Shown here: in pieces, positions 1 through 46,549 of the stretch
Numbering within the stretch: the stretch's first letter is position 1
Layout of the letters: every line of letters starts with the position of its first letter
DNA from: an uncultured Candidatus Saccharibacteria bacterium
Lineage (GTDB): Bacteria; Patescibacteriota; Minisyncoccia; Phycocordibacterales; GWA1-40-21
Direction: 5' to 3'
DNA: 46,549 nucleotides
NCBI GenBank assembly: GCA_964416925.1
Contig: CAYQFQ010000001.1
Span: 1-46,549 of the forward strand
Made by a program: the position numbers and the translations under genes
The notes under the pieces: model-generated
What the model saw: only the letters and a program-made list of their open reading frames with translations
The model's database searches: none
Told to the model about the DNA's origin: nothing

Positions 1-13
1 CCTACTGGGCGCA
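1..13 (+). tRNA. 3' end of a tRNA cut by the window edge (identity unknown)
   Basis: CCTAC-TGGGCGC-A reads as T-stem 3' strand, acceptor 3' strand and discriminator. It is followed by the same hairpin plus anti-acceptor trailer (TGCGCCCA at 46-53) seen after four complete tRNAs. Confidence 0.4.
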
Positions 14-339
14 CAAATGAAAAATATGTAAATATTTTTCATTTGTGCGCCCAGAGTAAGCAATATGAATTGCTTACGTTAGGGGTCGAACAGCGGAACT
101 ATGTTTTTCTAGTAAGAAAAACAAGTGAGCTGGTGCCCAGACTTTTCCGAGTGGCGACGAGGAAAAAGTCGAGGGAGAAAGTGTACTCACGTCCCCTATT
201 TTAGGAATGTGACCACAGACATTAAAGATAGTTAGGATACTGTCCATGTAATGGAAGACTCCCTACTGAAAAAATTAGATTGGGCGGGGTCGCGAGATTT
301 TCTAGCAAGAAAATACTTGTGACCACAATATTATGTGAT
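14..339 (+). ncRNA. tRNA-trailer structured block: hairpin, anti-acceptor, GTAAG hairpin, then module 81-197 and further hairpin modules
   Basis: Hairpin 14-45. TGCGCCCA at 46-53 is complementary to 6-13. Hairpin GTAAGCAA..TTGCTTAC at about 56-78. Module closed by AGGGG (81-85) and CCCCT (193-197), containing a U-rich stem with AGTA loop (104-121), a hairpin with 12-nt loop GAGTGGCGACGA (140-170) and the motif GGAGAAAGTGTACTCACGT. Hairpin 288-324 contains G:T wobbles that pair only on this strand. Confidence 0.5.
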
Positions 340-421
340 GCACGGGTGGCGAAATTGGTACACGCACTTGCCTTAGGAGCAAGCGGAGCAATCCATGGAG
401 GTTCAAGTCCTCTCCCGTGCA
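340..421 (+). tRNA. tRNA-Leu(UAG)
   Basis: Cloverleaf read by eye: acceptor GCACGGG/CCCGTGC, anticodon loop CTTAGGA, long variable arm, T arm GGAGG-TTCAAGT-CCTCT. No encoded CCA. Confidence 0.9.
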
Positions 422-734
422 CAGACAAAAAAACACTTTATAAGTGTTTTTTTTGTGCACGGAGTAAGTGCTTAATAGCACTTACGCGAGAGGACTTGAA
501 AAGGTTGAATATATTTTGATTAGTGAACTCACAAATCTAAATATGAAACCTATACCGAATCTGTAAGATTCAAGACCCCTCTCTCGCGCACAAAAAACTT
601 AAACGAAATGCGACTAAGCATTTCGTTTTTTGTTTTTACAGCGAGAGAGGGCTCGAAAGCCGGAGGCAGACGTGCCGAGGCGAGGTCGCGGGTTTTGCTA
701 GCAAGCAAAAACCTGTGACCAAGTCTTCCTCGCC
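422..734 (+). ncRNA. tRNA-Leu trailer: two consecutive mirror modules with a pseudo tRNA-Leu 3' end between them
   Basis: Hairpin 427-453. GTGCACGG (454-461) is complementary to CCGTGCAC of the tRNA. GTAAGTGCT..AGCACTTAC hairpin follows. GAGAGGACTTGAA (487-499) is complementary to T loop plus T stem TTCAAGTCCTCTC. Degenerate direct copy of the tRNA 3' end, TTCAAGACCCCTCTCTCGCGCA (about 569-590). Second hairpin, then GCGAGAGAGGG (641-651), then hairpin 684-720. Confidence 0.5.
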
Positions 735-785
735 CACATAATAATTCTTAATAAAAAACCTTTATTTAGGGACGTTTTTTATTAC

Positions 786-814
786 TTGACTTTTAACATC
801 AAATATGCTATACT
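786..814 (+). promoter_or_regulatory. sigma70-like promoter TTGACT-N17-TATACT
   Basis: TTGACT at 786-791 and TATACT at 809-814, upstream of the 54-aa ORF. Confidence 0.55.
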
Positions 815-868
815 TGTTAAGGATTTAAAAGTGGTGGAAATATCAATCAAACTCAAACGGAGGACGAT

Positions 869-1033
869 ATGGCAAACAAGAAACAGGAAAACAAGTTCAC
901 CGACAAGGACCTCGAGCGCATCGATAAGAAGCGCCAAGCGAAATTTCGGCGCCTTCTGCTCCTGATCATCGGTTCCCTCTTCGCAGGCGGTCTGGTGAGC
1001 GGCATCTTCACGAGTATCGCTTATTGGGGTTAA
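869..1033 (+). CDS. small C-terminally anchored membrane protein, 54 aa (not in the ORF track, which lists 60 aa or longer)
   Basis: ATG at 869 lies 6 nt after GGAGG. Translation: MANKKQENKFTDKDLERIDKKRQAKFRRLLLLIIGSLFAGGLVSGIFTSIAYWG. Consensus promoter upstream and GC-rich terminator downstream. GC-rich relative to flanks. Confidence 0.6.
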   Translation: MANKKQENKFTDKDLERIDKKRQAKFRRLLLLIIGSLFAGGLVSGIFTSIAYWG

Positions 1034-1047
1034 CCCCCAGAAGAGCA

Positions 1048-1079
1048 AATGGCGGGTTCCTACGGACCCGCCATTTTTC
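1048..1079 (+). terminator. rho-independent terminator
   Basis: GGCGGGT..ACCCGCC stem followed by TTTTT. Confidence 0.7.
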
Positions 1080-1110
1080 ATTTCCATATCTTCCCCACTT
1101 TATATCTGTC

Positions 1111-3393
1111 TCACACTATTTCACAAGTCCCTCCCGCACATGCAAGCTCCTTTTTCACTTCAGTCTCATCTTGTCTCTCGTAAGTAATTAATTTCGCAAA
1201 ATCAATTGTTCCTAAAGCTTTAACCATCTCATTATATTTCTTTTCATCTATTTCTTCATAAGGCGCAAGTTGATATACATGATCATTTCTTGGTAAGAAT
1301 GATAATCCCCCGATTATGTCCCAATTTTTGTAAAGCCAATTTGCAACATCTATCCACTCACTCTCTCCGACATAAATAGTCACTGATGGATTGTGTTCTG
1401 TGTAATTTTCCTTCACCATCTTCCAAAATTCGAGTTGATCAAGTGCAGTCAAGTCATCTTTAAACTTAGAATTTTTTGGAGCCTTAACTGGAAATTCAAA
1501 CACATAAGTCATTGCACTTTCTTTCGACTGACCAACCTCTGGATAGTAAGGAACTCCCTGATCTCTCATCATCTTAAACAATGAGTCTGTGGTCGAAATT
1601 CTTATTCTTCTAATATAATACTGTGAATATCTTGTATGCATTCCTGAAGCGCAATCTACGGTCTGAGATACTGTTCCGGATGGCTTAACGCAAGTTGTAC
1701 AAGTTGCTTCATTTATCTTAAATCTCTTAGCGTAAGTCTGGTTTGTCTTTATTACCTCTTTTCTGAGTTTTCTTAGAATCTCTGGGTTCCTAACTGCTGG
1801 ACAATCCCATTGACCCGTAATAGACACACCAATCAATCTCTCTTTTTTACAATTCTCTGTCCACTCTTTAGACAAATAACCAAAATTAGTGAGAGTTGCT
1901 TGATATGTTCCAAGCATAGTAGCTAGTTTTATTTTTCTTAATAATGACTTCTCATCATCTTCATATCTTGCAACAACCTCAGAAAGATTACAGAACTGCT
2001 TATTTTGCAGAATGATTTCTCCACAAGGATTTACACCCATCTGTGTGACATCATTGTTTAAAACTTTTAGTCTTCTCTCTGGCAAAGCCTTTAAAAGACC
2101 TCCCTTATTGAAAATTCCTCTTTCTCCAGATCCGCTCTTCATCAAAGCAATCCATTCTTCCAAGAATTCAGTCGAAGAAGGTTTAGAGACATAAACGACT
2201 GAGTTATTTGCAATACTTCTTTGTGGTTCAGTAAGATAAAACTGTCCTTTCTTTGCATCTCTCATTAGTTCATCATCAAGATCTGAAAGTGAAATCAAAG
2301 CACTTCTTCTAACTCCACCTGAGACGACACAGTCACCAATCGAACAGACAATATCATGAACATCCAAGTTGTTTAATCTTCTTCCCTGTTTAGACAAGAC
2401 CTTCTTCTTAACCAAATTTATCAATCTTATAAGTGGTTCCGGTCCAGAAGCTTTTCCACCCATCACTTTCAACCTAGCACCAGCTGGTCTAACTTTTGAG
2501 TAATCAATTTCAACATCATTTCCTTCAAACCATGTCTTCATTGCAAAGACTAGTGCATCTGCCCAACCTTCTTTGCTGTCAGGAACAACAAAATTTGGAA
2601 GTTTCTTACCGGACTGAAATTTTATCTGTGGCAACTGTTGTACGTATTGGCTTTCAACAGAAAAACCCACACCTGTTCCACACATTGAGATATACATTAT
2701 TTCTCCAAAATCTTGGATGGCCATAGGAGCTATAAAAGAACAATTGTAAGCGCAGACATTTGTCTTCTCAGCAGCAGGACCAGCAAATTGCAAAAGCCTC
2801 ATTGATGGCATTACTTCCTGTTTAAGAATTCCCTCTCTTAACTCTGCATACTCTGCGTCCTTAATTAAGTTGCCCATCTTACCTTTCATGAACGCCATAT
2901 ATCGATCAACTGTCTCAATCCATGTTTCCCTTCTTCCTTCCGTATCTATCCATTTTGAATATGATCTGTAATATACAAACTCTCCCAATTGATTATGAAA
3001 ATATTTCTTGCTTTCCTCTGCAAGCTTTCTTAAATTTGCAGGAACTTGTACCCCCTGCTCTCTAAGTTTATTTCTTTCTTGTCTGTATATGATATATTCC
3101 TTCGCAGATTTAACATATTCACTCAAAATAAGTTCTTTTTCAACTATATCTTGGACACCTTCTACATCTGGAACAAAATCTTTGAACTTTTTTATTATAC
3201 GAACAAGTTCCGCATAGACCTTTGTAGCAACTAGTTCTGCTTCTTCGTAGGTTCCCTCATTCATAACGGTCATCGCCTTGAAGATTGCGTTGGCTATTTT
3301 TGTAACATCAAAAGGAGCAAGTGACCCGTCTCTCTTTTTAATATTTTTAATGAATACAATCTTACCTTTTGGAGTCTCGTTGCTCTTTACCAT
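1111..3393 (-). CDS. nrdJ: class II (adenosylcobalamin-dependent) ribonucleotide reductase with N-terminal ATP-cone
   Basis: ATP-cone-like N-terminus (IKKRDGSLAPFDVTKIANAI). NPCGEI...FCNLSEV and CVKPSGTVSQ motifs. C-terminal CAGGTCEIV. Start moved to MVKSNE (3393), because the first 42 aa of the ORF look like read-through. Confidence 0.85.
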   Translation of the reverse strand: MVKSNETPKGKIVFIKNIKKRDGSLAPFDVTKIANAIFKAMTVMNEGTYEEAELVATKVYAELVRIIKKFKDFVPDVEGVQDIVEKELILSEYVKSAKEYIIYRQERNKLREQGVQVPANLRKLAEESKKYFHNQLGEFVYYRSYSKWIDTEGRRETWIETVDRYMAFMKGKMGNLIKDAEYAELREGILKQEVMPSMRLLQFAGPAAEKTNVCAYNCSFIAPMAIQDFGEIMYISMCGTGVGFSVESQYVQQLPQIKFQSGKKLPNFVVPDSKEGWADALVFAMKTWFEGNDVEIDYSKVRPAGARLKVMGGKASGPEPLIRLINLVKKKVLSKQGRRLNNLDVHDIVCSIGDCVVSGGVRRSALISLSDLDDELMRDAKKGQFYLTEPQRSIANNSVVYVSKPSSTEFLEEWIALMKSGSGERGIFNKGGLLKALPERRLKVLNNDVTQMGVNPCGEIILQNKQFCNLSEVVARYEDDEKSLLRKIKLATMLGTYQATLTNFGYLSKEWTENCKKERLIGVSITGQWDCPAVRNPEILRKLRKEVIKTNQTYAKRFKINEATCTTCVKPSGTVSQTVDCASGMHTRYSQYYIRRIRISTTDSLFKMMRDQGVPYYPEVGQSKESAMTYVFEFPVKAPKNSKFKDDLTALDQLEFWKMVKENYTEHNPSVTIYVGESEWIDVANWLYKNWDIIGGLSFLPRNDHVYQLAPYEEIDEKKYNEMVKALGTIDFAKLITYERQDETEVKKELACAGGTCEIV

Positions 3394-3618
3394 TTTTTTA
3401 TTATTAATTATTAAATTTACACCTAATTTTACATCAAATACGCGCGAAAAAAAGTCTAACAAGGCTTTAGAAACCAAAAATAAGAAAGTGTAAAGAACGA
3501 CCTCTAAATAGTCTCTCAAATTATGATTTATTTACTCAAAAAAAAATAAATTTCCAAAAGACTTTTTTTTGTTTAGAAAATTTCCCACAAAAAATACCCC
3601 GTAAATGGGGTTTCTATA

Positions 3619-4107
3619 TTATTTTTTGACAATTGAAATAATATTTCCCACCTTAATACTGTTTTTTTCTACAAAACCATCGCTAACTTCTAAAACGTAT
3701 TTTGAATCAAAAACTGTTCCATAAACTTTCGGAAAAGTACTAGGTGAAAGAGATTTTTCTATACCGACAACCTTAAAATCCTGGTCTAACCAAATAATAT
3801 CGATTGAAAAATTCATATCCTTCATCCAAAAGCCATAATTACCCACAGAGTCAAATACAAACAGTATTCCTTGGCCTTCAGAAATTCCTGATCTCCCAGA
3901 AAGACCGAGCTCTTTCTTACAATGATCATCTGCAATCTGTGCAAGAATCTGTTTTTCACCCAAAATGAGAGTTTGGGTGTCATATTTACCACAAATATTA
4001 TCAGAGTGACCCAAACAATACACTATGACAATCACGATAGCGATAAACAAGAGAACACAAATCGATACTTTCTTATATGTTTTAATTAAATATGTAAAAT
4101 TACCCAT
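3619..4107 (-). CDS. DUF192 family protein with N-terminal membrane anchor
   Basis: GLSGRS...GILFVF...FWMKDMNFSIDIIWLD...VLEV pattern typical of DUF192 (COG1430). Start ambiguous (4134 or 4107). Confidence 0.7.
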   Translation of the reverse strand: MGNFTYLIKTYKKVSICVLLFIAIVIVIVYCLGHSDNICGKYDTQTLILGEKQILAQIADDHCKKELGLSGRSGISEGQGILFVFDSVGNYGFWMKDMNFSIDIIWLDQDFKVVGIEKSLSPSTFPKVYGTVFDSKYVLEVSDGFVEKNSIKVGNIISIVKK

Positions 4108-4124
4108 AATGTGATTAAATTTTT

Positions 4125-4292
4125 CTAATTGCAATCGTTAATCGGCATATCAGAAGATGGGTTCCCATGTTTTATCCATCCACCTTCAACACAAATCCAA
4201 GAATCTTCTGAACCTCCTAAAATAATTTTTATTCCGAAAATTGCACCGAGTATAAGTATGATCAAAATAATAATTGTGCCAGTCCATTTCAT
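4125..4292 (-). CDS. small signal-anchored protein, 55 aa (not in the ORF track)
   Basis: Translation: MKWTGTIIILIILILGAIFGIKIILGGSEDSWICVEGGWIKHGNPSSDMPINDCN. TATAAT lies 6 nt upstream of the ATG, so the mRNA may be leaderless. The ORF abuts the DUF192 gene. Confidence 0.4.
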   Translation of the reverse strand: MKWTGTIIILIILILGAIFGIKIILGGSEDSWICVEGGWIKHGNPSSDMPINDCN

Positions 4293-4370
4293 AAGTGAAT
4301 TATAACACTTGGATATGTAAAAAACATTAAAGGCTCGGGGACAACTGTCCCCGAGCCTTACTGCTTTGCC

Positions 4371-4589
4371 TTACCTCGGAATAGGAAAAGGATGCTGCGC
4401 GACGAGCAAACCATTTTCAAAGATACCGAGATGTATCGGATGTACTCCATTCTTCGCCGTAACAATCGGGATATCATGAAGAGCATGTTCTAGTTTACGA
4501 TGATCACCGTAGGTTCTCCCCATAAGGAGTGTTCCAGGTTTAGCTGGGTCAGACTTCTTCATAGCAATAACGAACGGACGTTGACTCAT
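4371..4589 (-). CDS. hypothetical 72-aa protein in a GC-richer cassette
   Basis: GGAGAGGGG Shine-Dalgarno 6 nt before the ATG. TTGACT -35 at 4668-4673. GC-rich terminator at 4331-4358. Confidence 0.6.
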   Translation of the reverse strand: MSQRPFVIAMKKSDPAKPGTLLMGRTYGDHRKLEHALHDIPIVTAKNGVHPIHLGIFENGLLVAQHPFPIPR

Positions 4590-4709
4590 GTTTTCCCCTC
4601 TCCTCTTTCTGTCTCTAACTCATACTCAAAAAACATCTACTAAAATGTTATAAGAATACGGAACGAAAGTCAAACCACATAACACAACAAAATCAAAGAC
4701 AAATATATA

Positions 4710-5867
4710 TTAATTGCTCTTAAAAGTCTTAGCAACTGCTTTGACTACTCCTTTATCAAAAGGTTTAGGTAAAATATTATCTACAGTAGGCTTTTTCACA
4801 CACTTTGCCAAAGCCTCCGCAGCTTTAACAAACATTTTTTGCTCAAACTGTTTAATATTGTTATCCAATATTCCGCGGAAAATTCCAGGAAAACCCAAAA
4901 CGTTATTCAGTTGGTTTGGAAAATCAGAACGTCCTGTAGCGACGATAAATGCTCCAGCACTTTTTGCGATATCGGGCATTATTTCTGGTATTGGATTTGC
5001 CAAAGCAAAAATTATCGGCTTTTCATTCATTGTCTCTACCATCTCTTTTGTAACAAGCCCTGCTTTACTAACCCCAATGAATATATCTCTTCCTTTAATA
5101 GCTGTCGCTAAATTGCCTGAAATCTTTTCAGATCCTCCTGTCTCTTTTTTTACCAAACTAATCAGTTCTTTCTTTTCGATATTAAGATCTTTTCTATCTT
5201 CAGAAACAATTCCGTGACTGTCAGCAAAAATTATTTTCTTAAACCCATAACCGACGAGCATCTTAGTAATTGCTGTACCAGCAGCACCAATTCCGTTTAT
5301 TAATATCTTTGCATCTTCTTTTTTTATCTTCCTCAACTTCAAAGCATTTATTAGCGCCGCCAAAACCACAGTAGCAGTTCCATGTTGATCGTCATGCATT
5401 ACGGGGATGTCTAGTTCCGCCCTCAATCTTTTCTCTATCTCAAAACATCGAGGTGCAGAAATATCTTCAAGATTTATTCCACCAAACACGGGGGCAATCT
5501 GTTTAACAACTTTTATTATTTCCTCGGTGTCTTGAGTATCAAGACAAATTGGAAATGCATCTACACCTGCAAATTCTTTGAACAAAAGCGCCTTCCCCTC
5601 CATGACAGGTATTGCACCTTTCGCGCCGAGATTGCCCAAACCCAAAACAGCTGAACCATCCGAGACAACGGCAATCATATTTTTCTTAATTGTGTATGTG
5701 TAAGCTAGTTTCGGATCTCTTGCAATCTCAAGACATACCTGTCCAACACCAGGAGTATAAGCTAAGGACAAATCATCTTTATTCTTTACAGCAACCTTTC
5801 CTTTTATTTCTATCTTACCTGAGAACTTCTTGTGTAAAGCTAAAGATCTTTCATTTACGTTTTTCAT
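4710..5867 (-). CDS. maeB: NAD(P)-dependent malic enzyme (short form)
   Basis: LAYTPGVGQVC, VVSDGSAVLGLGNLG and PVMEGKALLFKEFAGVDAFPICL are characteristic malic-enzyme motifs. Confidence 0.85.
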   Translation of the reverse strand: MKNVNERSLALHKKFSGKIEIKGKVAVKNKDDLSLAYTPGVGQVCLEIARDPKLAYTYTIKKNMIAVVSDGSAVLGLGNLGAKGAIPVMEGKALLFKEFAGVDAFPICLDTQDTEEIIKVVKQIAPVFGGINLEDISAPRCFEIEKRLRAELDIPVMHDDQHGTATVVLAALINALKLRKIKKEDAKILINGIGAAGTAITKMLVGYGFKKIIFADSHGIVSEDRKDLNIEKKELISLVKKETGGSEKISGNLATAIKGRDIFIGVSKAGLVTKEMVETMNEKPIIFALANPIPEIMPDIAKSAGAFIVATGRSDFPNQLNNVLGFPGIFRGILDNNIKQFEQKMFVKAAEALAKCVKKPTVDNILPKPFDKGVVKAVAKTFKSN

Positions 5868-5971
5868 AATAAAATTAGTATAACACTAATCAATAATGAT
5901 ACAAAAATGGAATTAAAAAACCGCCCCAAGCTTTCGCAAATGGAGCGGCGGTTAAGTAACGACACTTAGAA

Positions 5972-6730
5972 CTATCTGACCCCCGTGCCAACGAGAGAGT
6001 TGATCTCTGCCAACTCTTTCAATGCACCAGTGGTACCCTCAACCAATCGAATACGATTCTCGAGTTTCGACCCCAGCTTATCCGAAGCCGAATGTGAGAG
6101 TTTATTGATTGCTATACACCACTGAACCGAAGGTGGCTTTGTCGTCTGACGACCTCTCTGAAAAACCAAGTCCAAACTAAACGCACTTGCCCTTTCGCGA
6201 AGTTCGGTCTCTTGTCCCGGCAAGAAACCGTACAAAAGTACCCGCACTTTACGACTCGAGGGCGCTGGCTGGACCACAGCGTTCGGCCTGCTTTCCGCCA
6301 AATGACCGTGAGGCGTTGCGGGTGGCGCAACCATACGGTCACGACTTTCCGTAACCACCTTCCCCAGAACATCAACAAGAGACGCAAGACGCCCTATCAA
6401 AAGCCCGGTCAATCGCTCCGTTGAGACTTCATGTAACACTTCATCAACAGGCTTCTCCACCAAGACTTCATTCGTAATGTTGACCTGAAACGGAACGCCC
6501 CGTTCGAGAATTTCTTGCCGTAATTGGAAGAACTTCTCAAGAACCATCTTGCCGACCCCCGCACGTCCGGCAATGGTCCGCTGACGTTCTACAGGGAGAA
6601 CTTTTTGACCCTGAGCAATAAACGCCCAGGCGAGTTCTTTGTCTTCGAAGAAATGCTTCACCGCAGACTCGACAACCTTCGACACTTCTTCTTCTGTCCA
6701 GGAAACCCTAATTTTTCTCTTGCCTGTCAT
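5972..6730 (-). CDS. hypothetical protein, about 252 aa, GC-rich cassette. The C-terminal part resembles DUF2325-type domains (weak).
   Basis: Long ORF at about 50% GC. Start taken at MTGKRK, preceded by AAAGGA. Promoter TTGACT-N17-TATACT at 6795-6823. GC-rich terminator at 5915-5952. Confidence 0.6.
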   Translation of the reverse strand: MTGKRKIRVSWTEEEVSKVVESAVKHFFEDKELAWAFIAQGQKVLPVERQRTIAGRAGVGKMVLEKFFQLRQEILERGVPFQVNITNEVLVEKPVDEVLHEVSTERLTGLLIGRLASLVDVLGKVVTESRDRMVAPPATPHGHLAESRPNAVVQPAPSSRKVRVLLYGFLPGQETELRERASAFSLDLVFQRGRQTTKPPSVQWCIAINKLSHSASDKLGSKLENRIRLVEGTTGALKELAEINSLVGTGVR

Positions 6731-6925
6731 ACGCACATCCTTTCTATATTTTGAAGAACACAAACTCATTTACTTAGACTTTTTCCCCATGTCTAGTATA
6801 ACACTAGACAATTACAAAGTCAATACCACCTATTAGGAGATTTTGACCACTTTATATAATAAAAGTTTCAATTCAAAATCAAAAATTATTAGTTTGTTTT
6901 TTTAATATGAAGACGAGAAAATTTG

Positions 6926-7444
6926 TTATTTTTTAATATTATCAATTACAAAATGTACTCTCTCCTCGGGTGGCAAAACTGGTACTGTTATTATTGAGTA
7001 TCCATATTCTTCATATCCTTCCTTTATTGCATCATGAATAGCAAGGGCTGTTTCCCTATCCTCGAAACGAGACTCATCTTGTGTATATGAAGGAAGTGGA
7101 TCTAACAAAAAAACCTTATCATATCTATTATGACCGAATTCTTCCAAGAGTTTTGATACGGGCATCTTGTAGTGGATAGAGTAACCATAATTATCTACAA
7201 TTCCCCTATCTAGAAATACTTCATCTGTAGTTATTTTAGATTCTAATTCTATTTGACGTCTTATGACCTCCTGTTGAAATAATTCAGGATTATTTGCTGG
7301 AGAAAAATCACTATCCACCTTTTTCTTTTCCTCAATAAGTATTCTAGATACTTCAGGAACGATGACAAATCCAAGTTTAGAAAGTAATTCAATAAGTTTA
7401 GTTTTTCCAGTACCAGGACCACCAGTTATGACATACTTTTTCAT
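6926..7444 (-). CDS. P-loop ATPase (AAA_28 / NadR-like, COG3911-type)
   Basis: Walker A GGPGTGKT. Start set at MKKYVITGG, because the longer ORF runs into tRNA-Ser. Confidence 0.6.
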   Translation of the reverse strand: MKKYVITGGPGTGKTKLIELLSKLGFVIVPEVSRILIEEKKKVDSDFSPANNPELFQQEVIRRQIELESKITTDEVFLDRGIVDNYGYSIHYKMPVSKLLEEFGHNRYDKVFLLDPLPSYTQDESRFEDRETALAIHDAIKEGYEEYGYSIITVPVLPPEERVHFVIDNIKK

Positions 7445-7445
7445 A

Positions 7446-7534
7446 TGCGGAGGGTAAGAGATTTGAACTCTTGATGGAGTTTCCCCCATGCCACCTTTCC
7501 AAGGTGGTGCACTAGACCGCTATGCGAACCCTCC
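7446..7534 (-). tRNA. tRNA-Ser(GGA)
   Basis: Acceptor GGAGGGT/ACCCTCC, anticodon loop TTGGAAA, long variable arm, T loop TTCAAAT. No mirror trailer. Confidence 0.85.
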
Positions 7535-7644
7535 CTAAATCAAATCTAAAGATTTGATCGGGCGAACCATTTTAAAAAAATGGTTTTAGCCCTCAGCCCA
7601 TTAGATACTACAACAAAAAAGTTGTTTTTCCAAACAACTTTTTT

Positions 7645-8559
7645 CTATCTTCCAATTAAAGCTTTGATTCTATCTTCTACCGGTGGATGAGTACTAAATA
7701 AATTTGTTATTTTTCCTGCCCCGTCAAATTGTCTTTTTATTTGACTGGGGTTACCTGCTGACCCGAAGGGATTTGAAATAAAAAGATGTGCAGTAGCTTG
7801 ATTTGGATTTTTCATTGGAATATTCACAGAATATATTTTCTGCAATGCTGAAGCTAGGCCTTCAGGATATCGAGTAAGCAATACTCCAGAGGCATCAGCT
7901 AGAAACTCTCTCTTTCTTGAAATAGCAAACTGAATAAGCCTTGCAAAAATTGGAGACAATATTATAAAAATCACACCGACTATCATCAAAATTCCACTAC
8001 CCTTATTATCTCTATCCCCACCTCTCATACCGCTTCTCATAAAAATATTTGCAAGAATTGAAACAAAACCAACAAGCACCACAACAATAGTTGAAAGTAA
8101 TATATCTCTATTACCAATATGAGAAAGTTCATGAGCAATCACCCCTTCCAATTCAGACCTATCTAATATCTTCATAAGGCCAGTCGTAACAGCAACAACA
8201 GCGTGTTCTTTATCTCTACCTGTTGCAAAAGCATTTGGTGACGGATCTTCTACTATATATATCTTTGGCATAGGAAGCCCGGCAGTAATAGAAAGGTTCT
8301 CTACTATGTGATACAAGTCAGTATATTTATCATGCTCTGCTGGAATTGCTCCAGACATAGACAAAACTATCTTGTCTGAAAACCAATAACTCAAGACATT
8401 CATAAAAATACTAAAGGCTACAGCAACATACAATATGATAGGACTTTGATAGTAATAGCTAATGAAATATCCAAGTGCCACAATTATCACAAAAAACAAG
8501 GACATCAAAAACCATGTCCTTCTTACATTATTATCTTGTTGTGTATATAAAGTAGCCAT
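7645..8559 (-). CDS. htpX: M48 family zinc protease HtpX
   Basis: HELSHIGNRD (HExxH), four TM segments, typical length. Confidence 0.9.
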   Translation of the reverse strand: MATLYTQQDNNVRRTWFLMSLFFVIIVALGYFISYYYQSPIILYVAVAFSIFMNVLSYWFSDKIVLSMSGAIPAEHDKYTDLYHIVENLSITAGLPMPKIYIVEDPSPNAFATGRDKEHAVVAVTTGLMKILDRSELEGVIAHELSHIGNRDILLSTIVVVLVGFVSILANIFMRSGMRGGDRDNKGSGILMIVGVIFIILSPIFARLIQFAISRKREFLADASGVLLTRYPEGLASALQKIYSVNIPMKNPNQATAHLFISNPFGSAGNPSQIKRQFDGAGKITNLFSTHPPVEDRIKALIGR

Positions 8560-8565
8560 ATCTTA

Positions 8566-9039
8566 TTAAATATCACCTTTTAGAATTTTGTCCACCATCT
8601 CGATTTCATCCCAAATCCCTTCAATAATATCGTATTCTTTTGCCTCTGCTAAAGTAACCCACTTATACTCAGTACTATCTTCATCAAGCTTTACATCACC
8701 AGATTCATATTCAGCATAGTAGCTTAATACTATACACGGTACACCTTGCGGGGAGATGAACGCCAAATCCAAAAGATATGTTGGTTTTTTTATTTCAAGA
8801 TTCACCTCCTCCTTTACTTCTCTTCTCAAGGTTTTTTCAATAGCATAATACCACTGACCAGAAACCGTAGAAGGTTTGAGATTCATATAGTCATCGACTT
8901 CCATTCCTCCACCCGGCACAGTCCATTTATTAGGAAAAGATTTTTTAAAAGGGGCACGTTTTGTTATAAGATATTTTCCATCTTTATAAATAATAGCCGT
9001 AACTGCAATCCTATGAAGTTCTCTGTCTTTAATTTCCAT
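8566..9039 (-). CDS. NUDIX hydrolase
   Basis: Nudix box GGGMEV...LRREVKEEVNL. Confidence 0.8.
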   Translation of the reverse strand: MEIKDRELHRIAVTAIIYKDGKYLITKRAPFKKSFPNKWTVPGGGMEVDDYMNLKPSTVSGQWYYAIEKTLRREVKEEVNLEIKKPTYLLDLAFISPQGVPCIVLSYYAEYESGDVKLDEDSTEYKWVTLAEAKEYDIIEGIWDEIEMVDKILKGDI

Positions 9040-9087
9040 AATTATACATTAAAACCCATTTCGCCTTTTAGACGAAATGGGTTTTAA

Positions 9088-9639
9088 TTAGAATTTTACT
9101 TCAACCGGCTTCTTTGCAGCTTCCTCATCTAGAGTAAAGAGCTCCATTTTTACGAAATTAAATATTTTTGCAATAAGATTACTTGGAAAGGCTTCGATTG
9201 CGATATTTAAGTCTCTAACATTTCCATTATAAAATCTTCTTGAGGCTTGTATCTTGTTTTCTGTATCTGATAGTTCAGACTGCAATGCTAAGAAACTCTG
9301 ATTTGCTTTTAGATCTGGATAAGCTTCTGCGACAGCAAAAATTGTCTTCAAAGAAGATGTAAGCATATTCTCTGCTTTACCTTTGTCTGCAATATTCTGT
9401 GCACCCATAGCTGCAGCTCTAGCTTGTATAACTCTATCAAAGGTCTCACTCTCATGTGTAGCATAGCCTTTAACTGAATTTACCAAATTTGGAATAAGGT
9501 CATATCTCCTCTTAAGTTGTACGTCTATATCTGACCAGGCTTCTTTTGCTCTGTTGATAAAGGTTACAAATCTGTTATATGAAATAACACCCCACAATAC
9601 CAATACCACCAAAATTCCTAATATTATATATATTGTCAT
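9088..9639 (-). CDS. lemA: LemA family protein
   Basis: N-terminal TM plus YNRFV..AWSDIDVQLKRRYDLIPNLV signature. LemA is commonly paired with an HtpX-type protease. Confidence 0.85.
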   Translation of the reverse strand: MTIYIILGILVVLVLWGVISYNRFVTFINRAKEAWSDIDVQLKRRYDLIPNLVNSVKGYATHESETFDRVIQARAAAMGAQNIADKGKAENMLTSSLKTIFAVAEAYPDLKANQSFLALQSELSDTENKIQASRRFYNGNVRDLNIAIEAFPSNLIAKIFNFVKMELFTLDEEAAKKPVEVKF

Positions 9640-9764
9640 AGTTTTATATTAAGCAAGTTACAAAACACTGCTAAAATCTTGCCCGTCTATTATATCACAA
9701 TTATATACAAAAAACATATCCAAAGAGTTGCTTTAGTATTCTTTTCTGCTATAATGGCAAAGCA

Positions 9765-10001
9765 ATGAATACCTTGGTCAATATATTACCTTATATCCAG
9801 CTAACACTTTCTGTGCTTATTATTATATCTGTCTTACTACAACATTCCGAAGCAGGAGCCGGTGGTTCATTTGGTGGTGGAGATAACTGGAATAACGCAT
9901 ACCACACAAGAAGAGGTTTCGAAAAATTCACATTCAATTCAACTATAGTTTTGGGAGTACTTTTTGCTGTTTCTGCCATTTTGGCACTGTTTTTCAAATA
10001 A
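9765..10001 (+). CDS. secG: preprotein translocase subunit SecG
   Basis: 78 aa with two TM segments and an LLQHSEAGAGGSFGGG loop. Confidence 0.75.
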   Translation: MNTLVNILPYIQLTLSVLIIISVLLQHSEAGAGGSFGGGDNWNNAYHTRRGFEKFTFNSTIVLGVLFAVSAILALFFK

Positions 10002-10058
10002 ACAGATCCTCCTCTTTAATTATTAGTTTAAGTTTTTACAAAGCTTTTTTTTAATCTT

Positions 10059-11825
10059 GTGAAAGAGAAGATCAAACATATTATTGGAATAAAATGGGAA
10101 ATGCCCGGCTCAGAAATGATAAAAAATATCATCGCATCTTTTAGTTCAACCGAAAAAGCAATTTTTTACATTTTAACCACACTTTTTATAATTTCTGCCC
10201 TATTTTTACTTTCTCAGACAAATCAAAATTATCTAATATCTGTACCGGCTCGCGGTGGAACTCTAACAGAAGGGATTGTAGGGTCACCTAGGTTCGTAAA
10301 TCCCCTGCTCGCTACGTATGATACCGACAAAGATCTTGTATCTTTGGTTTACTCTGGATTGATGAAATCAACTTCCGCCGGTAGTCTTATTCCGGATCTT
10401 GCAAAAGAATATAAAGTTTCTGACGATGGTTTAGAATACGATTTTATACTAAAAGACAATCTTACTTTCCAAGACGGAGTAAGACTAACAACTGATGATA
10501 TAGAATTCACAATCAAAAAAAGCCAGGATCCAGATCTTAAGAGTCCAAAGAGGCCAAGTCTTTATGAAGTCAAAGTACAAAAAATAAGCGACAAGGAAAT
10601 CAAATTTACTCTCAGTAAGCCTTATGCACCTTTTCTTGAGACTATGACTCTCGGTATCTTACCAAAGCATATCTGGAGCAATTTCAATAGTAATGAATTC
10701 TCTATGAGCCAATATAATGTTGAACCAATTGGCTCAGGACCATATATGGTTAAAAAAATGGACATCGTAAAAAAGAACATGCTCATTACGCCTGTTTATT
10801 ATGAACTTTCTCCTTTTAAAAATTATGCATTGGGAGAAGCACTGATAAACAAACTTATAATTCGATTCTATTCGAGCGAGAAAGACCTTGTTAGCGCATT
10901 TAATGGCGGAGCTATAGAATCCATGAGTGGAGTTTCAAAAGAAAATCTATCAAAAATCGATACGAACCTTTTTAATTTGAACACCTCTCTTTTGCCTAGA
11001 ATATTTGCCGTATTCTTCAATCAAAATCAATCAACTGTTCTTGCAAATAGAGAAGTAAGACTTGCACTCGATACAGCAATCGATAAAAACAAAATCATTT
11101 CCGAAGTCCTTGGTGGCTATGGTGTCACCATAGACGGACCTGTTCCAGCAAGACTTATAGACTTAAAAGAAGAAGATGAAGCTAAAATTGATGAAGCAAC
11201 AAGAATTCAAGAAGCCAAGGATATTTTAATAAAAGGAGGTTGGGTATATAACGAGTCAAATAAAGTATGGGAGAAAATAGCAAAGAAAAAAGTAACCCAA
11301 ACTTTGAGTTTTTCTGTTGCTACTGCAAACAGCCAAGAACTACTTGGAGTCTCAGAAATAATCAAAAAAGACTGGGAAAAAATCGGAGTCTTTGTAGATA
11401 TCAAACCCTATGATTCAGGAGACTTGCAACAAAACATAATAAGACCCAGAAAATATGATGCGTTACTCTTCGGCGAAGTTATCGGAAGAGACATGGATTT
11501 ATATGCTTATTGGCATTCATCACAGAGAAACGACCCCGGCTATAATGTCTCTATGTACACAAATAGTAAGGCAGACAAGCTACTTGAAGACGCCAGAAAA
11601 ATCTCAGATCCGATAGATAGAAATGCTAAATATCAAAGTTTTTATAGCGAGGTGCAATCAGATATACCAGCCATTTTCCTCTACTCTCCAAAGTTTACTT
11701 ATGTAACACCGCATAAGGTCAAAGGATTAGAAATAGATGTCACAACTTCCCCATCAGAAAGATTCTTGGATGTTAACAAGTGGTATATCGAAACTAACGA
11801 CCTTTGGAAAATATTTATTAAATAA
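10059..11825 (+). CDS. ABC transporter substrate-binding protein, family 5 (peptide/nickel type), membrane-anchored
   Basis: SBP_bac_5-like motifs (RFVNPLLA, LTFQDG). GTG start in the track; true start uncertain. Confidence 0.7.
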   Translation: MKEKIKHIIGIKWEMPGSEMIKNIIASFSSTEKAIFYILTTLFIISALFLLSQTNQNYLISVPARGGTLTEGIVGSPRFVNPLLATYDTDKDLVSLVYSGLMKSTSAGSLIPDLAKEYKVSDDGLEYDFILKDNLTFQDGVRLTTDDIEFTIKKSQDPDLKSPKRPSLYEVKVQKISDKEIKFTLSKPYAPFLETMTLGILPKHIWSNFNSNEFSMSQYNVEPIGSGPYMVKKMDIVKKNMLITPVYYELSPFKNYALGEALINKLIIRFYSSEKDLVSAFNGGAIESMSGVSKENLSKIDTNLFNLNTSLLPRIFAVFFNQNQSTVLANREVRLALDTAIDKNKIISEVLGGYGVTIDGPVPARLIDLKEEDEAKIDEATRIQEAKDILIKGGWVYNESNKVWEKIAKKKVTQTLSFSVATANSQELLGVSEIIKKDWEKIGVFVDIKPYDSGDLQQNIIRPRKYDALLFGEVIGRDMDLYAYWHSSQRNDPGYNVSMYTNSKADKLLEDARKISDPIDRNAKYQSFYSEVQSDIPAIFLYSPKFTYVTPHKVKGLEIDVTTSPSERFLDVNKWYIETNDLWKIFIK

Positions 11826-11862
11826 TTTTTAAACTATTTTTATCAGCATTAATAACTAACAC

Positions 11863-13878
11863 ATGGAAAAAGATTCTAACAAAAGCGTAGGGGTGACAAG
11901 TGGCGGACAAATATCTCATTCGAATTCAAGTGACACAAGAAAAGTTTTTAAGAAAAAACTAGTTTTTGTGCGTAAGACTGGGGATAATCAAAGACAGCCT
12001 TATAGTGCCGGACATTCAAATACAACACCTCATACAGTACACAGCCCTGTATCGCATGCTCCTGCTCACACAATGAGCTCTTCGGCACATTCACCATCGA
12101 GACATAGAGGATTACCTCCAAAAAGAAAAACAGTTTCCAAGAACACCTCTGAACAGACAAACAGAAAACAAGCCGAATACACGATTCCTGCTGTTGGAGA
12201 CAATATTAGAATCATTCCTCTCGGTGGTGTTGAAGAAATAGGAAAAAATATTACCCTTCTTGAAACAAAAGATGACATTATCGTTTTTGATATGGGTTTT
12301 CAGTTCAAGGACGAAAACACACCCGGAATTGACTACATCTTACCCAATACAAAATATTTAGAAGATAGAAAAGGCAAAGTCAGAGCAGTTATTATCACTC
12401 ATGGTCACTTGGACCACATCGGTGGAATTCCTTATATTATGGAGAGACTTGGTAATCCCCCACTTTATACTAGAGAGCTTACATCTCTTATGATTAAAAA
12501 GAGACAAGAAGAATTCCCTCATACCGCACCACTCAATATTAAAGTCGTTGAAGCAAATACAAGTATAAAAATTGGAAATCTTTCAGTTGAATTTTTCTCA
12601 GTCAATCACACAATTCCAGATTCAATGGGAGTTATCGTAAAGACCGAAGCTGGATTAATCGTTAATCCTGGTGATCTTAGAATTGATAACATAGAAGGTA
12701 TACCAACTAAGGAAGAAGAAGATTACTATAGTCAAAAATTTGGCAATCAAAAGACTCTTCTTTTAATGGCGGATTCTACATCAGCTGATAACCCAGGATT
12801 TAATGCATCTGAAAGTATTGTCTGTAAAAATATTGACGAAATCATTAAGAACAATACAAGAGGAAGACTTATTATTGGAACTTTCGCATCTCAAATCGAG
12901 AGAATGATTAGTATGGTAGAATCTGCAGAAAAGTACGGCAAGAAAGTTGTCGTTGAAGGTAGAAGCATGAAGAACAACATTGAGATTGTGAGAATGGCCG
13001 GAAGACTAAAAGCTGACAAAGGAACAATTATCACAACAGAAGAAATGGACAAATACCCTCCAAACAGAATCGTCATTATGGCGACAGGTGCTCAAGGAGA
13101 TGAATTTGCTGCTCTCATGAGGATGGGTAACAAATCGCACAAAAACATCAGGATTGGAAAAACAGACACAGTCCTTCTATCTTCTTCTATTGTTCCGGGA
13201 AATGAAAAAGCTGTTGCAAAACTAAAAGACAATTTAGCTCGACAAGGTGCAAAGCTGGTTACTTATAGAACATCTGAAGTTTACATTCACGCATCCGGTC
13301 ACGCAAAAGCAGGTGAACTTACTTGGATCTACAATAAAGTTAAACCAAAGTTCTTCGTTCCGATTCACGGAAGTCACTTTATGCTTAGAGCAAATGAAGA
13401 GGTTGCTATAGCTGCAGGAATAAGAGCAGAAAATATTATTGTTCCAGATAACGGAATAATTATTGAAATTGATAAAAATGGAGAAAAAATAACAGCATTA
13501 AAAGAAAAAGCCCCTGCTTCACTTGTTATGGTAGATGGATTTTCTATTGGTGACGTTCAGGAGGTTGTTATTCGAGACAGACAGATGCTTGCTCAAGATG
13601 GAATGTTTGTCATTATCGCAAGTATAGATATCTCGGAAGGAAAACTTAGGAAATCACCAGATATCATTTCAAGAGGTTTCGTCTATTTGAGAGAATCACA
13701 AGAACTTCTTAAACACACGAGGTTCATAATTAAAAAAACACTTGAAGACGGTGTAAAAAATATGAATCCTGTAAACTTCGATTACCTCAAAGATCAGCTT
13801 ACAGATAACATAAGCAAATATCTTTTCCAGCAGACAGCAAAAAGACCGATGGTGATACCTGTGGTGATAGGAGTGTAA
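11863..13878 (+). CDS. rnj: ribonuclease J with an N-terminal extension of about 114 aa (basic, His/Ser/Pro-rich)
   Basis: Metallo-beta-lactamase HGHLDHIGG and beta-CASP region. The core starts near IRIIPLGGVEEIG. Confidence 0.9.
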   Translation: MEKDSNKSVGVTSGGQISHSNSSDTRKVFKKKLVFVRKTGDNQRQPYSAGHSNTTPHTVHSPVSHAPAHTMSSSAHSPSRHRGLPPKRKTVSKNTSEQTNRKQAEYTIPAVGDNIRIIPLGGVEEIGKNITLLETKDDIIVFDMGFQFKDENTPGIDYILPNTKYLEDRKGKVRAVIITHGHLDHIGGIPYIMERLGNPPLYTRELTSLMIKKRQEEFPHTAPLNIKVVEANTSIKIGNLSVEFFSVNHTIPDSMGVIVKTEAGLIVNPGDLRIDNIEGIPTKEEEDYYSQKFGNQKTLLLMADSTSADNPGFNASESIVCKNIDEIIKNNTRGRLIIGTFASQIERMISMVESAEKYGKKVVVEGRSMKNNIEIVRMAGRLKADKGTIITTEEMDKYPPNRIVIMATGAQGDEFAALMRMGNKSHKNIRIGKTDTVLLSSSIVPGNEKAVAKLKDNLARQGAKLVTYRTSEVYIHASGHAKAGELTWIYNKVKPKFFVPIHGSHFMLRANEEVAIAAGIRAENIIVPDNGIIIEIDKNGEKITALKEKAPASLVMVDGFSIGDVQEVVIRDRQMLAQDGMFVIIASIDISEGKLRKSPDIISRGFVYLRESQELLKHTRFIIKKTLEDGVKNMNPVNFDYLKDQLTDNISKYLFQQTAKRPMVIPVVIGV

Positions 13879-13899
13879 AAACAAGTCTAAAGAAAAAAA

Positions 13900-13924
13900 C
13901 CGGAGGCTTAACCTCCGGTTTTTA
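13900..13924 (+). terminator. rho-independent terminator of rnj
   Basis: CCGGAGG-CTTAA-CCTCCGG followed by a T run. Confidence 0.75.
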
Positions 13925-13929
13925 TATAT

Positions 13930-14305
13930 AAAAAAATCCACCAGTGCACTGGTGGACGTTCACTATGTTTGAAAGGATCTTACTGAAGGACCCAAACACC
14001 CATGTGAACAAAAATGGTAGGTTTGCTCTCCGTAGAGCGCTCGATTTTATTGTAGGTCCGAGCAACCCGTCATGATTCGTCTCCGCTGCCAACACCTCCT
14101 AGGCATCATGCGAAAACTACCTCGAGCGAACAATACCCTGTTACACAGTTGGGTATCGTTTGACTTTGTCGATCACCGCCAATCTAGCCTTAGCCAGAAA
14201 GTCGATGTCTTGCTGTTCGCCTTAGCAAGATTTCCCGTAACTATCCAGTTTGTCGTCTCTGGAGAAGGGATTAGTTCCATATAGTGGGAACCGCACTTCA
14301 ATTTC
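13930..14305 (-). ncRNA. candidate structured ncRNA, about 370 nt, or sRNA with a tiny ORF
   Basis: Promoter TTGACT (14335-14340) -N16- TATACT (14313-14318). Terminator CCACCAGTGCACTGGTGG plus T run (13930-13956). About 50% GC in an AT-rich context. Several stems by eye, e.g. AACGATACCC/GGGTATTGTT with a G:U that pairs only on the minus-strand RNA. Longest minus-strand ORF is 35 aa with no SD. Confidence 0.45.
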
Positions 14306-14430
14306 TTATACTAGTATAGCATATCCAAAAATAAAGTCAAGCTTTTTTATATTTAATCACTTATGATTACAAAATACCCTTATTTTATAAGGGTATTTTT
14401 ACTTTTTACTTTCGACTTTAAACTTTTCGC

Positions 14431-15588
14431 TCATCTCGTATCCTTAATTCTTGAAACAGTCCAGACTCCGAGCAACATTGAAATACCAACACCGATAAAC
14501 ATAAGTCTCATATCTACCCAGAACAACAACACAGAAAATAGAGCAGGGCCAATTAGATAAGCTAACGGGTTTGCCATCCTAAACACACTTATAAGACCAG
14601 TATCAGAAGAATTTATATTCTTGAAAAAGTATGATTCAGACAATATTTCTACCGCACTAGCTCCAACTCTTGTTATGAACAAAATGATTGCCCAAATTAC
14701 CAAACTTTTCACTTCAACAAAAGCAATCATCGCAGTAGAGACGGCCATAATAAGAAAACCTGAAATAAGCATTTCTTTCTCCCCTAGCACCTTATCAGCC
14801 AATCGTCCAAAAGGAATTTGAAATAAAATAAAAGGTAAAAGCATTATGGTAAATATAGGTCCGATTTCAGAAAGAGAAAAACCAATATATTTATTCATAT
14901 ATATTGGAGTATATATCACCATCCAAGAATAAAAAATCTGAAGGAGGAAAACTGCCCAAAATATTCCTGATAAATTTTTATTTTTGTATGTTCTTTTAAA
15001 CGCAGCGATAATAGATGTGTCTGAACTCTCGGTATCTTCAAATTTTCTTATTTTCCATGAGATTATAAGCAGAACAAGGAAAGTTAAAAGAGACGATGCT
15101 AAATAAACTTTCCAAAAATCATTGCCATTTCCTACGAGTAATCCAGCAAGTGTTGGAGCAAGGGCCCATGCAACGTTTAAGCATGTAAAGTAAATACTTC
15201 TAATCCTTCCTGTTGATGCATCCGTGGAAAACTTTTCAATAAAAATATCAAAACAAATATAACTCATACTTGTAGATAAAAGCATCGCCAAGAAAAGAAT
15301 GATCAGGGTGATTGGGTTATTTGCTAGAGCCAAGCCGAGTATTGATATAAAACCAAGAGTTAAAAAAGTTACAGCAACTTTATAAGCCCCAATCTTTGCC
15401 AAAATCTTTGGCATAAAAAGTAGAAAAAGTAATATTATAGCTGCTCCAACTGTATAAACATAACCAACAAAGTCTTCAGGAACAACATTACCCAAGAAGC
15501 TTGAGTTTAGATATGACGGGATAGCTACTCTTAATGAAAAGAAAAAACTTGTAAGATACAGTAGTGTCAACATCTTCTTGTTCTTCAT
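14431..15588 (-). CDS. MFS transporter
   Basis: About 12 predicted TM segments and typical length. Confidence 0.75.
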   Translation of the reverse strand: MKNKKMLTLLYLTSFFFSLRVAIPSYLNSSFLGNVVPEDFVGYVYTVGAAIILLFLLFMPKILAKIGAYKVAVTFLTLGFISILGLALANNPITLIILFLAMLLSTSMSYICFDIFIEKFSTDASTGRIRSIYFTCLNVAWALAPTLAGLLVGNGNDFWKVYLASSLLTFLVLLIISWKIRKFEDTESSDTSIIAAFKRTYKNKNLSGIFWAVFLLQIFYSWMVIYTPIYMNKYIGFSLSEIGPIFTIMLLPFILFQIPFGRLADKVLGEKEMLISGFLIMAVSTAMIAFVEVKSLVIWAIILFITRVGASAVEILSESYFFKNINSSDTGLISVFRMANPLAYLIGPALFSVLLFWVDMRLMFIGVGISMLLGVWTVSRIKDTR

Positions 15589-15595
15589 AAGATAA

Positions 15596-16357
15596 TTAAA
15601 TTTTGATTATATCTAATAATAAAAACATAGGGATTTCCTTTCTTGCTTTGTCCTCAGCCTTCTGACGTGGGCCAAGTTGGCTTTTTCGATTTGAACTCCA
15701 TTCCTCAATATTACATACCGCTAGTCCGTTTTTCTGTAATATTTTAAAATAAGTTTGTAGAGATTTGTGAAAAGTCACAGTGTATTCTTTTTTCTCTGGA
15801 TCTTTTTCTCCAGGATTCATCTCAATTTTGGTCATTATATCTGATGCATACGCATCAACCCTTCTATACTGGAGATCTTTCTTTTCATCAAAACCCCAGT
15901 CACTTTTCTTTGGTATTCTAAAGCATGGATGATTCAAAACAATATATGCATGCCCTTTGGATTTTAATACTCTTGAGACTTCTGAGAAAGCACCACTAGT
16001 ATTTTCGATATTTTGAAGCGCTAAAACAATCGAAAGTTTATCAAAAGTAGAATTTTCAAAAGGAAGCTTATCTGCCGGTGCGACTGAAAGCTCAATATCT
16101 TTTGGAGATTTTTCTTTCGCGATAGAGATGAGTTCCTCAGAAATATCGGTACCAGAAATACTTGCGCCAGATTTTATATACTCCCTTACAAAGAAGCCTT
16201 GACCGCATGCAACATCCAGGACCTTCTCCCCTTTTTTGAGAGACATTAGTCTAAGTAGATTCGGTAAAATCACTTCTTTTTGATATGTGTTATCACTATT
16301 TGTGAGTAAATCATCGTACCAATCTGCAACTTTTCCCCATGAGGTTTTTGTTTTCAT
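15596..16357 (-). CDS. class I SAM-dependent methyltransferase
   Basis: Motif I VLDVACGQGFF. Confidence 0.85.
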   Translation of the reverse strand: MKTKTSWGKVADWYDDLLTNSDNTYQKEVILPNLLRLMSLKKGEKVLDVACGQGFFVREYIKSGASISGTDISEELISIAKEKSPKDIELSVAPADKLPFENSTFDKLSIVLALQNIENTSGAFSEVSRVLKSKGHAYIVLNHPCFRIPKKSDWGFDEKKDLQYRRVDAYASDIMTKIEMNPGEKDPEKKEYTVTFHKSLQTYFKILQKNGLAVCNIEEWSSNRKSQLGPRQKAEDKARKEIPMFLLLDIIKI

Positions 16358-16450
16358 CCTGTTAAATACAGTTATCTTTAATAAAGTTATTCAATTATGA
16401 TTTTCTCATTATACTCACTTTTTCCTAGGTTGGTGTGTATATTTAACAGG
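16358..16450 (-). repeat. intergenic cassette copy A, with terminal inverted repeats abutting the start codon
   Basis: CCTGTTAAATA (16358-16368) and TATTTAACAGG (16440-16450). Paralogous to 16917-17007. Confidence 0.7.
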
Positions 16451-16472
16451 ACAAGTTCGTATATATGTTATT

Positions 16473-16916
16473 TTATCTCGCAAATCTGACTGGTATACTT
16501 ATACTGTCATCATTTTGTGGTAACCCTGAAGGATTATCCTTTTTTAATATCAATTCTCCTATTGTTATTGATGTTCCAGTCGCTATATTGAAATCCAAGT
16601 CTGCAGTAAAGTCTACAAATTCTGTTGTCATCCATTCACCGTCCGCAGTAGCAATACCTTGAGACAATACATTACCATTTATATCTTTTAGCTCGATGGG
16701 AAAACTTGCTTCAAAGAACCAAGTTCCTCTAGCTTTCCCAAAAATGTGAAGTGGACTTTTTATTGTAGAATTTGGCTCTGGATAATTAACCTGAATTAAA
16801 TCAGACTTATCTATCACAGGGATTACAACCGCACCTCTTCTACCCCAGTCAAGTGCTAAACCAAGACCTATTACAATGACAGCAATTAATCCAATTATAA
16901 TTATAATATTTCTCAT
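16473..16916 (-). CDS. Gmad2 immunoglobulin-like domain protein, membrane-anchored
   Basis: PLHIFGKARGTWFFEASFPIELKD matches the Gmad2 pattern. Confidence 0.6.
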   Translation of the reverse strand: MRNIIIIIGLIAVIVIGLGLALDWGRRGAVVIPVIDKSDLIQVNYPEPNSTIKSPLHIFGKARGTWFFEASFPIELKDINGNVLSQGIATADGEWMTTEFVDFTADLDFNIATGTSITIGELILKKDNPSGLPQNDDSISIPVRFAR

Positions 16917-17007
16917 CCTGTTAAATACAATTATTTTAATAAAATTATTTTATTGACCTTTGTTGAGATAATCACTTTTTCACATATCCACGTGTAGATT
17001 TAACAGG
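16917..17007 (-). repeat. intergenic cassette copy B
   Basis: CCTGTTAAAT (16917-16926) and ATTTAACAGG (16998-17007). Fills the space between the stop of the upstream gene and the next ATG. Confidence 0.7.
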
Positions 17008-17017
17008 ACAGGTGTTT

Positions 17018-17389
17018 TCAATTCCCAGAAATCGGTAACTCACAACCACTCAATTTTGAAAGATTTTCTAGACCTTGTTCACCCTCATAGATATTTTCCC
17101 CAATTATCCAAGACGGAAAATTTTTAATCTTTTTTTCAGTACATAAATCTGCATTGTCTGGACACTCAATATATTTTACATATTGGAAAGAACTACCAAA
17201 TCTTTCTTTTTCTGCTTTACAATGTGCACACCACTCTGCACCATACATAGTCACATCTTTACTTGCGAGGCACTTCGCAAAATTATCTAAGTTAACCTTC
17301 GGTCCCCTGTTATTAAAGAAATAAAGACCCCATATTGCTATAATGAGAACTATCGCGACGCTAAGTGAAATGTAGGTATTTTTATTCAT
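17018..17389 (-). CDS. membrane-anchored thioredoxin-like protein (VKOR-associated Trx type)
   Basis: YGAEWCAHCKAEKERFG CxxC motif with the downstream ..C....FPSW pattern. Confidence 0.7.
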   Translation of the reverse strand: MNKNTYISLSVAIVLIIAIWGLYFFNNRGPKVNLDNFAKCLASKDVTMYGAEWCAHCKAEKERFGSSFQYVKYIECPDNADLCTEKKIKNFPSWIIGENIYEGEQGLENLSKLSGCELPISGN

Positions 17390-17888
17390 TACAACAATCA
17401 ACGAGCTTAGCTACTATATCCTGTAACTTCCAAGGCTTTGCTTCTTCTTCCTTTGACATATCTTTAATCTGACAAATATCCAAAACCTTCAATCTCAAAG
17501 CAAAAAATATTGAATACATTTTGTAAGAATCATCAAAAAATTCTTTTGCGAGTTCTTTTTTACCCTCAGCCAAGAATTTTGTTCCGACTTCCATAAGTCT
17601 GTATGATGATGCAAGTAAGTGTTTTGAAATACACCATGTCTCACCCTCTGTCTTGTCTATCATCCTCTTAAGGAGCTTTGTTCTAAGAGTTCTAACTTCG
17701 TTTAGGACATCAAAGTACTCATCTTTCCCTGTCTTTTCTCCGGTAAAGAAAAGGTGCTCTTCAATCCCAAGAAGATTCATAATGGCAATGCTTAAATCTT
17801 CTTCTGTTGAAAGATCTACAGTTCCAGACTTTCTCATCTCTTCTACCCTTTTGATAACATCTTCAAATTTTGTGATTTTTTCGCTCAT
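17382..17888 (-). CDS. hypothetical protein, 168 aa
   Basis: Clean ORF between redox genes. No motif recognised. Confidence 0.5.
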   Translation of the reverse strand: MSEKITKFEDVIKRVEEMRKSGTVDLSTEEDLSIAIMNLLGIEEHLFFTGEKTGKDEYFDVLNEVRTLRTKLLKRMIDKTEGETWCISKHLLASSYRLMEVGTKFLAEGKKELAKEFFDDSYKMYSIFFALRLKVLDICQIKDMSKEEEAKPWKLQDIVAKLVDCCNE

Positions 17889-17919
17889 ATCAATAATTAA
17901 TTAATTTCTAATACTAAGA

Positions 17920-18699
17920 TTATAGCACGAAAATCAAGGCCCCCAAACCTATCATGATTAGCGATAAAATGACTCTAGAACGCTTCGTTCCGCCTCTCCT
18001 CACCTTATCTATAGTTTCAAGCATTTGCTTGTTTGCAACAGCAAATAGAGCGAGAACTAGCGGTAATACGAAGATAAGATTGTATATTATTAAATAGATT
18101 AAACCCCTCATAAAACTCGTCTGGTCGTGCAAAAGACCAAGCACAAAAACATACGGTCCTCCGGTACAAGGGAATTCAAATAGTCCAACAAGTATTCCCA
18201 TTATGAATGATGCAGGTACAGAAGCCTTTTCAATATAGGTAGCTATTTTTTGATGAGTAAATTCTGGTATTTTTAACTTAATCGGAAAATTTGGGAAAAT
18301 ATCCCCAAGAAGACCAATGAATCCAAAAACTATAATAAAGATCGCTCCCACCTTCCCCATTATGTTTGATATACCAAACACATCTAAAACCTTTAGCGCA
18401 CCGAGACCAATCAAAACGTAAGTTAGAAAAATTCCCAATATATATACGAGGCCAATTTTGATAATTTTATCTCTCAGACTTCCAAGGCTAAAAAGAAATG
18501 CGATTGTAAGGAACAATACTGAGAAGGCGCATGGATTTATACTATCCACAAGTGCTGCAGCACCCACAAGAAGTGGTAGCCAACCTTTGAATTCTTTAAT
18601 GCTTGGCAAATCTATATTAATGAGACCGGTAGAAATGAAAACCGTGAGGAGCACAAGTATGGTCAGGGCCAAAATACTAAAGAAAACTTTTTTGTTCAT
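17920..18699 (-). CDS. ccdA: cytochrome c biogenesis / thiol-disulfide transporter CcdA (DsbD TM domain)
   Basis: INPCAF and FPCTGGPY motifs in a polytopic membrane protein. Confidence 0.8.
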   Translation of the reverse strand: MNKKVFFSILALTILVLLTVFISTGLINIDLPSIKEFKGWLPLLVGAAALVDSINPCAFSVLFLTIAFLFSLGSLRDKIIKIGLVYILGIFLTYVLIGLGALKVLDVFGISNIMGKVGAIFIIVFGFIGLLGDIFPNFPIKLKIPEFTHQKIATYIEKASVPASFIMGILVGLFEFPCTGGPYVFVLGLLHDQTSFMRGLIYLIIYNLIFVLPLVLALFAVANKQMLETIDKVRRGGTKRSRVILSLIMIGLGALIFVL

Positions 18700-18768
18700 A
18701 GCTGAAGTCTATCAAAAAAATAGCTTGAACAAAAGCCTTTTTTTAGGTATTATGAGCATCTTAACCAT

Positions 18769-18839
18769 TGGGGGATCGTCTAATGGTAGGACTTCGCCCT
18801 CTGGAGGCGAGTATTTTGGTTCGAATCCAAGTCCCCCAG
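18769..18839 (+). tRNA. tRNA-Gln(CUG)
   Basis: Acceptor TGGGGGA/TCCCCCA, anticodon loop CTCTGGA, T arm TTTGG-TTCGAAT-CCAAG. Promoter TTGAAC-N17-TATTAT upstream. Confidence 0.9.
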
Positions 18840-19029
18840 CAAATTAAAGGCCGAAAGGCTTTTTTAATTTGCTGGGGGAAGTGAGTGATAGTATCACTCA
18901 CGCCTTGGATTCGAACGCCGGAATACATTTTTCTTAGCAAAGAAAAATATGAGGCGGTGCCTAGACTAATCATACGCGACGGCGTATGATTAAGCCGAAG
19001 GAGAAAGTGTATTCACGTATCCAAGTTCC
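18840..19029 (+). ncRNA. tRNA-Gln mirror trailer (cleanest member of the family)
   Basis: Hairpin 18841-18870 with GAAA loop. TGCTGGGGGA at 18870-18879 (anti-acceptor, 10/10). Hairpin 18880-18901. CTTGGATTCGAAC at 18904-18916 (anti-T, 13/13). U-rich stem with AGCA loop at 18927-18948. Hairpin 18967-18992. GGAGAAAGTGTATTCACGT. Closing ATCCAAG at 19019-19025. Confidence 0.55.
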
Positions 19030-19149
19030 ACAATAAACACTCATCAACATATTTGTCAGTACAAATTCTGTCACAACACACAAAGCAAATAAACCTAGAA
19101 ATTATCTGGTGAAAAAACAACAAGATTATCAGATTAAATAATTAAAATA

Positions 19150-20676
19150 ATGGAAACCCCAAAAGGACTTAGTTACAAAATAACAAATCCCGAATACAAA
19201 CTTAACCAAAAAGATTTACAAGAGGCAGAATCTCTTATTAAAGGAATTAATTATGACGAACGCACAACAAGACGGAGAACTGCTTTCATAGGTGACGGTT
19301 ATCGTTATGCATCGGAAGCTGTTCACAAACGTTGGGGATTAAACTATTGTTTTGTCGAGTTAGGACACGAAGAAACTAAAATTAGATATTTTTCTTCCTC
19401 AGTTAATAAACAAGCAGGGCATGTCTGGTGGAATAAGATTAAAAGCGACAATAATTTTATAGACAATATCATTAAAGAAACTACCAGTCTTCTTAAGCTG
19501 GGTGAGCTTAATAGGTATTTAGTTTTTAACGATAATTTTTCAAAATCAGAATTGAGCAAAAATATAATCAATTATCTTAATTGGACTGTTAAAATTCATG
19601 AATTCTCACAAATGTGGGCTGGTATCGATTATCTTAAGGAAATGGTTGACCATGAAGTGAGGGGCAGCTGGAATGGTACAGCAGACGAACTTGACAGGTT
19701 TATCTCTTCGATTTATCTTCCCTCTTCTATACCTCTACCAAACGCAGAAGAACGTGATTTATTGAAACTAGTACATCTAAGTGGTGATGACTTAAACTCA
19801 CAACTTGAAATTCATTTCAACAAATATAAGCATATTACCGTAAGGAATATAGATGACCCATCCTTGAGTTATGAATACTATTTGGATAGATTGCGAAGTT
19901 TAAAGATAGACAGTGAATATGAAAATATAAATAAAAAACTGAGTGATTTTGATAACCAGATAATTACAGCCGACAGACTTGTTAACGAGAGTAATTTACC
20001 AGAAAAAATAAAGAAAAGTATAAGTTTTATTAGATGGTTTTTATTCTTTCGCACTGAAATATCTGATTATTTCAGAATAACGAATGGTGTCTTTAGACCA
20101 GTTTTTTTGGCGCTATCAAAAATTTTTGGTGTATCATTTGAAGAAGTACTTAATATGACATACAAAGAGATTCTAGATTCGCTCGATATGGGATTATCAG
20201 ATAACCAAGAATTAAGAGAAACGATTTCAGATCGTACAAAAAATGGATATGGCTACTTAATCATTACACCACCGTACAAATCTTTTTTGGTTACAGGTAA
20301 AGAGATTGATGCTGTTGATATTTTTTTTAAGAAAAACACAAAGACAGAACAACCAAATACGATCAAAGGGAAATCGGCCTTTAAAGGAATTGTAACATCA
20401 ACAGCTAGAGTCATTATAGACAAATCGAAGGCAAATGAGTTAAAGGAGGGAGAAATTCTTGTTACACCAATGACTTCACCAGAGTTCTTTCATGTTATTA
20501 AAAAGTGTGCAGGTATCATTACTAATGAAGGAGGGATAACAACTCATGCGGCTATAATGGCCAGAGAGTTTAGTCTTCCTTGTGTCACAGGAACTCAAAT
20601 AGCCACGGAAATTATAAAAACCGGAGACAATATTACTCTTGATGCTGATACTGGTATTATTACCATTAACATTTAA
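19150..20676 (+). CDS. PEP-utilizing-enzyme mobile (phosphohistidine swivel) domain protein with a helical N-terminal region of about 400 aa and no ATP-grasp domain
   Basis: C-terminal GKSAFKGIVTSTARVI...EGEILVTPMTSPEF...GIITNEGGITTHAAIMAREFSLPCVTG is the PEP-utilizers domain with the TTH histidine. Confidence 0.75.
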   Translation: METPKGLSYKITNPEYKLNQKDLQEAESLIKGINYDERTTRRRTAFIGDGYRYASEAVHKRWGLNYCFVELGHEETKIRYFSSSVNKQAGHVWWNKIKSDNNFIDNIIKETTSLLKLGELNRYLVFNDNFSKSELSKNIINYLNWTVKIHEFSQMWAGIDYLKEMVDHEVRGSWNGTADELDRFISSIYLPSSIPLPNAEERDLLKLVHLSGDDLNSQLEIHFNKYKHITVRNIDDPSLSYEYYLDRLRSLKIDSEYENINKKLSDFDNQIITADRLVNESNLPEKIKKSISFIRWFLFFRTEISDYFRITNGVFRPVFLALSKIFGVSFEEVLNMTYKEILDSLDMGLSDNQELRETISDRTKNGYGYLIITPPYKSFLVTGKEIDAVDIFFKKNTKTEQPNTIKGKSAFKGIVTSTARVIIDKSKANELKEGEILVTPMTSPEFFHVIKKCAGIITNEGGITTHAAIMAREFSLPCVTGTQIATEIIKTGDNITLDADTGIITINI

Positions 20677-20767
20677 TAAGTTTTGATTTATTTTATATCA
20701 ATGATAATATGAGAATATTGAATATGGTTATTGACAGTTTTCTTGTTTAGGGCCTAAATAAATTATT

Positions 20768-21928
20768 ATGGAAAATCAAATAGAAAAAAAATTTATCAAT
20801 CCAGAAATTAACGATAAACCAGAATGGAAACTTATAGCTAGGTATGTAAAGTTTTTTCTAGAAAGCAGAACTATGGGAAGACGAGCCCATTCATGGGACC
20901 ATACTTTGTTCACAGCGAAACAATCTCTTGAAATTTTAGATAGATACCACAAAGACCAACCAGCTTCTGATGATGAGAGATTCTCAGTGTTCATCGCTTC
21001 CCTAATCCACGATATTATCCAACCAGATGATATAGTAAACAATGAATTATCTGAGCAAATGGAATCGGAATGGAATTTTAACAAAAGTGGCAGTGAATAT
21101 ACTGAGGGTGTAAAAGCATTAAATTATTTTGTTGATGAACTCAATAGGAAATCTGAAACTTTAAAAACTAGTGACGTCCAAGATAAATTACTAGAGATGT
21201 TAAACAGAAACAAAGATAATATATTAAAAATCTACACTGAAAAAGAAGCCAAGAATTTAAATGAATGGGAAAAAATTGGTGAGTCTTCTAAAGTCTTAAC
21301 TATCTCGGATATCCGTGGAAATTGGAATTCAGACGCAATTGTTAAATTGGCAGTAGCATATACATATATATATGGTAAAGACCCTTCAAAGAAATTAGAC
21401 GGAGACAACCTTATTGATTTACTGTCAACAAAAGTACTGAATAAATTAACTGTCTCGCCAAAAAATAAGGAGGACAACCCAGCCAAGTCGTTTTACTACG
21501 ATTTTTTTCATAATGAGAAAACAGTACAAGAAATCAAAGACATTTCACCAGAAACATATAAAGATTTTTATGAATCTATTAATCAACTCGAGGCCTTAAA
21601 ATTAGAAAAAGGATTACTTGACGATATGCCTGAAATTAAAGATATCTGCAAGAAAAACGGTATCGGAATATTTGGAATGGTTCATTTTTGGCATGATTTC
21701 GAAACTAAACATCACAATTCAACTTCACAAGAAGCGTATGCGGAATTTGTAAAATTTCTTTCTGAGAGGAAAGACGTAGATAGTATCATCGAGAAATATA
21801 ATCTTACTTCTGATGAAGCTGACATATTGAAAAGATTAGATATCGAGACAACAACAATCATGAATAAAATTAAGTCTTTTCAGGACGATCTTACTAATGC
21901 AGAAAACTATTTTGATGTTAAATTATGA
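20768..21928 (+). CDS. HD-superfamily phosphohydrolase-like protein
   Basis: HSWDH ... SLIHDI (H...HD) arrangement. The rest is unassigned. Confidence 0.5.
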   Translation: MENQIEKKFINPEINDKPEWKLIARYVKFFLESRTMGRRAHSWDHTLFTAKQSLEILDRYHKDQPASDDERFSVFIASLIHDIIQPDDIVNNELSEQMESEWNFNKSGSEYTEGVKALNYFVDELNRKSETLKTSDVQDKLLEMLNRNKDNILKIYTEKEAKNLNEWEKIGESSKVLTISDIRGNWNSDAIVKLAVAYTYIYGKDPSKKLDGDNLIDLLSTKVLNKLTVSPKNKEDNPAKSFYYDFFHNEKTVQEIKDISPETYKDFYESINQLEALKLEKGLLDDMPEIKDICKKNGIGIFGMVHFWHDFETKHHNSTSQEAYAEFVKFLSERKDVDSIIEKYNLTSDEADILKRLDIETTTIMNKIKSFQDDLTNAENYFDVKL

Positions 21929-23028
21929 TTAATTTAGAACAAATCAAAAAAGAAAATTACCAACGAGCATTCTTTTTTAAAAATCTCGGATATCTTTTTG
22001 TTGACTGTGCATTTGCTTGGTATAAAAATAGAGATTTTCTTGCCGTTTATCAAGATGGAATGCTAGGTCAATACATAAGTAACAATGCAGCAGATAAATG
22101 CCTAGAGGATGGGAAAAAAATTTTTAACAGCGAAAGAAATTTTCATCTATTTGAACAAGGTTTTCGTGAAGTAATAAAGGAAATAGAAGAATATTTACCA
22201 AAAGCTAAAAAGTTAGAAGAAGTAAAAATAAACGACTTTTTTGACCTAAGGGCCTTAACCAATAAAACCTTCTATTATTTTGAAAAAACAGAATTTTATT
22301 TTACCGACGGTTGTTATGCCGGGGAGATGAATAAACTACTACAAAAAAATTTATTAACACTTGGTGATGATTTGAAAGTAAAGGCCAGACCACTACTTGT
22401 AGAGTTACTAACAACAATTCCATATAAATTCACTGAAATAATTGCCCAGAAATACAATTTGGACAAAGAAGATATGAAATCTTATTCCTTTGATGAAATT
22501 CAAAAGTTAATACAGATAAATGAGCCGTTAGACCATAAAGTCATTGAAGAAAGAAAAGAATCATACGTGGTTTATTGCGAAAATAAATCAGTTATTTCAC
22601 AGGAGGGAGAAAATAAAAAAATAATATTAAAGAGATTTAAAGAACCAGACTATTCACAGACAACAGAATTTAAAGGTACTGTAGCTAGCAAGGGCAAAGT
22701 TATAGCTAAAGTAAAAGTCATATTACCCGAACTTCATCAAGACTACAATCTTTTTATAAAAAAGTTACATTCAATGGATATGGATCAGGGAGATATTTTG
22801 GTTACAGAGACAACCTCACCTGATTTTGTTCCTTTAATGAAGAAAGCTGGGGGTATTATTGCAAATCAAGGAGGCTTAAATTCCCATGCAGCGATTATGT
22901 CTAGAGAGCTTGGTGTTCCATGCTTGGTAGGAACATATCATGCCACTGATATTTTGAAAACTGGTGATTTGGTTGAACTTGATGCTAACAACGGAGTTGT
23001 TAGAATTTTAGAAAAAATTTCGAAATGA
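21925..23028 (+). CDS. PEP-utilizing-enzyme mobile domain protein (paralog of 19150-20676)
   Basis: C-terminal GTVASKGKVIAKVKVI...GDILVTETTSPDF...GIIANQGGLNSHAAIMSRELGVPCLVG. 4-nt overlap with the HD gene. Confidence 0.75.
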   Translation: MINLEQIKKENYQRAFFFKNLGYLFVDCAFAWYKNRDFLAVYQDGMLGQYISNNAADKCLEDGKKIFNSERNFHLFEQGFREVIKEIEEYLPKAKKLEEVKINDFFDLRALTNKTFYYFEKTEFYFTDGCYAGEMNKLLQKNLLTLGDDLKVKARPLLVELLTTIPYKFTEIIAQKYNLDKEDMKSYSFDEIQKLIQINEPLDHKVIEERKESYVVYCENKSVISQEGENKKIILKRFKEPDYSQTTEFKGTVASKGKVIAKVKVILPELHQDYNLFIKKLHSMDMDQGDILVTETTSPDFVPLMKKAGGIIANQGGLNSHAAIMSRELGVPCLVGTYHATDILKTGDLVELDANNGVVRILEKISK

Positions 23029-23062
23029 GATTCCGTCTTTATAAAACTCACACCTTGATTTT

Positions 23063-23590
23063 ATGCTCACAATAATTTTCGAAGCCCACGGCACAACATT
23101 TGATAACGAAGCACACCTATCATCAGGTCACAATGATGTGGCTCTTTCCCCTCTCGGTGAAAAACAATCTCTTGAAATGGGCGAACGATACAAAGACGAT
23201 CGTTTTGATGCTATTTTTGTATCAGATTTACAACGAGCGGTAAGAAGTGCCGAGATGGGTTTTGGAACTAAATGGCCTATTATAAAAGACGCCAGACTCC
23301 GCGAATGTAATTACGGAGACTTCACCCAACACCCAAGCGAAGAAGTTGATATACAGAAACCACTCAGGATCAATGAACCTTTTCCAAACGGTGAAAGCTA
23401 CACCCAAACAACAGAAAGAATGAAATCTTTTCTTGAAGATTTAAAAAAGAATTATGACGGAAAAAGAGTGATGATAATAGGTCACAGAGCCACACAATAC
23501 GGTCTTGATAATATAATCAATGACGTGTCACTTGAAAAACTCACAACAACTCATTTCAAATGGCAACCAGGATGGAAGTATAATTTCTAG
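23063..23590 (+). CDS. histidine phosphatase (phosphoglycerate mutase-like) family protein
   Basis: FEAHGTTFDN, LSPLGEKQ, SDLQRAVRSAE and IIGHRAT match the family. The usual RHG reads AHG. Confidence 0.7.
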   Translation: MLTIIFEAHGTTFDNEAHLSSGHNDVALSPLGEKQSLEMGERYKDDRFDAIFVSDLQRAVRSAEMGFGTKWPIIKDARLRECNYGDFTQHPSEEVDIQKPLRINEPFPNGESYTQTTERMKSFLEDLKKNYDGKRVMIIGHRATQYGLDNIINDVSLEKLTTTHFKWQPGWKYNF

Positions 23591-23669
23591 TCAAATAATT
23601 TTATTCCTCTATCAACTCAGTTCTAAAATCGAAATAGATTTATCTTTTAACTAGATATATAATAAATAA

Positions 23670-24395
23670 ATGGAACAAATAACTATTAAGGAAACTAATC
23701 TCGAACAAGTTTATAGGCATTCTGAAATCGGAGACTTAGAGGAAGACGCAACATCCTTAATTGAGAAATTAAAAGATAAAATTGATCAAGGATTCTATAC
23801 ACTCTTAGTGAGCGACGAAACGGGAGGGCGATTACCAACCCTTCTTGTTAGATCAATCATAAAAAAAATACATCCTAAAGCTAATTTACAAACGCTTTTT
23901 ATTAATGGAGGAAAAATGCTCCATATGTTAATACAAGACGACAAGCCTGATGAAGAAACAAGCTTCACTGAATATATAAAATTCATCACCGAAGAACACA
24001 ATAATGCATTGGTGGTAACTCAGGTAATGAGATCGGGATCGTCTTTGGCAATTTTAGCTTCAATGTTAAAAAATAGTGGTTGCAACCATGTTGATGTCGC
24101 AACAATTAGATCTGTTTTCGACGATATTATATACAGCGAGGACAAAAACCGAATTGGAAGTGGCGAGGTCTTTATCGGAAAAGAATATGCAGATACAAAT
24201 GAGTTTGATGATAAAAATAGAGAACTATCAGGTGTAACAAAAGTTGAAGGTTCGGTTGTCCATCCTAACTCAATAAAAAAACTTGTTGGTGAAGACGAAG
24301 CAAAAAAACAACAAATACAAGCAACAATAAATGAAGCTCGTGATGATATCAAGATTATGGCGGATCGAATTTACAGAAAAGTTTGGCATAAATAA
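23670..24395 (+). CDS. phosphoribosyltransferase-like protein (degenerate PRPP loop)
   Basis: LLVSDETGGRLPTLLV and ALVVTQVMRSGSSLAIL resemble type I PRTase motifs, but the acidic pair is TQ. Confidence 0.5.
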   Translation: MEQITIKETNLEQVYRHSEIGDLEEDATSLIEKLKDKIDQGFYTLLVSDETGGRLPTLLVRSIIKKIHPKANLQTLFINGGKMLHMLIQDDKPDEETSFTEYIKFITEEHNNALVVTQVMRSGSSLAILASMLKNSGCNHVDVATIRSVFDDIIYSEDKNRIGSGEVFIGKEYADTNEFDDKNRELSGVTKVEGSVVHPNSIKKLVGEDEAKKQQIQATINEARDDIKIMADRIYRKVWHK

Positions 24396-24399
24396 CTAA

Positions 24400-25173
24400 A
24401 TGAAACTAATAACTTTAAACACATGGGGTGGTAGAGCAGGAAAAGAAGGTCTCCTGTCATTTTTTGATAAATATAAATGCGACACGGATGTGTTTTGTTT
24501 ACAAGAAATATGGTCTGCTCCCCACGAACATCTCGAAGGGCTAAATGTTGGTGGAAAGAAACTAGACCATAAAAATATCATGGTTCATGGTGTTCAGGAC
24601 ATCTCTACTCTATTGTGTGATCATAATAAGTATTTCAGACCTCACCTTGCTGACCATTATGGGATAATGATACTTATTGATAATAAATTTGAAATTGTTG
24701 ATGAAGGTGAAGTTTTTGTATATAAACAAAAAGGTTACATACCTGACGGCGATGTTGGTAATCACGCAAGAAATATTCAATATGTCACCACAACATTAAA
24801 TGGTAAGCCAATAACTATAATAAATTTTCATGGATTGTGGAACGGCAAAGGCAAAACAGACACAGAAGACAGATTAAACCAGTCAAAGAATATTATAGAA
24901 TTCACAAAAACCCTAAAGGGAGATTTTATATTGTGCGGGGACTTTAATCTCCTCCCCTCCACAGAAAGCTTAAAACTTTTTGAATCCCACGGACTAAGAA
25001 ATCTAATTAAGGAATACAATATAACTTCTACCAGAACTTCGTTTTATGAGAAACCAGAAAAATTTGCTGACTACGTCTTTGCGACAGAAGGAATAAAGAT
25101 AAATGACTTTAAAGTACTCCCCGATGAAATCTCCGACCATGCTCCCATATTTTTAGATTTTGATATTATTTAA
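24400..25173 (+). CDS. endonuclease/exonuclease/phosphatase (EEP) family protein
   Basis: TLNTWGG, FCLQEI, CGDFNL and SDHAPI motifs. Confidence 0.8.
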   Translation: MKLITLNTWGGRAGKEGLLSFFDKYKCDTDVFCLQEIWSAPHEHLEGLNVGGKKLDHKNIMVHGVQDISTLLCDHNKYFRPHLADHYGIMILIDNKFEIVDEGEVFVYKQKGYIPDGDVGNHARNIQYVTTTLNGKPITIINFHGLWNGKGKTDTEDRLNQSKNIIEFTKTLKGDFILCGDFNLLPSTESLKLFESHGLRNLIKEYNITSTRTSFYEKPEKFADYVFATEGIKINDFKVLPDEISDHAPIFLDFDII

Positions 25174-25203
25174 ATTTGTTGTCACTTCAAACTTCATCGC
25201 CCT

Positions 25204-26283
25204 ATGCCCCTTCACATCACCAACCCTATCCTATCTTCTCAAATATTCATAGCACTTTTTGTCTTGTGTTTACTATTTTCTTTACGAAGAAAAACCACCG
25301 AAGGCTTATCACTTTCTGTGACTCAAGATTTAAAAGGCTTTGCAATACTAGCTATCATTTTTGCACATATTGGATATTTTCTTGTTAGTGACAATAATTT
25401 CTTATATCCTCTCTCAATACTTGCTGGGGTAGGTGTCAATCTTTTTTTGTTCTTATCTGGTTATGGACTAACAATAAGTTCACTTACAAAAGATTTTTCA
25501 TTAATAACATATTTCCGTCACCGCTTGTCTCGCTTATATATTCCTTACTGGCTTATTGCGATTGTCTTCCTTCTTCTTGATTTTATAATTTTGGGTATTT
25601 TCCGAGATTGGGGCACAACTTCTCAGATAATTCTTGGATTTATTCCGCGCGCAGACATATTTTTAGACTTTAACTCTCCTCTTTGGTATTTCACTTTCAC
25701 TATCTTTTATTCCTTAATATTTCCTTTTGTTTTTTCAAAAAAATATCCATGGATCTCTGCAATTATTTTGTATTTAATTGGCCTAATTCTCGTCTTCTCT
25801 AATTTACCAATCATACAAGAAGTGATACACCTATATAGAGTACACATTTTAGCCTTCCCCTTAGGAGTCTTACTCGCTGGTCTAATATTTAAATACAATT
25901 TACTTGCAATCCAAGCAAAGGAAATACTTACCAACACTAGATGGAAATATTATACATTTGTCGGCCTACTTCTTTGTACAATATATTACACTGCTATTCA
26001 CTCTAACGTTGGAGGGTATCCATTATTTGAAGAGCTAACAAGTTTGATTACTATCGGAGCACTTATACTACTATTTATTATTTCAAAAATAGAAAGCCGT
26101 TTATTTTTCTGGTTTGGAATATTTTCATACGAGATTTATCTATTCCATTGGCCAATTCTTTCTCGCTTTGATATTTTTTACAGATTTATCCCTGCTTGGC
26201 TTGCTACTATTCTCTATCTAATATTATTTATACTATTGGGTTGGGCAACTAACGTTATCGTAAAAAAAATTATTAAGTCGTAA
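25204..26283 (+). CDS. acyltransferase family 3 (OafA-like) membrane protein
   Basis: About 10 TM segments with N-terminal GFAILAIIFAHIG. Confidence 0.7.
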   Translation: MPLHITNPILSSQIFIALFVLCLLFSLRRKTTEGLSLSVTQDLKGFAILAIIFAHIGYFLVSDNNFLYPLSILAGVGVNLFLFLSGYGLTISSLTKDFSLITYFRHRLSRLYIPYWLIAIVFLLLDFIILGIFRDWGTTSQIILGFIPRADIFLDFNSPLWYFTFTIFYSLIFPFVFSKKYPWISAIILYLIGLILVFSNLPIIQEVIHLYRVHILAFPLGVLLAGLIFKYNLLAIQAKEILTNTRWKYYTFVGLLLCTIYYTAIHSNVGGYPLFEELTSLITIGALILLFIISKIESRLFFWFGIFSYEIYLFHWPILSRFDIFYRFIPAWLATILYLILFILLGWATNVIVKKIIKS

Positions 26284-26383
26284 TATATAAATTTCATAGT
26301 ACCAGTAATAAAGAAAGCAATCCGTCTTAATTAATCTGGTTTGCTTCGTCATTTCATTCCTCGCAAAGACAGAATAAAAAAAA

Positions 26384-26419
26384 GGAGCCCCTTCCGCGCA
26401 ACAAATGCGGTGGGGCTCC
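26384..26419 (-). terminator. rho-independent terminator of the GC-rich minus-strand unit
   Basis: GGAGCCCC..GGGGCTCC stem followed on the minus strand by T8. Confidence 0.7.
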
Positions 26420-26525
26420 GATGGACTCTTCTTCAACCGATGGTTCTTATTCTGATGTTACTCAGTAGTGACCTTCAGTCTAGCCTGTGTCCTATTGGGC
26501 TTTTGAGACTCGTGCGGCCCGCCCG

Positions 26526-26654
26526 TTACTCGTTCTTGACGAGGTGCCGGATGGTGCACGTGGCCGGGATGGCGGCGCCGATCGCGATGGAGGTGGAATT
26601 GGCCGAGCTCTGGCGAATGGTGATGCCGATCTGACCCGAATTGAACTGGCTCAT
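26526..26654 (-). CDS. possible 42-aa sORF (not in the ORF track)
   Basis: Translation: MSQFNSGQIGITIRQSSANSTSIAIGAAIPATCTIRHLVKNE. Weak SD (GGAAAG). About 60% GC. May instead be part of an ncRNA. Confidence 0.3.
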   Translation of the reverse strand: MSQFNSGQIGITIRQSSANSTSIAIGAAIPATCTIRHLVKNE

Positions 26655-26827
26655 GGCTTTCCGTAATTATCAACAGCATAAAACTATGGCTATAAACAAG
26701 GAGTCGTTTAAAGAATTAATAAGGGGTTGGTTCCGTAGAACCAGCCCCAGTTTGCCTGACAGCACTTCAAGTCTCAATCTTGTCTCAAATGAGCTTTACG
26801 CACCATCAAGTGGGTTCGCCGATTGAT

Positions 26828-26983
26828 TTAGAACACGACCACCTTGGCCTGACCCGAATCAAAGGCGCCGCTTGCCGTTTCGATCGTCTTGCCCGCCTCG
26901 TGGGACATCGTGATCGCCGCTGCCTTGATGAACATCGCGCATCCGCCACCCGAATCAAACCGCCACTGACATACCTTCCTCAT
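26828..26983 (-). CDS. possible 51-aa sORF (internal start of the 80-aa track ORF)
   Basis: GAGGAGAAGG SD 5 nt before the ATG. Translation: MRKVCQWRFDSGGGCAMFIKAAAITMSHEAGKTIETASGAFDSGQAKVVVF. Promoter TTGAAC-N16-TATAAT at about 27030-27057. Followed by hairpin GGGGCTGG..CCAACCCC. Confidence 0.4.
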   Translation of the reverse strand: MRKVCQWRFDSGGGCAMFIKAAAITMSHEAGKTIETASGAFDSGQAKVVVF

Positions 26984-27135
26984 ACTCGCCTTCTCCTCGT
27001 TTACCCCCAAAACAACTTCAGGGGTATGTTTAGTCTTTATTATATACAATCGATTAATTCGTTCAACCATAAGTTATCAACATCATAATTACTTATAAGA
27101 GATAATTAATCTTTATACAAATCAATGGTAGACTG

Positions 27136-27699
27136 TTGTGTATGCAAGAAGTTATAGGTCATATTATATCTAACAACCAAATACTTGGCCCTTTGGCTTT
27201 TATTGTTTTCAGAGCACTCGCCATAATTATTCCACCAATTCCTGGAGTTATTTTTGATCTAGCAGGATTTATGGCCTTCGGACCAATATTATCTTTCTTA
27301 TATGCTGAAATTGGGGTCGTCATTGGCGCAATGATCACTTTTTTTTTAGCGAGGTATTTTCGAGAACCGCTTGTCCATAAATTCGTTGCAGTAGATAAAC
27401 TTAATAAATGGCAAGAGCAACTTTCAAGTAAAGTAGAATTTTGGAGCTTGGTTGTTTTACGCTTTATGGCTAATCCGATTTTTGATTATCTAGGATACAT
27501 ATCCGGTCTAACAAAAATATCTTGGGTACGTTTTTTGGTAACGACAGTCATAGGGGTTACACCTCAACTATTCATAATTTATTATTTCGGTTTCTTATCA
27601 TTTAATAAAAATATATATTATGGTGGGGCTGGATTGTTGTTTGCAGTATTTTTACTATATTTTGCGGTACCTTATGTGATGAAGAAATTAAGGAAATAA
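27136..27699 (+). CDS. TVP38/TMEM64 (DedA-related, VTT domain) membrane protein
   Basis: IIPPIPG..., G.G and F.ARYF pattern in a polytopic protein. Confidence 0.7.
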   Translation: MCMQEVIGHIISNNQILGPLAFIVFRALAIIIPPIPGVIFDLAGFMAFGPILSFLYAEIGVVIGAMITFFLARYFREPLVHKFVAVDKLNKWQEQLSSKVEFWSLVVLRFMANPIFDYLGYISGLTKISWVRFLVTTVIGVTPQLFIIYYFGFLSFNKNIYYGGAGLLFAVFLLYFAVPYVMKKLRK

Positions 27700-27707
27700 T
27701 ATAAAAT

Positions 27708-27742
27708 AGCCCCTCACCAATTTTCTTAATTGGTGAGGGGCT
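27708..27742. terminator. bidirectional terminator between convergent genes
   Basis: AGCCCCTCACCAATT-TTCTT-AATTGGTGAGGGGCT with flanking A and T runs. Confidence 0.75.
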
Positions 27743-27751
27743 GTTTTGTTT

Positions 27752-28675
27752 TTAATATTTAAGGTATTTTCTAACTGCAAGGAAACTGGCTGCCAAACCT
27801 AACACAACACCGGAGCCCACGATAATGAAGAATACATAAGCAAAGTGATTAGCAAGATATTTCAAAAAACTGAAACCTGCAAAATATTCAGAACTATACT
27901 GATTGAGCCAGAGGAAAACAAAAATGAGTAACAATATTGTTATCGCCGATGAAATCAAACCGCACAAAACTCCAGAAACAAGAAATGGCCCTCTGACATA
28001 TCCATGACTTGCACCAACAAGTTTCATTACGGAGATTTCTTCTTTCGATATAAAGATTGACAATTTAATCGTATTAAACGTTATCACGACAGACATAAGA
28101 ATAAAAATCACCGTAAACCACAAAGCTATAGTCTGCGCAGAATTTACAATAATAGTAAGTCTATCTATTACGACTTTATTCTGATTATAATTTACCTTAT
28201 CAATTATATTTACCCCATCTTTCATTAAAATGCTTGGATTCTCTAGAAACTTTGCGACACCGGCATATTGTGATGGTTCCTTCGCTTTGATATTTAAAGA
28301 AGCCTCAAGTGGGTTTTCTCCGAGCTCCTCCAGGGCCTGTAGCGTAGAAGCATCATTTTTTCTCCTCTCTGTAAAATCTTTCAATGCTTCTTCCCTTGAA
28401 ACATAGCTAACCTGCGAAACTTCTGGTAACATCTCAAGTGACTTTTTTACGGCGAAAATATCATCCTCCGTAGCGCTTGTCATAAAATACACGTTCACAT
28501 CAACCTTATCTTTGACTTGAGTAATTGTAGAATTAAAGAAGGCACCTAAAAAGATAACAGACGCAATAATACACAAAGTGATAGTCATAATCGTCACAGA
28601 AGAAAGAGAAACAAATCCGTTTCTGAAGAAATTGGTCCAGCCTGAATTTAGTATTCTTTTAATATTTGTCCACAT
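27752..28675 (-). CDS. ftsX: cell division permease FtsX
   Basis: N-terminal TM, periplasmic domain and three C-terminal TM segments. Lies downstream of ftsE. Confidence 0.8.
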   Translation of the reverse strand: MWTNIKRILNSGWTNFFRNGFVSLSSVTIMTITLCIIASVIFLGAFFNSTITQVKDKVDVNVYFMTSATEDDIFAVKKSLEMLPEVSQVSYVSREEALKDFTERRKNDASTLQALEELGENPLEASLNIKAKEPSQYAGVAKFLENPSILMKDGVNIIDKVNYNQNKVVIDRLTIIVNSAQTIALWFTVIFILMSVVITFNTIKLSIFISKEEISVMKLVGASHGYVRGPFLVSGVLCGLISSAITILLLIFVFLWLNQYSSEYFAGFSFLKYLANHFAYVFFIIVGSGVVLGLAASFLAVRKYLKY

Positions 28676-28854
28676 GATTGTTTACTTAGTGAACGGAGTG
28701 AACTTAGAAAACAATCACCCCTTCACCAATTTTTAATTAATTTATTTCTGTTAAATATCAACGCTTCATTCTAACTCTCAAACGATAAACCACAAGGTCT
28801 TTATATAAAATTGGTGTGGGGGTCTAGCAAAATATAATCGTAATACTCTTTATT

Positions 28855-29538
28855 TTACAAGACGTACCTTCCTTCTTTGTCGTCCCTGACTATCTTGCCT
28901 TTATCCATACTTATAACCCTTTTTCCTAGTGAATCGATTACCCCTTTGTTGTGAGTGGTCAAGATAACTGTCGTACCCAAATCATTTATCTTTTTTAGAA
29001 TCTGAATAATTTCGAAAGTGTTTATCGGATCAAGGTTACCTGTTGGTTCATCAGCAATTATAATATCTGGCTGATTCACAATGGCACGTGCAATCGCTAC
29101 TCTCTGTTTTTCTCCTCCCGAAAGTTCTTTGGGAAAACTATTTGCTTTCCTTCCTAAATCTACTAATTCTAAAACATGTGGAACATCAGCCGCAATCTCT
29201 TCGTCTGACCTTCCAGCAGCCTCCATTGCAAATGCGACATTTTCATAGACTGTTTTGTTTGGTAATAACCTATAATCCTGAAATACAGTACCAATCTTTC
29301 TTCTATATTTATGTAGTTGTTCGTGTCCAAGTCGATGTATATCAACTGATTCAAAATACACCCTACCAGAGGTTGGTTTATCTTCCGCCAAAAACATTCT
29401 TATTAGTGTAGTTTTACCCGCACCAGAATGGCCAACAATAGAGACAAATTCCTTTGGTTCAATTGTTAATGTAATGTCAGAAATCGCTGGTGTGTCCTCG
29501 CCAGGGTATATTTTTGTTACTTTATCAAAAAAAATCAT
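28855..29538 (-). CDS. ftsE: cell division ATP-binding protein FtsE
   Basis: Walker A GHSGAGKTT, signature LSGGEKQR and Walker B IIIADEP. Confidence 0.85.
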   Translation of the reverse strand: MIFFDKVTKIYPGEDTPAISDITLTIEPKEFVSIVGHSGAGKTTLIRMFLAEDKPTSGRVYFESVDIHRLGHEQLHKYRRKIGTVFQDYRLLPNKTVYENVAFAMEAAGRSDEEIAADVPHVLELVDLGRKANSFPKELSGGEKQRVAIARAIVNQPDIIIADEPTGNLDPINTFEIIQILKKINDLGTTVILTTHNKGVIDSLGKRVISMDKGKIVRDDKEGRYVL

Positions 29539-29563
29539 TACTCTGATTATATCACAAGTTACT

Positions 29564-30436
29564 TTAATTCAAATTATTTTCTGCATCAATAAATTCATCT
29601 AAATCACCTTCAAGAACCTTATCTATATTGCTAGTTTCCACATCTGTTCTGTGGTCTTTTATCATCTTATATGGATGAAATACATAAGAGCGAATTTGAT
29701 TACCCCAATCAATTGAAACTGACTTACTAATGAACAAACCTCTTTCTTGAAGTTTCTTTTCTTCTTCCCTCTTTGCAAAAATTTTACCTTTCAAAATCTG
29801 AATTGCTTTTTCTTTATTTTGCGCTTGAGATCTTTCATTTGCGGAACGAACAGAAATACCAGTAGGAATGTGAATTACTTTTACTGCAGTTTCTCTTTTG
29901 TTCACATTTTGCCCTCCTGGGCCACCAGCCTTAGACATCTCAAATTTCAATTCTGTTTCTGGAACATCTAAGTCAGTATTTTTATCAATCTTTGGAACTA
30001 CCTCAACCATCGAAAAAGAAGTCTGTCTTAAACTTTTTGAATTGAAGGGCGAAAGACGGACTAGACGGTGGACACCAGATTCTTTTTTTATTTCACCGTA
30101 AATATTTTTTCCAGAAATTTCCAATGTTATATTCCGGTATCCTCCGTGATCATTCTCAGTTTCATCTATTACTTTATAACTCCAGCCCCTATTTGTAAAA
30201 AACTTTCCGTACATCTCGAAAAGAATTCGTGAAAAATCTTCGGCATCATCACCGCCAGCACCTGAGAAAATAGTCATAATAGCGTCACCTTTGTCATATT
30301 TATCTTTGCCTTCGATTTCATCCTTGAGAGATTGCATTTCCTTTAGTAATGACTGAGCTTTAATCTTATCAGCCCAAAAATCAGCTTGTAACATGAGCTG
30401 TTCTATTTCCATTATTCTTTTCTGCTTGTCTTCCAT
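29564..30436 (-). CDS. prfB: peptide chain release factor 2 (short; no programmed frameshift seen)
   Basis: SPF tripeptide (RLSPFNS) and GGQ (GPGGQNVNK). 290 aa, with domain 1 shortened. Confidence 0.85.
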   Translation of the reverse strand: MEDKQKRIMEIEQLMLQADFWADKIKAQSLLKEMQSLKDEIEGKDKYDKGDAIMTIFSGAGGDDAEDFSRILFEMYGKFFTNRGWSYKVIDETENDHGGYRNITLEISGKNIYGEIKKESGVHRLVRLSPFNSKSLRQTSFSMVEVVPKIDKNTDLDVPETELKFEMSKAGGPGGQNVNKRETAVKVIHIPTGISVRSANERSQAQNKEKAIQILKGKIFAKREEEKKLQERGLFISKSVSIDWGNQIRSYVFHPYKMIKDHRTDVETSNIDKVLEGDLDEFIDAENNLN

Positions 30437-30489
30437 AGGACCAATATAGCAAAAAAACGAGTATAAAAAAAGTCATAAAATAAACAATG

Positions 30490-30562
30490 AGCCAAGGGCG
30501 AGGATCGAACTCGCGACCTGTGGTTTACGATACCACTGCTCTACCAACTGAGCTACCTTGGC
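30490..30562 (-). tRNA. tRNA-Thr(CGU)
   Basis: Acceptor GCCAAGG/CCTTGGC, anticodon arm GTGGT-ATCGTAA-ACCAC, T loop TTCGATC. No mirror trailer. Confidence 0.9.
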
Positions 30563-30756
30563 AAAAATACACGGAAGCCGTTGACCAGGAGACTAGGAAG
30601 TCTGATTGGTCACAAATTTCTTTCGTCGTCACTCAAGAAATTTTCGACCCCAGCTTGTATGTTTTTTCTACTGAAAAAACATTACTTCGCTTTTCAATCC
30701 TGACACGTGTGCAAAGCAGTTTGCACACTCAACAGCACCCTCCGTTACACTACGGG
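30563..30756 (-). ncRNA. tRNA-Thr(GGU) mirror trailer ending in a 15-nt copy of the tRNA 3' end
   Basis: Minus-sense order: GCTGTTG (anti-acceptor, one G:U), hairpin GTGTGCAAA..TTTGCACAC, CAGGATTGAA (anti-T), U-rich stem with AGTA loop (30662-30679), hairpin with loop GAGTGACGACGA (30608-30649), TCCTGGTCAACGGCT (30576-30590). Confidence 0.55.
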
Positions 30757-31006
30757 AGCCGTTGACCAGGATTGAACTGGTGACCTTGTCATTCGTTTAC
30801 ACCTCATCTTACGAGAGGACTAGACTGTATCTTTCCGCCTGAGGCGGACCCTTGTCAGTCGTTCGAGCGCTTTTTATAGCGCTACGGTCTTGTCCTTTTT
30901 AAAAGGAGATTAACCGTAATTCGGGATTCATATAAAAGTTACCAATTATATGGGCAGGGGTTCACGACCCACCAATGACATGCTCTACCAACTGAGCTAC
31001 AACGGC
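30757..31006 (-). tRNA. tRNA-Thr(GGU) interrupted by a 177-nt intron (30794-30970) after anticodon position 36
   Basis: Exon 1 (31006-30971): GCCGTTGTAGCTCAGTTGGTAGAGCATGTCATTGGT. Exon 2 (30793-30757): AATGACAAGGTCACCAGTTCAATCCTGGTCAACGGCT. Joined, they give a canonical 73-nt cloverleaf with loop TTGGTAA. Promoter TTGAAA-N17-TATTCT upstream. Confidence 0.8.
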
Positions 31007-31111
31007 AAAACAACACTTCGTAAGAATAGCTTATTTATTAAACTTTTTCAATCTAAAAACCACACCGTGCTGGTGTGGTTTTTTAAACTCTTGCGAGCTT
31101 GACCCATTACT

Positions 31112-31285
31112 CTATTGAACTAGAGTTGATACATTTGAAACAGCATGCTGACCTATTGAAAGCGCCATCTGCAAAGTATCGAAGAACATAAGAAGGGTCT
31201 TCTCGAATGCGTGAAAAATTTCAGGCATGAGAGATCGAATAAAAATGATTGCCAGAGCTAAACCGATTGCTCCCAGGATTCTCAT
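31112..31285 (-). CDS. possible 57-aa hydrophobic sORF (not in the ORF track)
   Basis: Translation: MRILGAIGLALAIIFIRSLMPEIFHAFEKTLLMFFDTLQMALSIGQHAVSNVSTLVQ. Followed by hairpin CCACACCGTGCTGGTGTGG. No clear SD. Confidence 0.3.
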   Translation of the reverse strand: MRILGAIGLALAIIFIRSLMPEIFHAFEKTLLMFFDTLQMALSIGQHAVSNVSTLVQ

Positions 31286-31470
31286 AAATTTATTAAAATT
31301 ACGAGAGAAACTTTGATCTGCCCGACAAGCAAATCCTCTGGCTAATCACCAGATGTCCCCTCTCAAATGGAAGCTTTTTATAAACTTTCATTTGAGAGGG
31401 CATCTTTTTCCCTTTTCAAATAACCTTCCCTATCTGACACTATTATAGCATAGAACTAAATAAAAAGCAA

Positions 31471-31600
31471 CCCAGTAGTGAATTTTGGCTTTGTCCCCTG
31501 ATGATACTAAATAACCATTTCCCCTTGTAACTTAAAATATAATTACTGCTATTTATATAAAATTTGAAGGACATCTTCTAAGCCAAAATCTACTACTGGG
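31471..31600. repeat. 130-bp element bounded by 20-bp inverted repeats (18/20)
   Basis: CCCAGTAGTGAATTTTGGCT (31471-31490) and AGCCAAAATCTACTACTGGG (31581-31600). Confidence 0.7.
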
Positions 31601-31646
31601 CAAGCATAAAAATAGGGCTAGACACTCGTGTGTCTAGCCCCCGGTT

Positions 31647-32300
31647 TTAAACCCGACTGGTAAAGCCCATTGCTGCAGCTTTTTCGCTATACTTCTTCGC
31701 CTCCTCAGAGATAGGCCGATTCAGTTCATCAAGTTTTTGCTTGAGCTCCATAATAGAGATTTCAGGGTCTCTATCGTTATTGATGTGAACAGTCCTTCCG
31801 GGAAATTCCGCGGAAAAACGTTCGATGGCTGGGACCGTAAGTTGCTCGTAAACACCAAACCTGTTTTTCAGAGCTACTTCTTTGTCATCGGTACGAACCC
31901 CTCTATCGGCGGGATTTTTCCCGAGCCTCCTCCAACAAGCTTCGGTCGGAACATCCACCACAATCTGAACGACTTCATAGATGCCTATTTGTCTTATCTT
32001 GTCGGCAATCTGGCGCGCTTGATTTGATGTCCGAATGCATCCATCCAAGACAACGTCAGTCTTGCCATGCTCAAAGGCGTCAAAGGCAGCCATAAATTCC
32101 GGCAGAGTGACATCATCGGAGACGAGATTTCCGGAATCCATTGCTTCCCTGACGGCTACTCCACAAATTGGGGAATCCCTCAGTTTCATGAGAATCCCAC
32201 TCATTGGAAAAACCCGAGCGTCTATTCCGATTCTGGGCAGGAGTTTTATCAGCGTGCCCTTACCACAAAACGGTTTTCCTGCAAAACTATATACAACCAT
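31647..32300 (-). CDS. adenylate kinase-like nucleoside monophosphate kinase (divergent, GC-rich, stand-alone)
   Basis: GKPFCGKGT P-loop. MDSGNLVSDDV, VLDGCIRTSNQA and RTDDKEVALKNRFGVYEQLTVPAI align by eye with adenylate kinase motifs. Start set at MVVYSF after GGGGG. Terminator at 31615-31640. Confidence 0.65.
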   Translation of the reverse strand: MVVYSFAGKPFCGKGTLIKLLPRIGIDARVFPMSGILMKLRDSPICGVAVREAMDSGNLVSDDVTLPEFMAAFDAFEHGKTDVVLDGCIRTSNQARQIADKIRQIGIYEVVQIVVDVPTEACWRRLGKNPADRGVRTDDKEVALKNRFGVYEQLTVPAIERFSAEFPGRTVHINNDRDPEISIMELKQKLDELNRPISEEAKKYSEKAAAMGFTSRV

Positions 32301-32384
32301 AAAGAACCCCCATAAACTTGGACGCCACATTAGCGTCCTTCCTGTGAAAGATTAGCAACTTATAATAAATAAATCAAATAGTGA

Positions 32385-33062
32385 TTAATGGGCGTGAGAT
32401 TCTTCCTCTTCTTCCATACGAAAGATTTTTCTTTTTGCATAACTTGCAAATCCGGCATGAAAAGCGACGAACAATATTAAAATAATTGTAATTATAATAT
32501 AGGTATATTCAAGATACGTTCCACCAAGGCGATAAGACTGACCAAGGAAATAACCGCACATCATTATAAAACCATACTGAAAAATAGTTACAACTATAGC
32601 ACTGCTGATAAACTTTCTATAAGAGACTTTAGTAAAACCAGCACTCACAATAAAAGGAACACTTAGACCGTAAGCTAGTTTTATTAAAAACATCGTCGTC
32701 TTAGTATGATTTTCCCAGAGTTTTTTAACAACATCTTTCTTCACTAAAAGTGAGGTAAATTTTCTAGTGAAAAAGCTGACAAAAAAATTATCTTGGCCAT
32801 ATCTACCAATATAGTAATAAATAGTATCAGGGATAACGTCACCCAAAATTAAAATGCCGTAGGCCGGCAAAACGTTGAAATCCCCTTTAAATACAAGAAA
32901 TCCTGCGATAAGTGATGCCATCGGACCCTGAATTGCAGCGATTGGAAACAAAACTAAATATTTATATTTTATAAGCAATAAAAGAATCTCTTCCACTTGA
33001 GGATTATAACATTTTGGTGACAAACTTTCAGCTAGTTTTAGTTGATAACCAAACCCAAACAA
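32385..33062 (-). CDS. DedA family membrane protein
   Basis: YKYLVLFPIAAIQGPMASLIAGFL plus polytopic topology. Confidence 0.7.
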   Translation of the reverse strand: MFGFGYQLKLAESLSPKCYNPQVEEILLLLIKYKYLVLFPIAAIQGPMASLIAGFLVFKGDFNVLPAYGILILGDVIPDTIYYYIGRYGQDNFFVSFFTRKFTSLLVKKDVVKKLWENHTKTTMFLIKLAYGLSVPFIVSAGFTKVSYRKFISSAIVVTIFQYGFIMMCGYFLGQSYRLGGTYLEYTYIIITIILILFVAFHAGFASYAKRKIFRMEEEEESHAH

Positions 33063-33109
33063 AAGTAAAACCCCACCTAATAATTAGGTGGGGTTTTACT
33101 AAAATTTCT

Positions 33110-33757
33110 TTATCTATTAAATCTTTTTACAAACCAACCAAAGAGACTGAATTTACTTTCATTTGTTTTCACAAAAGTTTCGATCTTAGTCTGATGATCT
33201 TCTAAGGCTTTTATATCCGCCAAAATTATTGTTTTGTCGGTAGAAGATGCCATTTTCTCTAATTCTTTGTTTAGCTTTTCAATTCTGTTCTGTGTCTTAA
33301 CAATATTACTTCTTATTTGCCCTAGATTCTTATAATCCGAACCAATAAGAAATGTTTTGAATCCATTTCTTCTTTCCACCTTTTTAATTGCATCTACTGT
33401 CTCGTCTGTCGAACTTGACTGCTCACGCGCAATCTCTCTAACTTGTTTTCCTACTTTTAAATTCCTGTCTGAAACATCATTTAAACCCTTCACGAACTTA
33501 GATACTTCACTTCTGTGCTCGTCCGATTGTGACCACTCTCTCGGGGTTGAAGTACTTGTACTTGCCAATCCTCTATTATTATTTTCCCAACCATCACCAC
33601 GAGGAGATGTTGAAGCGTTTACACTTACTAACATTTTACTCTTTTGACCATTTCCTTCACCGTTTTGATTCTCTTTTGCATAAACGCTTAACGACAAAGT
33701 TAAAGCTAGAAACATAATTACTAGACTTGACCACAATACTTTATTATTTGATTTCAT
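33110..33757 (-). CDS. secreted hypothetical protein with a coiled-coil C-terminal half
   Basis: Signal peptide (LALTLSLSVYA) and a low-complexity middle region. Confidence 0.55.
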   Translation of the reverse strand: MKSNNKVLWSSLVIMFLALTLSLSVYAKENQNGEGNGQKSKMLVSVNASTSPRGDGWENNNRGLASTSTSTPREWSQSDEHRSEVSKFVKGLNDVSDRNLKVGKQVREIAREQSSSTDETVDAIKKVERRNGFKTFLIGSDYKNLGQIRSNIVKTQNRIEKLNKELEKMASSTDKTIILADIKALEDHQTKIETFVKTNESKFSLFGWFVKRFNR

Positions 33758-33929
33758 ATATTAATTTATTAATTAATAAAGACACGTAGATTCACTGGCT
33801 TCTATTTCGACCAGAAATAAACCCCACAACCTAATTATAGCATTAAAATCAGATGTTAAGACGACGATAATGCAAACCTGGTTATACAATGATATAATAC
33901 TCATTAATTACTAGTTAAACTTAAATAAC

Positions 33930-34340
33930 ATGGCAATTACATGGACACAAGACTATAGCGTCGGAGTAAAAGAGATTGATCTACAGCATCAACATTTTGT
34001 TGACTTAATGAACCAAGCTTACGAGGCGATATACAGAAATGAACCAAAGGAAAAAATTCTTAGCCTCGTAGAAGAAATATTCTCACATGGAGCCATACAC
34101 TTCCATACAGAGGAAGGATATTTTGACAAATTCCAATATCCCTATGCTGAAATGCATAAAGAAGCACATAAAAATTTACTTGAACAAACAAGCGTATTCA
34201 AATCAAAGATTGGTAGTGAGATTGACTATAAAAAAGAAGTGTCAAATTTAATAGACTTTCTAGAAAATTGGCTAGTTGAGCATATGCTCACCCACGACAA
34301 AAAATATACAAAATTCTTTAATGACAATGGTCTATTCTAG
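33930..34340 (+). CDS. bacteriohemerythrin-like protein
   Basis: W..DYSVGV.EID.QH, H..EE and H..H spacing typical of the hemerythrin cation-binding domain. Confidence 0.8.
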   Translation: MAITWTQDYSVGVKEIDLQHQHFVDLMNQAYEAIYRNEPKEKILSLVEEIFSHGAIHFHTEEGYFDKFQYPYAEMHKEAHKNLLEQTSVFKSKIGSEIDYKKEVSNLIDFLENWLVEHMLTHDKKYTKFFNDNGLF

Positions 34341-34711
34341 GCTCTAACGCAGTTTGATACATCAGAAATTATCTGCTCAAGCTTGAAATCTGATTTTGTG
34401 AAGAATCTCTTAATCCCAAGAGATAAATATGATTTCACTTTATCTAGTGTCGCTGTGTTTGATACTACAAAGATCGGTATATTTTTCCACAAATCATTGG
34501 TTTTTAATTTCAATACTAAATCTAAACCGTTTTCTTTTCCCAAAAGATAATGGTCAAGCCAAATAGCATCTATTGGTTCTTTTGACAAAATATCCACCGC
34601 CCCACCCACAGACTTAGCACTAAAAGTAGAGAAGTTATTTTTCTTTAATTTACTTATTATCGCCTCAGATAGTGACCTCTCATCTTCTACTACCAAAACT
34701 TTTTTGTCCAT
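34337..34711 (-). CDS. stand-alone response regulator receiver domain
   Basis: KKVLVVEDE...D...K pattern. Start set at MDKKVLVVEDE. Confidence 0.75.
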   Translation of the reverse strand: MDKKVLVVEDERSLSEAIISKLKKNNFSTFSAKSVGGAVDILSKEPIDAIWLDHYLLGKENGLDLVLKLKTNDLWKNIPIFVVSNTATLDKVKSYLSLGIKRFFTKSDFKLEQIISDVSNCVRA

Positions 34712-34745
34712 ATAAGTTTTTATTAAATAATCTATTAAAATAAAT

Positions 34746-37109
34746 CTAGACCAACGGCTTGGCACCAACCTTCTTCTTCATACCCTCAAAAGGTATAAGT
34801 GCAAAGAAAGTTGTACCCCTGTTTTCCTCAGACTCAAACCATATCTTTCCATTAGCACCTTCTATTATAGACCTAACAATATATAGTCCAAGCCCTGTAC
34901 CCTCTGATTCATATTCAGTCGCATTATCGGCTCGGAACAACTTTGTGAACATTTTATCTTTATCTTTTGCAGGAATCCCAAGTCCATTGTCTTTAACCGT
35001 TATCATAATACCTTTGTCCGAAGTAAACCCTACAACCTTATCAGTATGGGTCTTAATAGATATTTCTACGATTCCTTCATCGTGCGTATATTTGACAGCA
35101 TTGGATATCAAATTTTGAAATACTATGTGAATTAGTTTAGGGTCTAGATTTATTTTAGGTAATGCTTCTAAGTCTTCTTTTATTTTAATATTTTTCTTTG
35201 AAATTTTTTCTTGTAGTTCACTCAAAACATTTTTTACAACGTCCTTCAAATCCACAGGCTCAGGTTCTACAGTGAAAGTGCCAAGGTCGATCTTAGAAAC
35301 ATTAAGGAGAGAATTGACCAACTCAACCATTCTTTTGTTAGCTGAATATATTTCATCCAAATACTTCTTTTGATCCTCTGTGATGTGTCCTACATCGCCA
35401 TCTAGGATCATTTCGGCGTACCAATTGATAGTAGATAGTGGAGTGCGCAATTGATGGGAGGCTAGAGATACAAATTCTGACTTAGCTTTATCAACCTGTC
35501 TTTCTTTGGTTATATCTATGGCCATTGCAGAAATACCAACGATTGTACCATTTAAGTTTATTATGGGTGATAGGGACAAAGATACATCAACAATTGAACC
35601 ATCCTTTTTAAGTCTCTGTGTAAGATAATGTTCTATTCTATCGCCAGAAATTATTCTTTTAATAAGTTGATTCAATTCATCAATTTTGTCTTTTGGTACA
35701 ATAATGTCAACCGGTTTATTAATCATTTCTTCAGCCTTATAACCATACAATTTTTCAGCACCTTTATTCCAACTTGTTATCTTACCATTTAAATCTTTAC
35801 CCAAAATTGCTTGGTCTGAATTTTCCACTATTGAAGCCAATCCCTCAGCTTTTACTTTCTCTTCCTTAATATCCTCGAGGATATTCAAAACCGCGGATCT
35901 TTGTTTTTCTAGTTCTTTACTTTTATTTATTATATCTCCTGTCTGGTCTGATACTTTTTTATCAATTTCAGCTCTAGATTCTGCTACCACATCAGCCATT
36001 TTATTGAAAGACTGCCCCAATTCTCCAACCTCGTCTTTACTTTCAATTTTTATTCTATATTCTTTATCACCATTTATATATTTCTTCGTTGCTTCAACAA
36101 ATGAAAAAATTGACTTAATTATCTTATTAATTGACAGAATAATTATTAAAATAAAGATAATTAAAGAAATAACAATATAGATCCAAAAATATGCAAGGAG
36201 CGTATATTCATCCTTTAAGGCGTCTGTTTTATCAACTTTCGTAATAAGACACCACTGCGTGTCTGGTAGATAAGTATGTGTCGAAATAACATCTACACCC
36301 CGATAATCTTTATTTTCAACCGCATCTGTATGACCAGAAACATTTTTTAATCCACTATATCCATTTTTAACAATATATTCTACTTCATTTATATCATAAC
36401 AAGCTCTAGCATTTTCTGTGTCGATCTTAGTATTTAATATCTTTGTCTCATCCAAAAATTTTACTGACGACAAAAGAACAAGGTCCTTACGAATTATAAA
36501 ATTTTCTTCCGTTTCTCCAAGACCATTTTCATTAATGATGATTGGGTATAAACTTTTAGGCGAATATCTTAAAACCGAAACCCCAAGAAAGGTTCCATCA
36601 TTGTCTTTCACAGGAGACGAGAAAGTAAAATTTAATTCTTTTGTTGTTGAAGAATAATAAATATCTTTAAAATAAACTTTTTCCTTTGAATTTAAAAAAT
36701 ATTCGTCCTGCGATTTGTCCTTGCCCACCTGGGACGTGTCAGACGAAGAAACTATCTTCCCTTTTTTATCTAGGATAAAAGTTTCAATAATATCAGTGTC
36801 TGCATCAAGAGTTCTTAATAATCTTGCATCTACTTTTTGTTTGATTCCTTTATATGGAAGGCTTGTTTCTGGTTCCTTCAAAAAATCACGATAAACTGAC
36901 GTAGCAGCTAAAATATCAGAAGTTATCCTTTTCTCTTTCAAAAAGGTAATTATGTGCTCAGCCCTGGCCCTTCCGCTTGAATACAGATAAGAATAAATCG
37001 TTCTCTTTGTATCTTTTAAGGAGTTATACTCAACCAAAAAACCCAAAACTGAAAAACAGATGACTGCCCCAACAATAAAAGTCAGATTAATTTTAGTTCT
37101 TATTTTCAT
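34746..37109 (-). CDS. sensor histidine kinase (extracytoplasmic sensor, HAMP, PAS, HisKA, HATPase_c)
   Basis: H-box FVSLASHQLRTP, N/G boxes (NLISNAVKYT, DNGLGI, GTGLGL), and a PAS segment with coiled coil. Confidence 0.85.
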   Translation of the reverse strand: MKIRTKINLTFIVGAVICFSVLGFLVEYNSLKDTKRTIYSYLYSSGRARAEHIITFLKEKRITSDILAATSVYRDFLKEPETSLPYKGIKQKVDARLLRTLDADTDIIETFILDKKGKIVSSSDTSQVGKDKSQDEYFLNSKEKVYFKDIYYSSTTKELNFTFSSPVKDNDGTFLGVSVLRYSPKSLYPIIINENGLGETEENFIIRKDLVLLSSVKFLDETKILNTKIDTENARACYDINEVEYIVKNGYSGLKNVSGHTDAVENKDYRGVDVISTHTYLPDTQWCLITKVDKTDALKDEYTLLAYFWIYIVISLIIFILIIILSINKIIKSIFSFVEATKKYINGDKEYRIKIESKDEVGELGQSFNKMADVVAESRAEIDKKVSDQTGDIINKSKELEKQRSAVLNILEDIKEEKVKAEGLASIVENSDQAILGKDLNGKITSWNKGAEKLYGYKAEEMINKPVDIIVPKDKIDELNQLIKRIISGDRIEHYLTQRLKKDGSIVDVSLSLSPIINLNGTIVGISAMAIDITKERQVDKAKSEFVSLASHQLRTPLSTINWYAEMILDGDVGHITEDQKKYLDEIYSANKRMVELVNSLLNVSKIDLGTFTVEPEPVDLKDVVKNVLSELQEKISKKNIKIKEDLEALPKINLDPKLIHIVFQNLISNAVKYTHDEGIVEISIKTHTDKVVGFTSDKGIMITVKDNGLGIPAKDKDKMFTKLFRADNATEYESEGTGLGLYIVRSIIEGANGKIWFESEENRGTTFFALIPFEGMKKKVGAKPLV

Positions 37110-38622
37110 TTTGGTTATTCTTATACCTTAACAATTCACCCTTTAGTTCAACCATCTTAAGTTCCCTATCCGACATAAAATTTATTAAACGCTCGGATTC
37201 TTTAACTTTTTCCCGGATTAATTCTTCTTTATTTTTACTTTCAGTAATATCACGTACTATTACTTGTAATAAGTTTGAATTATTAACTAAACGACTCAAA
37301 GAAACGAGAGCTAAAAATTCTTGACCATTTAGTTTTTTGTGTGTCCATTCAAACTGATTGAAACCTTTTCCCATAGCCAAATCAATCATTTCTTTGGCTT
37401 TATCCTTTGATAGTCTGCCATCAGGCTGATACTGCGGTGATAAATCAGACGGATTCAAATGACTTAGATCCTCTGGTCCACTTAAACCAAATAGTTTTAC
37501 TGAAGCTAAATTACCATCAGAAAAACGTCCGTCTACTGAACTTAACATCAAAATAGCATCCAAAGAATTATTAAATAAATCTTTATATTTTTTCTCCACA
37601 CTAAAACTTTTTCGAGACAATAATACCGAAATCAATAAAGTAAACAGTAATAAACCAAGCACAACTAGCTCAATTTTTTCTATATAACCATTTACCGAAG
37701 CAATATCAGAAGATAAATCATAGTCTAACAAAACTACTCCAACAGCTTTATCCGATGCATCTAATAGAGTAAAGCCAGAACAGGCCCTCGCTGTTTCTAG
37801 ATTTATAATTGAATTGTACTCTAATTCAGAAAGAAATATTTTTTTTGCATTCTGCTCATTAAAACAAGAAACATATTTATTAGCCTTGTCATTTTCTATG
37901 TTGACCGTACTATTTGTCAAAATCATATCGGAAAAATCATTCCAATTATCGGCTTTTCCAGAATTTTTTCTCGTAGCCTCCCAATCTACAGGATTTAGCT
38001 TTTCTTTATCTACAAAAATTGAGAATTCGTTATTCGTTTCCTGTTTTAAAATACTTAAAAAGTGGTCAATTTCTTGTCCAAGTTCAATATACCCAATTAA
38101 TTTGTTGTTATCATAATATGGCTTTACCACTCTTAAAGCAAAGGCTGTTTTACCTAATTCGATACCAGAACCAACACTCTTTGATTCTACAGCCTGTCTA
38201 AAGGTGACTCTGTTATTCAAATCCCCTTTTACTGCCTGATTGTGTAAACGAAGAAAAATAGTCCCATCTGGCAACATAAAATAAAAATGTGTAATTCCAT
38301 ATCCAGTTTTTAATTTCTGAAACAAAGCCTCTCCGTATTGATATAATGCATTAGAATCTTTCTTTAAAAAAACTTCTTTAAAACCTGGATCTTGTAAAAT
38401 ACTATCTAATGTAGCAGACAAGGCCTTGGTATCCTGTGACTCAAATGTTTTAAAATAACTACTGGAAAAAACTGTAACATCTTCTACTCTTTCTTTGAGT
38501 AATATCAACTCATTCGATTTACCCGCATAATAGACAAAAACAAACAAGGCAACTAATATAGCTATGAGAGCATATATAAATAATGATTTTTTTTTCATAT
38601 AAAAAAACAGATCCCTACTCAA
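37093..38622 (-). CDS. membrane sensor protein (Cache-like extracytoplasmic domain plus PAS) lacking a transmitter domain
   Basis: Two TM segments flank a domain of about 290 aa. Cytoplasmic PAS-like region and coiled coil. No H-box or ATPase. 17-nt overlap with the kinase gene. Confidence 0.6.
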   Translation of the reverse strand: MSRDLFFYMKKKSLFIYALIAILVALFVFVYYAGKSNELILLKERVEDVTVFSSSYFKTFESQDTKALSATLDSILQDPGFKEVFLKKDSNALYQYGEALFQKLKTGYGITHFYFMLPDGTIFLRLHNQAVKGDLNNRVTFRQAVESKSVGSGIELGKTAFALRVVKPYYDNNKLIGYIELGQEIDHFLSILKQETNNEFSIFVDKEKLNPVDWEATRKNSGKADNWNDFSDMILTNSTVNIENDKANKYVSCFNEQNAKKIFLSELEYNSIINLETARACSGFTLLDASDKAVGVVLLDYDLSSDIASVNGYIEKIELVVLGLLLFTLLISVLLSRKSFSVEKKYKDLFNNSLDAILMLSSVDGRFSDGNLASVKLFGLSGPEDLSHLNPSDLSPQYQPDGRLSKDKAKEMIDLAMGKGFNQFEWTHKKLNGQEFLALVSLSRLVNNSNLLQVIVRDITESKNKEELIREKVKESERLINFMSDRELKMVELKGELLRYKNNQNENKN

Positions 38623-38682
38623 AAACTTTTAAAAATTAACCTGGGTTTAAACATTTTGTCTATAAAATCCCGACAAACAAAA

Positions 38683-39042
38683 TTACTTCAAAAAATCTTT
38701 TATCTTTTGGATTATCTCAACAATCGGAGTGTTTGATTTTATGAAATACTTATTTGCTCCAAGCTCTATGACCTTCTTCTCATCTTCTGCTTGCGATAAA
38801 TTCGAAGTAACAATAATTGGGGTCTTTATTCCCTTTGCTCTTACAGTTCTGATTATCTCAAAACCATCAAGTTTTGATAAGACAAGGTCTGTGACAATAA
38901 GGTCATATTGATTTTTATCAATGCTCTTTAGCGCCTCTACTCCATCATAGACATTTTCAACTTCAAAACCCTCCTTCACAAGTTTGAGTTGTAAAGCTCT
39001 TGCCATTGGTTTTTCATCCTCTGCAATCAAAATTTTCTTCAT
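38683..39042 (-). CDS. stand-alone response regulator receiver domain
   Basis: KILIAEDE...DLIVTD...K pattern. Confidence 0.8.
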   Translation of the reverse strand: MKKILIAEDEKPMARALQLKLVKEGFEVENVYDGVEALKSIDKNQYDLIVTDLVLSKLDGFEIIRTVRAKGIKTPIIVTSNLSQAEDEKKVIELGANKYFIKSNTPIVEIIQKIKDFLK

Positions 39043-39090
39043 CGTTGCTTTATTATATCATAACTTAATTACAAAAAACCACCACAATTA

Positions 39091-39474
39091 TCAAGGATTT
39101 TCCTGCCAACTTGAAATAACTATTGGATTAAAACTACTTGTTGTGACTTCTAACTTACGAGTAACGGAACCCACTGAACCTGTATTACTAATTGACCTGT
39201 TATCTCCCCCAGTATTAGTCACCGTATAATTACAACTATTTGTACCAATTGTAATACTATTACTACCTGTATACGAATTATTTTCTCTCATAGCTTCTAA
39301 GGCCACCTCGGCACAAGCCTCAACTAAAGATCTTGTCTGCTGAGAATTCTTAAGATTGATACCATTTTGAATGGACCAGAAACTTCCAGTAGATAGCCAT
39401 AAAGAAAGACTGAGTACTATACTCCCTATTATTATTACTATATATAATGTTCCAAATCCTTTTTGTTTTTGCAT
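39091..39474 (-). CDS. PilX-like minor pilin / pilus assembly protein
   Basis: N-terminal hydrophobic helix KGFGTLYIVIIIGSIV (no Glu5). Lies in the pilin gene string. Confidence 0.5.
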   Translation of the reverse strand: MQKQKGFGTLYIVIIIGSIVLSLSLWLSTGSFWSIQNGINLKNSQQTRSLVEACAEVALEAMRENNSYTGSNSITIGTNSCNYTVTNTGGDNRSISNTGSVGSVTRKLEVTTSSFNPIVISSWQENP

Positions 39475-39478
39475 TTGA

Positions 39479-39988
39479 TTATCTTCTTATTCCCCCACTA
39501 CCATAAAAACTATTCGTATATCTATCATTTGAGCTTGTAGCCATGTTTCCTACTGTATAACTAAACTTAATAACACCAGGAGTTACAGGTTGTGAATAAT
39601 TTTCAAAAACTAAGTTACTAACCAAAACTTTGTTGTTTGTAAGTTGAACGGTGTCTTGAGATCCTTCAGTAATGTATAAAGTTCCAGCACCACCCAAAGA
39701 GAAGACTGTCGGATTAATCGTACTAGATGCCATCTCTAGACTCAAAATTGTCGAGGTTGATGAAATCGTCGGACTATTGATTGCCGTAGCATTGTGAATT
39801 GTTGAGGTTATCAATCTTGATATCCTTGAACCCTGATCGTTTACTTCAAGAATTAATTGGCTGTGTTTCTTTGAGGCCTGCATTGTTCCAACAAAAGAAG
39901 CAAGTGCTGTCACAAGAATACTAAAAATAAAGATATATATTATTGTCTCTATTAGGGTGAATCCTTTAGTTTTTTGTAATTTTTCCAT
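39479..39988 (-). CDS. prepilin-type N-terminal cleavage/methylation domain protein
   Basis: KGFTLIETIIYIFIF class III signal. Confidence 0.8.
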   Translation of the reverse strand: MEKLQKTKGFTLIETIIYIFIFSILVTALASFVGTMQASKKHSQLILEVNDQGSRISRLITSTIHNATAINSPTISSTSTILSLEMASSTINPTVFSLGGAGTLYITEGSQDTVQLTNNKVLVSNLVFENYSQPVTPGVIKFSYTVGNMATSSNDRYTNSFYGSGGIRR

Positions 39989-39989
39989 T

Positions 39990-42710
39990 TTATTGCGATT
40001 TTATTTCAAGCACACGGGTCATCCATCCACCGCTTGTTCCACCGACAACCACATTTCGCGCGCTCCACGAGGAAACACCACCATTAGTATCATGACCAGC
40101 AACTTCTGCTGTTGCATCAACTCGAGTTGTTCGTTGTATCATGCCTGTTGGAGGATTTTGAAGATTTGTATTAGTATTTCTGTGCCCAGCAAAACCTATC
40201 ACCCAGGAAGTTCCGTTAGTAACACCAAGAGTAAGCGCGGGGTAAGTAACCGTGGTGCCGGAGCTAGATTGAACACCGTTTACACCAATAGGACTTGCGG
40301 ATTGCCCACGATATACATGAGTAACAATTTCACTTGCTCCTGTCCAACCATTACTTGAATCTGCACCTGTTGCTATCCTATAAGCAAGAGTGCTTCCATT
40401 GGCATTGCCCCCACCAGACGAACTAATAACTGTCCAACCAGAAGGAGTTGTTGGACCAGTGGCATTTCCATCTCTGTAAGCAAAAGTTATAAGCAGATCT
40501 CCAACGTTATGGGCTGGAATAGTAGCATTAACTCCTTGAACAGCAGAGGATGCCACAAAGGTAATTGTGCTACATGCTGACGTAGTAAATGTAACATCTG
40601 ATCCATAACTAGTTCCAACAGAATTTGTGGCATAAGCACGAACATGATAAAGGGTATTACAGGTTAGTGCTGTAATACTGCTTGTAAATGATCCGGTACC
40701 CGTTCCATCTGAAGTCTTTGTTGGAAGAGCAATTGTTGGATTGATTGATGTACTCCAAACAATACCTCTTGATGTAACTGACGCCCCGCCATCTGAAGTA
40801 ACATTACCTCCACCAGTTGCTGTCGTTCTGGTAATACTTGTAATCGGACTAGCGGTTGTAACTGAAGGAAGAACCGGTGTTACAGAGCATGAGGTATTTG
40901 TATATGTTCCTGACATCGTCCCCGCTGTACACGTTCTTGTCTCTGGAGTACATGAGCTTGGATAAGTAACTGAAGATGAAAGATACGCGGTATTGAAGTA
41001 TCCACTTATTACACTCCCCCAAGGAGTTCCGGTACATCCAGCTGTACAAGTTGTTGCTGTATAGCTTCCTGACAAAGTTCCATTTGTACATGTCCTCAAT
41101 TCAGAGATACATGCACCGGACGGAGATGATGACGCATATGCTGTGTTGGAAGTTCCGCTTGTCATTGTGCCCCAAGGAGTTCCAGTACAGCTAGCCGGTA
41201 ATGTTGTAAATGTTCCATCGGCAGAGTATCCCGTCCCGGTACTATTTGTTGCATAACCTCGATAATAATATGTGGTACTTGCTGTTAGACCTGTTCTAGT
41301 CTGAGTAAATAATCCCGTGGTCGTAGCTCCTTCAGCGACACAATTTGTTGTTGGTGCTGGTGTAGCTCCGTAACATGTTCCACGTGCCGTTATAGAAGCT
41401 GGAGTTCCAAGAGATGAAACTGTGGCTCCGAGAATAGCACTCGATGTTGAAACAGAAGTAGAAGTTGGAAGTGTTACTGTTGGAACAACATAAACAATAT
41501 TTTCCTCGTTTGTTATGGAACAAGTTTTAGAACTTCCAGATGTTAAGGTGACCACACCAGAAGAATTACAGTCCCCAGCAAATGTTGTTGTATGTGTAGA
41601 AGAAGTTGCTTCTGTTACGGTATATGTTCCAGAATCAAAAACAGTGGAAGCACCAAGAGTAACTGTTGTGGCGCCCACTTTGTATGGAGCAAAATCAGAA
41701 GATGTTTTTGTTCCACCGTGATTGATAACTGTTTTATTTACAGTTAGATATGCAAGCTTTTCTTCGTTTATGATACTACAATTTTTTGTTTGATTTGGAA
41801 CAAGAGTGACCGCTCCACCAGAACTACAATTACCACCAATGGTGGCTGTATAATCAGCATTAGAACTTTCAGATACTGTGTGTGTACCAGAATCAAAAGT
41901 ATTTAAGTCACCCGAAATAACAGGAACAGCATCAACATAAAGAGTGAAATCTCCAGCAGTTTTATTTTGTCCATGATTAACGACTGTCTTGTTTACAATA
42001 ATTTTAGCTGGTTTTTCTTCGTTTGTTATTAAACAAATTTTAGCATCACCGGGAACAAGTGTTATAACTCCAGAAGAATCGCAGTCACCTGTAAATGACT
42101 CTGTGTAATCTGAAGAAAATGTCTCTGAAACAGTATAAGTGCCTGGTGAAAAAGATGTTGAAGAAGCTAAAGTTATTGTGGTAGTACCAACAGTAAATGG
42201 TGCAAAATCAGAAATAACTTTTGATCCACCGTGATTGATCACAGATTTTGTAACAGTTAAACCTGCTGGTGGTGTGATCTTTTTCCAGTGAGTTAGATAC
42301 GTACTCGCAGTCACAGAATTTGAATTCGAAATCATGTCGGGCCATGTAACTAAAACATCTATCTTTTTCTGGTTTGTATTTATCGTTGAGATGGTGAGCT
42401 GTCGAGTAAAAACACCTGAATTGTCAGATGAACCAGAAAGAACCCATTGCCCAGTAGAAGTTGAAAGACCATATGTGCCATCTATAAGATTACTAAAATT
42501 ATTATCTCTAATATTTCTAGAAACCTCTACAGCTTCACCTACTAAAATACTCGCACGTTCAATATTTGAAGCGTGAACCATCTGCCTATTTACACCTACC
42601 GTTGTGTTCATTATTGCAGATACAAATACCAAAAAAATCGAAATCGAGATCAAAAGCTCGACAAGAGAAAATGCTTTTAATTTATTAATAAATAATTGTT
42701 CCCTTTTCAT
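39990..42710 (-). CDS. 906-aa pilin-like protein with a modular repeat-rich extracellular region
   Basis: KAFSLVELLISISIF N-terminus. Three repeats of about 80 aa (VINHGG..DFAP..GTYTVSE..GDC.SSGV.TL..), two FN3-like segments, two Cys-rich CTGTPWG..RTCT.GT.SG.YT repeats, and a C-terminal domain of about 200 aa. Confidence 0.8.
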   Translation of the reverse strand: MKREQLFINKLKAFSLVELLISISIFLVFVSAIMNTTVGVNRQMVHASNIERASILVGEAVEVSRNIRDNNFSNLIDGTYGLSTSTGQWVLSGSSDNSGVFTRQLTISTINTNQKKIDVLVTWPDMISNSNSVTASTYLTHWKKITPPAGLTVTKSVINHGGSKVISDFAPFTVGTTTITLASSTSFSPGTYTVSETFSSDYTESFTGDCDSSGVITLVPGDAKICLITNEEKPAKIIVNKTVVNHGQNKTAGDFTLYVDAVPVISGDLNTFDSGTHTVSESSNADYTATIGGNCSSGGAVTLVPNQTKNCSIINEEKLAYLTVNKTVINHGGTKTSSDFAPYKVGATTVTLGASTVFDSGTYTVTEATSSTHTTTFAGDCNSSGVVTLTSGSSKTCSITNEENIVYVVPTVTLPTSTSVSTSSAILGATVSSLGTPASITARGTCYGATPAPTTNCVAEGATTTGLFTQTRTGLTASTTYYYRGYATNSTGTGYSADGTFTTLPASCTGTPWGTMTSGTSNTAYASSSPSGACISELRTCTNGTLSGSYTATTCTAGCTGTPWGSVISGYFNTAYLSSSVTYPSSCTPETRTCTAGTMSGTYTNTSCSVTPVLPSVTTASPITSITRTTATGGGNVTSDGGASVTSRGIVWSTSINPTIALPTKTSDGTGTGSFTSSITALTCNTLYHVRAYATNSVGTSYGSDVTFTTSACSTITFVASSAVQGVNATIPAHNVGDLLITFAYRDGNATGPTTPSGWTVISSSGGGNANGSTLAYRIATGADSSNGWTGASEIVTHVYRGQSASPIGVNGVQSSSGTTVTYPALTLGVTNGTSWVIGFAGHRNTNTNLQNPPTGMIQRTTRVDATAEVAGHDTNGGVSSWSARNVVVGGTSGGWMTRVLEIKSQ

Positions 42711-43143
42711 TTATAAAAATATTTCTTACTTCACCATTATTGTTGGTTATGGTTGTTGTACCGGTACTTAATGCAGAACCCGTTGTTTTTTCAAAAACGA
42801 CTTCAGCAAGCCCACCAACAACAATTCCACTGGGGAAACCCACTATTTGATCAGAAGAAGTAGTTCGTGAAAGATAATTTACTCCTTTAAATACTACCGC
42901 TCTATCTGAAAAGATTGCTGTGCCCCATACAGAATCACCTTGCACCTGTTCTGAATTTGTCTGGGCATGTCTAAGTGCTTGTACATAACCACTGACAGAG
43001 ATGTCTAAGCTATTTCTAGAGCGAAAGTTGGTATATACAGAATCTCCAACAACTATCAACAATATTAAAATACCAATTACAACAATTAATTCCACGAGGG
43101 AAAATCCCTTTATGTTTTTTTTAGAACTGACTAGATAAACCAT
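42685..43143 (-). CDS. prepilin-type N-terminal cleavage/methylation domain protein
   Basis: KGFSLVELIVVIGILILL. Start set at MVYLVSS, which gives an overlap with pilC. Confidence 0.75.
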   Translation of the reverse strand: MVYLVSSKKNIKGFSLVELIVVIGILILLIVVGDSVYTNFRSRNSLDISVSGYVQALRHAQTNSEQVQGDSVWGTAIFSDRAVVFKGVNYLSRTTSSDQIVGFPSGIVVGGLAEVVFEKTTGSALSTGTTTITNNNGEVRNIFINEKGTIIY

Positions 43144-44254
43144 AGATTGGTCCAATAATTCCTGAAACAACTAGTCCAACAATCAAACCAACAATAAGTA
43201 ATACAATTGGTTCAAGAATGGAGGAGAGATCTTGTGACATCGCTTCTGTTTTTTCTTCAAAAATAATTCCTATTTTCATTAATGTTTCCGGCAATCTTCC
43301 GGACTTTTCTGCAGAAACAATAAGCTGCTGAATCGGTAGAGGAATCAAATTATCCGATTTTGGAAAAGATGCGAGAGCTGACTTGAATGAATCTCCATGA
43401 AGGATACTTTTCTGTAGATGAGCGTAAAGTTTACGATACATATGGTGTTCTGTTCCATCCAAAAGTGAACTGAGTGCTTCATTTGCTTGAAAACCAGCTT
43501 GAAGTAAGGCTCCTAAAATATAACCAAAACGGCCAAGCTCTACCCCCTTAACCAAAGTATTAATACCAGGAATAATAAATAAAACCTTTTCACCAATAAA
43601 TTTTGTTTTTCTAAAAAAGAAGACGAAGAAAATCATCAGAAAGATAGCAACGATAATAGTCGGCACAGCAATGGCTCCAAAATCTCTGAGAAAATTACCA
43701 AACCAAAGTAAAACCTTAGTAGTAATAGGCAGTGCACCCTGGGACTCATTAAAAATTGAAACGAGATTAGGTAAGATAAACCATGCCCCACCTATAGCTA
43801 AGATAATAGCAAGAGACAGAACAATACCGGGATACAATAGAGCTGATCTAAGCTTAGATCGAAAAGCTTTTTCCTTATGTTGTTGAACAGTCACAAGATT
43901 TAAATGCTCTGGTAATCTACCGGACTCTTCTCCAGACCGTATAAGCGAAATTACCCTCTCAGGTAAAATTTGTGTCTCAGATAATGCCCTCCACAGTGGC
44001 ATTCCAGAGACGACCAAATTTTCAATGACAGTAATCATCTTTTTCATTTTCCACGATTTTACTGATGCGCTCAAAGTAGACAATGCATTTGAAATACCCA
44101 TCCCAGAAGCAATAAGCAAACTTAGATTTTCTACAAAATAATCTCTCTCGTCTCCAAAACCGATACTTAGATATGGCCAATCTGATCTATATTCAAAAAC
44201 CGGTGATTTAAATCCCTCTTTTTCGTAAGATTTTTTTAATTTTATATTATTCAT
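43121..44254 (-). CDS. pilC: type IV pilus platform protein (GspF/PilC family)
   Basis: Two T2SSF repeats and three TM segments. Confidence 0.85.
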   Translation of the reverse strand: MNNIKLKKSYEKEGFKSPVFEYRSDWPYLSIGFGDERDYFVENLSLLIASGMGISNALSTLSASVKSWKMKKMITVIENLVVSGMPLWRALSETQILPERVISLIRSGEESGRLPEHLNLVTVQQHKEKAFRSKLRSALLYPGIVLSLAIILAIGGAWFILPNLVSIFNESQGALPITTKVLLWFGNFLRDFGAIAVPTIIVAIFLMIFFVFFFRKTKFIGEKVLFIIPGINTLVKGVELGRFGYILGALLQAGFQANEALSSLLDGTEHHMYRKLYAHLQKSILHGDSFKSALASFPKSDNLIPLPIQQLIVSAEKSGRLPETLMKIGIIFEEKTEAMSQDLSSILEPIVLLIVGLIVGLVVSGIIGPIYGLSSQF

Positions 44255-44265
44255 TCTTGATTAGA

Positions 44266-45912
44266 CTATGGATTAACCACCCTCAAAAGTTCTTCAAGAG
44301 TAGTAATCCCCCCTTTAACTTTTTGAACACCATCTTCAAACATAGATTTGAAACCCTGTCCCCTTACGAGTGTCGTGATATCTTTTGTTGATGGGTTCTT
44401 GGCTATTAGGTCTTGCAGCTCCGGAGATGTAACAATATATTCAAATACTCCAACCCGTCCCTTATATCCAGTTTGTGCACAAACATCACAACCCTTTCCC
44501 TTATAAAGAACCAAGGATTTTTCCGGAAAAAATTTAGAAACGTCCGGACCAAATTTATCAAGATCCTTTTTTGACGCAGTAAAGCTATATCTACAAGTAT
44601 CACATATTTTTCTAGCAAGTCGCTGAGAAAGAATAAGCTCAATAGTTGAACCTAACATAAATGACTCAATACCCATATCCATAAAACGTGGAATTGCGGT
44701 TGCTGCGTTGTTTGAGTGAAAAGTAGACAACAGTAAGTGCCCTGTTAGTGCTGCATTTACAGCAATATCAGCTGTTTCAAGATCTCTAATTTCACCAACC
44801 AAGATAACATTTGGGTCCTGTCTCGCTATAGCACGGAGTCCTTTTGCGAAAGTTAAATTTGTTTGGGAATTTGCTTGGATTTGATTTATACCCTGAATCT
44901 TATACTCTACTGGATCTTCGATCGTTGTTATGTTGATTTTCTTGGTATTTATAACCCTGAGTAATGAATACAGTGTTGTTGTCTTTCCAGAACCAGTTGG
45001 ACCAGTAACAAGAATCATTCCAAAAGGTTTGTGAGCACTCTTAACTAATTGTTCCTGAAGTTCGCTAGATAGACCGAGGTTACTTAAGGTTAAATCTTCT
45101 ATGTATGAAGAAAGAATTCTAATGGCCACTTTCTCGCCATCAAGTGTAGGAATTATAGAAACTCTCAAATCTACTGGTTGAGCATATTCCTTTGAGCTAA
45201 ATCTTATTGCGCCGTCTTGTGAGCTAAAATGTTCATCAATACGAAGTTTAGCCAAAACCTTAAAACGGTTTACGATATTTTCATAAAATTCCTTTGGTAT
45301 TTTTCCTGCTTCATGCAAAACACCATCGACTCTAAAACGAACCACAACTTCTGTCTCCTGAGGTTCACAATGAACATCTGATGCTTTAAGCGAAAGTGCA
45401 TCTTCGATAATCTGGTCAACAATTTCAGGCGTTGCTTTACCTTTACTCTCAAGAAGCTTAAGAAATCTTGTATTTAGTCCATTCGTATAGTTAACAAATA
45501 GATCATCTATTTCTTCTTCTAAAGCAAAAGCTACTTTAATTTTTTTATTAGGGAAAATACTCTTTAACACGTCTGGTAACTCTGCGTTTTTTGGATCATT
45601 TGTTGCAAAAACTATTTCGGTTTTTTTCTGTTCATATATAACAACATTAAACTTCTTGGCTGTATCCTCAGGAATCATTAAGACAACTTCTTTCGAAGGA
45701 GCATTAGAACTTAGGTTTGCGTATGGTACACCTAGAGACTCAGCAATAGCTTGTCCAATTATATTTTTAGATATTAGCCCTTCAAATAACAAATAATCAA
45801 TAACCGATCCCCTACGGTCTTGAGCATACCCCTCTGCTTTTTTTATGTCATCAGCAGTAATATAATTACCTTCAACAAGAATCTTTTCTATAGCTGATTC
45901 ATCAAATTTCAT
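44266..45912 (-). CDS. pilB: type IV pilus assembly ATPase (GspE/PilB family)
   Basis: Walker A GPTGSGKTT, Asp box, Walker B VILVGEIRD, His box and tetracysteine CDTC...CDVC. Confidence 0.9.
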   Translation of the reverse strand: MKFDESAIEKILVEGNYITADDIKKAEGYAQDRRGSVIDYLLFEGLISKNIIGQAIAESLGVPYANLSSNAPSKEVVLMIPEDTAKKFNVVIYEQKKTEIVFATNDPKNAELPDVLKSIFPNKKIKVAFALEEEIDDLFVNYTNGLNTRFLKLLESKGKATPEIVDQIIEDALSLKASDVHCEPQETEVVVRFRVDGVLHEAGKIPKEFYENIVNRFKVLAKLRIDEHFSSQDGAIRFSSKEYAQPVDLRVSIIPTLDGEKVAIRILSSYIEDLTLSNLGLSSELQEQLVKSAHKPFGMILVTGPTGSGKTTTLYSLLRVINTKKINITTIEDPVEYKIQGINQIQANSQTNLTFAKGLRAIARQDPNVILVGEIRDLETADIAVNAALTGHLLLSTFHSNNAATAIPRFMDMGIESFMLGSTIELILSQRLARKICDTCRYSFTASKKDLDKFGPDVSKFFPEKSLVLYKGKGCDVCAQTGYKGRVGVFEYIVTSPELQDLIAKNPSTKDITTLVRGQGFKSMFEDGVQKVKGGITTLEELLRVVNP

Positions 45913-46020
45913 AATAATTTTTATTATTTGTTTTTAAAAAAAACTTTTGCTTTTACTAGTAATATTTTAACATAAATTTAAATATATTGTATATAGTAAA
46001 ACTATAACATTACAAAATAC

Positions 46021-46470
46021 TTAGACCTCGCTATGCTTTGTGTTCTCCGGCTTTCGAATCCCACAAGAATACGACCGGTTGGAATTTCGACCATTACATG
46101 GTCAGTACCCTCATTGGATTTTTTGTTTCGCTCTGCTCACAAAAAATGCTCAATGAGGCTTCGAATCCCAACGCAAGTGAATACTGAGGGGATTCGGCTA
46201 TTACATAGCCAGGTACTTTTCCATCTCGAAGACTCGATAAGGAAAAGTCTTTCGAATCCCACACGGAGGCAAGCAGTTGCGAGACTAGCGGGATATATTC
46301 GGTCACGAGTTTTTTGTTCGCCGTCGCTCACAAAAACCCTCGACCCCGACTCGCTATTTTTCCTGCTAGAAAAATTAGCTCCGTCTTTCGAATCCCAGCG
46401 TGAGTGAATACTTTCACTCACTCCGGTCGCGCAAATAAAATAGCCCCCTTTTGGGGGCTATTTTTATTTG
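46021..46470 (-). ncRNA. tRNA-Asp trailer: mirror segment followed by a tandem array of at least four stem-closed modules
   Basis: Minus-sense order: hairpin 46436-46468, TGCGCGACCGG (anti-acceptor, 11/11), hairpin GTGAGTGAA..TTCACTCAC, TGGGATTCGAA (anti-T, 11/11). Then modules closed by GGGATTC/GAATCCC-type stems. TTCGAATCCCA recurs on the plus strand at 46053, 46160, 46251 and 46387. Confidence 0.55.
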
Positions 46471-46544
46471 CGCGACCGGTGGGATTCGAACCCATGACCT
46501 CTCCCGTGACAGGGGAGCGCTCTAACCAGCTGAGCTACGATCGC
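46471..46544 (-). tRNA. tRNA-Asp(GUC)
   Basis: Acceptor GCGATCG/CGGTCGC (one G:U), anticodon loop CTGTCAC, T arm ATGGG-TTCGAAT-CCCAC. Confidence 0.9.
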
Positions 46545-46549
46545 ATTAT

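Follow-up and report, generated by a model that had tools for sequence, protein, structure and literature searches.

The tRNA genes of the analysed window (a 46,549-nt stretch of DNA from an uncultured Patescibacteria/CPR genome) are mostly followed by chains of small, tightly folded repeat units, each consisting of a reverse-complement copy and a direct copy of the neighbouring tRNA's 3' end around a conserved three-way-junction module. The family is real, recurs in related uncultured bacteria and matched nothing in Rfam, whereas its function and its way of spreading can only be inferred. Read on the tRNA-sense strand, a unit starts with the tRNA 3' end (t: T-loop, T-stem 3' strand and acceptor 3' strand) and a hairpin, often a terminator. 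This is followed by t', the exact reverse complement of t, which is usually split at the acceptor/T boundary by a conserved 9-bp hairpin (hp). A module of two helices with conserved loops, of which there are three types, and a direct copy of t complete the unit. Region 1-735 holds the 3' end of tRNA-Lys, tRNA-Leu(TAG) and four repeat units, and the same layout follows tRNA-Gln, tRNA-Asp and an intron-split tRNA. In the window 5 of 7 tRNA loci carry units. The individual elements are as follows (L numbers denote the related genomes and metagenome loci used for comparison, L001 being the closest relative).

1-15, plus strand: 3' end of tRNA-Lys(CTT), cut by the window edge (t of the first chain); identical to the 3' end of tRNA-Lys in L001.
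5-54, plus strand: perfect palindrome of acceptor 3' strand, AT-rich hairpin and anti-acceptor (t' part 1, 44-54), with 23-nt arms, 100% complementary, and a 4-nt spacer.
55-79, plus strand: hp (AGTAAGCAAT-ATGA-ATTGCTTACGT), splitting t'.
80-90, plus strand: anti-T of tRNA-Lys (TAGGGGTCGAA), the reverse complement of T-loop plus T-stem 3' strand, by comparison with the tRNA-Lys sequence in L001.
91-198, plus strand: type-1 module with P2 (GGAA/GAG internal loop) and hairpin A (loop TAGTAA), hairpin B (loop GGCGACGA), conserved GAGAAAGTGTACTCACGT at 175-192 and closing strand CCCCTA at 193-198; fold z-score -4.3. The same module follows tRNA-Gln at 18916-19026, and the orthologue in L097 has a fully compensated hairpin B.
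200-269, plus strand: degenerate type-3-like piece with a GTA-loop hairpin (about 243-257) and a T-copy TCCCTACTG (261-269); TGTGACCACA is duplicated at 208-217 and 318-327. This piece was read by eye and its boundaries are uncertain.
283-327, plus strand: type-2 P3 hairpin (288-324) with the invariant G292•T320 wobble and a TAGCAA-type loop.
340-422, plus strand: tRNA-Leu(TAG), 56.3 bits, no CCA encoded.
415-462, plus strand: palindrome of acceptor 3' strand, AT-rich hairpin (427-453) and anti-acceptor TTGTGCACGG (453-462); two inverted repeats, 88% and 100% complementary.
463-487, plus strand: hp (AGTAAGTGCT-TAAT-AGCACTTACGC).
488-500, plus strand: anti-T of tRNA-Leu (GAGAGGACTTGAA); tRNA-specific complementarity 19 of 20.
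496-573, plus strand: type-3 module with a long P2 hairpin, junction TACCG and P3 (557-571) with a GTA triloop; a row of the type-3 alignment (A5). The orthologue in L004 shows compensatory changes, and the fold of 484-590 has z = -5.6.
569-590, plus strand: degenerate direct copy of the tRNA-Leu 3' end, which closes unit 1 by pairing with about 485-493 and serves as t of unit 2.
592-637, plus strand: hairpin, terminator-like on both strands (601-628).
641-657, plus strand: t' of unit 2 (GCGAGAGAGGGCTCGAA), without hp; 93% complementary to 574-587.
653-735, plus strand: type-2 module TCGAA-AGCCGGAG-[GCA GACG TGC]-CGAGGCG (P2), P3 at 684-720 and closing strand AAGTCTTCCTCGCC(C), which pairs with 641-653 through several G•U pairs. 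The fold of 641-735 is -51.1 kcal/mol (z = -5.1) on this strand against -34.7 on the other. The identical 37-nt P3 lies behind tRNA-Lys in L001.
786-814, plus strand: promoter-like site (TTGACT-17-TATACT, 10 of 12 matches) of the downstream small ORF (869-1033), marking the end of the repeat region.
18841-19026, plus strand: tRNA-Gln unit with terminator (18846-63), anti-acceptor (18870-79), hp (18880-903), anti-T (18904-15), type-1 module and T-copy ATCCAAGT (19019-26); complementarity 20 of 20.
30576-30756, minus strand: unit between the intron-split tRNA (31006-30757) and tRNA-Thr(CGT), with anti-acceptor 30738-29, hp 30728-05, anti-T 30704-693, type-2 module (P3 30649-08) and 3'-end copy 30589-76. 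No promoter or terminator lies between the two tRNAs; the fold is -67.1 kcal/mol on this strand against -55.3 on the other.
46020-46469, minus strand: tRNA-Asp chain with terminator palindrome, anti-acceptor 46433-23, hp 46422-398 and four modules, each starting with TGGGATTCGAA (ends at 46387, 46251, 46160, 46053): type-2, two type-3-like and a truncated type-2; complementarity 20 of 20.

The starting point was an earlier note made from the sequence alone, which described two paralogous hairpins with a compensatory change and an iterated series of structured modules around tRNA-Leu. This observation holds, as every element listed there is present and only one coordinate is off by one. The hairpins 288-324 (GGTCGCGAG...CTTGTGACC) and 684-720 (GGTCGCGGG...CCTGTGACC) are two copies of a 43-nt direct repeat (283-325 and 679-721, 84% identical). 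A295:T317 does become G691:C713, and the G:T pairs 292:320 / 294:318 and 688:716 / 690:714 are kept in both copies (counted by hand). GGTCG...GTGACC occurs 3 times in the window against 0.12 expected. GAGAGGACTTGAA, the reverse complement of the tRNA-Leu T-loop and T-stem 3' strand, lies at 488-500 and not at 487-499 as given in the note (arms 402-418 / 484-500, 94% complementary). GAATCT-GTA-AGATTC at 557-571, the degenerate 3'-end copy at 569-590, the hairpin at 592-637 and GCGAGAGAGGG at 641-651, complementary to 574-587, were all recovered. TCGAAAGCCGGAG at 653-665 recurs at 46045-57 on the minus strand, and with 1-2 mismatches at 46379-91 (minus) and 18911-23 (plus), i.e. 4 matches against 0.33 expected, a number reached by 0 of 100 shuffles. 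The note missed that the pattern already starts at window position 1 with the 3' end of tRNA-Lys, and that the same architecture follows tRNA-Gln, the intron-split tRNA and tRNA-Asp.

One compensatory change between two paralogues is weak evidence on its own. The family-level alignments, however, make the point strongly. The type-3 module is 95.5% paired against 59.5% in shuffles, with double changes in 18 of 20 pairs, a covariation score of 0.829 against 0.186 in shuffles (alignment A5, reached by 0 of 500) and slid controls at or below 0.2. Across the family hp is 99.3% paired, 8 of 9 pairs show compensatory change, and the score is 0.608 against 0.167 in shuffles (alignment A7, reached by 0 of 500). 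The stem of hairpin B is fully exchanged between the window and L097 while its loop GCGACGGC is kept. Fold z-scores range from -2.2 to -7.5. These tests do not separate RNA from single-stranded DNA.

Moreover t' is specific for its own tRNA, with 18.5 of 20 complementary positions to the unit's own tRNA (14 of 25 units perfect) against 11.8 of 20 to other tRNA types. In L097 the complementarity includes trailer bases beyond the tRNA. We considered whether the anti-T segment is instead a sense copy of the T-arm 5' half. This was rejected, since for T-loops that are not palindromic (Leu ACTTGAA, Thr GATTGAA, Lys GGTCGAA) the segment is clearly the reverse complement. Likewise, the anti-acceptor is not a duplicate of the tRNA's own 5' strand, as it lacks the tRNA's own wobble positions. 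A retroviral-type primer-binding site was rejected because there is no complement of CCA and the complementarity runs on into the genomic trailer.

To see whether the architecture extends beyond the window, metagenome loci were retrieved with one hp/anti-T pattern. The layout is present in all 52 loci obtained, behind at least 8 further tRNA species (Asn, four Ser isoacceptors, Tyr, Gln and Pro), although fishing with the hp motif biases the picture towards hp-containing units. It also occurs in MAGs labelled Patescibacteria and Yonathbacteria, and some versions lack hp, as does the window at 641-657. The succession of 3'-end copy, hairpin, complement, module and 3'-end copy, proposed in the note to be iterated, is a true iterated unit: it is seen twice after tRNA-Leu, about four times after tRNA-Asp and three times in tandem in L102. 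Direct copies of the tRNA 3' end close units at 569-590, 722-735 and 30589-76 as well as in the Asp chain.

The units differ between close relatives. Content, i.e. number, type and order of modules, varies between genomes whose ribonucleotide reductase (RNR) proteins are 91-94% identical to the window's. In L001 the tRNA-Leu-plus-unit block is inverted and carries a different P2 variant, and L003, a relative whose RNR is 79% identical, lacks units at the same tRNAs. One near-identical ~275-bp unit lies behind three different left flanks, and in one of those loci (L130) the right flank differs as well. However, L112 and L122 share their right flank, so that difference may be a neighbouring cassette insertion rather than unit movement. 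The ends of this unit are ambiguous because the flanking repeat is the tRNA end itself, and no autonomous partner was found. Insertions lie inside P2 and P3, modules are nested inside modules, and nested arrays are found in L126.

The note further held that the G:U pairs fix the functional strand and thereby support an RNA, and that the series could reflect serial insertion into a regenerated target or snap-back copying. This interpretation is only partly supported. In favour of the tRNA-sense strand, G292:T320 is invariant in all ~14 recognisable copies of this hairpin found without constraining its 3' side, the tRNA-sense strand folds better in 24 of 31 units, and in type-3 consensus pairs G:U outnumbers A:C 17 to 6. 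But a strand-symmetric count in type-3 helix P2 gives 18 G:T against 16 A:C, and only about 4% of predicted pairs are wobbles. G•T also forms in folded single-stranded DNA, so the bias favours the strand, not the molecule. Independent support for transcription on that strand comes from the unit between two tRNAs without promoter or terminator in between, and from the lack of a promoter-like site between tRNA-Leu and the preceding units. Serial insertion or duplication at a regenerated tRNA 3' end fits the different flanks, the nesting and the differing content described above. Snap-back copying is plausible for the inverted copy, which is the exact complement of the acceptor 3' strand and, in L097, of the trailer beyond it, but it is not demonstrated and cannot explain the conserved modules.

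The units have no Rfam, phage or plasmid match. Rfam 15 covariance models returned no hit at the gathering threshold on 1-800, 45950-46549 and 30540-31120, and only chance-level hits at E<=10. ARAGORN and RF00005 recognise only the 5 genuine tRNAs, the units giving no tRNA hit even at E<=10. Hammerhead, group II intron and K-turn guide RNA were considered by eye, but the core motifs or the size do not fit. Terminator-like sites were called at 601-628 and 18846-63, whereas the hairpins at 5-54 and 427-453 are AT-rich and were not called, and there is none in the Thr locus. In the viral collection (IMG/VR) the short hp pattern gave 42 chance hits with no tRNA context and three specific patterns gave 0 hits. 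In plasmid and phage BLAST searches only the tRNA-Leu part matched. The units have no coding capacity. A Pfam scan of 39 window ORFs found no recombinase and no enriched transposase or reverse transcriptase, and in 117 ORFs near units no recombinase, transposase or reverse transcriptase was enriched among the 25 most frequent of 138 matched Pfam families, with only one serine-recombinase fragment seen (near the units of L107). Direct repeats of the tRNA 3' end are present, but the DNA they bound is 100-450 nt of non-coding sequence. Full-text literature searches found no description of these elements.

Taken together, we tentatively read the units as a modular, non-coding and non-autonomous repeat family of Patescibacteria, depending on its structure, that lives at the 3' flank of tRNA genes, colonising and regenerating their 3' ends. 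In this view t', as a single strand, pairs with the distal copy of t, which would give a closed rod reproducing the acceptor/T-stem stack of the neighbouring tRNA, with hp and a three-way junction branching from it. What our analysis shows is that the fold is under selection, that t' is tRNA-specific and that each unit ends by regenerating the tRNA 3' end, so that units stack in series. It also shows, by context comparison only, that units turn over quickly, being gained, replaced, nested and inverted between close relatives, with the same unit behind different left flanks. The remainder is inference. The units would be propagated by an unidentified trans-acting activity, or by template switching at the terminator palindrome, acting on the folded single strand and using the tRNA 3' end as target and template. 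No insertion enzyme, intermediate or clean empty/filled allele pair was found. From promoter and terminator positions we further infer transcription with the tRNA as trailer or spacer, to an extent left uncertain by the terminator-like hairpin behind which most units lie. Self-pairing of t' with its own t copy would keep the antisense segment from disturbing the tRNA, and the rod or the long t-hairpin-t' stem may act as a processing site. The vertical conservation of the Gln unit between the window and L097, together with the conserved loops and junctions, could equally mean a host function, and the strand asymmetry is modest.

Such a host function is the strongest alternative, possible but less likely in our view. 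Each unit would then be a tRNA-mimic RNA (an acceptor/T-stem minihelix carrying accessory helices), co-transcribed with its tRNA, released by RNase P, RNase Z or RNase III, and acting in tRNA-operon processing or regulation or as a decoy for tRNA-binding factors, with E. coli rtT RNA from the tyrT trailer repeats as precedent. In agreement with this, helices covary while loops and junctions stay constant (the GTA triloop, TACTG, GAG..CGAA, GCGACGGC and the invariant G•T). The continuous strand of P1 copies tRNA positions about 54-73, and hp emerges where the D and anticodon arms would. One unit is a spacer inside a tRNA operon, many units are followed by their own terminator, most tRNA loci of the window carry units and the tRNA-sense strand folds better. 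However, units are absent from the same tRNAs in L003, modules differ between close relatives, and tandem, truncated and nested copies look like element dynamics, not a gene. In P1 the discriminator base and the bases beyond it are paired, unlike a substrate of RNase P, RNase Z or the CCA-adding enzyme, and tRNA models do not recognise the units.

It seems unlikely that the units are mini-elements, or relics of attachment regions, that integrate as folded single-stranded DNA. Here the long t-hairpin-t' palindrome (or the t':t rod) would mimic the duplex tRNA-gene 3' end and be recombined with it by a trans-acting recombinase, as CTXphi/IMEX elements do at dif and integron attC sites do. The layout predicted by this reading, t - loop - t' - body - t with a regenerated target allowing arrays, is exactly the one observed, arrays accumulate, and the hairpins are G•T-tolerant and strand-biased. 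GNA-type (GTA) and GCGAAGC-like mini-loops are typical of stable DNA hairpins. In some metagenome loci cargo cassettes lie next to unit chains or are bounded by tRNA-3'-end-like GTTCGAAC...AGC sequences, including an EcoRV-type restriction-modification (R-M) island with 220-bp terminal inverted repeats and small promoter-bearing ORFs. The inverted tRNA-plus-unit block recalls integrase-driven flips between tRNA-end copies in Thermococcales (PMC5495485). On the other hand, no integrase, Xer, HUH or Rep gene is enriched near units among the most frequent Pfam families given above, none is present in the window, and no copies were found in IMG/VR, phage or plasmid collections. Integrated dead copies would not keep compensatory structure, yet the units do, and some units have degenerate left t copies.

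A further-reaching reading, possible though rather unlikely, is an undescribed class of tRNA-templated mobile structured elements in CPR bacteria. A conserved scaffold (hp plus three-way-junction module) would be flanked by a bipartite antisense guide to the 3' end of a specific tRNA gene and by a copy of that end. The folded single strand (DNA or RNA) would present a mimic of its own target and integrate at tRNA 3' ends through a trans-acting enzyme, regenerating the target and resulting in integron- or IMEX-like arrays that also capture cargo cassettes.

Neutral by-products of replication errors are very unlikely as a complete explanation and largely refuted by the covariation results. Template switching at the terminator palindrome and at the palindromic T-loop TTCGAA (quasi-palindrome or ODIRA-type inverted triplication) would create t-hairpin-t'-t, and later slippage and duplication would create chains, without selection on structure or mobility. 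The exact t', continuing from the terminator stem and including trailer bases, the existence of hp-less versions and the direct-inverted-direct order, which is what double template switching gives (PMC11790251), would agree with this. But it cannot create the conserved hp and the three module families shared by unrelated tRNA loci and genomes, the modules not being local sequence copies, nor can it explain the compensatory maintenance of their helices or identical units in different contexts. Least likely of all is a functional opposite strand (an antisense RNA ending in a tRNA-like 3' end) or duplex DNA bound by proteins (arm-type sites of integrative elements): the terminators are bidirectional, Watson-Crick covariation alone is blind to strand and the symmetric wobble count is balanced, but the invariant G•T would become an invariant A•C mismatch, the opposite strand folds worse in 24 of 31 units and by 12-16 kcal/mol in the window's type-2 units, duplex protein sites do not need compensatory stem changes and no antisense promoter is evident.

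If the units are mobile, they would show a way of choosing a target by carrying a folded copy of it, with the arms reprogrammed for each tRNA, adding a tRNA-directed counterpart to integron attC and CTXphi biology in a poorly known part of the bacterial tree. If they are functional RNAs, they would be a lineage-wide set of tRNA-mimic trailers, which bears on how CPR bacteria, whose tRNA genes in this window lack an encoded CCA, process tRNA operons. In practice the units produce spurious ORFs (for example 46033-46407), mark hotspots where cassettes and rearrangements accumulate, and should be modelled when annotating tRNA loci in CPR metagenome-assembled genomes (MAGs).

Among known systems, the E. 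coli tyrT trailer repeats and rtT RNA (RF00391) likewise are repeated non-coding units directly behind a tRNA gene, each ending with a copy of that tRNA's 3' end. They are co-transcribed with the tRNA and processed, which for the units here is only inferred. rttR/tyrT is mentioned in bioRxiv 10.1101/2024.07.17.603846. Tandem trailer units each ending with a copy of the tRNA 3' end are found here as well, but there is no sequence or structure match to the Rfam model, neither at the gathering threshold nor at E<=10. The tyrT repeats are not known to carry an inverted tRNA copy, hp or a three-way-junction module, are confined to one locus in enterobacteria and include a small ORF, whereas here at least 10 tRNA species carry units. 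In CTXphi/IMEX elements and integron attC sites inverted copies of a target-like site fold into a hairpin that mimics the duplex target, integration regenerates the target so that arrays build up, and folding is strand-specific and tolerates mismatches. The target here would be a tRNA gene 3' end, not dif or attI, no XerCD or IntI link was found in the ORFs scanned, and the units are only 100-250 nt, mostly without cargo. With tRNA-gene-targeting integrative elements, whose att sites carry the tRNA 3' end, and with the integrase-mediated inversions in Thermococcales (PMC5495485), the units share direct repeats of the tRNA 3' segment bounding the inserted DNA, tandem accretion, a regenerated tRNA and inversions next to tRNA genes. 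Yet no integrase is adjacent, the elements are tiny and non-coding, and they carry an additional inverted copy and single-strand structure under covariation, which duplex att sites do not need. tRNA-like structures used as processing signals or mimics (plant mitochondrial t-elements, MALAT1 mascRNA, the tRNA-like domain of tmRNA) also embed an acceptor/T-stem-like helix in a longer transcript. The units, for which processing is merely inferred, lack a free discriminator base or a CCA context, have the T-loop replaced by a three-way junction and are not detected by tRNA models. Structured intergenic repeats and MITE-like elements (REP/BIME-RAYT, pneumococcal BOX, Neisseria Correia, Rickettsia RPE) are likewise short, modular, hairpin-forming, non-autonomous repeats, often next to terminators and with a mosaic module order. 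Those families carry their own fixed ends, whereas here the outer arms are templated from the neighbouring tRNA and differ for each tRNA, and location is restricted to tRNA 3' flanks.

The window is chromosomal DNA of about 36% G+C with housekeeping genes, namely those for class II ribonucleotide reductase (RNR), RNase J, type IV pilus components, two-component sensors and RF-2. The closest RNR homologues are derived from metagenome-assembled genomes (MAGs) labelled Paceibacterota, Minisyncoccia or Parcubacteria, that is, Patescibacteria or CPR. ARAGORN and Rfam find five tRNAs, and two more emerge from comparison:

1-15: the 3' end of tRNA-Lys(CTT).
31006-30757, minus strand: a tRNA missed by ARAGORN, whose two exons (acceptor/D/anticodon stem, and anticodon stem/T/acceptor) are separated in the anticodon loop by a group-I-like intron of about 180 nt.

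The insert of the split tRNA gives a full-length but sub-threshold match to the group I intron model (18.8 bits, E=0.02), and a promoter-like site lies at 31051-31023. None of the tRNA genes read here (340-422, 18769-18840, 46470-46544 and others) encodes the 3' CCA; the acceptor end runs straight into an A-rich hairpin arm. Two ORFs of 124 and 101 aa (46033-46407, plus strand, and 782-1087, minus strand) are probably spurious calls. The first overlaps the repeat chain behind tRNA-Asp, has no Pfam hit and is probably caused by the structured repeats, while the second lies opposite the small real gene at 869-1033.

The observation made in the earlier note holds, as every feature listed there exists. 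The two 37-nt hairpins (288-324 and 684-720) are copies of a 43-nt repeat with 84% identity. They differ by the exchange of A295:T317 to G691:C713, and both G:T pairs are kept. The segment complementary to the T-loop and T-stem (anti-T) is located at 488-500, one base off the position reported in the note. The hairpin with the GTA loop, the degenerate copy of the tRNA-Leu 3' end, the hairpin thereafter, its complement and the recurrence of TCGAAAGCCGGAG are all real and exceed chance.

Read on the tRNA-sense strand, one plan recurs behind Lys, Leu, Gln, Asp and the split tRNA. It consists of t (T-loop, T-stem 3' strand and acceptor 3' strand), a hairpin that is often terminator-like, t' (the reverse complement of t), a module and a direct copy of t. 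Usually t' is split exactly at the acceptor/T boundary by a 9-bp hairpin, A-GTRAG...CTYAC-GY, here called hp. Three module types occur, all beginning right after the (T)TCGAA of t':

Type 1: a P2 helix with a GGAA/GAG internal loop and an AT-rich hairpin with a TAGCAA-like loop, a second hairpin (hairpin B) with a GCGACGGC loop, and a conserved GGAGAAAGTGTAYTCACGT.
Type 2: AGCCGGAG-hairpin-CGAGGCG followed by GGTCG...GTGACC; the two hairpins of the earlier note are this P3.
Type 3: a long P2 hairpin with a GAG..CGAA apical motif, the junction TACTG, and a short P3 with a GTA triloop.

Each module is predicted to fold as a three-way junction closed by t':t, with z-scores from -2.2 to -7.5. Four units are found in region 1-735, in the following order:

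Behind tRNA-Lys: a type-1 unit, then a degenerate type-3/type-2 composite that ends at hairpin 288-324.
tRNA-Leu.
Leu unit 1: hp plus type 3.
Leu unit 2: no hp, type 2, containing hairpin 684-720.

To evaluate how far the family extends, metagenomes were scanned with hp plus ATTCGAA. The scan returned 52 loci, and every one shows the same plan. In 24 of them an annotated tRNA (Asn, four Ser isoacceptors, Tyr, Gln, Pro) lies directly upstream, whereas in the rest the left neighbour is a contig end or a sequence resembling a tRNA 3' end. A profile of the type-3 module finds 84 copies in 45 of those loci and none in 42 unrelated viral control loci. Named MAGs also carry units: L021, labelled Patescibacteria, behind tRNA-Ser; L027, labelled Yonathbacteria, behind tRNA-Glu and without hp; and L044. 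The t' segments are specific to their own tRNA, with 18.5 of 20 complementary positions (14 of 25 units perfect) against 11.8 of 20 for other tRNA types. Moreover, t' complements the 3' strand exactly rather than copying the 5' strand of the tRNA, and in locus L097, which carries a Gln unit, both the inverted and the direct repeat extend into the trailer beyond the tRNA. The template is therefore genomic DNA or the primary transcript, not mature tRNA.

Selection on structure was assessed by alignment. For P2 and P3 of type 3 (33 sequences), 95.5% of cells are paired against 59.5% in shuffles, and 18 of 20 pairs show changes on both sides. The covariation score is 0.829 against 0.186, with slid controls at or below 0.2. 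For hp (16 variants), 99.3% are paired and 8 of 9 pairs are compensatory. The Gln units of the window and of L097 are nearly identical, except that the stem of hairpin B is completely exchanged while its loop is kept; the tRNA terminator between them is unrelated.

The tRNA-sense strand is predicted to fold better in 24 of 31 units (mean -63.7 against -59.5 kcal/mol), and the gap reaches 12-16 kcal/mol in the type-2 units of the window. In folds of the sense strand 37 helix-internal G:T pairs stand against 3 A•C mismatches, and in the type-3 consensus pairs G:U outnumbers A:C 17 to 6. In all ~14 recognisable copies of type-2 P3 that were found without constraining the 3' side, G5 lies opposite T, which is the 292:320 pair of the earlier note, whereas the second G:T pair is not conserved. 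In contrast, a strand-symmetric count in type-3 P2 is balanced (18 against 16) and dominated by inherited subfamily features, and wobbles are only about 4% of pairs. The context adds weight to the sense strand. The unit at the Thr locus sits between two tRNAs, with the only promoter-like site upstream of the first and no terminator, and tRNA-Leu has no promoter-like site in the 340 nt of units before it. We conclude that the evidence favours the sense strand as the folded one and that the units are probably transcribed. The interpretation in the earlier note, according to which the G:T pairs fix the functional strand and indicate an RNA structure, is hence supported only in part, since these data do not separate RNA from folded single-stranded DNA.

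Comparison with relatives points to dynamic arrays. Relative L003 (RNR 79% identical to that of the window) has Leu(TAG), Lys, Leu(TAA) and Cys with no such units. L001 (RNR 91% identical) has the type-2 module, with the identical 37-nt P3, behind tRNA-Lys, bracketed there by TGTGCG...TGTGCGcccaag. The whole block of tRNA-Leu(TAG) plus its type-3 unit (L001 10667-11000 compared with window 340-600) is inverted in this relative, and its P2 base differs by flipped pairs, which suggests replacement rather than point divergence. In L001 tRNA-Leu has its own TTGATT-17-TAATAT promoter. L004 (RNR 94% identical) keeps the Leu type-3 unit with compensatory changes. It also has an extra type-1-like module (4135-4262, minus strand) that is closed by its own 20-bp stem (fold z = -7.5) and sits after the terminator of the small gene next to the RNR gene, not next to any tRNA. 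An additional ORF cassette of ~100 aa with its own promoter (4620-4931) is inserted after the Leu chain relative to the window.

In the metagenome loci a ~275-bp unit is near-identical behind tRNA-Asn, behind a degenerate sequence resembling a tRNA 3' end and behind a truncated ORF. The right end of this element (L112 ~3490-3520, also L122, L130 and L098) contains GTGCGAC-G-TTCGAAC-CTGGT-GTTGCAC-T, which reads like an acceptor 5' strand fused directly to a T-loop, T-stem 3' strand and acceptor 3' strand, a tRNA with positions 8-52 missing. L102 has three tandem units with identical hairpins but different P2, L096 and L134 carry insertions of about 70 nt inside P3 or P2, and L098 and L111 diverge at a breakpoint in P3. 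In tRNA-Asn-type loci (L092, L101, L102, L117, L122, L123, L132) a recurrent 28-nt motif resembling a tRNA 3' end, GGTTCGAAC(R)TCCTYYACCCAGCGGAGC, closes small promoter-bearing gene cassettes and then serves as left neighbour of a unit, suggesting cassette arrays bounded by T-loop-like sequences. In L126 an EcoRV-type restriction-modification island of 4.2 kb (7100-11330) lies between two copies of a nested tRNA-Ser unit chain. It carries an EcoRV-like endonuclease, a D12-class adenine methylase and HARE-HTH/DUF4145 proteins, and is bounded by ~220-bp terminal inverted repeats starting with GTTCGAAC.

In a Pfam scan of 39 window ORFs and 117 ORFs near units, no recombinase, transposase or reverse transcriptase is present in the window or enriched near units. 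The only recombinase seen next to a unit is a large serine recombinase fragment (Recombinase and Zn_ribbon_recom domains) in locus L107 (4306-5322, minus strand), convergent with and abutting a tRNA-Ser unit at a contig end. No copy was found in IMG/VR or in the phage and plasmid collections.

Taken together, our analysis establishes a modular family with selected single-strand folds, tRNA-specific inverted and direct arms, regeneration of the tRNA 3' end, and serial, nested, rapidly changing arrays. What goes beyond this is inference and remains tentative: the units would be non-autonomous elements whose propagation depends on the fold and on the tRNA end as target and template, and they would be transcribed as trailers or spacers, in which self-pairing of t' with t neutralises the antisense segment. 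A host function cannot be excluded and is given substantial weight. In this view the units are tRNA-mimic RNAs processed from tRNA operons, like rtT from tyrT. The junction order t-loop-t'-body-t is what CTXphi/IMEX-type integration of a folded strand would leave. A double template switch would create the same order, but it cannot account for the conserved modules.

Rfam has no model for these units and literature searches found no description of them. The nearest precedents each share one aspect, namely the tyrT/rtT trailer repeats, the att repeats of tRNA-targeting integrative elements, the folded attC and CTX attP sites, and structured repeats of the REP, BOX and Correia type. None of these is known to combine a tRNA-templated bipartite antisense arm, a scaffold hairpin, three-way-junction modules and a regenerated tRNA end. 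We place the units with structured tRNA-trailer or intergenic repeats, from which this combination sets them apart, with a real chance that they are something more distinctive.

Follow-up and report, generated by a model that had tools for sequence, protein, structure and literature searches.

What lies behind the tRNA-Gln gene at positions 18840-19029, and why does it mirror the 3' third of that tRNA? Here, the window denotes the whole stretch of DNA that was analyzed (46,549 nt). It is well supported that positions 18840-19029 make up one member of a family of structured RNA modules found across Patescibacteria. The modules are ∼170-200 nt long and sit at the 3' ends of tRNA and tmRNA genes, on the tRNA strand. 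Equally well supported is the order of parts, which runs from a hairpin (often terminator-like) through a guide and a two-arm core to a direct repeat, DR2, that copies tRNA nt 59/60 to ∼75. The parts of the Gln locus are as follows.

18725-18753: promoter-like site before tRNA-Gln
18769-18841 (+): tRNA-Gln(CUG) with trailing CA, found by ARAGORN and by the Rfam tRNA model (56 bits); this is DR1, the partner of the guide
18819-18831 (+): T loop and T-stem 3' strand of the tRNA in the sequence, GTTCGAATCCAAG (T loop 18820-18826, T-stem 3' strand 18827-18831)
18832-18841 (+): acceptor 3' end in the sequence, TCCCCCAGCA (acceptor 3' strand 18832-18838, discriminator G 18839, CA 18840-18841)
18842-18869 (+): hairpin H by folding, with stem GGCC/GGC, GAAA loop, A-tract 5' and T-tract 3'
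18870-18879 (+): guide part 1 (anti-acceptor), TGCTGGGGGA, a perfect reverse complement of tRNA-Gln nt 66-75 (10/10 Watson-Crick)
18880-18901 (+): hairpin hp1 by sequence and fold, AGTGAGTGA-TAGT-ATCACTCAC, with a GC linker to 18903
18904-18916 (+): guide part 2 (anti-T), CTTGGATTCGAAC (CTTGG-ATTCGAA-C), a perfect reverse complement of the T-stem 3' strand, the entire T loop and G53
18909-19011 (+): conserved core, type A, from covariance model R1 (87.8 bits, E 3.5e-18) and covariation statistics
18916-19/18953-56 (+): core helix Pa, with a GGA/GA internal loop
about 18923-18951 (+): core Pb, a U-rich hairpin with an AGCA loop, then GUG
18960-62/18999-19001 (+): core helix Pc
18964-18996 (+): core hairpin Pd, with a GACG loop and a bulged A
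19006-19017 (+): optional small hairpin, AGUG-UAUU-CACG
19019-19032 (+): DR2, in which ATCCAAG is a perfect copy of tRNA nt 59-65 and is followed by a decayed TTCCACA (acceptor 3' strand)
19019-19029 (+): closing copy within DR2 in the sequence, ATCCAAGTTCC

The original prediction had placed perfect complements of the acceptor end and of the T arm behind tRNA-Gln, and both the coordinates and the complementarity were confirmed by the sequence. The stretch 18815-19035 folds at -101.5 kcal/mol, compared with -50.8 +/- 4.5 in shuffles (z = -11.4). Hairpin H resembles an intrinsic terminator, with a terminator-like match at 18846-18863; within the module, the pattern of a G+C-rich hairpin plus T-tract fits this part only, and in some relatives (L017, L034) the terminator-like hairpin is missing. 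In the fold, the stem of hairpin H runs on into the helix between tRNA tail and guide, and hp1 is placed exactly at the 65/66 junction of the target, giving a three-way junction. Most relatives have a related hairpin whose base is conserved and whose loop is CUGC; L030 unit 2 has none. The optional small hairpin shows compensatory variants among relatives (GUG/CAC, GCG/CGC, CAUG/CAUG). The 19-mer GGAGAAAGTGTAYTCACGT, previously listed as a conserved part, proved to be the end of the core plus this optional hairpin and is not universal.

The same order of parts had been described after three other tRNA genes of the window, and part of it after a truncated fourth; the order was found at all four.

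1-335 (+): array after an edge-truncated tRNA (R1 106.9 bits; perfect 23-nt inverted repeat; S-type match)
1-199 (+): first unit of this array, with DR1 1-13, hairpin 14-45, anti-acceptor 46-54, hp1 55-78, anti-T 79-90, type-A core 84-185 and DR2 about 193-199
205-330 (+): later units, S-type at about 205-270 and a partial B-like hairpin at 283-330
340-735 (+): tRNA-Leu(UAG) locus (R1 20.8 bits; S-type match)
340-592 (+): first Leu unit, with tRNA 340-422, hairpin, anti-acceptor 454-464, hp1, anti-T 487-500, S-type core about 501-575 and decayed DR2 571-592
641-729 (+): second Leu unit, with a second hairpin, guide 641-657 and partial core 651-729
30571-30786 (-): tRNA-Thr(GGU) locus (R1 60.7 bits; DR2 identical at 12/12 positions over nt 61-72), with 3' exon 30786-30757, hairpin, imperfect anti-acceptor 30739-30729, hp1 30728-30707, anti-T 30703-30693, type-B core 30699-30600 and DR2 30590-30576
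46040-46544 (-): tRNA-Asp locus (R1 59.4 bits; S-type match)
46292-46544 (-): first Asp unit, with tRNA 46544-46470, hairpin 46469-46433, anti-acceptor 46432-46423, hp1 46422-46400, anti-T 46398-46387 and type-B core 46393-46292
46260-46070 (-): later Asp units, S-type at about 46260-46170 and 46170-46070, then a truncated fourth unit

Every unit of the Asp array begins with TGGGATTCGAA. The anti-T segments follow the local T loop: ACTTGAA matches the TTCAAGT loop of tRNA-Leu(UAG), and GATTGAA matches the TTCAATC loop of tRNA-Thr(GGU). Two tRNA genes in the window, tRNA-Ser and tRNA-Thr(CGU), are without a module, and the earlier count of five out of seven is therefore correct.

To define the size of the family, we built a motif from three window copies, for which the number of chance matches expected in the window is 0. 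The motif matched 39 loci among 185,579 species genomes, all of them in Patescibacteria. A local duplication artefact, a possibility raised earlier, is excluded. A second pattern matched at least 120 metagenome contigs. The covariance-model search envisaged in the original prediction returned, from 40 sources, 54 copies of the core at E < 0.03. For most copies the distance downstream of a tRNA gene is 45-110 nt, and two were found downstream of tmRNA genes. A large share of the tRNA genes examined carry a module, and guides are re-matched for more than 15 tRNA identities plus tmRNA. Modules also occur within tRNA clusters at spacings of 12-45 nt, which fits co-transcription. The guide comes in two registers, a deep T-register covering nt 54-75, usually split by a hairpin at 65/66, and a shallow end-register covering nt 71-75 plus trailer. 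At least one additional core family exists (S-type), and several unrelated cores are built on one common chassis. The first view of the family was confined to one window, and the family is much larger than was visible there.

The original prediction had matched the trailer to no known RNA class, and indeed no Rfam 15 family reached threshold on any trailer, among them tmRNA, RNase P, T-box, 6S, ribozymes, GOLLD/ROOL and HEARO. Across the whole window, Rfam 15 gave five tRNA matches and nothing else; permissive scans of 18760-19100 and 1-800 gave tRNA and noise only, with no family at the gathering threshold. Our literature searches returned no relevant description of such modules. As far as tested, the family is new relative to Rfam 15 and the searched literature. 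If confirmed, one of the most poorly understood bacterial branches would have a large RNA family that spans the lineage, and this would be an example of an RNA with a guide of more than 20 nt against the structured 3' third of the adjacent tRNA.

On the tRNA strand, the core of the module is a genuine structured RNA: the 41 copies of alignment A3 have 93.1% of their cells paired, compared with 42-50% in controls with slid partners, and compensatory changes are seen at 27 of 33 core pairs. The covariation score was reached by none of 500 shuffles. The tRNA strand folds better than the opposite strand in 38 of the 41 copies, and the paired columns of the core hold 33 G.U against 12 A.C. Thus, the tRNA strand is the selected strand, and the same fold energies and counts rule out an antisense transcript.

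The guide matches its own tRNA with 94% Watson-Crick pairs over 1178 positions. The best 10-nt anti-acceptor match averages 8.9/10 with the local tRNA and 5.9/10 with other tRNAs, confirming that complementarity co-varies with the local tRNA; just 1.1% of non-cognate pairs reach 9/10. The guide also tracks T-loop variants (TTCAA with TTGAA, TCCGA with TCGGA). These variants are absent from DR2, which offers no partner to the complement of nt 54-58. At orthologous tRNA-Glu loci, end-register guides co-vary with the unconstrained bases of the trailer: 11 distinct trailer/guide pairs were found, of which nine are fully complementary, one has a single mismatch and one has two. This suggests that the helix is maintained where it is located. 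Taken with the co-variation with local tRNA and T-loop variants, the helix between tRNA tail and module appears, from these sequence comparisons, to be maintained by selection. The structural part of the first earlier hypothesis, that the trailer pairs with the 3' third of the tRNA, is thereby substantiated. A perfect guide is retained where adjacent direct copies have decayed (the window Gln locus, L005, L011 and L030 unit 2), and in L030 unit 2 it lies 200 nt away from the tRNA. The helix is nearly all Watson-Crick (15 G.U vs 8 A.C), and could equally be explained as a DNA-level palindrome.

The guide has a second possible partner in DR2. The original prediction had noted an imperfect closing copy of the tRNA end at the Gln locus; the copy exists, but its real extent is nt 59/60 to ∼75, usually through the discriminator and CA, and it is mostly much better preserved than at Gln. 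In nearly all copies, DR2 and the tRNA have the same sequence over the T-stem part, so that the second partner of the guide is preserved. The acceptor part of DR2 has decayed in about one third of copies, and there the guide is still perfect to the real tRNA. Most copies would allow guide and DR2 to pair (with G.U counted, at 75% of the anti-acceptor positions and 86% of those in the T part). Transitions in DR2 retain pairing as G.U in 18 cases and break it in nine. At the Gln locus, DR2 forms 6 Watson-Crick and 2 G.U pairs of 10 with the guide.

These two partners are the basis of the reading that we tentatively favor, with less than even confidence: the module is a trailer RNA made by read-through, and its guide toggles, pairing either with the tail of the tRNA or with the copy at the module's own 3' end. 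It would be produced by read-through or by co-transcription with the tRNA, and the two partners of the guide would be mutually exclusive. In state A, the guide would pair with the tRNA tail, so that the trailer hairpin continues into the acceptor arm and the T arm and the 3' third of the tRNA is masked or unzipped. In state B, the guide would pair with DR2, closing the core as a three-way junction and freeing the tRNA. By alternative pairing in cis, the module would thus gate the 3' maturation of its own tRNA, or the release of that tRNA, and the core would be the part read by a ligand or protein. If the module does gate tRNA maturation, this would be a mode of tRNA regulation without precedent known to us.

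Several observations count against this toggling trailer. A terminator-like hairpin and T-tract stand between tRNA and guide at the Gln locus, with a similar hairpin at Asp, and much transcription may therefore stop short of the module. In the deep register, the tRNA fold would be lost in state A, and this fold is the one expected to form first. It would also be odd for an essential host function that one tRNA has different core types in relatives and that tRNA-Val(UAC) in L035 has no module. Further, L008 and L031 have copies that persist with no intact tRNA near them. Counted in its favor is that no mobility protein was found nearby, in the window or in the surroundings of the copies.

Riboswitch aptamers are similar in having a three-way junction, two hairpin arms and a closing helix that shares a strand with a competing helix. 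In the module, however, the competing helix is the upstream tRNA instead of a terminator or ribosome-binding site, the aptamer-like part lies downstream and there is no Rfam match. The archaeal pre-tRNA-Trp box C/D guide, located in an anticodon-loop intron with C/D boxes, a K-turn and ∼10 nt of pairing, directs 2'-O-methylation. It is likewise embedded in a tRNA precursor and pairs with its own tRNA in cis, whereas the module guide is a bacterial 3' trailer pairing with nt 54-75. Inspection by eye led us to reject a box C/D or H/ACA guide, as boxes are absent and the target leaves no nucleotide unpaired at the junction, and likewise a K-turn (a bulge of 1 nt rather than 3). It is possible, albeit doubtful, that the modules form a new class of RNA device, a 3' trailer with a programmable guide against its own tRNA, acting either as sensor or as mobile element. 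The sensor would be riboswitch-like, with the tRNA as expression platform; maturation would be gated as the acceptor and T arms are unzipped and released in a reversible manner. The element would be protein-poor and RNA-guided, homing to tRNA and tmRNA tails and regenerating them.

Modules also spread, as shown by mosaics, arrays and presence/absence differences; apart from any function, they spread, duplicate and exchange cores by recombination via their repeats. These data bear on the main rival, a guide-bearing, non-autonomous and selfish mobile element, intron-like or MITE-like, which we consider unlikely. Its guide would pair with the target for insertion at a tRNA or tmRNA 3' end, leaving the nt 59-75 segment duplicated, and the fold would be retained because the element needs it to move, via an enzyme encoded elsewhere. 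Each unit is indeed bounded by direct repeats, and the targets, tRNA and tmRNA 3' ends, are classic integration sites. Tandem arrays occur, with lower-scoring distal units. Comparison of orthologous loci, also envisaged in the original prediction, showed tRNA-Val(UAC) without a module in L035 and with modules of different types in L030, L007 and L010. Additionally, modules of types A, B and D are all seen behind tRNA-Arg(UCU), and tRNAs for Glu, Val, Asn and Ser are followed by cores that share at least 95% identity, with flanks that match the local tRNA. The syntenic loci L026 and L037 do not have the same tRNA occupied. Insertions interrupt the Pd loop of L018 and the hp1 loop of L009, a 3.4-kb segment of L008 is flanked by two modules with an identical guide, and unrelated cores share the chassis.

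Against a mobile element, a Pfam scan of the 40 window ORFs found ordinary cellular genes only, with no transposase, integrase, reverse transcriptase, recombinase or HUH protein, and none of these recurs near the copies. An all-against-all BLAST of ORFs from the 40 sources gave no family common to more than five loci, and no protein common to the surroundings of the 39 loci was found. The ORFs between the two L008 modules and beside the L009 copy encode hypothetical or UDG-family proteins. The family motif had 0 matches in viral contigs, giving no sign of phage origin, and copies within a single genome have diverged, arguing against a recent burst. No mechanism is known that would re-adapt the two halves of the guide, and the direct repeat with them, whenever a new tRNA is entered. 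The trailer/guide covariation at Glu points to selection in place, and core swapping by recombination, as in the mosaic copies of L008 and L026, can mimic transposition. The earlier proposal of a miniature element at tRNA 3' ends thus stands in part: repeats, arrays, the empty Val site, core variety and recombinants agree with it, while the missing mobility enzyme and diverged copies do not.

Similar to the modules, IS200/IS605 and IS110 bridge RNAs use an internal sequence that pairs with the flanking target and sets specificity, and in the IS110 bridge RNA the two guide parts are also separated by a hairpin. IS200/IS605 guides are 4 nt long, and IS110 uses two loops reading both DNA strands next to a DEDD recombinase gene. 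In contrast, both module guide halves read the same tRNA-sense strand, are contiguous on the target and have no recombinase in the window. Relative to a MITE, with its element-specific terminal inverted repeats and short direct target-site duplication, the units are closed by inverted repeats that are target-derived and tRNA-specific, with a direct repeat of 17-20 nt. Insertion into pre-existing palindromes was rejected, since a search for empty anti-T/T palindromes found none. Also rejected were a retron ncRNA (no reverse transcriptase in the window, unfit order of parts) and, by eye, a primer-binding site for reverse transcription, as the complement tracks the genomic trailer and not CCA. 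If the modules are mobile, they would represent guide-based targeting without a visible enzyme, of relevance to genome engineering. Either as a toggling trailer or as a mobile element, they would form a tRNA-by-tRNA layer of RNA-based control or parasitism in Patescibacteria, of which we found no description.

An improbable alternative is a stand-alone small RNA, running from guide to DR2 on a tRNA-like scaffold, with guide and DR2 forming an acceptor/T-stem minihelix. RNase P, RNase Z and the CCA-adding enzyme would excise and stabilize the payload core, and the match to the neighboring tRNA would reflect merely an origin by local duplication. The possible guide:DR2 pairing, the extension of DR2 identity through discriminator and CA, and the excess of pairing-retaining DR2 transitions all agree with this, as do the different payload cores on one scaffold and the intact cores that persist away from an intact tRNA (second locus of L008, L031). 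However, where the acceptor part of DR2 has decayed, the guide stays perfect to the real tRNA, and the complement of nt 54-58 co-varies with the tRNA despite being partnerless in DR2. Moreover, the core replaces the T loop recognized by these enzymes, and leader and trailer would be base-paired, which is unfavorable for RNase P. Neither ARAGORN nor Rfam calls a tRNA-like domain (tmRNA TLD, viral TLS or YrlA) in the module. In plant mitochondrial t-elements and tRNA scaffolds, an acceptor/T-like minihelix is a processing and stability signal for a non-tRNA RNA. Unlike the modules, they keep the T loop, are unmatched to the neighboring tRNA and carry no guide against the real one.

It is quite improbable that the mirror is a mutational by-product instead of a functional guide, produced as terminator hairpins grew into the tRNA by template-switch (quasi-palindrome) mutation, next to an unrelated downstream small RNA. 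The central hairpin does often resemble a normal bidirectional terminator, the helix is nearly all Watson-Crick, and at the module-free tRNA-Val of L037 the terminator stem still pairs with the CACCA end of the tRNA. Such growth does not account for a mirror that ends at the T-loop 5' edge (nt 53/54) in 29/29 deep-register metagenome copies and that a conserved hairpin usually interrupts at 65/66. Nor does it account for the constant distance at which the guide abuts the core, the direct copy 93-109 nt further on in most copies, or the perfect guide 200 nt from the tRNA in L030 unit 2.

Two further readings are very improbable. Genomic islands and prophages at tRNA and tmRNA 3' ends are flanked by direct repeats of the tRNA 3' end and regenerate the tRNA; the modules, if scars or attachment sites (attL/attR, T-loop sublocation) of such integrase-mediated islands, share the target from T loop to tRNA end and the repeats, use tmRNA genes too, and have counterparts in plain repeats 2-3 kb apart at L039 tRNA-Arg and L010 tRNA-His, but the interval is just ∼170 nt without an ORF, is a conserved co-varying RNA fold and contains an inverted target copy foreign to att sites, and neither an integrase (window, surroundings of the copies) nor an integrase-bearing element with a module in attP was found. 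Integron attC sites and bulge-helix-bulge introns were rejected by eye.

The other is an intron-like T-loop insertion, with tRNA nt 1-58 as exon 1, DR2 as exon 2 and the guide acting as a group I internal guide sequence, P10 part 5' and P1 part 3'. Group I and II introns (IGS P1/P10; EBS-IBS) are likewise structured RNAs with an internal segment complementary to the immediate upstream flank, their guides likewise vary from copy to copy with that flank, and the order of the module guide halves is that of group I, P10 then P1. In the MFE fold of the whole tRNA plus module, DR2 is paired to the 5' acceptor strand of the tRNA and the guide to DR1, and a group I intron is present in a tRNA gene of L011. 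That intron scores 56 bits with RF00028 (P3-P9 core), whereas the modules match neither this model nor the Rfam group II models; they have no intron core and, at ∼190 nt, no 400-nt six-domain RNA. Their pairing spans 20-45 bp instead of 4-15, the core is just ∼95 nt, and inspection by eye showed neither a U.G at the 58/59 junction nor a terminal G that is conserved. The tRNA is complete without splicing, the acceptor part of the 3' flank copy is often decayed, and the end-register class leaves the T loop untouched. The GTRAG of the modules is merely the base of hp1, compared with the group II 5' GUGYG.

In module-bearing genomes, the modules explain the 'junk' behind tRNA genes. Annotation should improve, since programs that find tRNAs or predict islands can be misled by tRNA 3' ends that are split or duplicated. 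Lastly, tRNA-Thr(GGU) of the window carries an anticodon-loop insertion, and tRNA-Thr(CGU) comes next after its module, at 30562.

Base by base, our sequence check confirmed the original prediction that tRNA-Gln is followed at 18840–19029 by a structured module. The locus is composed of the following elements:

18725–18753: sigma-70-like promoter of tRNA-Gln (predicted)
18769–18839/40: tRNA-Gln(CUG), the tRNA gene preceding the module
18842–18869: first hairpin of the module, after the discriminator and CA
18846–18863: terminator-like hairpin (predicted)
18870–18879: TGCTGGGGGA, complement of tRNA-Gln nt 66–75
18880–18901: second hairpin of the module
18904–18916: CTTGGATTCGAAC, complement of tRNA-Gln nt 53–65, entire T loop included
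between CTTGGATTCGAAC and ATCCAAGTTCC: region of ~100 nt with two hairpin arms
19019–19029: ATCCAAGTTCC, last part of the module

Below, the guide denotes the complement of the tRNA tail, split by a hairpin (hp1), and the core is the conserved part preceding DR2, a direct copy of the real tRNA 3' end (DR1). The fold energy of 18815–19035 was −101.5 kcal/mol, compared with −50.8 ± 4.5 in shuffles. The same order of parts had been claimed at other tRNAs, and we found it behind the truncated tRNA at window position 1, tRNA-Leu, tRNA-Asp and tRNA-Thr(GGU). The tRNA-Ser and tRNA-Thr(CGU) of the window are without a module. The tRNA-Thr(GGU) gene (31006–30750, minus strand) is overlooked by tRNA finders because its anticodon loop is broken by ~184 nt inserted 3' of the anticodon (..cattggt / insert / aatgaca..). 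Neither this gene nor its insert was detected by ARAGORN and Rfam, and the insert, which is probably an intron, had no match to RF00028 at E ≤ 5.

The architecture recurs elsewhere, a question raised by the original prediction. A motif common to three window copies (TCGAAMRNCGGAR, 3–7 nt, TTTTTCT, 0–1 nt, AGYA), with zero chance matches expected in the window, was found at 39 loci among 185,579 species represented by one genome each. All 39 are from Patescibacteria and every genome is metagenome-assembled; the groups are Paceibacterota, Parcubacteria, Nomurabacteria, Vogelbacteria, Taylorbacteria, Minisyncoccia and bins labelled Saccharibacteria, such labels being the depositors' own. The motif had no match in 2.9 million viral contigs. 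A second motif, which does not require the T-loop complement, identified at least 120 loci in metagenome contigs. Because the genome and metagenome scans rested on these two motifs, the sample is skewed to cores of types A, B and C.

At most genome loci the core begins 45–108 nt 3' of a same-strand tRNA, and those without that spacing are second array units or loci cut at an edge. Among the metagenome matches listed, a tRNA or tmRNA is less than 130 nt away for 60 and 130–400 nt away for another 21. At least 15 tRNA identities carry a module; tmRNA is followed by one in the genome set (L015; L numbers denote individual related loci) and, among the matches listed, by one in the metagenome set (L048). 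At L011 a type-A module lies 3' of a tRNA-Phe(GAA) with a bona fide group I intron in its anticodon loop (3015–3245; RF00028, 56 bits). None of the encoded-CCA tRNAs inspected has a full module; at tRNA-Val(GAC) of L037 (2580–2700), which encodes CCA and is without a module, the terminator stem nonetheless pairs with the tRNA's CACCA end.

The core folds as a conserved RNA structure on the tRNA strand. From 5' to 3' its parts are:

Pa: 4 bp, followed by an internal loop of GGA opposite GA
Pb: U-rich hairpin with an AGYA tetraloop
GUG: between Pb and Pc
Pc: 3–4 bp
Pd: hairpin with a G(A/G)CG tetraloop, a bulged A and an optional tandem-GA extension
End: AGAU or GA, then an optional small hairpin

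In the hand-checked structure of 24 type-A cores, 90.9% of cells are paired, against 44–49% with the 3' partners slid, and compensatory changes occur at 23 of 33 pairs. We ran the covariance-model check that had been proposed, and the model built from this structure retrieved 54 copies at E < 0.03, a rough value owing to short calibration. The 41 model-aligned copies (93.1% of cells paired versus 42–50% slid; 27 of 33 pairs compensatory) form an alignment that was fitted to the covariance model and hence leans towards it. The covariation check, likewise proposed, gave a score of 0.671 for the 41 copies versus 0.216 for shuffled ones, and 0 of 500 shuffles attained 0.671. Independent MAFFT alignment with RNAalifold arrived at identical pairs for Pa and Pb. 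In 38 of 41 copies the tRNA-sense strand gives the better fold, and it has twice the G·U pairs; the paired columns contain 33 G·U versus 12 A·C.

Type A has a homologous variant, type B (GGGGUCG...GUGACCGA). At least one further core family occupies the same guide/direct-repeat chassis; eight S-type copies were found, among them, in the window, the first unit behind tRNA-Leu and two of those behind tRNA-Asp.

S-type core: long hairpin, GUGUACUG, small hairpin with a UGUAA loop, AGAU
S-type in the window: 205–270; 501–592; 46260–46070 (minus strand)
S-type in relatives: L007, L022, L028, L030, L031
Type D core: L030, 2690–2780
Type E core: L007, 345–440

As predicted, the complementarity co-varies with the local tRNA. 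The best 10-nt match of the anti-acceptor is 8.9/10 to its own tRNA versus 5.9/10 to other tRNAs, and only 1.1% of non-cognate guide/tRNA pairs attain 9/10. Overall, the guide is Watson-Crick to its own tRNA at 94% of 1178 positions. DR2 starts at T-loop nt 59/60 and usually ends directly after the discriminator and CA; in nearly all copies its T-stem part does not differ from that of the tRNA, and roughly one copy in three has a decayed acceptor part. The guide agrees better with the real tRNA than with DR2 (91% versus 75%). DR2 lacks nt 54–58, and the guide's complement of these nucleotides nonetheless tracks T-loop variants, namely TTCAATC and TTCAAGT in the window and, among the metagenome matches listed, seven TTCAA and one TCCGA (mismatches at 1 of 40 positions). 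In unit 2 of L030, where hp1 is absent and thus optional, the guide complements tRNA-Val perfectly over 19 contiguous nt, and the neighbouring direct copies are decayed.

The loop of the hairpin separating tRNA and guide contains GCGAAGC, a classic very stable mini-hairpin sequence, at L004, L005 and L019, and the akin GCGCAAAGCG at L034. Insertions within hairpin loops occur at L018 (2856–2981, Pd loop) and L009 (1340–1500, hp1 loop, a partial module).

Among the matches listed, 57 unique tRNA-adjacent metagenome copies comprise 29 in a deep T-register, which is that of the window copies, 25 in a shallow end-register and three in neither. The end-register guide is the complement of nt 71–75 plus five or six trailer bases, and a single hairpin, with the CUGC loop characteristic of hp1 in deep-register copies, separates it from the tRNA. 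This class (in L041–L160, e.g. L042, L047 and L063) lies mostly behind tRNA-Glu among the matches listed, and copies inspected by eye have a distinct core, GAGUCCGGGGCUG...UUGUGGCUCA. Among the matches listed, 19 of 25 end-register copies are perfect over 10 nt, and nine of 11 distinct trailer/guide pairs at tRNA-Glu loci are fully complementary, the others having one mismatch and two mismatches. Since the trailer bases are free to vary, the helix between tRNA tail and module covaries and does not just reflect shared ancestry. Selection appears to act on the helix that joins the 5' part of the module to the tRNA tail.

The core fold, this helix, the second and mutually exclusive partner that the guide has in DR2 (its proximal half conserved) and the location of modules inside predicted tRNA transcription units (L027) together lead us to propose, tentatively, a cis-acting alternative-pairing device. 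Pairing of the guide with the tRNA tail would mask or unzip the tail; pairing with DR2 would instead close the core as a three-way junction, and the core would be the part that a ligand or protein reads. Whole-transcript folding predicts a third arrangement, in which the guide is paired to DR1 and DR2 to the tRNA 5' strand. Against alternative pairing, the terminator-like hairpin stands before the guide, the guide helix is nearly all Watson-Crick, turnover is high and some copies persist without an intact upstream tRNA.

The main rival, a guide-bearing mobile element with its enzyme encoded elsewhere, we consider somewhat less likely. tRNA-Val(UAC) is empty in L035 and carries different module types in L030, L007 and L010, cores at least 95% identical lie behind Glu, Val, Asn and Ser tRNAs, and the occupied tRNA is not the same at L026 and L037, which are syntenic. 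At L008 (2200–6190, minus strand) two modules with a shared tRNA-Glu(CUC) guide, the second with merely a tRNA remnant upstream, bracket 3.4 kb of unremarkable genes (three hypothetical ORFs and a UDG-family protein). However, core swapping can account for part of this apparent mobility, since recombinant copies exist: the two L008 modules have 110 nt in common at the left and 30 nt at the right with different middles, and at L026 a type-A core has no DR2 of its own, with the remnant of a type-B unit coming after it. No integrase, transposase or reverse transcriptase is among the genes encoded in the window. Alternative pairing and mobility may both be true, one as the route of origin and spread, the other of maintenance. 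In tandem units, distal copies score lower.

The tRNA 3' end is repeated directly, without a module, ~2.8 kb downstream of tRNA-Arg(UCG) in L039 (3655–3727, minus strand) and ~2.2 kb downstream of tRNA-His in L010 (3371–3445, plus strand); these repeats look like ordinary small integrated islands.

The module resembles group I and group II introns in its guide logic, IS200/IS605 and IS110 in guide-target pairing, integrase-type islands in target and direct repeats, a tRNA minihelix in its closing helix and a riboswitch in its three-way junction with a shared strand. In membership tests it lacked a defining feature of every compared family other than riboswitch and MITE, and, those two apart, it was therefore filed under none.

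The window (G+C ~35%) encodes ordinary cellular genes, including class II ribonucleotide reductase, RNase J, type IV pilus parts, a release factor and two-component sensors. The protein adjoining the Gln module has a top relative 55% identical, and several of its named relatives are from Patescibacteria. In the 802-aa ribonucleotide reductase ORF (1111–3519, minus strand), Pfam RNR domains match only the first 380 residues, with no Pfam match beyond. Two stretches of ~100 nt (16351–16456 and 16910–17013), 76–83% identical and 5' of adjacent small ORFs, are probably duplicated 5' regions. A 31-nt repeat occurs three times at 41500–42043 (spacing 255–258 nt) within a 906-aa pilin-like ORF (39990–42710) and probably represents internal protein repeats.

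Follow-up and report, generated by a model that had tools for sequence, protein, structure and literature searches.

Putative trans-charged swivel modules related to rifampin phosphotransferase in a variable slot next to tRNA-Gln of a Candidatus Saccharibacteria genome

In this work we have analysed a block of seven genes in a 46,549-nucleotide stretch of DNA (hereafter the window) from an uncultured Candidatus Saccharibacteria bacterium. Two of the encoded proteins, P1 and P3, are probably small-molecule phosphotransferase modules which receive their phosphate in trans and may be accompanied by phosphate-removing partners, the remaining genes being unrelated accessory ones. The block, a patchwork, occupies a variable slot which is bounded on the left by tRNA-Gln and its trailer and on the right by a conserved gene for an acyltransferase (AT3). 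Of the neighbouring genes, no more than the two of phosphatase type look functionally linked to the swivel genes; the same explanation, which we regard as the probable one for the locus as a whole, treats the PRTase-like, EEP and acyltransferase genes as unrelated neighbours.

The gene block and its variable slot

The listing of open reading frames confirmed seven co-directional ORFs at 19150-26283, all on the plus strand of a window which is otherwise mostly minus-strand. The preliminary description had this arrangement right, and it had also correctly placed the block after tRNA-Gln (18769-18840) and before a GC-rich stretch (GC 0.448 at 26-27 kb vs about 0.33 in the block). The features are as follows:

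18769..18840, +, tRNA-Gln (CTG), left landmark of the variable slot (ARAGORN; Rfam tRNA, 56 bits)
18841..19030, +, structured trailer after tRNA-Gln, marking the left edge of the insert, outside the protein system
19150..20676, +, P1, 508 aa, predicted H-type (acceptor) module of a split RPH-like dikinase (Pfam, AF2, Foldseek)
20768..21928, +, HD-386, 386 aa, all-helical orphan, probably an HD-superfamily (class I PDE-like) metal-dependent phosphohydrolase (sub-threshold matches)
21925..23028, +, P3, 367 aa, short H-type module in which a swivel domain follows a truncated binding domain (Pfam, NCBIfam)
23063..23590, +, HP-175, 175-aa histidine phosphatase, His_Phos_1 branch, Arg-less subfamily (A-H9-G) (Pfam)
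23670..24395, +, rare 241-aa protein with a PRTase-like PRPP-loop remnant (VVTQVMRSGSS) (sub-threshold matches)
24400..25173, +, 257-aa EEP-family phosphodiesterase or nuclease, patchy accessory gene (Pfam Exo_endo_phos)
25204..26283, +, 359-aa membrane acyltransferase family 3 (AT3), backbone gene and right landmark of the slot (Pfam Acyl_transf_3)
26284..27135, no strand, GC-rich spacer (GC about 0.45) without a convincing gene, outside the system (composition)

The spacer holds short ORFs only, together with a 70-nt repeat which also occurs on contigs C2 and C10, and had no match in Rfam. The trailer can be aligned with a same-genus genome (L115) and a same-family genome (L117), and 18 of its 45 predicted pairs show double-sided changes; against Rfam no family reached the gathering score, the best sub-threshold one being IMES-2 (E 0.0023). 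The slot is flanked by tRNA-Gln also in L115 and in another same-family genome, L116, which has an EEP ortholog (60% identity) at this locus. In L115 the AT3 ortholog (81% identity) directly adjoins tRNA-Gln and the trailer, and the six genes at 19150-25173 are missing from the corresponding site; we therefore regard these six as the filling of the variable slot and AT3 as backbone. The initial view of the block as an accessory island thus stands for six genes, but the conserved acyltransferase lies outside the inserted segment.

Could the seven genes nevertheless make up one undescribed phosphoryl-transfer or modification (or defence) system with a common substrate, as was first proposed? They are tightly spaced (4-91 nt between genes, with a single overlap of 4 nt), no terminator-like site was found on the plus strand inside the block, and phosphate-related chemistry can be assigned to five of the seven. 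However, a survey of 120 other genera of the order found no pair of them side by side, and among 80 loci related to P1 the HD gene occurs once, the EEP gene once and the PRTase-like and AT3 genes never, the sole recurrent partners there being further swivel genes and an ATP-grasp gene. With six of the genes also missing at this site in the same-genus genome, which keeps AT3, we rejected the seven-gene unit; a PADLOC screen, which had been suggested, gave no match. The idea is close to refuted and we consider it very improbable. Its theme of phosphate transfer and removal keeps some support for the first four genes, since the HD gene is found only beside swivel sequence and His_Phos genes are enriched there, but it does not extend to all seven.

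The Pfam searches which had been recommended confirmed both PEP-utilizers domains, His_Phos_1, Exo_endo_phos and Acyl_transf_3. The EEP (Exo_endo_phos, E 6e-18) and family 3 acyltransferase (Acyl_transf_3, E 8e-25) assignments were therefore sound; EEP matches occur in 12 of the 120 other genera, most of them without a swivel array. The 241-aa protein had no Pfam match and only three close homologs, none of which lies within the 80 swivel loci, so that no recurrent link to swivel genes was seen. Its description as PRTase-like is weakly supported by the PRPP-loop remnant, the best matches, to adenine PRTase (E 0.04) and to the UPRT PRPP loop (E 0.36), being sub-threshold.

P1, P3 and the swivel family

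P1 appears from its model to be the H-type module of a split RPH-like dikinase, folding like the rifampin-binding and swivel parts of RPH. Residues ~1-420 form a RIF-binding-like helical domain, followed by a phosphohistidine swivel domain (Pfam PEP-utilizers, residues 432-502, E 3e-25; nt 20443-20655) whose catalytic His466 is encoded at 20545-20547; this histidine and the GG.T.HAAI motif are invariant in 30 P1 orthologs. The AF2 model (pLDDT 90.9) has RPH-Lm (5fbu) as its best Foldseek match (E 4e-13, TMq 0.50, about 575 aligned columns), which agrees with the early reading of the two proteins as ATP-grasp-less binding-plus-swivel modules of the rifampin-phosphotransferase type. The likeness to RPH-Lm (PDB 5fbu, 5hv1) spans both domains and includes a catalytic His at most 50 residues from the C terminus, but in RPH the one chain also carries an ATP-grasp domain at its N terminus, which P1 and P3 do not have, and identity is about 15%. 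In P3 the swivel domain occupies residues 287-357 (Pfam PEP-utilizers, E 1.6e-25; nt 22783-22995), with His321 encoded at 22885-22887. NCBIfam aligns its residues 177-362 to Rph 694-864, the binding domain being only partly alignable to RPH. The two proteins had been called paralogs; both do carry a C-terminal swivel domain, but the likeness is confined to the C-terminal ~190 residues (34% identity). Elsewhere in the genome, C5:13403-14503 encodes a paralog of P3 which is 54% identical to it over the first 280 residues.

Are P1 and P3 perhaps pieces of a housekeeping PEP synthase or pyruvate phosphate dikinase? The swivel domain is homologous to that of these enzymes, and in a PDB search it was the only part matched by the P1-ortholog sequence profile (8a8e, E 8e-34). 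Pfam found no PPDK_N anywhere in the seven-gene block, as had been noted before, and no PEP/pyruvate-binding TIM barrel in P1 or P3, and the two are not fragments of a split housekeeping PEP synthase.

The genome (749 kb) encodes 26 PF00391 domains in 23 ORFs, amounting to 4.7% of the assembly, and P1 and P3 are two of these 23 H-type genes. ATP-grasp modules number only 3-5: PPDK_N is found only on contigs C25 and C17 and as fragments where contigs C21, C33 and C6 end. In related genomes the two kinds of module are closely linked. Of 18 loci with a P1 ortholog, 10 have an ATP-grasp gene directly upstream of it and 11 have one within 900 nt, either stand-alone (about 315-335 aa) or fused; L018 and L019 likewise have ATP-grasp followed by a P1 ortholog. 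Single ORFs of 1763 aa (L040) and 2098 aa (L047) fuse one ATP-grasp with four binding-plus-swivel modules, and among the genomes of the order which bear an array and have at least three swivel domains, nearly all have an ATP-grasp on the contig that carries the array or a part of it.

Phosphatase-type genes beside swivel genes

HD-386, whose stop overlaps the P3 start by 4 nt (ATGA) as described earlier, had only eight matches among 1.84 billion representative proteins. Its assignment as an HD phosphohydrolase is in part upheld: the family alignment shows no variation at H41, S42, W43, D44, H45 and H81, H81-D82 being invariant or nearly so, and Pfam HD is detected in six of the eight members (best E 0.0026) and PDEase_I in three, but HD-386 itself scores 13 bits, below the cut-off of 22. 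In our reading of the alignment D181 may be a further motif residue, which would complete the H-x3-H ... HD ... D metal-ligand pattern of class I cyclic-nucleotide PDEs. The all-helical fold of about 300 residues is also shared with these enzymes, and PDE5 and PDE10 were the top matches in sequence (PDB profile search, E 0.25) and structure (AF2 pLDDT 85; Foldseek probability against PDE catalytic domains up to 0.98, TM 0.35-0.42, E > 0.1). Unlike in class I PDEs, the second His of the HDxxH signature is Gln (HDIIQP); the family has only these eight detectable members and all matches stay below significance. HD-386 is thus probably a class I PDE-like phosphohydrolase of the HD superfamily, sub-threshold by every method.

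HP-175 is a clear member of His_Phos_1 (E 1.5e-29). It reads AHG for RHG, as had been noticed, and the alignment extends this to the whole subfamily, which has A, V, P or S before the catalytic His. Histidine phosphatases include SixA, which acts on phospho-histidine. Like them, HP-175 has a full domain and keeps the catalytic His, second Arg, Glu and second His; unlike them, its subfamily has lost the Arg of RHG throughout.

Might P1, HD-386, P3 and HP-175 (19150-23590) then be a self-contained operon which phosphorylates and hydrolyses, the hydrolases resetting phospho-histidine in a SixA-like manner or recycling phosphorylated products, with the three downstream genes unrelated? HD-386 homologs were seen in three contexts, all beside swivel sequence: in the window, after a P1 ortholog in L030 and before a swivel remnant in L110. 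Every stand-alone His_Phos gene in the genome adjoins a swivel gene, and the 80 swivel loci (1.2 Mb) contain 14 His_Phos-like genes, eight of them within 271 nt of a swivel ORF; against a roughly counted background of about 0.5 per Mb this is an approximately 20-fold enrichment at the superfamily level. In L111 and L112 His_Phos genes lie inside arrays with P3 orthologs. Together with the HD/P3 overlap these observations favour a four-gene unit. However, the HD family is minute, the usual partner of P3 orthologs (~365 aa) is a different 271-279-aa family, neither HD nor HP-175, and the four genes are never together elsewhere. Moreover, the closest HP-175 orthologs (78-83% identity) belong to five genera without any swivel domain, so its adjacency to P3 may be coincidental. 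The four-gene operon is a possible reading but a doubtful one, and HP-175 may be either a phosphate-removing partner or an independent accessory gene.

Phosphate supply and possible roles

How would modules without ATP-grasp be charged? In the mechanism we prefer, ATP would be the phosphate donor: an ATP-grasp (PPDK_N) protein whose gene lies on another contig would phosphorylate His466 (P1) or His321 (P3), and the swivel domain would then carry the phosphate to a small molecule bound in the N-terminal domain; HD-386 and HP-175 could plausibly remove phosphate from the product or from phospho-histidine. Since the 46.5-kb window holds no ATP-grasp gene, charging in trans is purely what we infer. 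There are precedents: HpeHI, CreHI and PpsAB have separate ATP-grasp and binding-plus-swivel proteins which form no stable complex (PMC12167813). P1 and P3 likewise combine an RPH-type binding domain with a C-terminal swivel domain bearing GGxT[S/C]HAA, ATP-grasp being separate, and P1 orthologs adjoin the stand-alone form of the latter. The differences are considerable, however. Here 23 H-type genes share 3-5 ATP-grasp modules in one genome, and neither P1 nor P3 has an adjacent ATP-grasp gene. The binding domains are hyperdiverse, the modules occur together with histidine phosphatases and with a PDE-like HD protein, and they are found in ultra-small Patescibacteria and DPANN archaea, which lack aromatic catabolism. 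P1 and P3 also seem to be shorter proteins than HpeH, in which the catalytic His is at position 581 (PMC12167813).

Because no ATP-grasp gene is nearby, P1 and P3 could instead have no dikinase partner and move phosphate from PEP or a phosphorylated metabolite to another acceptor. By itself HpeH can phosphorylate acetovanillone with 4-phosphoacetophenone as the donor (PMC12167813), the genome has about 5-9 swivel domains for each ATP-grasp module, and P1 is here parted from the gene which precedes its orthologs. Yet the orthologs nearly always have an ATP-grasp linked or fused to them, ATP-grasp proteins are encoded in the genome and a PEP-binding TIM barrel is missing, which makes this alternative decidedly improbable.

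Whichever small molecules the trans-charged modules would act on, the swivel battery, P1 and P3 included, might serve detoxification or resistance and not nutrient trapping, each module inactivating an antibiotic or toxin of its own by phosphorylation, as RPH does with rifampin. The enzyme whose structure P1 resembles most, RPH, is one that inactivates an antibiotic, and a resistome survey noted rph-like hits in CPR genomes (PMC8651080). The family is patchy and accessory, swivel domains being missing from 83 of 120 genera and from the sampled same-family genome G005, and its binding domains are extremely diverse (272 proteins fall into 168 clusters). We nevertheless consider this role unlikely: the linked phosphatases would reverse an inactivating phosphorylation, and the subfamilies are well conserved across distant lineages, with 40-55% identity for P1 and 50-75% for P3.

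P1 and P3 as probable split-dikinase acceptor modules

The ORF listing confirmed seven co-directional genes on the plus strand at 19150-26283, in a window whose remaining genes are mostly encoded on the minus strand. The block and the tRNA gene before it are as follows:

tRNA-Gln, 18769-18840
P1, 19150-20676, plus strand, 508 aa, protein with a C-terminal swivel domain
HD-386, 20768-21928, plus strand, 386 aa, probable HD-superfamily hydrolase
P3, 21925-23028, plus strand, 367 aa, protein with a C-terminal swivel domain
HP-175, 23063-23590, plus strand, 175 aa, histidine phosphatase
PRT-241, 23670-24395, plus strand, 241 aa, protein with a PRPP-loop-like stretch
EEP-257, 24400-25173, plus strand, 257 aa, Exo_endo_phos protein
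AT3-359, 25204-26283, plus strand, 359 aa, acyltransferase family 3

As had been proposed from the sequence, P1 and P3 both end in a phosphohistidine swivel domain (Pfam PEP-utilizers, PF00391), which covers residues 432-502 of P1 (E 3e-25) and 287-357 of P3 (E 2e-25); the motifs GGITTH466AAIM and GGLNSH321AAIM are of the GGxT[S/C]HAA type and place the catalytic His near the C terminus. The preliminary description was also right that the block lacks the phosphate-loading ATP-grasp domain (PPDK_N, PF01326). Pfam found this domain neither in the block nor in the rest of the window, and PEP-utilizers_C is likewise absent from the block. The AF2 model of P1 (pLDDT 90.9), built on an alignment of 30 orthologs, found structures of the rifampin phosphotransferase RPH-Lm as its best PDB matches in Foldseek (E 4e-13, TMq 0.50, about 575 aligned columns). 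The match of the P1 ortholog profile to PDB sequences was confined to the swivel domain, and for this reason structure comparison was needed to see the binding domain. In NCBIfam, P1 residues 278-506 correspond to 645-867 in an RPH-like model; for P3 there is a partial alignment of residues 177-362 to Rph 694-864. Based on this fold match and these alignments, P1 is predicted to be a RIF-binding-like domain followed by a swivel domain, and P3 appears to be a shorter version of the same architecture. The earlier reading of the two proteins as substrate-binding plus swivel parts therefore holds for the P1 fold. Could they instead be pieces of a split housekeeping PEP synthase or PPDK? We reject this possibility, since the block contains no PPDK_N or TIM-barrel fragment, the fold is RPH-like and the N-terminal regions resemble the RPH binding domain rather than PpsA. 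The two proteins had also been called paralogs. They do resemble each other at the swivel end, but only over the C-terminal 190 or so residues (34% identity), and this low identity, together with the separate conserved orthologs of each, excludes a recent tandem duplication. P1 orthologs, about 500 aa long and 35-55% identical, are common in Patescibacteria metagenomes.

A binding domain followed by a C-terminal swivel domain is the architecture of the acceptor (H) component of HpeHI, CreHI and PpsAB. In these enzymes the ATP-grasp is a separate protein that does not associate stably with H, and H by itself is able to move phosphate between substrates (PMC12167813). P1 and P3 have no neighbouring ATP-grasp (I) gene; the PPDK_N partners in this genome are on contigs C25 and C17 and at contig ends. 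We read P1 and P3 as probable acceptor modules of split RPH-like dikinases that are separated from their ATP-grasp here. The 80 P1-related loci that we fetched (1.2 Mb) hold 283 swivel domains, and 33 of these loci have an ATP-grasp. In 10 of the 18 loci with true P1 orthologs, an ATP-grasp gene immediately precedes the ortholog, and in a further locus the two are less than 900 nt apart; the ATP-grasp gene is stand-alone (about 315-335 aa), a one-module fusion (about 690 aa) or a four-module fusion. L018 and L019 have this arrangement too. Single ORFs that join one ATP-grasp to four binding-plus-swivel modules occur at L040 5177-10468 (1763 aa) and L047 7316-13612 (2098 aa), and they are Rosetta-stone evidence for a single ATP-grasp working with several such modules. 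Orthologs of P3 (50-75% identity) are likewise part of arrays containing ATP-grasp, and their usual neighbour is a 271-279-aa family with histidine-phosphatase-like motifs. In the window, P1 and P3 have neither the ATP-grasp nor this partner.

The block and the tRNA-Gln site

The seven genes had been proposed to form one uncharacterised phosphoryl-transfer or modification system. This proposal is not borne out, as across 120 other genera of the order no two of them are near each other, and we suggest that the label of a seven-gene "system" should not be propagated in annotation. The N-terminal regions of P1 and P3 have only weak matches in these genera, at about 25% identity for P1 and at 24-35% identity over short stretches for P3. 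In the 80 P1-related loci an HD gene was found once, an EEP-like gene once and HP-like genes three times, and PRT-241 and AT3-359 never. Nor do the genes represent a known defence system, since PADLOC returned no family for any of the seven proteins at E <=0.1. The calls for the two last genes were correct: EEP-257 matches Exo_endo_phos (E 6e-18), with matches in 12 of the 120 other genera, and AT3-359 matches Acyl_transf_3 (E 8e-25), with matches in five genera and orthologs in four. PRT-241 had been described as PRTase-like. It has no match to Pribosyltran or any other Pfam family, only a PRPP-loop-like stretch, VVTQVMRSGSS, with TQ at the position of the acidic pair (adenine PRTase model, E 0.04; UPRT PRPP loop, E 0.36). 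Of its three close homologs, one has an EEP-family gene at a distance of 1.7 kb and another is surrounded by housekeeping genes; distant homologs occur in three of the 120 other genera.

Comparison with related genomes shows how the block is placed. L115, a genome of the same genus, is collinear in the upstream genes (67-96% identity); there, tRNA-Gln and its trailer are followed directly by the AT3 ortholog (81%), and the six genes at 19150-25173 are absent from this site. In a same-family genome (L116 5710-9995) the order is an EEP ortholog (60%), tRNA-Gln, a 498-aa swivel protein of another subfamily, and then ftsX and ftsE, with the EEP ortholog across tRNA-Gln from the swivel protein. From this synteny we infer that the region adjacent to tRNA-Gln is a variable slot and that AT3-359 belongs to the backbone. 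Modules seem to be exchanged at this fixed site. No att-like direct repeats beyond short chance matches were found on either side of 19.0-25.2 kb, and there is no integrase or transposase in the 19150-25173 segment. The genes flanking the block are ordinary: a DsbD-like membrane protein, a thioredoxin-like protein, a methyltransferase and an MFS transporter upstream, and a VTT/DedA protein, FtsX, FtsE and a peptide-chain release factor (PCRF and RF-1 domains) downstream. A promoter and terminator scan of the block gave background level only, so that operon boundaries cannot be drawn. The only recurrent links are those of swivel with ATP-grasp and, more loosely, of swivel with phosphatase.

Two further elements lie at the edges of the block. 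An element of about 190 nt comes right after tRNA-Gln (18841-19030) and is kept in the same-genus L115 (1825-2033, minus strand) and the same-family L117 (19420-19628, minus strand); several of its hairpins are preserved, with double-sided changes at 18 of 45 predicted pairs, and within it are a T-arm-like GGATTCGAAC and CTGGGGGAAG, which repeats the tRNA acceptor sequence. It matches no Rfam family at gathering score, and in the whole window with the tRNA trailer nothing but tRNAs reached that score. By its appearance the element is a structured RNA, or one derived from a tRNA, that is so far undescribed. At the other edge, GC content is 0.448 at 26-27 kb, compared with about 0.33 inside the block. 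The spacer at 26284-27135 (GC about 0.45 amid 33% GC surroundings) contains two short minus-strand ORFs of 42 and about 51 aa with a common F-[DN]-S-G-Q motif, and also a 70-nt element (26315-26383) with copies at 87-90% identity on C2 (6848-6916) and C10 (23708-23756), after which comes a GC hairpin (GGAGCCCC...GGGGCTCC).

Candidate phosphate removers

HD-386 had been described as an HD phosphohydrolase. Its score against Pfam HD is below the gathering cut-off (13.2 against 22 bits), but the residues that would be its metal ligands are largely kept in its family. Six of the eight members match Pfam HD (best E 0.0026) and three match PDEase_I; in their alignment H41-S-W-D-H45 and H81 are invariant, D82 is kept in seven members (one partial member has Glu), and D181 can be read as conserved. 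The top PDB sequence matches, PDE5 and PDE10 (E 0.25), align exactly over the H...HD motif. The AF2 model (pLDDT 85) is all-helical, and Foldseek matched it mostly to class I PDE catalytic domains (probability <=0.98, TM 0.35-0.42, E >0.1). On balance it is probable that HD-386 is a PDE-like HD-superfamily hydrolase. The family has just eight matches among 1.84 billion representative proteins and no homologs in the 120 other genera of the order, and phmmer found no similarity between HD-386 and the unnamed 250-290-aa genes scattered in other arrays. In this tiny family, swivel sequence is adjacent in three of three contexts: in the window HD-386 has P1 on one side and overlaps P3, its stop and the P3 start sharing ATGA, in L030 the homolog comes after a P1 ortholog (55% identity), and after the homolog P0096 comes the remnant of a swivel domain, without the catalytic His. 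This remnant, downstream of the closest full-length homolog at L110 2076-2201, is a 42-aa ORF which corresponds to the C-terminal half of a swivel domain and has YATIVSRE where HAAIMSRE is expected at the catalytic-His motif; the contig ends there.

HP-175 is a histidine phosphatase, as described (His_Phos_1, E 1.5e-29), with His9 conserved in its subfamily. The AHG motif observed in place of the canonical RHG proved to be a trait of the whole subfamily, since A, V, P or S precedes the catalytic His in all 12 members. The three stand-alone Pfam-positive His_Phos_1 genes of the genome (HP-175, C5:9242-9886 and C25:5894-6532) all adjoin swivel genes, and so do its divergent 279-aa and 290-aa proteins with RH...R...GH motifs. 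Of 14 His_Phos-like genes in the 80 P1-related loci, eight are within 271 nt of a swivel ORF; relative to a background of about 0.5 per Mb, a rough count of stand-alone matches in the HP-175 order search, this corresponds to an enrichment on the order of 20-fold. However, the five closest HP-175 orthologs (78-83% identity) belong to genomes without any swivel domain, which argues against a strict dependence of HP-175 on swivel genes. Its orthologs occur in nine of the 120 genera, and the 20-kb surroundings of these nine contain no other block gene save one swivel gene 6 kb off. Two related families of 271-290-aa proteins have the motifs RH ... R ... GHS and no significant Pfam match (C5:12555-13394 and C25:3432-4304 in this genome; L111 6921-7736, L113 9122-9937 and L016 11528-12385). 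They adjoin swivel modules, typically of the P3 type, or come after an ATP-grasp and swivel gene. His_Phos_1 was also found embedded in a class I aminoacyl-tRNA synthetase (tRNA-synt_1 and Anticodon_1; C13:16360-19446 and L016 3925-6723), an ORF of about 930-1290 aa, mostly about 1100-1250 aa, which is present in most genera of the order.

How might these proteins act together? An ATP-grasp protein encoded on another contig would phosphorylate His466 of P1 or His321 of P3, and the swivel domain would then hand this phosphate on to a small molecule bound by the N-terminal domain, in the manner of RPH and HpeHI. The PDE-like HD-386 and the Arg-less HP-175 may strip phosphate off the product or the phospho-histidine, and we regard this orphan and this phosphatase as candidate enzymes for the reverse step. 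The data fit a role in nutrient trapping as well as one in toxin inactivation. Could one charger serve acceptors in trans? Being remote from ATP-grasp genes, P1 and P3 offer a clean test case.

A battery of probable acceptor modules in a small genome

RPH-type split dikinases were defined recently from three aromatic-catabolic enzymes, and here the same design occurs as a battery. The assembly (748,927 bp, 57 contigs, 98% complete) contains 26 PF00391 domains in 23 ORFs, which amount to 35.5 kb or 4.7% of its length, so that a 749-kb genome has 23 acceptor modules and a handful of ATP-grasp proteins. Most of the swivel genes form tandem arrays on C5 and C18, while C6 and C25 carry smaller clusters, and PPDK_N is found only on C25 (698 aa, grasp and swivel) and C17 and as pieces at the contig ends of C21, C33 and C6, a ratio of three to five ATP-grasp modules to 26 swivel domains. 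Two ORFs, C18:7360-10680 (1106 aa) and C6:30979-33978 (999 aa), consist of two to three fused modules with no grasp. The N-terminal regions of the swivel proteins are highly divergent within the genome: phmmer detected no paralog for that of P1 and a single one for that of P3 (C5:13403-14503, 54% identity over the N-terminal 280 residues), and 272 single-swivel proteins from the genome and the related loci fall into 168 clusters at 33% identity and 80% coverage.

Across the order, in a survey of 121 genomes with the source genome among them, its 26 swivel domains are the highest count. Of the 120 other genera, 83 have no swivel domain at all, about 26 have one, mostly in an ORF of about 800 aa which we take to be PEP synthase, and a few have arrays (13, 12, 6 and 4 copies); the sampled same-family genome G005 has none. 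In nearly all genomes of the order with at least three swivel domains, an ATP-grasp is on the contig of the array or of a part of it. Literature searches found no paper on swivel or PEP-utilizers arrays in Patescibacteria/CPR, the closest reports being the HpeHI paper (PMC12167813) and a survey of the CPR resistome that gives an rph count in passing. As far as these searches go, a battery of many acceptor modules with linked phosphatases is undescribed. Perhaps, although we consider it rather unlikely, the whole is a hub-and-spoke scheme common to the ultra-small symbionts of the Patescibacteria and DPANN, in which more than 20 hyperdiverse acceptors, with P1 and P3 as two of the spokes, would depend on a small number of ATP-grasp "chargers", and dedicated phosphate removers (Arg-less or divergent histidine phosphatases and the new PDE-like HD family) would complete it, trapping or processing many different small molecules of the host instead of classical transporters and kinases.

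Related arrays are patchy in Patescibacteria and on DPANN contigs. Swivel arrays with a stand-alone ATP-grasp were seen on the DPANN archaeal contigs L083 and L095; at L083 9896-18319 five modules and a 312-aa PPDK_N protein adjoin topoisomerase VI subunit A. P1 orthologs of about 40% identity are also carried by Woesearchaeota-labelled contigs. These occurrences suggest exchange between ultra-small bacteria and archaea.

Follow-up and report, generated by a model that had tools for sequence, protein, structure and literature searches.

The distal 178-bp repeats of the E. coli tyrT locus are said to be units terminating in a copy of some 19 nt from the tRNA 3' end; these units are reportedly co-transcribed with the tRNA and freed by tRNA-processing enzymes as a small stable RNA, rtT RNA, which we take to be Rfam family RF00391. 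Among integrative elements that target tRNA genes, a class with T-loop sublocation has reportedly been distinguished, and integrases aimed at tRNA genes are known to use the T-loop as a sublocation. Plant mitochondrial t-elements and mascRNA-type mimics act as tRNA-like processing signals, whilst integron attC sites and the folded attP of the CTX phage are recombination sites made of folded hairpins. SINEs, with their tRNA-derived promoter head, are non-autonomous target-primed retroelements.

The locus considered here lies in a window of 46,549 nt (the whole stretch of DNA analysed), where tRNA-Thr(GGU) and tRNA-Thr(CGU) follow one another on the minus strand, separated by a spacer of 194 nt (30563-30756). 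This spacer is best read as one copy of a modular structured non-coding RNA family located in the tRNA 3' trailers of Patescibacteria (Paceibacteria/Parcubacteria-type genomes). A sequence-only reading of the locus had pointed to an exact 15-nt duplication of the tRNA-Thr(GGU) 3' end, and this duplication is real: on the plus strand, AGCCGTTGACCAGGA occurs only at 30576-30590 and 30757-30771, with a chance expectation of 0.03, and none of 100 dinucleotide shuffles produced two copies. In tRNA sense (minus strand), the 15-mer reads TCCTGGTCAACGGCT and corresponds to T59 to N73 of tRNA-Thr(GGU). Beyond each copy, imperfect similarity runs for about 10 nt (CCCGTAGTGTA vs TCCGT--GTAT).

Read in tRNA sense, the operon starts with a promoter-like TTGAAA-17-TATTCT at 31051-31023, 5' of tRNA-Thr(GGU). 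The 5' exon of this gene, as read from the sequence (30971-31006, tRNA positions 1-36), ends with the anticodon GGU, and the 3' exon (30757-30793, positions 37-73) provides with its last 15 nt (30771-30757) the first copy of the repeat. ARAGORN and Rfam miss the gene because 177 nt (30970-30794), outside the module, split the anticodon loop after U36; intact orthologues are called by ARAGORN in the relatives L002-L005 and L179. The insert is probably a group-I-like intron, with a full-length but below-threshold alignment to Rfam Intron_gpI (RF00028; 18.8 bits for a gathering score of 50, E = 0.025), a fold with z = -3.0, and boundaries, U36/G...G/A in the sequence, that agree with the group I expectation of a 5' exon ending in U and an intron ending in G. 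L187 retains it with a fully compensated hairpin change, and it is absent from L179, L183, L184 and L001-L005. This group-I-like insert conceals a tRNA-Thr gene from standard tRNA finders.

The spacer opens, directly 3' of the tRNA, with a small leader hairpin, CCGU-AGUGUA-ACGG (30738-30756), retained in L187 with change confined to the loop. The anti-acceptor arm GCUGUUG (30730-30736) has CAACGGC of the second repeat copy, or of the tRNA, as its partner through one U.G pair, and is paired with 30583-30577 in the minimum-energy fold; the equivalent arm of other members always matches the local tRNA. Hairpin H1, GUGUGCAAA-CUGC-UUUGCACAC (30707-30728), with 9 bp and a CUGC loop, is the hallmark of the family and sits exactly where the acceptor complement meets the T-stem complement. 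The anti-T arm CAGGAUUGAA (30693-30702) is the exact complement of the T-loop and T-stem 3' strand (UUCAAUCCUG) and tracks the local tRNA from genome to genome (GAUCGAA in L004 vs GAUUGAA in the window). It is followed by a U-stem domain closed by AGC...GCU (30650-30692), with the hairpin UUUUUUC-AGUA-GAAAAAA at 30679-30662, and by a terminal hairpin GGUC-GA-[stem, loop GAGUGACGACGA]-GU-GACC (30608-30649), the last C of which, at 30608, replaces C56 of the T-loop. At this junction, GUGACC (30608) runs directly into AAUC...UCCUGGUCAACGGCU, the second sense copy of the tRNA 3' end (30576-30607), composed of AAUC (positions 57-60; AATC in the DNA), 13 extra nt (AGACUUCCUAGUC) and repeat copy 2, UCCUGGUCAACGGCU (30590-30576); this copy therefore starts further upstream than the 15-mer. 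A 13-nt linker, UCCGUGUAUUUUU (30563-30575), which resembles the sequence after repeat copy 1, leads to tRNA-Thr(CGU) (30489-30562; ARAGORN, Rfam 68 bits), and no terminator-like site was found between the two tRNA genes. The parts listed by the sequence-only reading were all recovered in the DNA: GCTGTTG at 30736-30730, the CTGC-loop hairpin GTGTGCAAA-CTGC-TTTGCACAC at 30728-30707, the T-arm complement CAGGATTGAA at 30702-30693, the AGUA-capped U-rich hairpin TTTTTTC-AGTA-GAAAAAA at 30679-30662, and the GGTC...GACC hairpin at 30649-30608 with its loop GAGTGACGACGA. Folded in tRNA sense, the spacer reaches -69.3 kcal/mol vs -46.6 kcal/mol in shuffles (z = -5.3).

The same order of parts characterises the whole family: first an anti-acceptor arm, which is optional, then the conserved 9-bp CUGC-loop H1, the anti-T arm, a three-way-junction core that comes in several interchangeable types, and lastly a terminal hairpin. 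The final base of this hairpin serves as C56 of a second, sense copy of the tRNA stretch between T-loop and 3' end. From 51 metagenomic type-A modules we built a covariance model (R1), which matches the Thr spacer at 30664-30736 on the minus strand (28.9 bits, E about 1e-5) and, with filters off, every match with E < 0.01 in the 46.5-kb window falls in a tRNA trailer. Modules follow five of the seven tRNA genes in or abutting the window, with the same architecture after tRNA-Leu, tRNA-Gln and tRNA-Asp, and a module at 48-275 that belongs to a tRNA just outside; they also occur in L001, L002, L003, L004 and L006. The type-A core pattern is present in 98 metagenome stretches. Where an upstream tRNA was detectable, 74 of 84 matches sit 61-125 nt behind it, spanning at least 23 anticodon classes, and the core end ...UAGC is in every case fused, at C56, to the copied 3' end of that tRNA. 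The Thr module carries a core of type B1-2, shared with the window's Asp trailer, L187, L184, L095 and L102, and in these five it is each time joined to position 57 of the local tRNA's T-loop copy. Core types nevertheless differ at the same tRNA, Thr having B1 in the window vs type A in L004, and Asp B1-2 in the window vs B3-5 in L002.

Other features vary among members. The repeat measures 21-37 nt elsewhere (15-37 nt overall), and the anti-acceptor arm is missing in some modules (L082, L183). The Thr module has a tRNA-like GCUGUUG/CAACGGC helix (7 bp) together with CAGGA/UCCUG, an acceptor-like stem that elsewhere is missing in some members and pairs through the discriminator in others. At many loci, a terminator-like hairpin with a U-tract stands between tRNA and module, where read-through could be limited. 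With regard to earlier descriptions, this large family is apparently undescribed: no Rfam 15 family matched any module type, including tRNA, rtT, self-cleaving ribozymes, T-box and HDV-like families, as a gathering scan of the window and E-value scans of the spacer, the whole window and 13 type-A/type-B loci returned only tRNAs and chance-level matches. No convincing match to hammerhead, HDV-like, hairpin or twister cores was seen by eye, and the literature, within an incomplete coverage, brought up no report of modules of this kind.

It is as RNA, on the tRNA-sense strand, that the core helices are maintained. In the 51 type-A modules, H1 is 98.9% paired, with both sides changing in seven of nine pairs, and the U-stem homologue covaries (GC30/AU21 and CG34/AU8/UA6). 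Paired cells amount to 88.8% vs 77.9% in shuffles, the observed value being reached in 0 of 500, and the covariation score is 0.339, vs 0.150 for shuffles and at most 0.099 for slid partners. Among the non-Watson-Crick cells of H1, U-stem and terminal hairpin, 33 are G.U and 11 anything else, an excess indicating that the structure is read on the tRNA-sense strand. Stem substitutions between the window and L187 are likewise C to U and A to G, yielding G.U pairs. Over whole modules the strand bias in folding energy is weak, the sense strand being more stable than the antisense in 42 of 61, by 2.2 kcal/mol on average.

The arms behave differently from the core. In sequence, they are true antisense copies of the local tRNA, with 77% Watson-Crick matches vs 52.5% for shuffled tRNA partners; at G.U pairs of tRNA stems, they agree in 11 cases with the complement of the 3' strand and in two with the tRNA 5' strand, and they also complement the discriminator and the trailer. 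Compensatory evolution maintaining the arms at the RNA level was considered and found unsupported, since G.U pairs are about as frequent as A.C mismatches in the arms, unlike in the core: arm-to-repeat pairs comprise 16-21 G.U vs 13-17 A.C, without G.U excess. The closing helix may thus reflect copying history more than RNA-level selection.

Genomes that are otherwise identical differ by the presence or absence of whole units, each made of a module and one repeat. The sequence-only reading had called for relatives in which tRNA-Thr(GGU) is directly followed by tRNA-Thr(CGU), and these exist: the Thr site is empty, with spacers of 1-14 nt, in L002, L003, L005, L012, L179, L183 and L184, which bears out the view that the insert is a non-coding, target-related element and not an ordinary spacer. 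The closest relatives have a 12-nt spacer, and relatives with an empty site include ones at 93% RF2 (prfB) identity; L187, at the same distance, is filled, as is L004. The Thr module of L187 shares about 95% identity with that of the window, and the Asp module of L184 is identical to the window's. Furthermore, at another member of the family, L183 differs from L179 and L184, within 100% identical flanks, by a unit of 144 nt, of which the module accounts for 123 nt and the repeat for 21 nt; a G to C change in the second copy of the repeat makes this base complementary to the arm of the module. This pair gives no polarity and may represent loss only.

An autonomous partner, which the sequence-only reading had also proposed to seek, did not emerge: no recombinase, transposase or reverse transcriptase was found inside or recurrently near about 110 loci. 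ORF clustering over 112 loci returned only LepA, RbfA, a YraN-like protein, RF2, ABC-F, FtsX and the CCA-adding enzyme, recurrent housekeeping neighbours that reflect tRNA-neighbourhood synteny. The sole ORF over the 181-nt insert, a mechanical one of 92 aa, lies on the opposite strand and spans the tRNA; the type-A core is absent from IMG/VR, and no exact-protein record was found for the window's RF2 and FtsE.

We favour, with moderate confidence, the explanation that the spacer is a co-transcribed, self-closing RNA module gained or lost through the tRNA-end repeat. The module sits in tRNA sense inside the tRNA-Thr(GGU)/tRNA-Thr(CGU) operon and would be transcribed together with both tRNAs, the promoter-like site 5' of tRNA-Thr(GGU) and the lack of a terminator-like site between the genes being counted for co-transcription. 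In the transcript, the arms would pair with the module's own downstream copy of the tRNA end, forming a closed independent domain that would keep the antisense arms off the real tRNA. Release could then be ensured by ordinary tRNA end-processing, namely, 3' trimming of tRNA-Thr(GGU) and RNase P cleavage at tRNA-Thr(CGU). The 15-nt repeat would accordingly fulfil two roles, firstly as a structural strand of the module, and secondly as a short homology for deletion or acquisition of the unit. The two copies would recombine with each other, or an incoming copy, for example one that arrived by DNA uptake, would recombine with the resident tRNA gene. Recombination over 15-21 nt accounts for loss and allele exchange, but not for near-identical cores provided with arms and repeats for more than 23 tRNAs; the different core types at the same tRNA across genomes imply that a further copying mechanism must exist.

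In a further reading, possible but rather doubtful in our judgement, the modules are non-autonomous mobile RNA elements of a new class, restricted to tRNA genes. The near-universal T-loop sequence would serve as the anchor, and the folded RNA (or a cDNA or single-stranded DNA form) would write the 3' end of the target tRNA, both as complement and as copy, into each new insertion. If true, this would amount to self-tailoring, possibly RNA-guided or reverse-transcribed, insertion, which has not been described in bacteria.

A host-beneficial role in cis, with mostly vertical inheritance, appears unlikely. The module would then be a processing or insulating signal mimicking the top half of a tRNA, which directs RNase P, RNase Z or a dedicated protein, or protects or times tRNA 3' maturation, the arms and repeat being kept matched by local copying. 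The very strong conservation of single-stranded junctions and loops in many genomes would fit such a signal (ACCUGGCUAUGUARUAGCC is invariant in 98 sites), as would the position of H1, at the point between acceptor and T-stem strands where the D and anticodon arms leave a tRNA, so that arms, H1 and repeat outline an L-shaped tRNA-like form. Modules follow most tRNAs of this genome, and the near-complete conservation of the Thr module between the window and L187, and of the Asp module between the window and L184, points the same way. However, the module is dispensable, as seen from the short spacers of the closest relatives and from the isogenic pair that differs by one unit; orthologous tRNAs carry different core types; the anti-acceptor arm is often missing or runs past the discriminator, unlike in a tRNA; and the arm pairs lack the wobble bias expected of RNA.

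We regard as improbable a SINE-like, non-autonomous retroelement, whose RNA, ending in the tRNA 3'-end copy, would anneal to the nicked antisense strand of a tRNA gene in or near the T-loop and be copied there by target-primed reverse transcription, a variable second-strand cut downstream of the tRNA generating the duplication from the T-loop to a variable point of the trailer. This would explain a 3' junction fixed at C56 of the T-loop with a variable 5' junction and repeat length (15 to 37 nt), the seemingly 5'-truncated internal modules of tandem arrays, which lack H1 and/or the anti-acceptor arm, and the selection of structure on the transcribed sense strand. In 32 modules, the second tRNA-end copy equals the tRNA at 160 of 160 T-stem positions and the arms are non-complementary at 39 of 160, which fits a target-derived repeat and source-inherited arms. 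Arms inherited from a source should nonetheless mismatch a new tRNA, yet they match above the level of shuffled partners (77% vs 52.5%). The element-type base in the 5' part of the second repeat copy of L183 moreover places the joint inside the repeat, not at C56, and no reverse transcriptase or endonuclease recurs near the roughly 110 loci or was identified in the window. Target-primed retrotransposition of the non-LTR type is not known in bacteria apart from group II introns.

Mobility of a folded single-stranded DNA, in the manner of attC or the CTX attP, is very unlikely. The arms and the tRNA-end copy would here recreate a double-stranded 3' end of the tRNA gene, and a host Xer-like tyrosine recombinase would exchange one strand with the chromosomal gene. 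Sense and antisense copies of the target are indeed both carried, with a variable terminal structure and its interchangeable cores between them; H1, as an extra-helical branch, could act as a strand mark; gain or loss of the unit is precise at the repeat, inside which the joint lies; and a dedicated recombinase nearby would not be required. On the other hand, the wobble bias denotes selection as RNA and not as DNA hairpins, the duplex lacks the T-stem 5' strand and T54-T55 and is therefore not a full symmetric core site for a recombinase, and no recombinase is linked to the modules. A MITE, which would have terminal inverted repeats and a target-site duplication of fixed length (2-10 bp), does not fit, as the element ends (leader hairpin or AGTAAG vs ...UAGCC/...GUGACC) are not inverted repeats and the repeats vary from 15 to 37 nt. 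IS200/IS605-type peel-and-paste, Cas1/casposase-type insertion with long duplications, IS110 bridge-RNA and simple fold-back synthesis were set aside because none explains both H1 in the middle of the antisense copy and the absent partner gene.

The sequence-only reading had seen in the duplication the classic footprint of site-specific integration. The inserted, target-related non-coding element stands, but the classic picture does not, and a decayed attL/attR scar left at the tRNA-Thr(GGU) 3' end by a conventional integrase island or prophage is highly improbable and largely refuted. The insert does lie between direct repeats of the tRNA 3' end that begin in the T-loop. However, covariation and tRNA-sense G.U pairs mark this insert as a conserved structured RNA; at no fewer than 98 sites, only about 100-180 nt of conserved folded RNA lie between the repeats, never a gene-bearing island. 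The repeat is more than an att core, being built into the fold as the 3' strand of the closing helix and fused at C56 of the T-loop. In addition, integrase genes do not recur nearby, and the family serves nearly all tRNA species (more than 23 used), each copy with its own matching antisense arms and repeat, which a single site-specific integrase could not produce. The Thr spacer is a family member and not a one-off integration scar. Chance or replication slippage, for which speaks only the general frequency of short repeats, is refuted by the shuffling result and by an architecture that recurs with covariation at many tRNAs in many genomes.

Should this interpretation hold, a conserved, folded RNA passenger that is annotated in no database accompanies the majority of tRNA genes across a large part of the Candidate Phyla Radiation, representing a new and abundant RNA class in organisms with almost unexplored RNA biology. 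Each copy would then combine arms antisense to an essential tRNA with a decoy of that tRNA's end, which neutralises them, and with a core joined precisely at C56 of the T-loop. This design points either to a new way for DNA or RNA to reach tRNA genes or to a new level at which tRNA operons are processed. In practice, the tRNA-fragment repeats and terminator-like palindromes of the modules can mislead predictors of islands and att sites.

Compared with known systems, the modules share with SINEs a short, non-coding and tRNA-related nature, a fixed 3' junction, variable duplications and apparent 5' truncation, but they are bacterial, have no partner reverse transcriptase that we could find, carry a tRNA 3' end instead of a promoter head, and occur only at tRNA genes. 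Like attC and the CTX attP, they are structure-defined imperfect hairpins with a variable terminal structure and extra-helical features, containing both target strands and being gained or lost precisely; unlike these, they are selected as RNA, as the G.U bias shows, and lack an integron integrase, cassette genes and the GTTRRRY core. By analogy with t-elements and mascRNA, an acceptor/T-stem-like helix could bring RNase P or RNase Z to the longer transcript in which it lies, and so define RNA ends. Here, however, a helix extension and a large core replace the T-loop, the acceptor-like arm may be missing, a copy of the neighbouring tRNA supplies the mimic, and neither the Rfam tRNA nor the mascRNA model matched the modules.

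As in attL/attR of the T-loop class, a direct repeat extends from the T-loop to the tRNA 3' end, the tRNA is left intact, and both filled and empty sites exist. The modules depart from that class in an insert of 100-180 nt of structured RNA that includes the complement of the target, in the absence of an integrase, in more than 23 targets, and in a homology that starts at C56 and not in the T-stem. With regard to tyrT/rtT, the sequences are unrelated (Rfam gave no rtT match on the modules), and the tyrT units, confined to one enterobacterial locus when modules are found at nearly all tRNA species, are devoid of antisense arms, H1, three-way-junction core and C56 fusion. Both are nevertheless operon trailers made of repeat units with a copy of the tRNA 3' end at the unit end, and the modules, like the tyrT units, would be co-transcribed with their tRNAs and freed by tRNA processing.

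On the minus strand, which is the tRNA sense at the Thr site, a promoter-like site (31051-31023) is followed by the 5' exon of tRNA-Thr(GGU) (31006-30971), a 177-nt insert (30970-30794), the 3' exon (30793-30757, 3' end ...UUCAAUCCUGGUCAACGGCU), a 194-nt spacer (30756-30563) and tRNA-Thr(CGU) (30562-30489), with prfB (RF2), ftsE and ftsX lying 3' of the pair. The exact 15-nt duplication of the tRNA-Thr(GGU) 3' end described in the sequence-only reading was confirmed: AGCCGTTGACCAGGA occurs exactly twice on the plus strand (30576-30590 and 30757-30771), against 0.03 expected by chance, and no dinucleotide shuffle out of 100 reached two copies. All five sub-elements named in that reading were likewise found where it had placed them. 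In the tRNA sense, the spacer folds at -69.3 kcal/mol compared with -46.6 kcal/mol for shuffles (z = -5.3), and the fold of the opposite strand is weaker (-58.3 kcal/mol).

The spacer belongs to a family of structured elements residing in tRNA trailers, hereafter modules. The spacer of L004, the same site in a relative, has its parts in the same order: a complement of the acceptor 3' strand; the family hallmark H1, a 9-bp hairpin with a CUGC loop, showing two compensated differences from that of the window; an arm complementary to the T-stem 3' strand and T-loop, matching its own tRNA (GAUCGAA, versus GAUUGAA in the window); and then a U-rich hairpin, another hairpin and a tRNA 3'-end copy. 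Further modules were located by scanning for tRNA-end repeats and antisense pieces, and the same design was found after tRNA-Met and tRNA-Asp in L002, tRNA-Gln in L003 and tRNA-Thr(CGU) in L001, and at the edge of L006, all loci of the comparison set. Modules follow most tRNAs in the window's genome, including the tRNA just upstream of the window (48-275, plus strand), tRNA-Leu (423-~740, plus; two modules, one of them with a core of a third type, which ends GAAUC-UGUAA-GAUUC), tRNA-Gln (18841-~19080, plus; core type B3-5) and tRNA-Asp (~45990-46469, minus), which is trailed by a tandem array of four or more modules whose core types are mixed and whose internal members lack H1 or the anti-acceptor arm.

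A pattern of 26 nt from the type-A core, GGAAAANNACCTGGCTATGTARTAGC, was matched by 98 stretches of metagenome contigs. An upstream tRNA was detectable for 84 matches, of which 74 follow a same-strand tRNA gene at a distance of 61-125 nt; the tRNAs with type-A modules span at least 23 anticodon classes. The ...UAGC end of the core is always joined to C56, in the T-loop, of a copy running from the T-loop to the 3' end of the local tRNA, and the repeat extends 0-19 nt further, into the trailer. The core of the Thr module in the window is of type B1-2, GGGGUCGA-hairpin-GUGACC, also present in the Asp trailer of the window and in the contigs L187, L184, L095 and L102, and it is joined likewise to the tRNA-end copy, with the final C of GUGACC in place of C56. 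The copy in the Thr module consists of C-AAUC, a 13-nt extra piece and the 15-mer, in that order. A covariance model (R1) built from an alignment of type-A modules (A1) matches the Thr spacer of the window with 28.9 bits (E about 1e-5), and all its matches below E = 0.01 in the window, scanned with filters off, fall in tRNA trailers. No family of Rfam 15 matches any module type, and we found such modules described neither in Rfam 15 nor in the searchable literature, in a search that was not exhaustive. Two other observations concern module anatomy. The contig L084 carries (1840-1990) a complete type-A module with a matching anti-acceptor arm and a tRNA-Gly-like 3'-end copy, and no tRNA gene is detectable on the same strand in the roughly 1.9 kb of contig upstream of it, which makes this an orphan module. 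In several modules (L172, L081, L091, L102, L147, L175 and the window at 19004-19017), a small conserved hairpin, AAGCGUACUCGCGG or a variant of it, interrupts the T-loop copy between positions 58/59 and 60.

The modules are conserved, modular structured RNAs in the tRNA sense. When 51 distinct type-A modules (A1) were assessed against a hand-drawn five-helix structure, 88.8% of cells were paired, compared with 77.9% in shuffles (88.8% was reached in none of 500) and at most 50.8% with slid partners, and the covariation score was 0.339, versus 0.150 and at most 0.099, respectively. H1 is 98.9% paired and seven of its nine pairs change on both sides, as in one pair with CG 23, AU 10, UA 10 and GC 4. 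Pairs at the base of the U-stem alternate similarly (GC 30/AU 21; CG 34/AU 8/UA 6), and one pair of the terminal hairpin is UA 32/UG 19. The non-Watson-Crick cells of these three helices comprise 33 G.U and 11 others, and stem substitutions between the Thr modules of the window and L187, C to U and A to G, lead to G.U pairs. Such core-helix pairs would be C.A mismatches on the other strand, and hence the fold is selected on the tRNA-sense transcript.

Each module is built on antisense and sense copies of the 3' end of the neighbouring tRNA. The arms, i.e., the anti-acceptor and anti-T strands, are tailored to the local tRNA, with 77% Watson-Crick pairing to the local T-stem versus 52.5% for shuffled tRNA partners. 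At G.U pairs of the tRNA stems, they match the complement of the 3' strand in 11 instances and the 5' strand of the tRNA itself in two, and hence are true antisense copies; long-form arms are complementary to the discriminator and trailer as well. Within the antisense copy, H1 lies exactly where the acceptor part meets the T-stem part. Unlike in the core, arm mismatches show no G.U excess (16-21 G.U versus 13-17 A.C), which looks like copying then drift, not RNA-level compensation. The second (sense) copy is far more faithful: across 32 modules it agrees with the tRNA at 160 of 160 T-stem positions, whereas 39 of 160 arm positions are non-complementary, a figure inflated by small arm indels.

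With regard to the Thr site in relatives, those identified among reference genomes through RF2 are Patescibacteria, e.g., Candidatus Taylorbacteria, Paceibacterota and 'Patescibacteria group'. The tRNA-Thr(GGU)-tRNA-Thr(CGU) pair 5' of prfB is conserved, and its spacer varies among loci: 1 nt (L003), 11 nt (L002 and L012), 14 nt (L005), 78 nt (L011), 94 nt (L013), 150 nt (L004) and 926 nt including an ORF (L001). Among the closest relatives (RF2 93% identical), L187 shares the intron, the module and the exact 15-mer with the window at ~95% nucleotide identity, and L179, L183 and L184 have the pair without intron and with a 12-nt spacer. Short spacers such as these establish that empty sites, which the sequence-only reading had proposed to seek, do exist. 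In L179 (1728-1887), L183 (1725-1884) and L184 (2744-2903), the orientation of the pair relative to prfB is inverted compared with the window and L187. The intron is the group-I-like 177-nt insert, which interrupts the anticodon loop after U36 and, by splitting the gene, leaves tRNA-Thr(GGU) uncalled by ARAGORN and Rfam. It aligns over the full length of Rfam Intron_gpI with a sub-threshold score (18.8 bits, E = 0.025), and was found in no relative examined other than L187, where a hairpin change is fully compensated (CCGCC/GGCGG to UUCCA/UGGAA); both a tRNA-Thr host and so small a size are unusual for group I introns in bacterial tRNA genes. Between the window (30489-30562) and L187 (2876-2949), tRNA-Thr(CGU) differs all along its acceptor, anticodon and T stems, against ~95% identity for the intron, the tRNA-Thr(GGU) gene and the module upstream of it, which suggests replacement of the downstream gene in one of the two lineages.

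In the same neighbourhood, the RF2 homologue of the window (29564-30436, minus) has only 290 aa, its Pfam PCRF match begins at position 94 of the 194 in the profile, and its ORF lies only about 50 nt from the tRNA. Of 120 homologues listed, nearly all have 276-315 aa, and the short form thus appears to be usual in the clade. A long hairpin, GAUGCCCUCUCAAAUGAAAG...UUUGAGAGGGGACAUC (~31330-31440, minus), conserved in L179, L183, L184 and L187, lies between an adenylate-kinase-like gene and the tRNA-Thr genes; the short ORF that follows the hairpin is predicted as a 56-aa gene in L179, L183 and L184. In L002, two tRNA-Met genes enclose a small GIY-YIG-type ORF (1483-1737), beside module-bearing tRNAs.

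The module is dispensable and varies in presence as one unit. L183 and L181 carry, after tRNA-Thr(CGU), a 144-nt unit that is absent from L179, L184, L180 and L182, with flanks 100% identical over about 690 nt in the aligned contigs L179, L183 and L184. It comprises a 123-nt type-A module and one 21-nt repeat, CGAUCCUG[G/C]GAGGUGGCUCAA, the second copy of which carries a G to C change restoring pairing with the module arm GGCAGGAUCG; the 5' part of this copy is therefore element-derived, and the joint lies inside the repeat. This unpolarised pair would fit either integration through recombination of an element-borne copy with the tRNA gene or deletion through recombination between the two copies. 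Orthologous tRNAs bear different cores (Thr, B1 in the window and type A in L004; Asp, B1-2 in the window and B3-5 in L002), and there is thus a turnover of cores relative to tRNAs. In other respects, genomes 99-99.9% identical differ by a 74-nt insert directly 5' of tRNA-Lys(CUU) (L134 3662-3767 and L151 3055-3160, versus L108 1146-1178 and L140 1166-1198), bounded by a ~20-nt direct repeat of the leader and first 12 nt of the tRNA, a 5'-end duplication mirroring the 3'-end duplications of the modules.

We propose that the module is co-transcribed with the tRNAs, given the promoter-like site before tRNA-Thr(GGU) and the lack of a terminator-like one in the spacer before tRNA-Thr(CGU). Pairing of arm with repeat would close the module on itself and might also hold the antisense arms away from the real tRNA, normal tRNA end-processing would release it, and the repeat may mediate its loss and acquisition. 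Spread by target-primed reverse transcription is retained as a rival, as it would suit the fixed C56 junction, the variable repeat length and the apparently 5'-truncated internal modules; however, no partner enzyme is in evidence, the search for an autonomous partner that the sequence-only reading had suggested having revealed no recurrent recombinase, transposase or reverse transcriptase near 112 loci, and the type-A core being absent from IMG/VR. Nor is there a partner enzyme in evidence for modules acting as folded single-stranded att sites, also retained as a rival for their similar sense-plus-antisense design. The integration footprint first suggested holds as regards an inserted, polymorphic and target-related segment, but it is incomplete, since the Thr spacer is a member of a widespread structured-RNA family rather than an integrase scar. 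For the structured trailer RNA that we favour, we take the E. coli tyrT distal repeat/rtT RNA to be the closest classical analogue: both have a tRNA-end repeat and a co-transcribed trailer, but the E. coli element shares no other feature of the modules.

Follow-up and report, generated by a model that had tools for sequence, protein, structure and literature searches.

A very probable compact, ORF-less group I intron in a tRNA-Thr(GGU) gene of a Patescibacteria genome

A tRNA-Thr(GGU) gene of a Patescibacteria (CPR) genome is interrupted in its anticodon loop, which raises the question of what the insertion is and whether a tRNA can still be produced from the gene. Bacterial tRNA group I introns at position 36/37 have been known since 1992. 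The gene lies in a 46,549-nt stretch of DNA (the window), for which a previous inspection of the letters alone (the sequence-only reading) had proposed a group I intron, possibly an unusually reduced one. Here, window positions 30794-30970 (minus strand) were assigned, with a probability of about 0.92, to a compact, ORF-less group I intron of IC3-like architecture, located between U36 and A37 of tRNA-Thr(GGU).

The 5' exon (nucleotides [nt] 1-36; 31006..30971, minus strand; 36 nt, GCCGUUGUAGCUCAGUUGGUAGAGCAUGUCAUUGGU) ends in CAUUGGU, that is, in G34, G35, and U36. The 3' exon (nt 37-73; 30793..30757, minus strand; 37 nt, AAUGACAAGGUCACCAGUUCAAUCCUGGUCAACGGCU) starts with AAUGAC. Between them lies the intron (30970..30794, minus strand; 177 nt, GGGUCG...GUAAACG), which was supported by ARAGORN with introns, Rfam, our covariance model R1, and covariation. 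When introns were allowed, ARAGORN returned tRNA-Thr(ggt) i(37,177), c[30755,31006], which is the same intron. The joined exons were then used as a BLAST query against 36 relatives. An uninterrupted tRNA-Thr(GGU) gene in a genome of the same family but another genus (G005:C18:15983-16055, locus L180) was 100% identical to the predicted joined exons (73/73 nt), each exon matching the corresponding nucleotides of the uninterrupted gene, and 89 to 97% identical genes were present in eight further genomes of the family. Since a one-base shift at either junction no longer gives the L180 sequence, the junctions are placed exactly. The L180 and window loci also agree in the flank AATAAGCTATTCTTACGAAGT upstream and in the tRNA-Thr(CGU) gene downstream, and they are therefore orthologous. 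Thus, the exon/intron boundaries are exact, and both the 73-nt joined tRNA and the insertion between nt 36 and 37 that had been read from the letters hold at these coordinates.

For the comparative analysis, about 100 homologues (96 distinct) were collected, nearly all of them at position 36/37 of tRNA-Thr(GGU). They were obtained by BLAST in 60 relatives, by running R1 (built from 13 MAFFT-aligned copies and a hand-drawn structure) on 301 genomes of the order, and by scanning 185,579 species genomes for an exact 17-mer motif, which gave at least 80 loci. Among the motif matches listed, the intron was found at 78 of 80 loci; two loci, in Halomonas and Methanobacteriota, were rejected as chance matches with no intron there. 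Of the full-length strong matches listed, 67 of 71 were called as tRNA-Thr(GGU) with the split at 36/37 once the intron had been removed, and the other four were truncated loci or boundary slips. With R1, the window intron scored 203.5 bits. The motif scan fixes 17 core bases by construction; hence, conservation was counted separately in 37 sequences found without the motif. In these, P7, J6/7, J7/3, and the AUA of J8/7 were also invariant.

Two alignments were used to evaluate the fold. A1 contained 13 sequences aligned by MAFFT and was fitted to no structure, while A2 contained the 96 distinct sequences aligned to R1. Because A2 was fitted to our own model, it leans towards the structure, which is offset by A1 and by RNAalifold on the MAFFT alignment. 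Standard pairs filled 93.7% of cells in A1 (81.5% in shuffles), with 27 pairs changing on both sides, and 91.7% in A2 (75.5% in shuffles), with 35 such pairs. The covariation score was 0.377 for A1 and 0.444 for A2 (0.144 and 0.150 in the respective shuffles), and none of 500 shuffles reached the observed values for either alignment. When partners were slid by 1 to 3 columns, pairing fell to 31 to 44% in A1 and 30 to 45% in A2. Compensatory changes were found in the P1 extension, P2, P5, P6, P8, P9.0, and P9. P4 and P7 are invariant and P3 is nearly so; these three helices are supported by complementarity and position, since covariation cannot probe them. RNAalifold on A1 independently returned P1, P2, P4, P5, P6, P7, P8, and P9.

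All intron elements described below lie on the minus strand. The 5' strand of P1 (30968..30973) consists of exon GGU and intron GGG, the latter being the P1 extension, and U36 forms a U·G pair at the 5' splice site. Its 3' strand, the internal guide CCUGCC (30953..30958), was located in the comparative alignments. The G-C, G-C, and U·G pairs were kept in 96, 96, and 95 of the 96 sequences, and the extension covaries (GU/AU/UA/GC and GC/AU), in line with the GGU/GCC pairing and the splice-site U opposite G that had been read by eye. The P2 hairpin (CAUAUAA..UUAUAUG; 30929..30952) is capped by the GNRA loop GUAA (L2), and all seven of its pairs change on both sides.

The next helix had to be reassigned. 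The sequence-only reading had taken GACC and GGUC for P3. This pairing was rejected, as it showed no covariation and was identical to shuffles, and, of its four pairs, one was broken in 31 and another in 57 of the 96 sequences. The U and C of GGUC are free to vary (pairable in 39/96 and 65/96) and covary with the far strand of P8 instead. The segment GACC, which is invariant, forms the 3' strand of P4. As judged from the alignments, P3 is instead formed by CCC (30923..30925) and GGG (30851-30849), giving three G-C pairs that abut P8. In the 96 sequences, 99.7% of the cells of this helix are paired; a change from C to U gives U·G in five cells and U-A in one. No extension of P3 was found in the columns flanking CCC and GGG, which do not pair. 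Covariation links the U that follows GGG to the base just beyond the far strand of P8, and this U is therefore part of P8.

The P4-P6 space, which had been described as holding one hairpin alone, contains P4, P5, and P6. It is preceded by J3/4 (GAAU; 30919..30922), which is invariant in 96/96. P4 (ACGGUU/GACCGU) encloses J4/5 (AAUC), P5, and J5/4 (CAA) at 30884..30917; its strands are complementary and invariant, except that the last pair changes from U·G to C-G in eight sequences. In the P5 hairpin (UCCUUU-UAA-AAAGGA; 30893-30907), all six pairs change on both sides, and no A of J4/5 or J5/4 varies in the 96-sequence alignment. The AGCGCU hairpin is P6 (AGCGCU-AUAAAA-AGCGCU; 30866..30883), in which five of six pairs change on both sides.

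The catalytic side of the core follows. J6/7 (CGAAC) and the 5' strand of P7 (GACUG) are located at 30856..30865 and are invariant. J7/3 (ACAA), also invariant, and the nearly invariant 3' strand of P3 occupy 30849..30855, where P3 forms a pseudoknot with P7. The P8 hairpin (UCCGCC-UCA-GGCGGA; 30834..30848) abuts P3 without a spacer; all of its pairs covary, including the extra closing pair U-A (columns 251/323 of A2 and 144/177 of A1). J8/7 (AAGAUA) and the 3' strand of P7 (CAGUC), at 30823..30833, were aligned to the Rfam consensus AAGAUAUAGUC at high posterior. All 96 sequences contain CAGUC and the J8/7 bases AUA, and the remaining J8/7 positions are kept in 88 to 95 of 96. P9.0 pairs GU (30820-30819) with AC (30796-30795) around P9 (30795..30820 in all) and covaries, with pair counts of GC 62, AU 29, and GU 4 for one pair and CG 48, UA 40, and UG 5 for the other. 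The P9 hairpin (CCUCUC-GUAA-GA(U)GAGG; 30818-30802), with a GNRA loop (L9), also covaries. The terminal nucleotide of the intron, 30794, is the omega-G and is a G in 96/96, so the earlier observation that the intron ends in G extends to all homologues.

Thus, the insertion has the organization of a group I intron: P1 with a guide and a U·G pair, an omega-G, P3-P8 and P4-P6 packed around P7, and a P3/P7 pseudoknot. P7 (GACUG/CAGUC) is kept in 96/96, each position of J8/7 in 88 to 96 of 96, and the guanosine site is predicted from sequence. In the window copy, every helix pairs perfectly, and the intron folds better than shuffles (z = -3.0). A P10 pairing of the 3' exon AAUGAC with the guide region was sought and none was evident; in the RNAalifold structure, the exon sequences CAUU and AAUG pair with each other and lengthen the anticodon stem by two pairs. 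The group I proposal is therefore supported by helices, junctions, the U·G pair, the omega-G, and covariation over 96 homologues. The P2, P7, P8, and P9 pairings first read by eye were all recovered by comparison, P7, being invariant, through complementarity and position.

Tertiary contacts were also considered. L2 is a GNRA tetraloop in 95 of 96 homologues. A motif in P8 resembling the 11-nt receptor (CUAA[AG]..UAUG) accompanied L2 GAAA in 17 of 40 sequences and other loops in 0 of 56 (Fisher p=2.8e-8, indicative only, as the sequences are related). In Azoarcus, L2 GAAA is combined with the P8 receptor CCUAAG/UAUGG, according to the sequence in Williams' seed alignment. The type of L2 appears to covary with the P8 receptor, as expected from Azoarcus. 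In the window copy, both L2 and L9 are GUAA and face plain CC:GG helices in P8 and P5, respectively. L9 is a GNRA loop in about 39 of 96 homologues, and a contact of L9 with P5 is proposed for the GUAA subtype of the window only.

The homologous introns measure 171 to 269 nt (median, 193 nt). The window intron is 28 nt shorter than that of Azoarcus (205 nt, and also 205 nt by our count of Williams' aligned seed). Six other Williams seeds, chosen by eye as shorter looking, were all at least 193 nt. The description of the intron as unusually reduced thus stands for its length (177 nt, below the 205 nt of Azoarcus) and fails for its architecture, as no domain is missing. Its compactness arises because the peripheral helices are short, P6a is absent, and P3 has 3 bp, and not because a domain is missing. 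Among the homologues, L006:1394-1672 (minus strand; genome G028) carries a structured insertion of about 90 nt in P9 (intron, 266 nt), and P8 and P5 are enlarged in L040/L115 (intron, 269 nt). Peripheral loops of the homologues thus appear to accept insertions while the core stays fixed.

As reported previously, the number of intron-split bacterial tRNA types has been raised from 4 to 21, and Rba53.Thr.5Ug is among the seed sequences of that work (Williams 2020; bioRxiv 10.1101/2020.01.27.920355). By that author's definition, the window intron is a "Thr.5Ug" intron: tRNA-Thr, anticodon-loop position 5, U(-1), and omega-G. The Azoarcus tRNA-Ile(CAU) intron (Ile2.5Ug) is likewise at position 5 in this scheme, and the shared insertion site suggested by the sequence-only reading is thus correct. 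The novelty that the reading implied was overstated, as the Thr.5Ug class is already in this catalogue. With the published Thr.5Ug seed, the window intron has in common the host gene, the site after nt 36, U(-1), omega-G, and the P1 pairing of exon GGU with guide GCC. Only the seed shows an Azoarcus-like core, a 6-bp P3 (CCGCUC/GGGCGG), P4 UUCGGGG, P6 with P6a, and J6/7 GUAGA, whereas the window lineage has a 3-bp P3, P4 ACGGUU, a plain P6 hairpin, and J6/7 CGAAC; this separation is drawn against a single published seed, Rba53.Thr.5Ug. The window intron is a member of a widespread family of an already catalogued class; the observation is sound but not new.

Compared with the Azoarcus intron, the window intron is alike in its anticodon-loop position, the 3-bp exon-guide P1 with an extension, P9.0, GNRA loops on both P9 and P2 (the latter docking on P8), the lack of an ORF, and the lack of large peripheral domains. 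It differs in being 28 nt shorter, in having a P3 of 3 bp (6 bp in Azoarcus), and in the absence of P6a. Azoarcus uses GAAA loops and 11-nt receptors, whereas the window copy has GUAA in L2 and L9 with plain CC:GG; other homologues use GAAA and a receptor. Self-splicing has been demonstrated for Azoarcus, whereas the window intron is known here from its sequence. With respect to subgroup IC3, the small size, the lack of an ORF, the anticodon-loop site, P2 without P2.1 or P5abc, and the L2/P8 covariation fit, while P3 length, J6/7, and the absent P6a differ. Some CPR tRNAs are reported to carry group I introns that hinder their detection (Lui et al. 2021; PMC8172020), and a recent preprint deals, by its title, with group I introns in Patescibacteria tRNA genes (Nakagawa et al. 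2025; bioRxiv 10.1101/2025.07.03.662931). The phylum and the type of element are shared with the window intron. A literature search, which did not extend to the text of Nakagawa et al. 2025, found no paper that speaks of a "smallest group I intron" or a "divergent group I intron".

The split gene was invisible to default ARAGORN and to Rfam at the gathering threshold. The RF00028 (Intron_gpI) search proposed with the sequence-only reading gave a mixed outcome: the intron aligned over the whole model at 18.8 bits (E=0.016), with the J8/7-P7 signature AAGAUAcAGUCUAG placed at high posterior, but the gathering score of 50 was not reached. Because 18.8 bits lies below the cut-off of 50, standard annotation misses this intron. 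The missed gathering score reflects a limit of the model and not a structural failure, because 0 of the 12 RF00028 seeds are bacterial according to Williams 2020. A similar result was obtained with relatives: in 10 of the 14 scanned, Rfam Intron_gpI gave no match (E<=1) at the Thr intron, and the family maximum was 29 bits. In the Yanofskybacteria MAG L099, each of two neighboring tRNA genes (4707-4931 and 5042-5229) contains a group I intron. That of the first gene, which seems to be a tRNA-Tyr(GUA) interrupted after nt 35, scored 61.9 bits, above the cut-off, and the Thr(GGU) intron only 23.1 bits. According to the tRNAscan-SE 2.0 paper, that program was not designed to detect such tRNA group I introns.

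The intron was found in 52 of the 301 genomes of the order (~17%), in 45 of 191 genera, and in 26 of 401 genomes of the phylum (~6%). One genome of the order had two matches, and the intron was otherwise single-copy. Within the family of the window genome, presence and absence alternate inside each genus. In a weakly resolved FastTree of 38 introns (172 columns), most copies of family f1 clustered together, one copy of genus g4 (genome G009) fell in the distant GAAA/receptor subtype, and a copy from Niastella populi nested among the CPR copies. These observations agree with an intron that was inherited vertically for the most part, was often lost, and was occasionally transferred. Two subtypes occupy one tRNA site within genus g4, L011 (G009:C43) versus L003, L005, and L006 (G020, G036, and G028); the subtypes are GUAA loops with plain helices and GAAA with the 11-nt-type P8 receptor and an enlarged P9. 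Such a mixture points to replacement or transfer of the intron without the help of an endonuclease gene.

Niastella populi CCTCC AB 208238, a Bacteroidota isolate with a genome of 8.6 Mb, carries a CPR-type tRNA-Thr(GGU) gene with a 181-nt intron (L124:5196-5450, minus strand). The gene adjoins a tyrosine-integrase ORF, a TrwB/HerA-like ATPase, a resolvase, and an rve transposase (L124:430-7998). A native uninterrupted tRNA-Thr(GGU) is located elsewhere in the genome (L197:1501-1573), and the intron was absent from 120 other sampled genomes of the Niastella family. From its sequence context, the split gene appears to encode a spare tRNA, acquired horizontally and carried by a mobile element. 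In intron mode, ARAGORN shifted this intron by two bases and called tRNA-Arg(gcg) i(35,181); therefore, such calls need to be checked against U(-1) and omega-G.

The host assembly (G000; 749 kb, 57 contigs, 98% complete) belongs to Patescibacteria (CPR), and the split gene is its sole GGU threonine tRNA. Genes for the CGU and UGU isoacceptors are present and uninterrupted. As tRNA-Thr(UGU) might read ACU and ACC codons, the GGU tRNA may be dispensable. The intron sequence is single-copy in the genome; R1 found this intron alone and no second group I intron. A 12.8-bit RF00028 match at G000:C13:2526-2807 was rejected as noise, because deletion of every plausible interval gave no tRNA in ARAGORN. 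In the host assembly, ARAGORN detected 31 tRNA genes and none for Met, Ile, Lys, or Phe. As R1 and RF00028 detected no further group I intron, these genes are likely to be unassembled or otherwise disguised.

An adenylate kinase gene lies upstream of the split tRNA; tRNA-Thr(CGU), a release-factor gene, and genes for an ABC-ATPase and an FtsX permease domain (FtsE/FtsX-like) lie downstream. The release-factor gene (29564-30436, minus strand) encodes 290 amino acids with a PCRF match that begins at profile position 94, so that domain 1 is probably shortened. As the sequence-only reading had stated, there is no homing endonuclease gene: no ORF occurs inside the intron, and no recognizable endonuclease-like ORF was found in the 640 nt upstream. 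A candidate sigma-70-like promoter (TTGAAA-17-TATTCT; 31023..31051, minus strand) matches the consensus only and scores no better than shuffles. Its second hexamer overlaps part of AATAAGCTATTCTTACGAAGT, just upstream of the tRNA, which is conserved in the intron-less L180. The final 15 nt of tRNA-Thr(GGU), AGCCGTTGACCAGGA (plus strand; 30757-30771), are repeated at 30576-30590, 13 nt ahead of tRNA-Thr(CGU). The two copies flank a structured trailer of about 180 nt (30563-30756, minus strand).

If the intron follows the standard group I pathway, as we infer, the pre-tRNA would fold so that exon G34-G35-U36 pairs with guide GCC, with U36 in the U·G wobble of P1. P3-P8 and P4-P6 would pack around P7, while the GNRA loops L2 and L9 would dock on P8 and P5. 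P7 would bind a free guanosine, which would then attack after U36. Omega-G 30794, set by P9.0, would take the place of the guanosine, and the 3'-OH of U36 would attack after it, releasing the 177-nt intron and the 73-nt tRNA-Thr(GGU). Splicing of the window intron is expected from its sequence, and the intron-less L180 gene, being identical to the predicted product, lends it indirect support. Splicing without protein is suggested by the intact core, the covariation between the conserved GNRA L2 and the P8 receptor, and the host range.

With a 3-bp P3 and no evident P10, the ribozyme could need folding help. The intron might then be a group I intron that is not self-sufficient, whose minimal core needs a protein cofactor or an RNA chaperone in vivo, as many organellar introns do. 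The short P3 (CCC/GGG only), the lack of an evident P10 with the 3' exon, and a length 28 nt below that of the well-studied self-splicing Azoarcus intron are all compatible with such a dependence. However, the conserved GNRA L2 covaries with its P8 receptor, which points to an RNA-only scaffold like that of Azoarcus, and P3 stacks directly on a covarying 6-bp P8. The very different hosts, including a Bacteroidota isolate, argue against a lineage-specific protein, and no linked candidate cofactor gene is present in the window. We therefore regard dependence on a protein as unlikely.

The gene could also be a dead relic, an inactivated tRNA-Thr(GGU) from which the intron is no longer spliced while tRNA-Thr(UGU) covers its codons. 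The tRNA-Thr(UGU) and tRNA-Thr(CGU) genes do exist, and the intron has been lost from, or was never present in, many relatives. Nevertheless, decay is very improbable given that the exons match, at 100% identity, an uninterrupted gene that looks functional, that all family-invariant positions of the catalytic core are intact and all helices pair perfectly in the window copy, and that compensatory changes over 96 sequences indicate long-term selection on the fold. An insertion of another type, for example a bulge-helix-bulge intron like those of archaea, a fragment of a group II intron, or a miniature mobile repeat resembling the tRNA-trailer modules, would agree with the subthreshold Rfam score and with a genome rich in structured repeats beside tRNA genes. 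This is scarcely credible: the intron sequence is single-copy in the genome and lacks the direct or reverse tRNA-tail copies that define trailer modules, its site is 36/37 and not 37/38, and its helices, junction sequences, U·G pair, and omega-G are of the group I type. A compact group I intron thus remains the preferred reading.

The finding bears on annotation in this group. Default ARAGORN or Rfam runs make the host genome seem to be without tRNA-Thr(GGU), although the gene is present, and introns below the Rfam threshold would be picked up by a covariance model made for them, such as R1. In addition, the roughly 100 natural versions of this very small group I core should help to define what the fold minimally requires. 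The CPR lineage is at the short end (171 to 177 nt), with a 3-bp, all-G-C P3 stacked on P8. It is conceivable, though somewhat doubtful, that the CPR tRNA-Thr(GGU) introns are protein independent, smaller than any characterized group I ribozyme, and able to spread without an endonuclease of their own; the last part is proposed because one genus shows a subtype swap and because the integrase-bearing Niastella populi element carries a CPR-type copy. If this is true, structural studies of ribozymes would gain a new minimal scaffold from nature, and the cultivable Niastella populi would be a tractable host.
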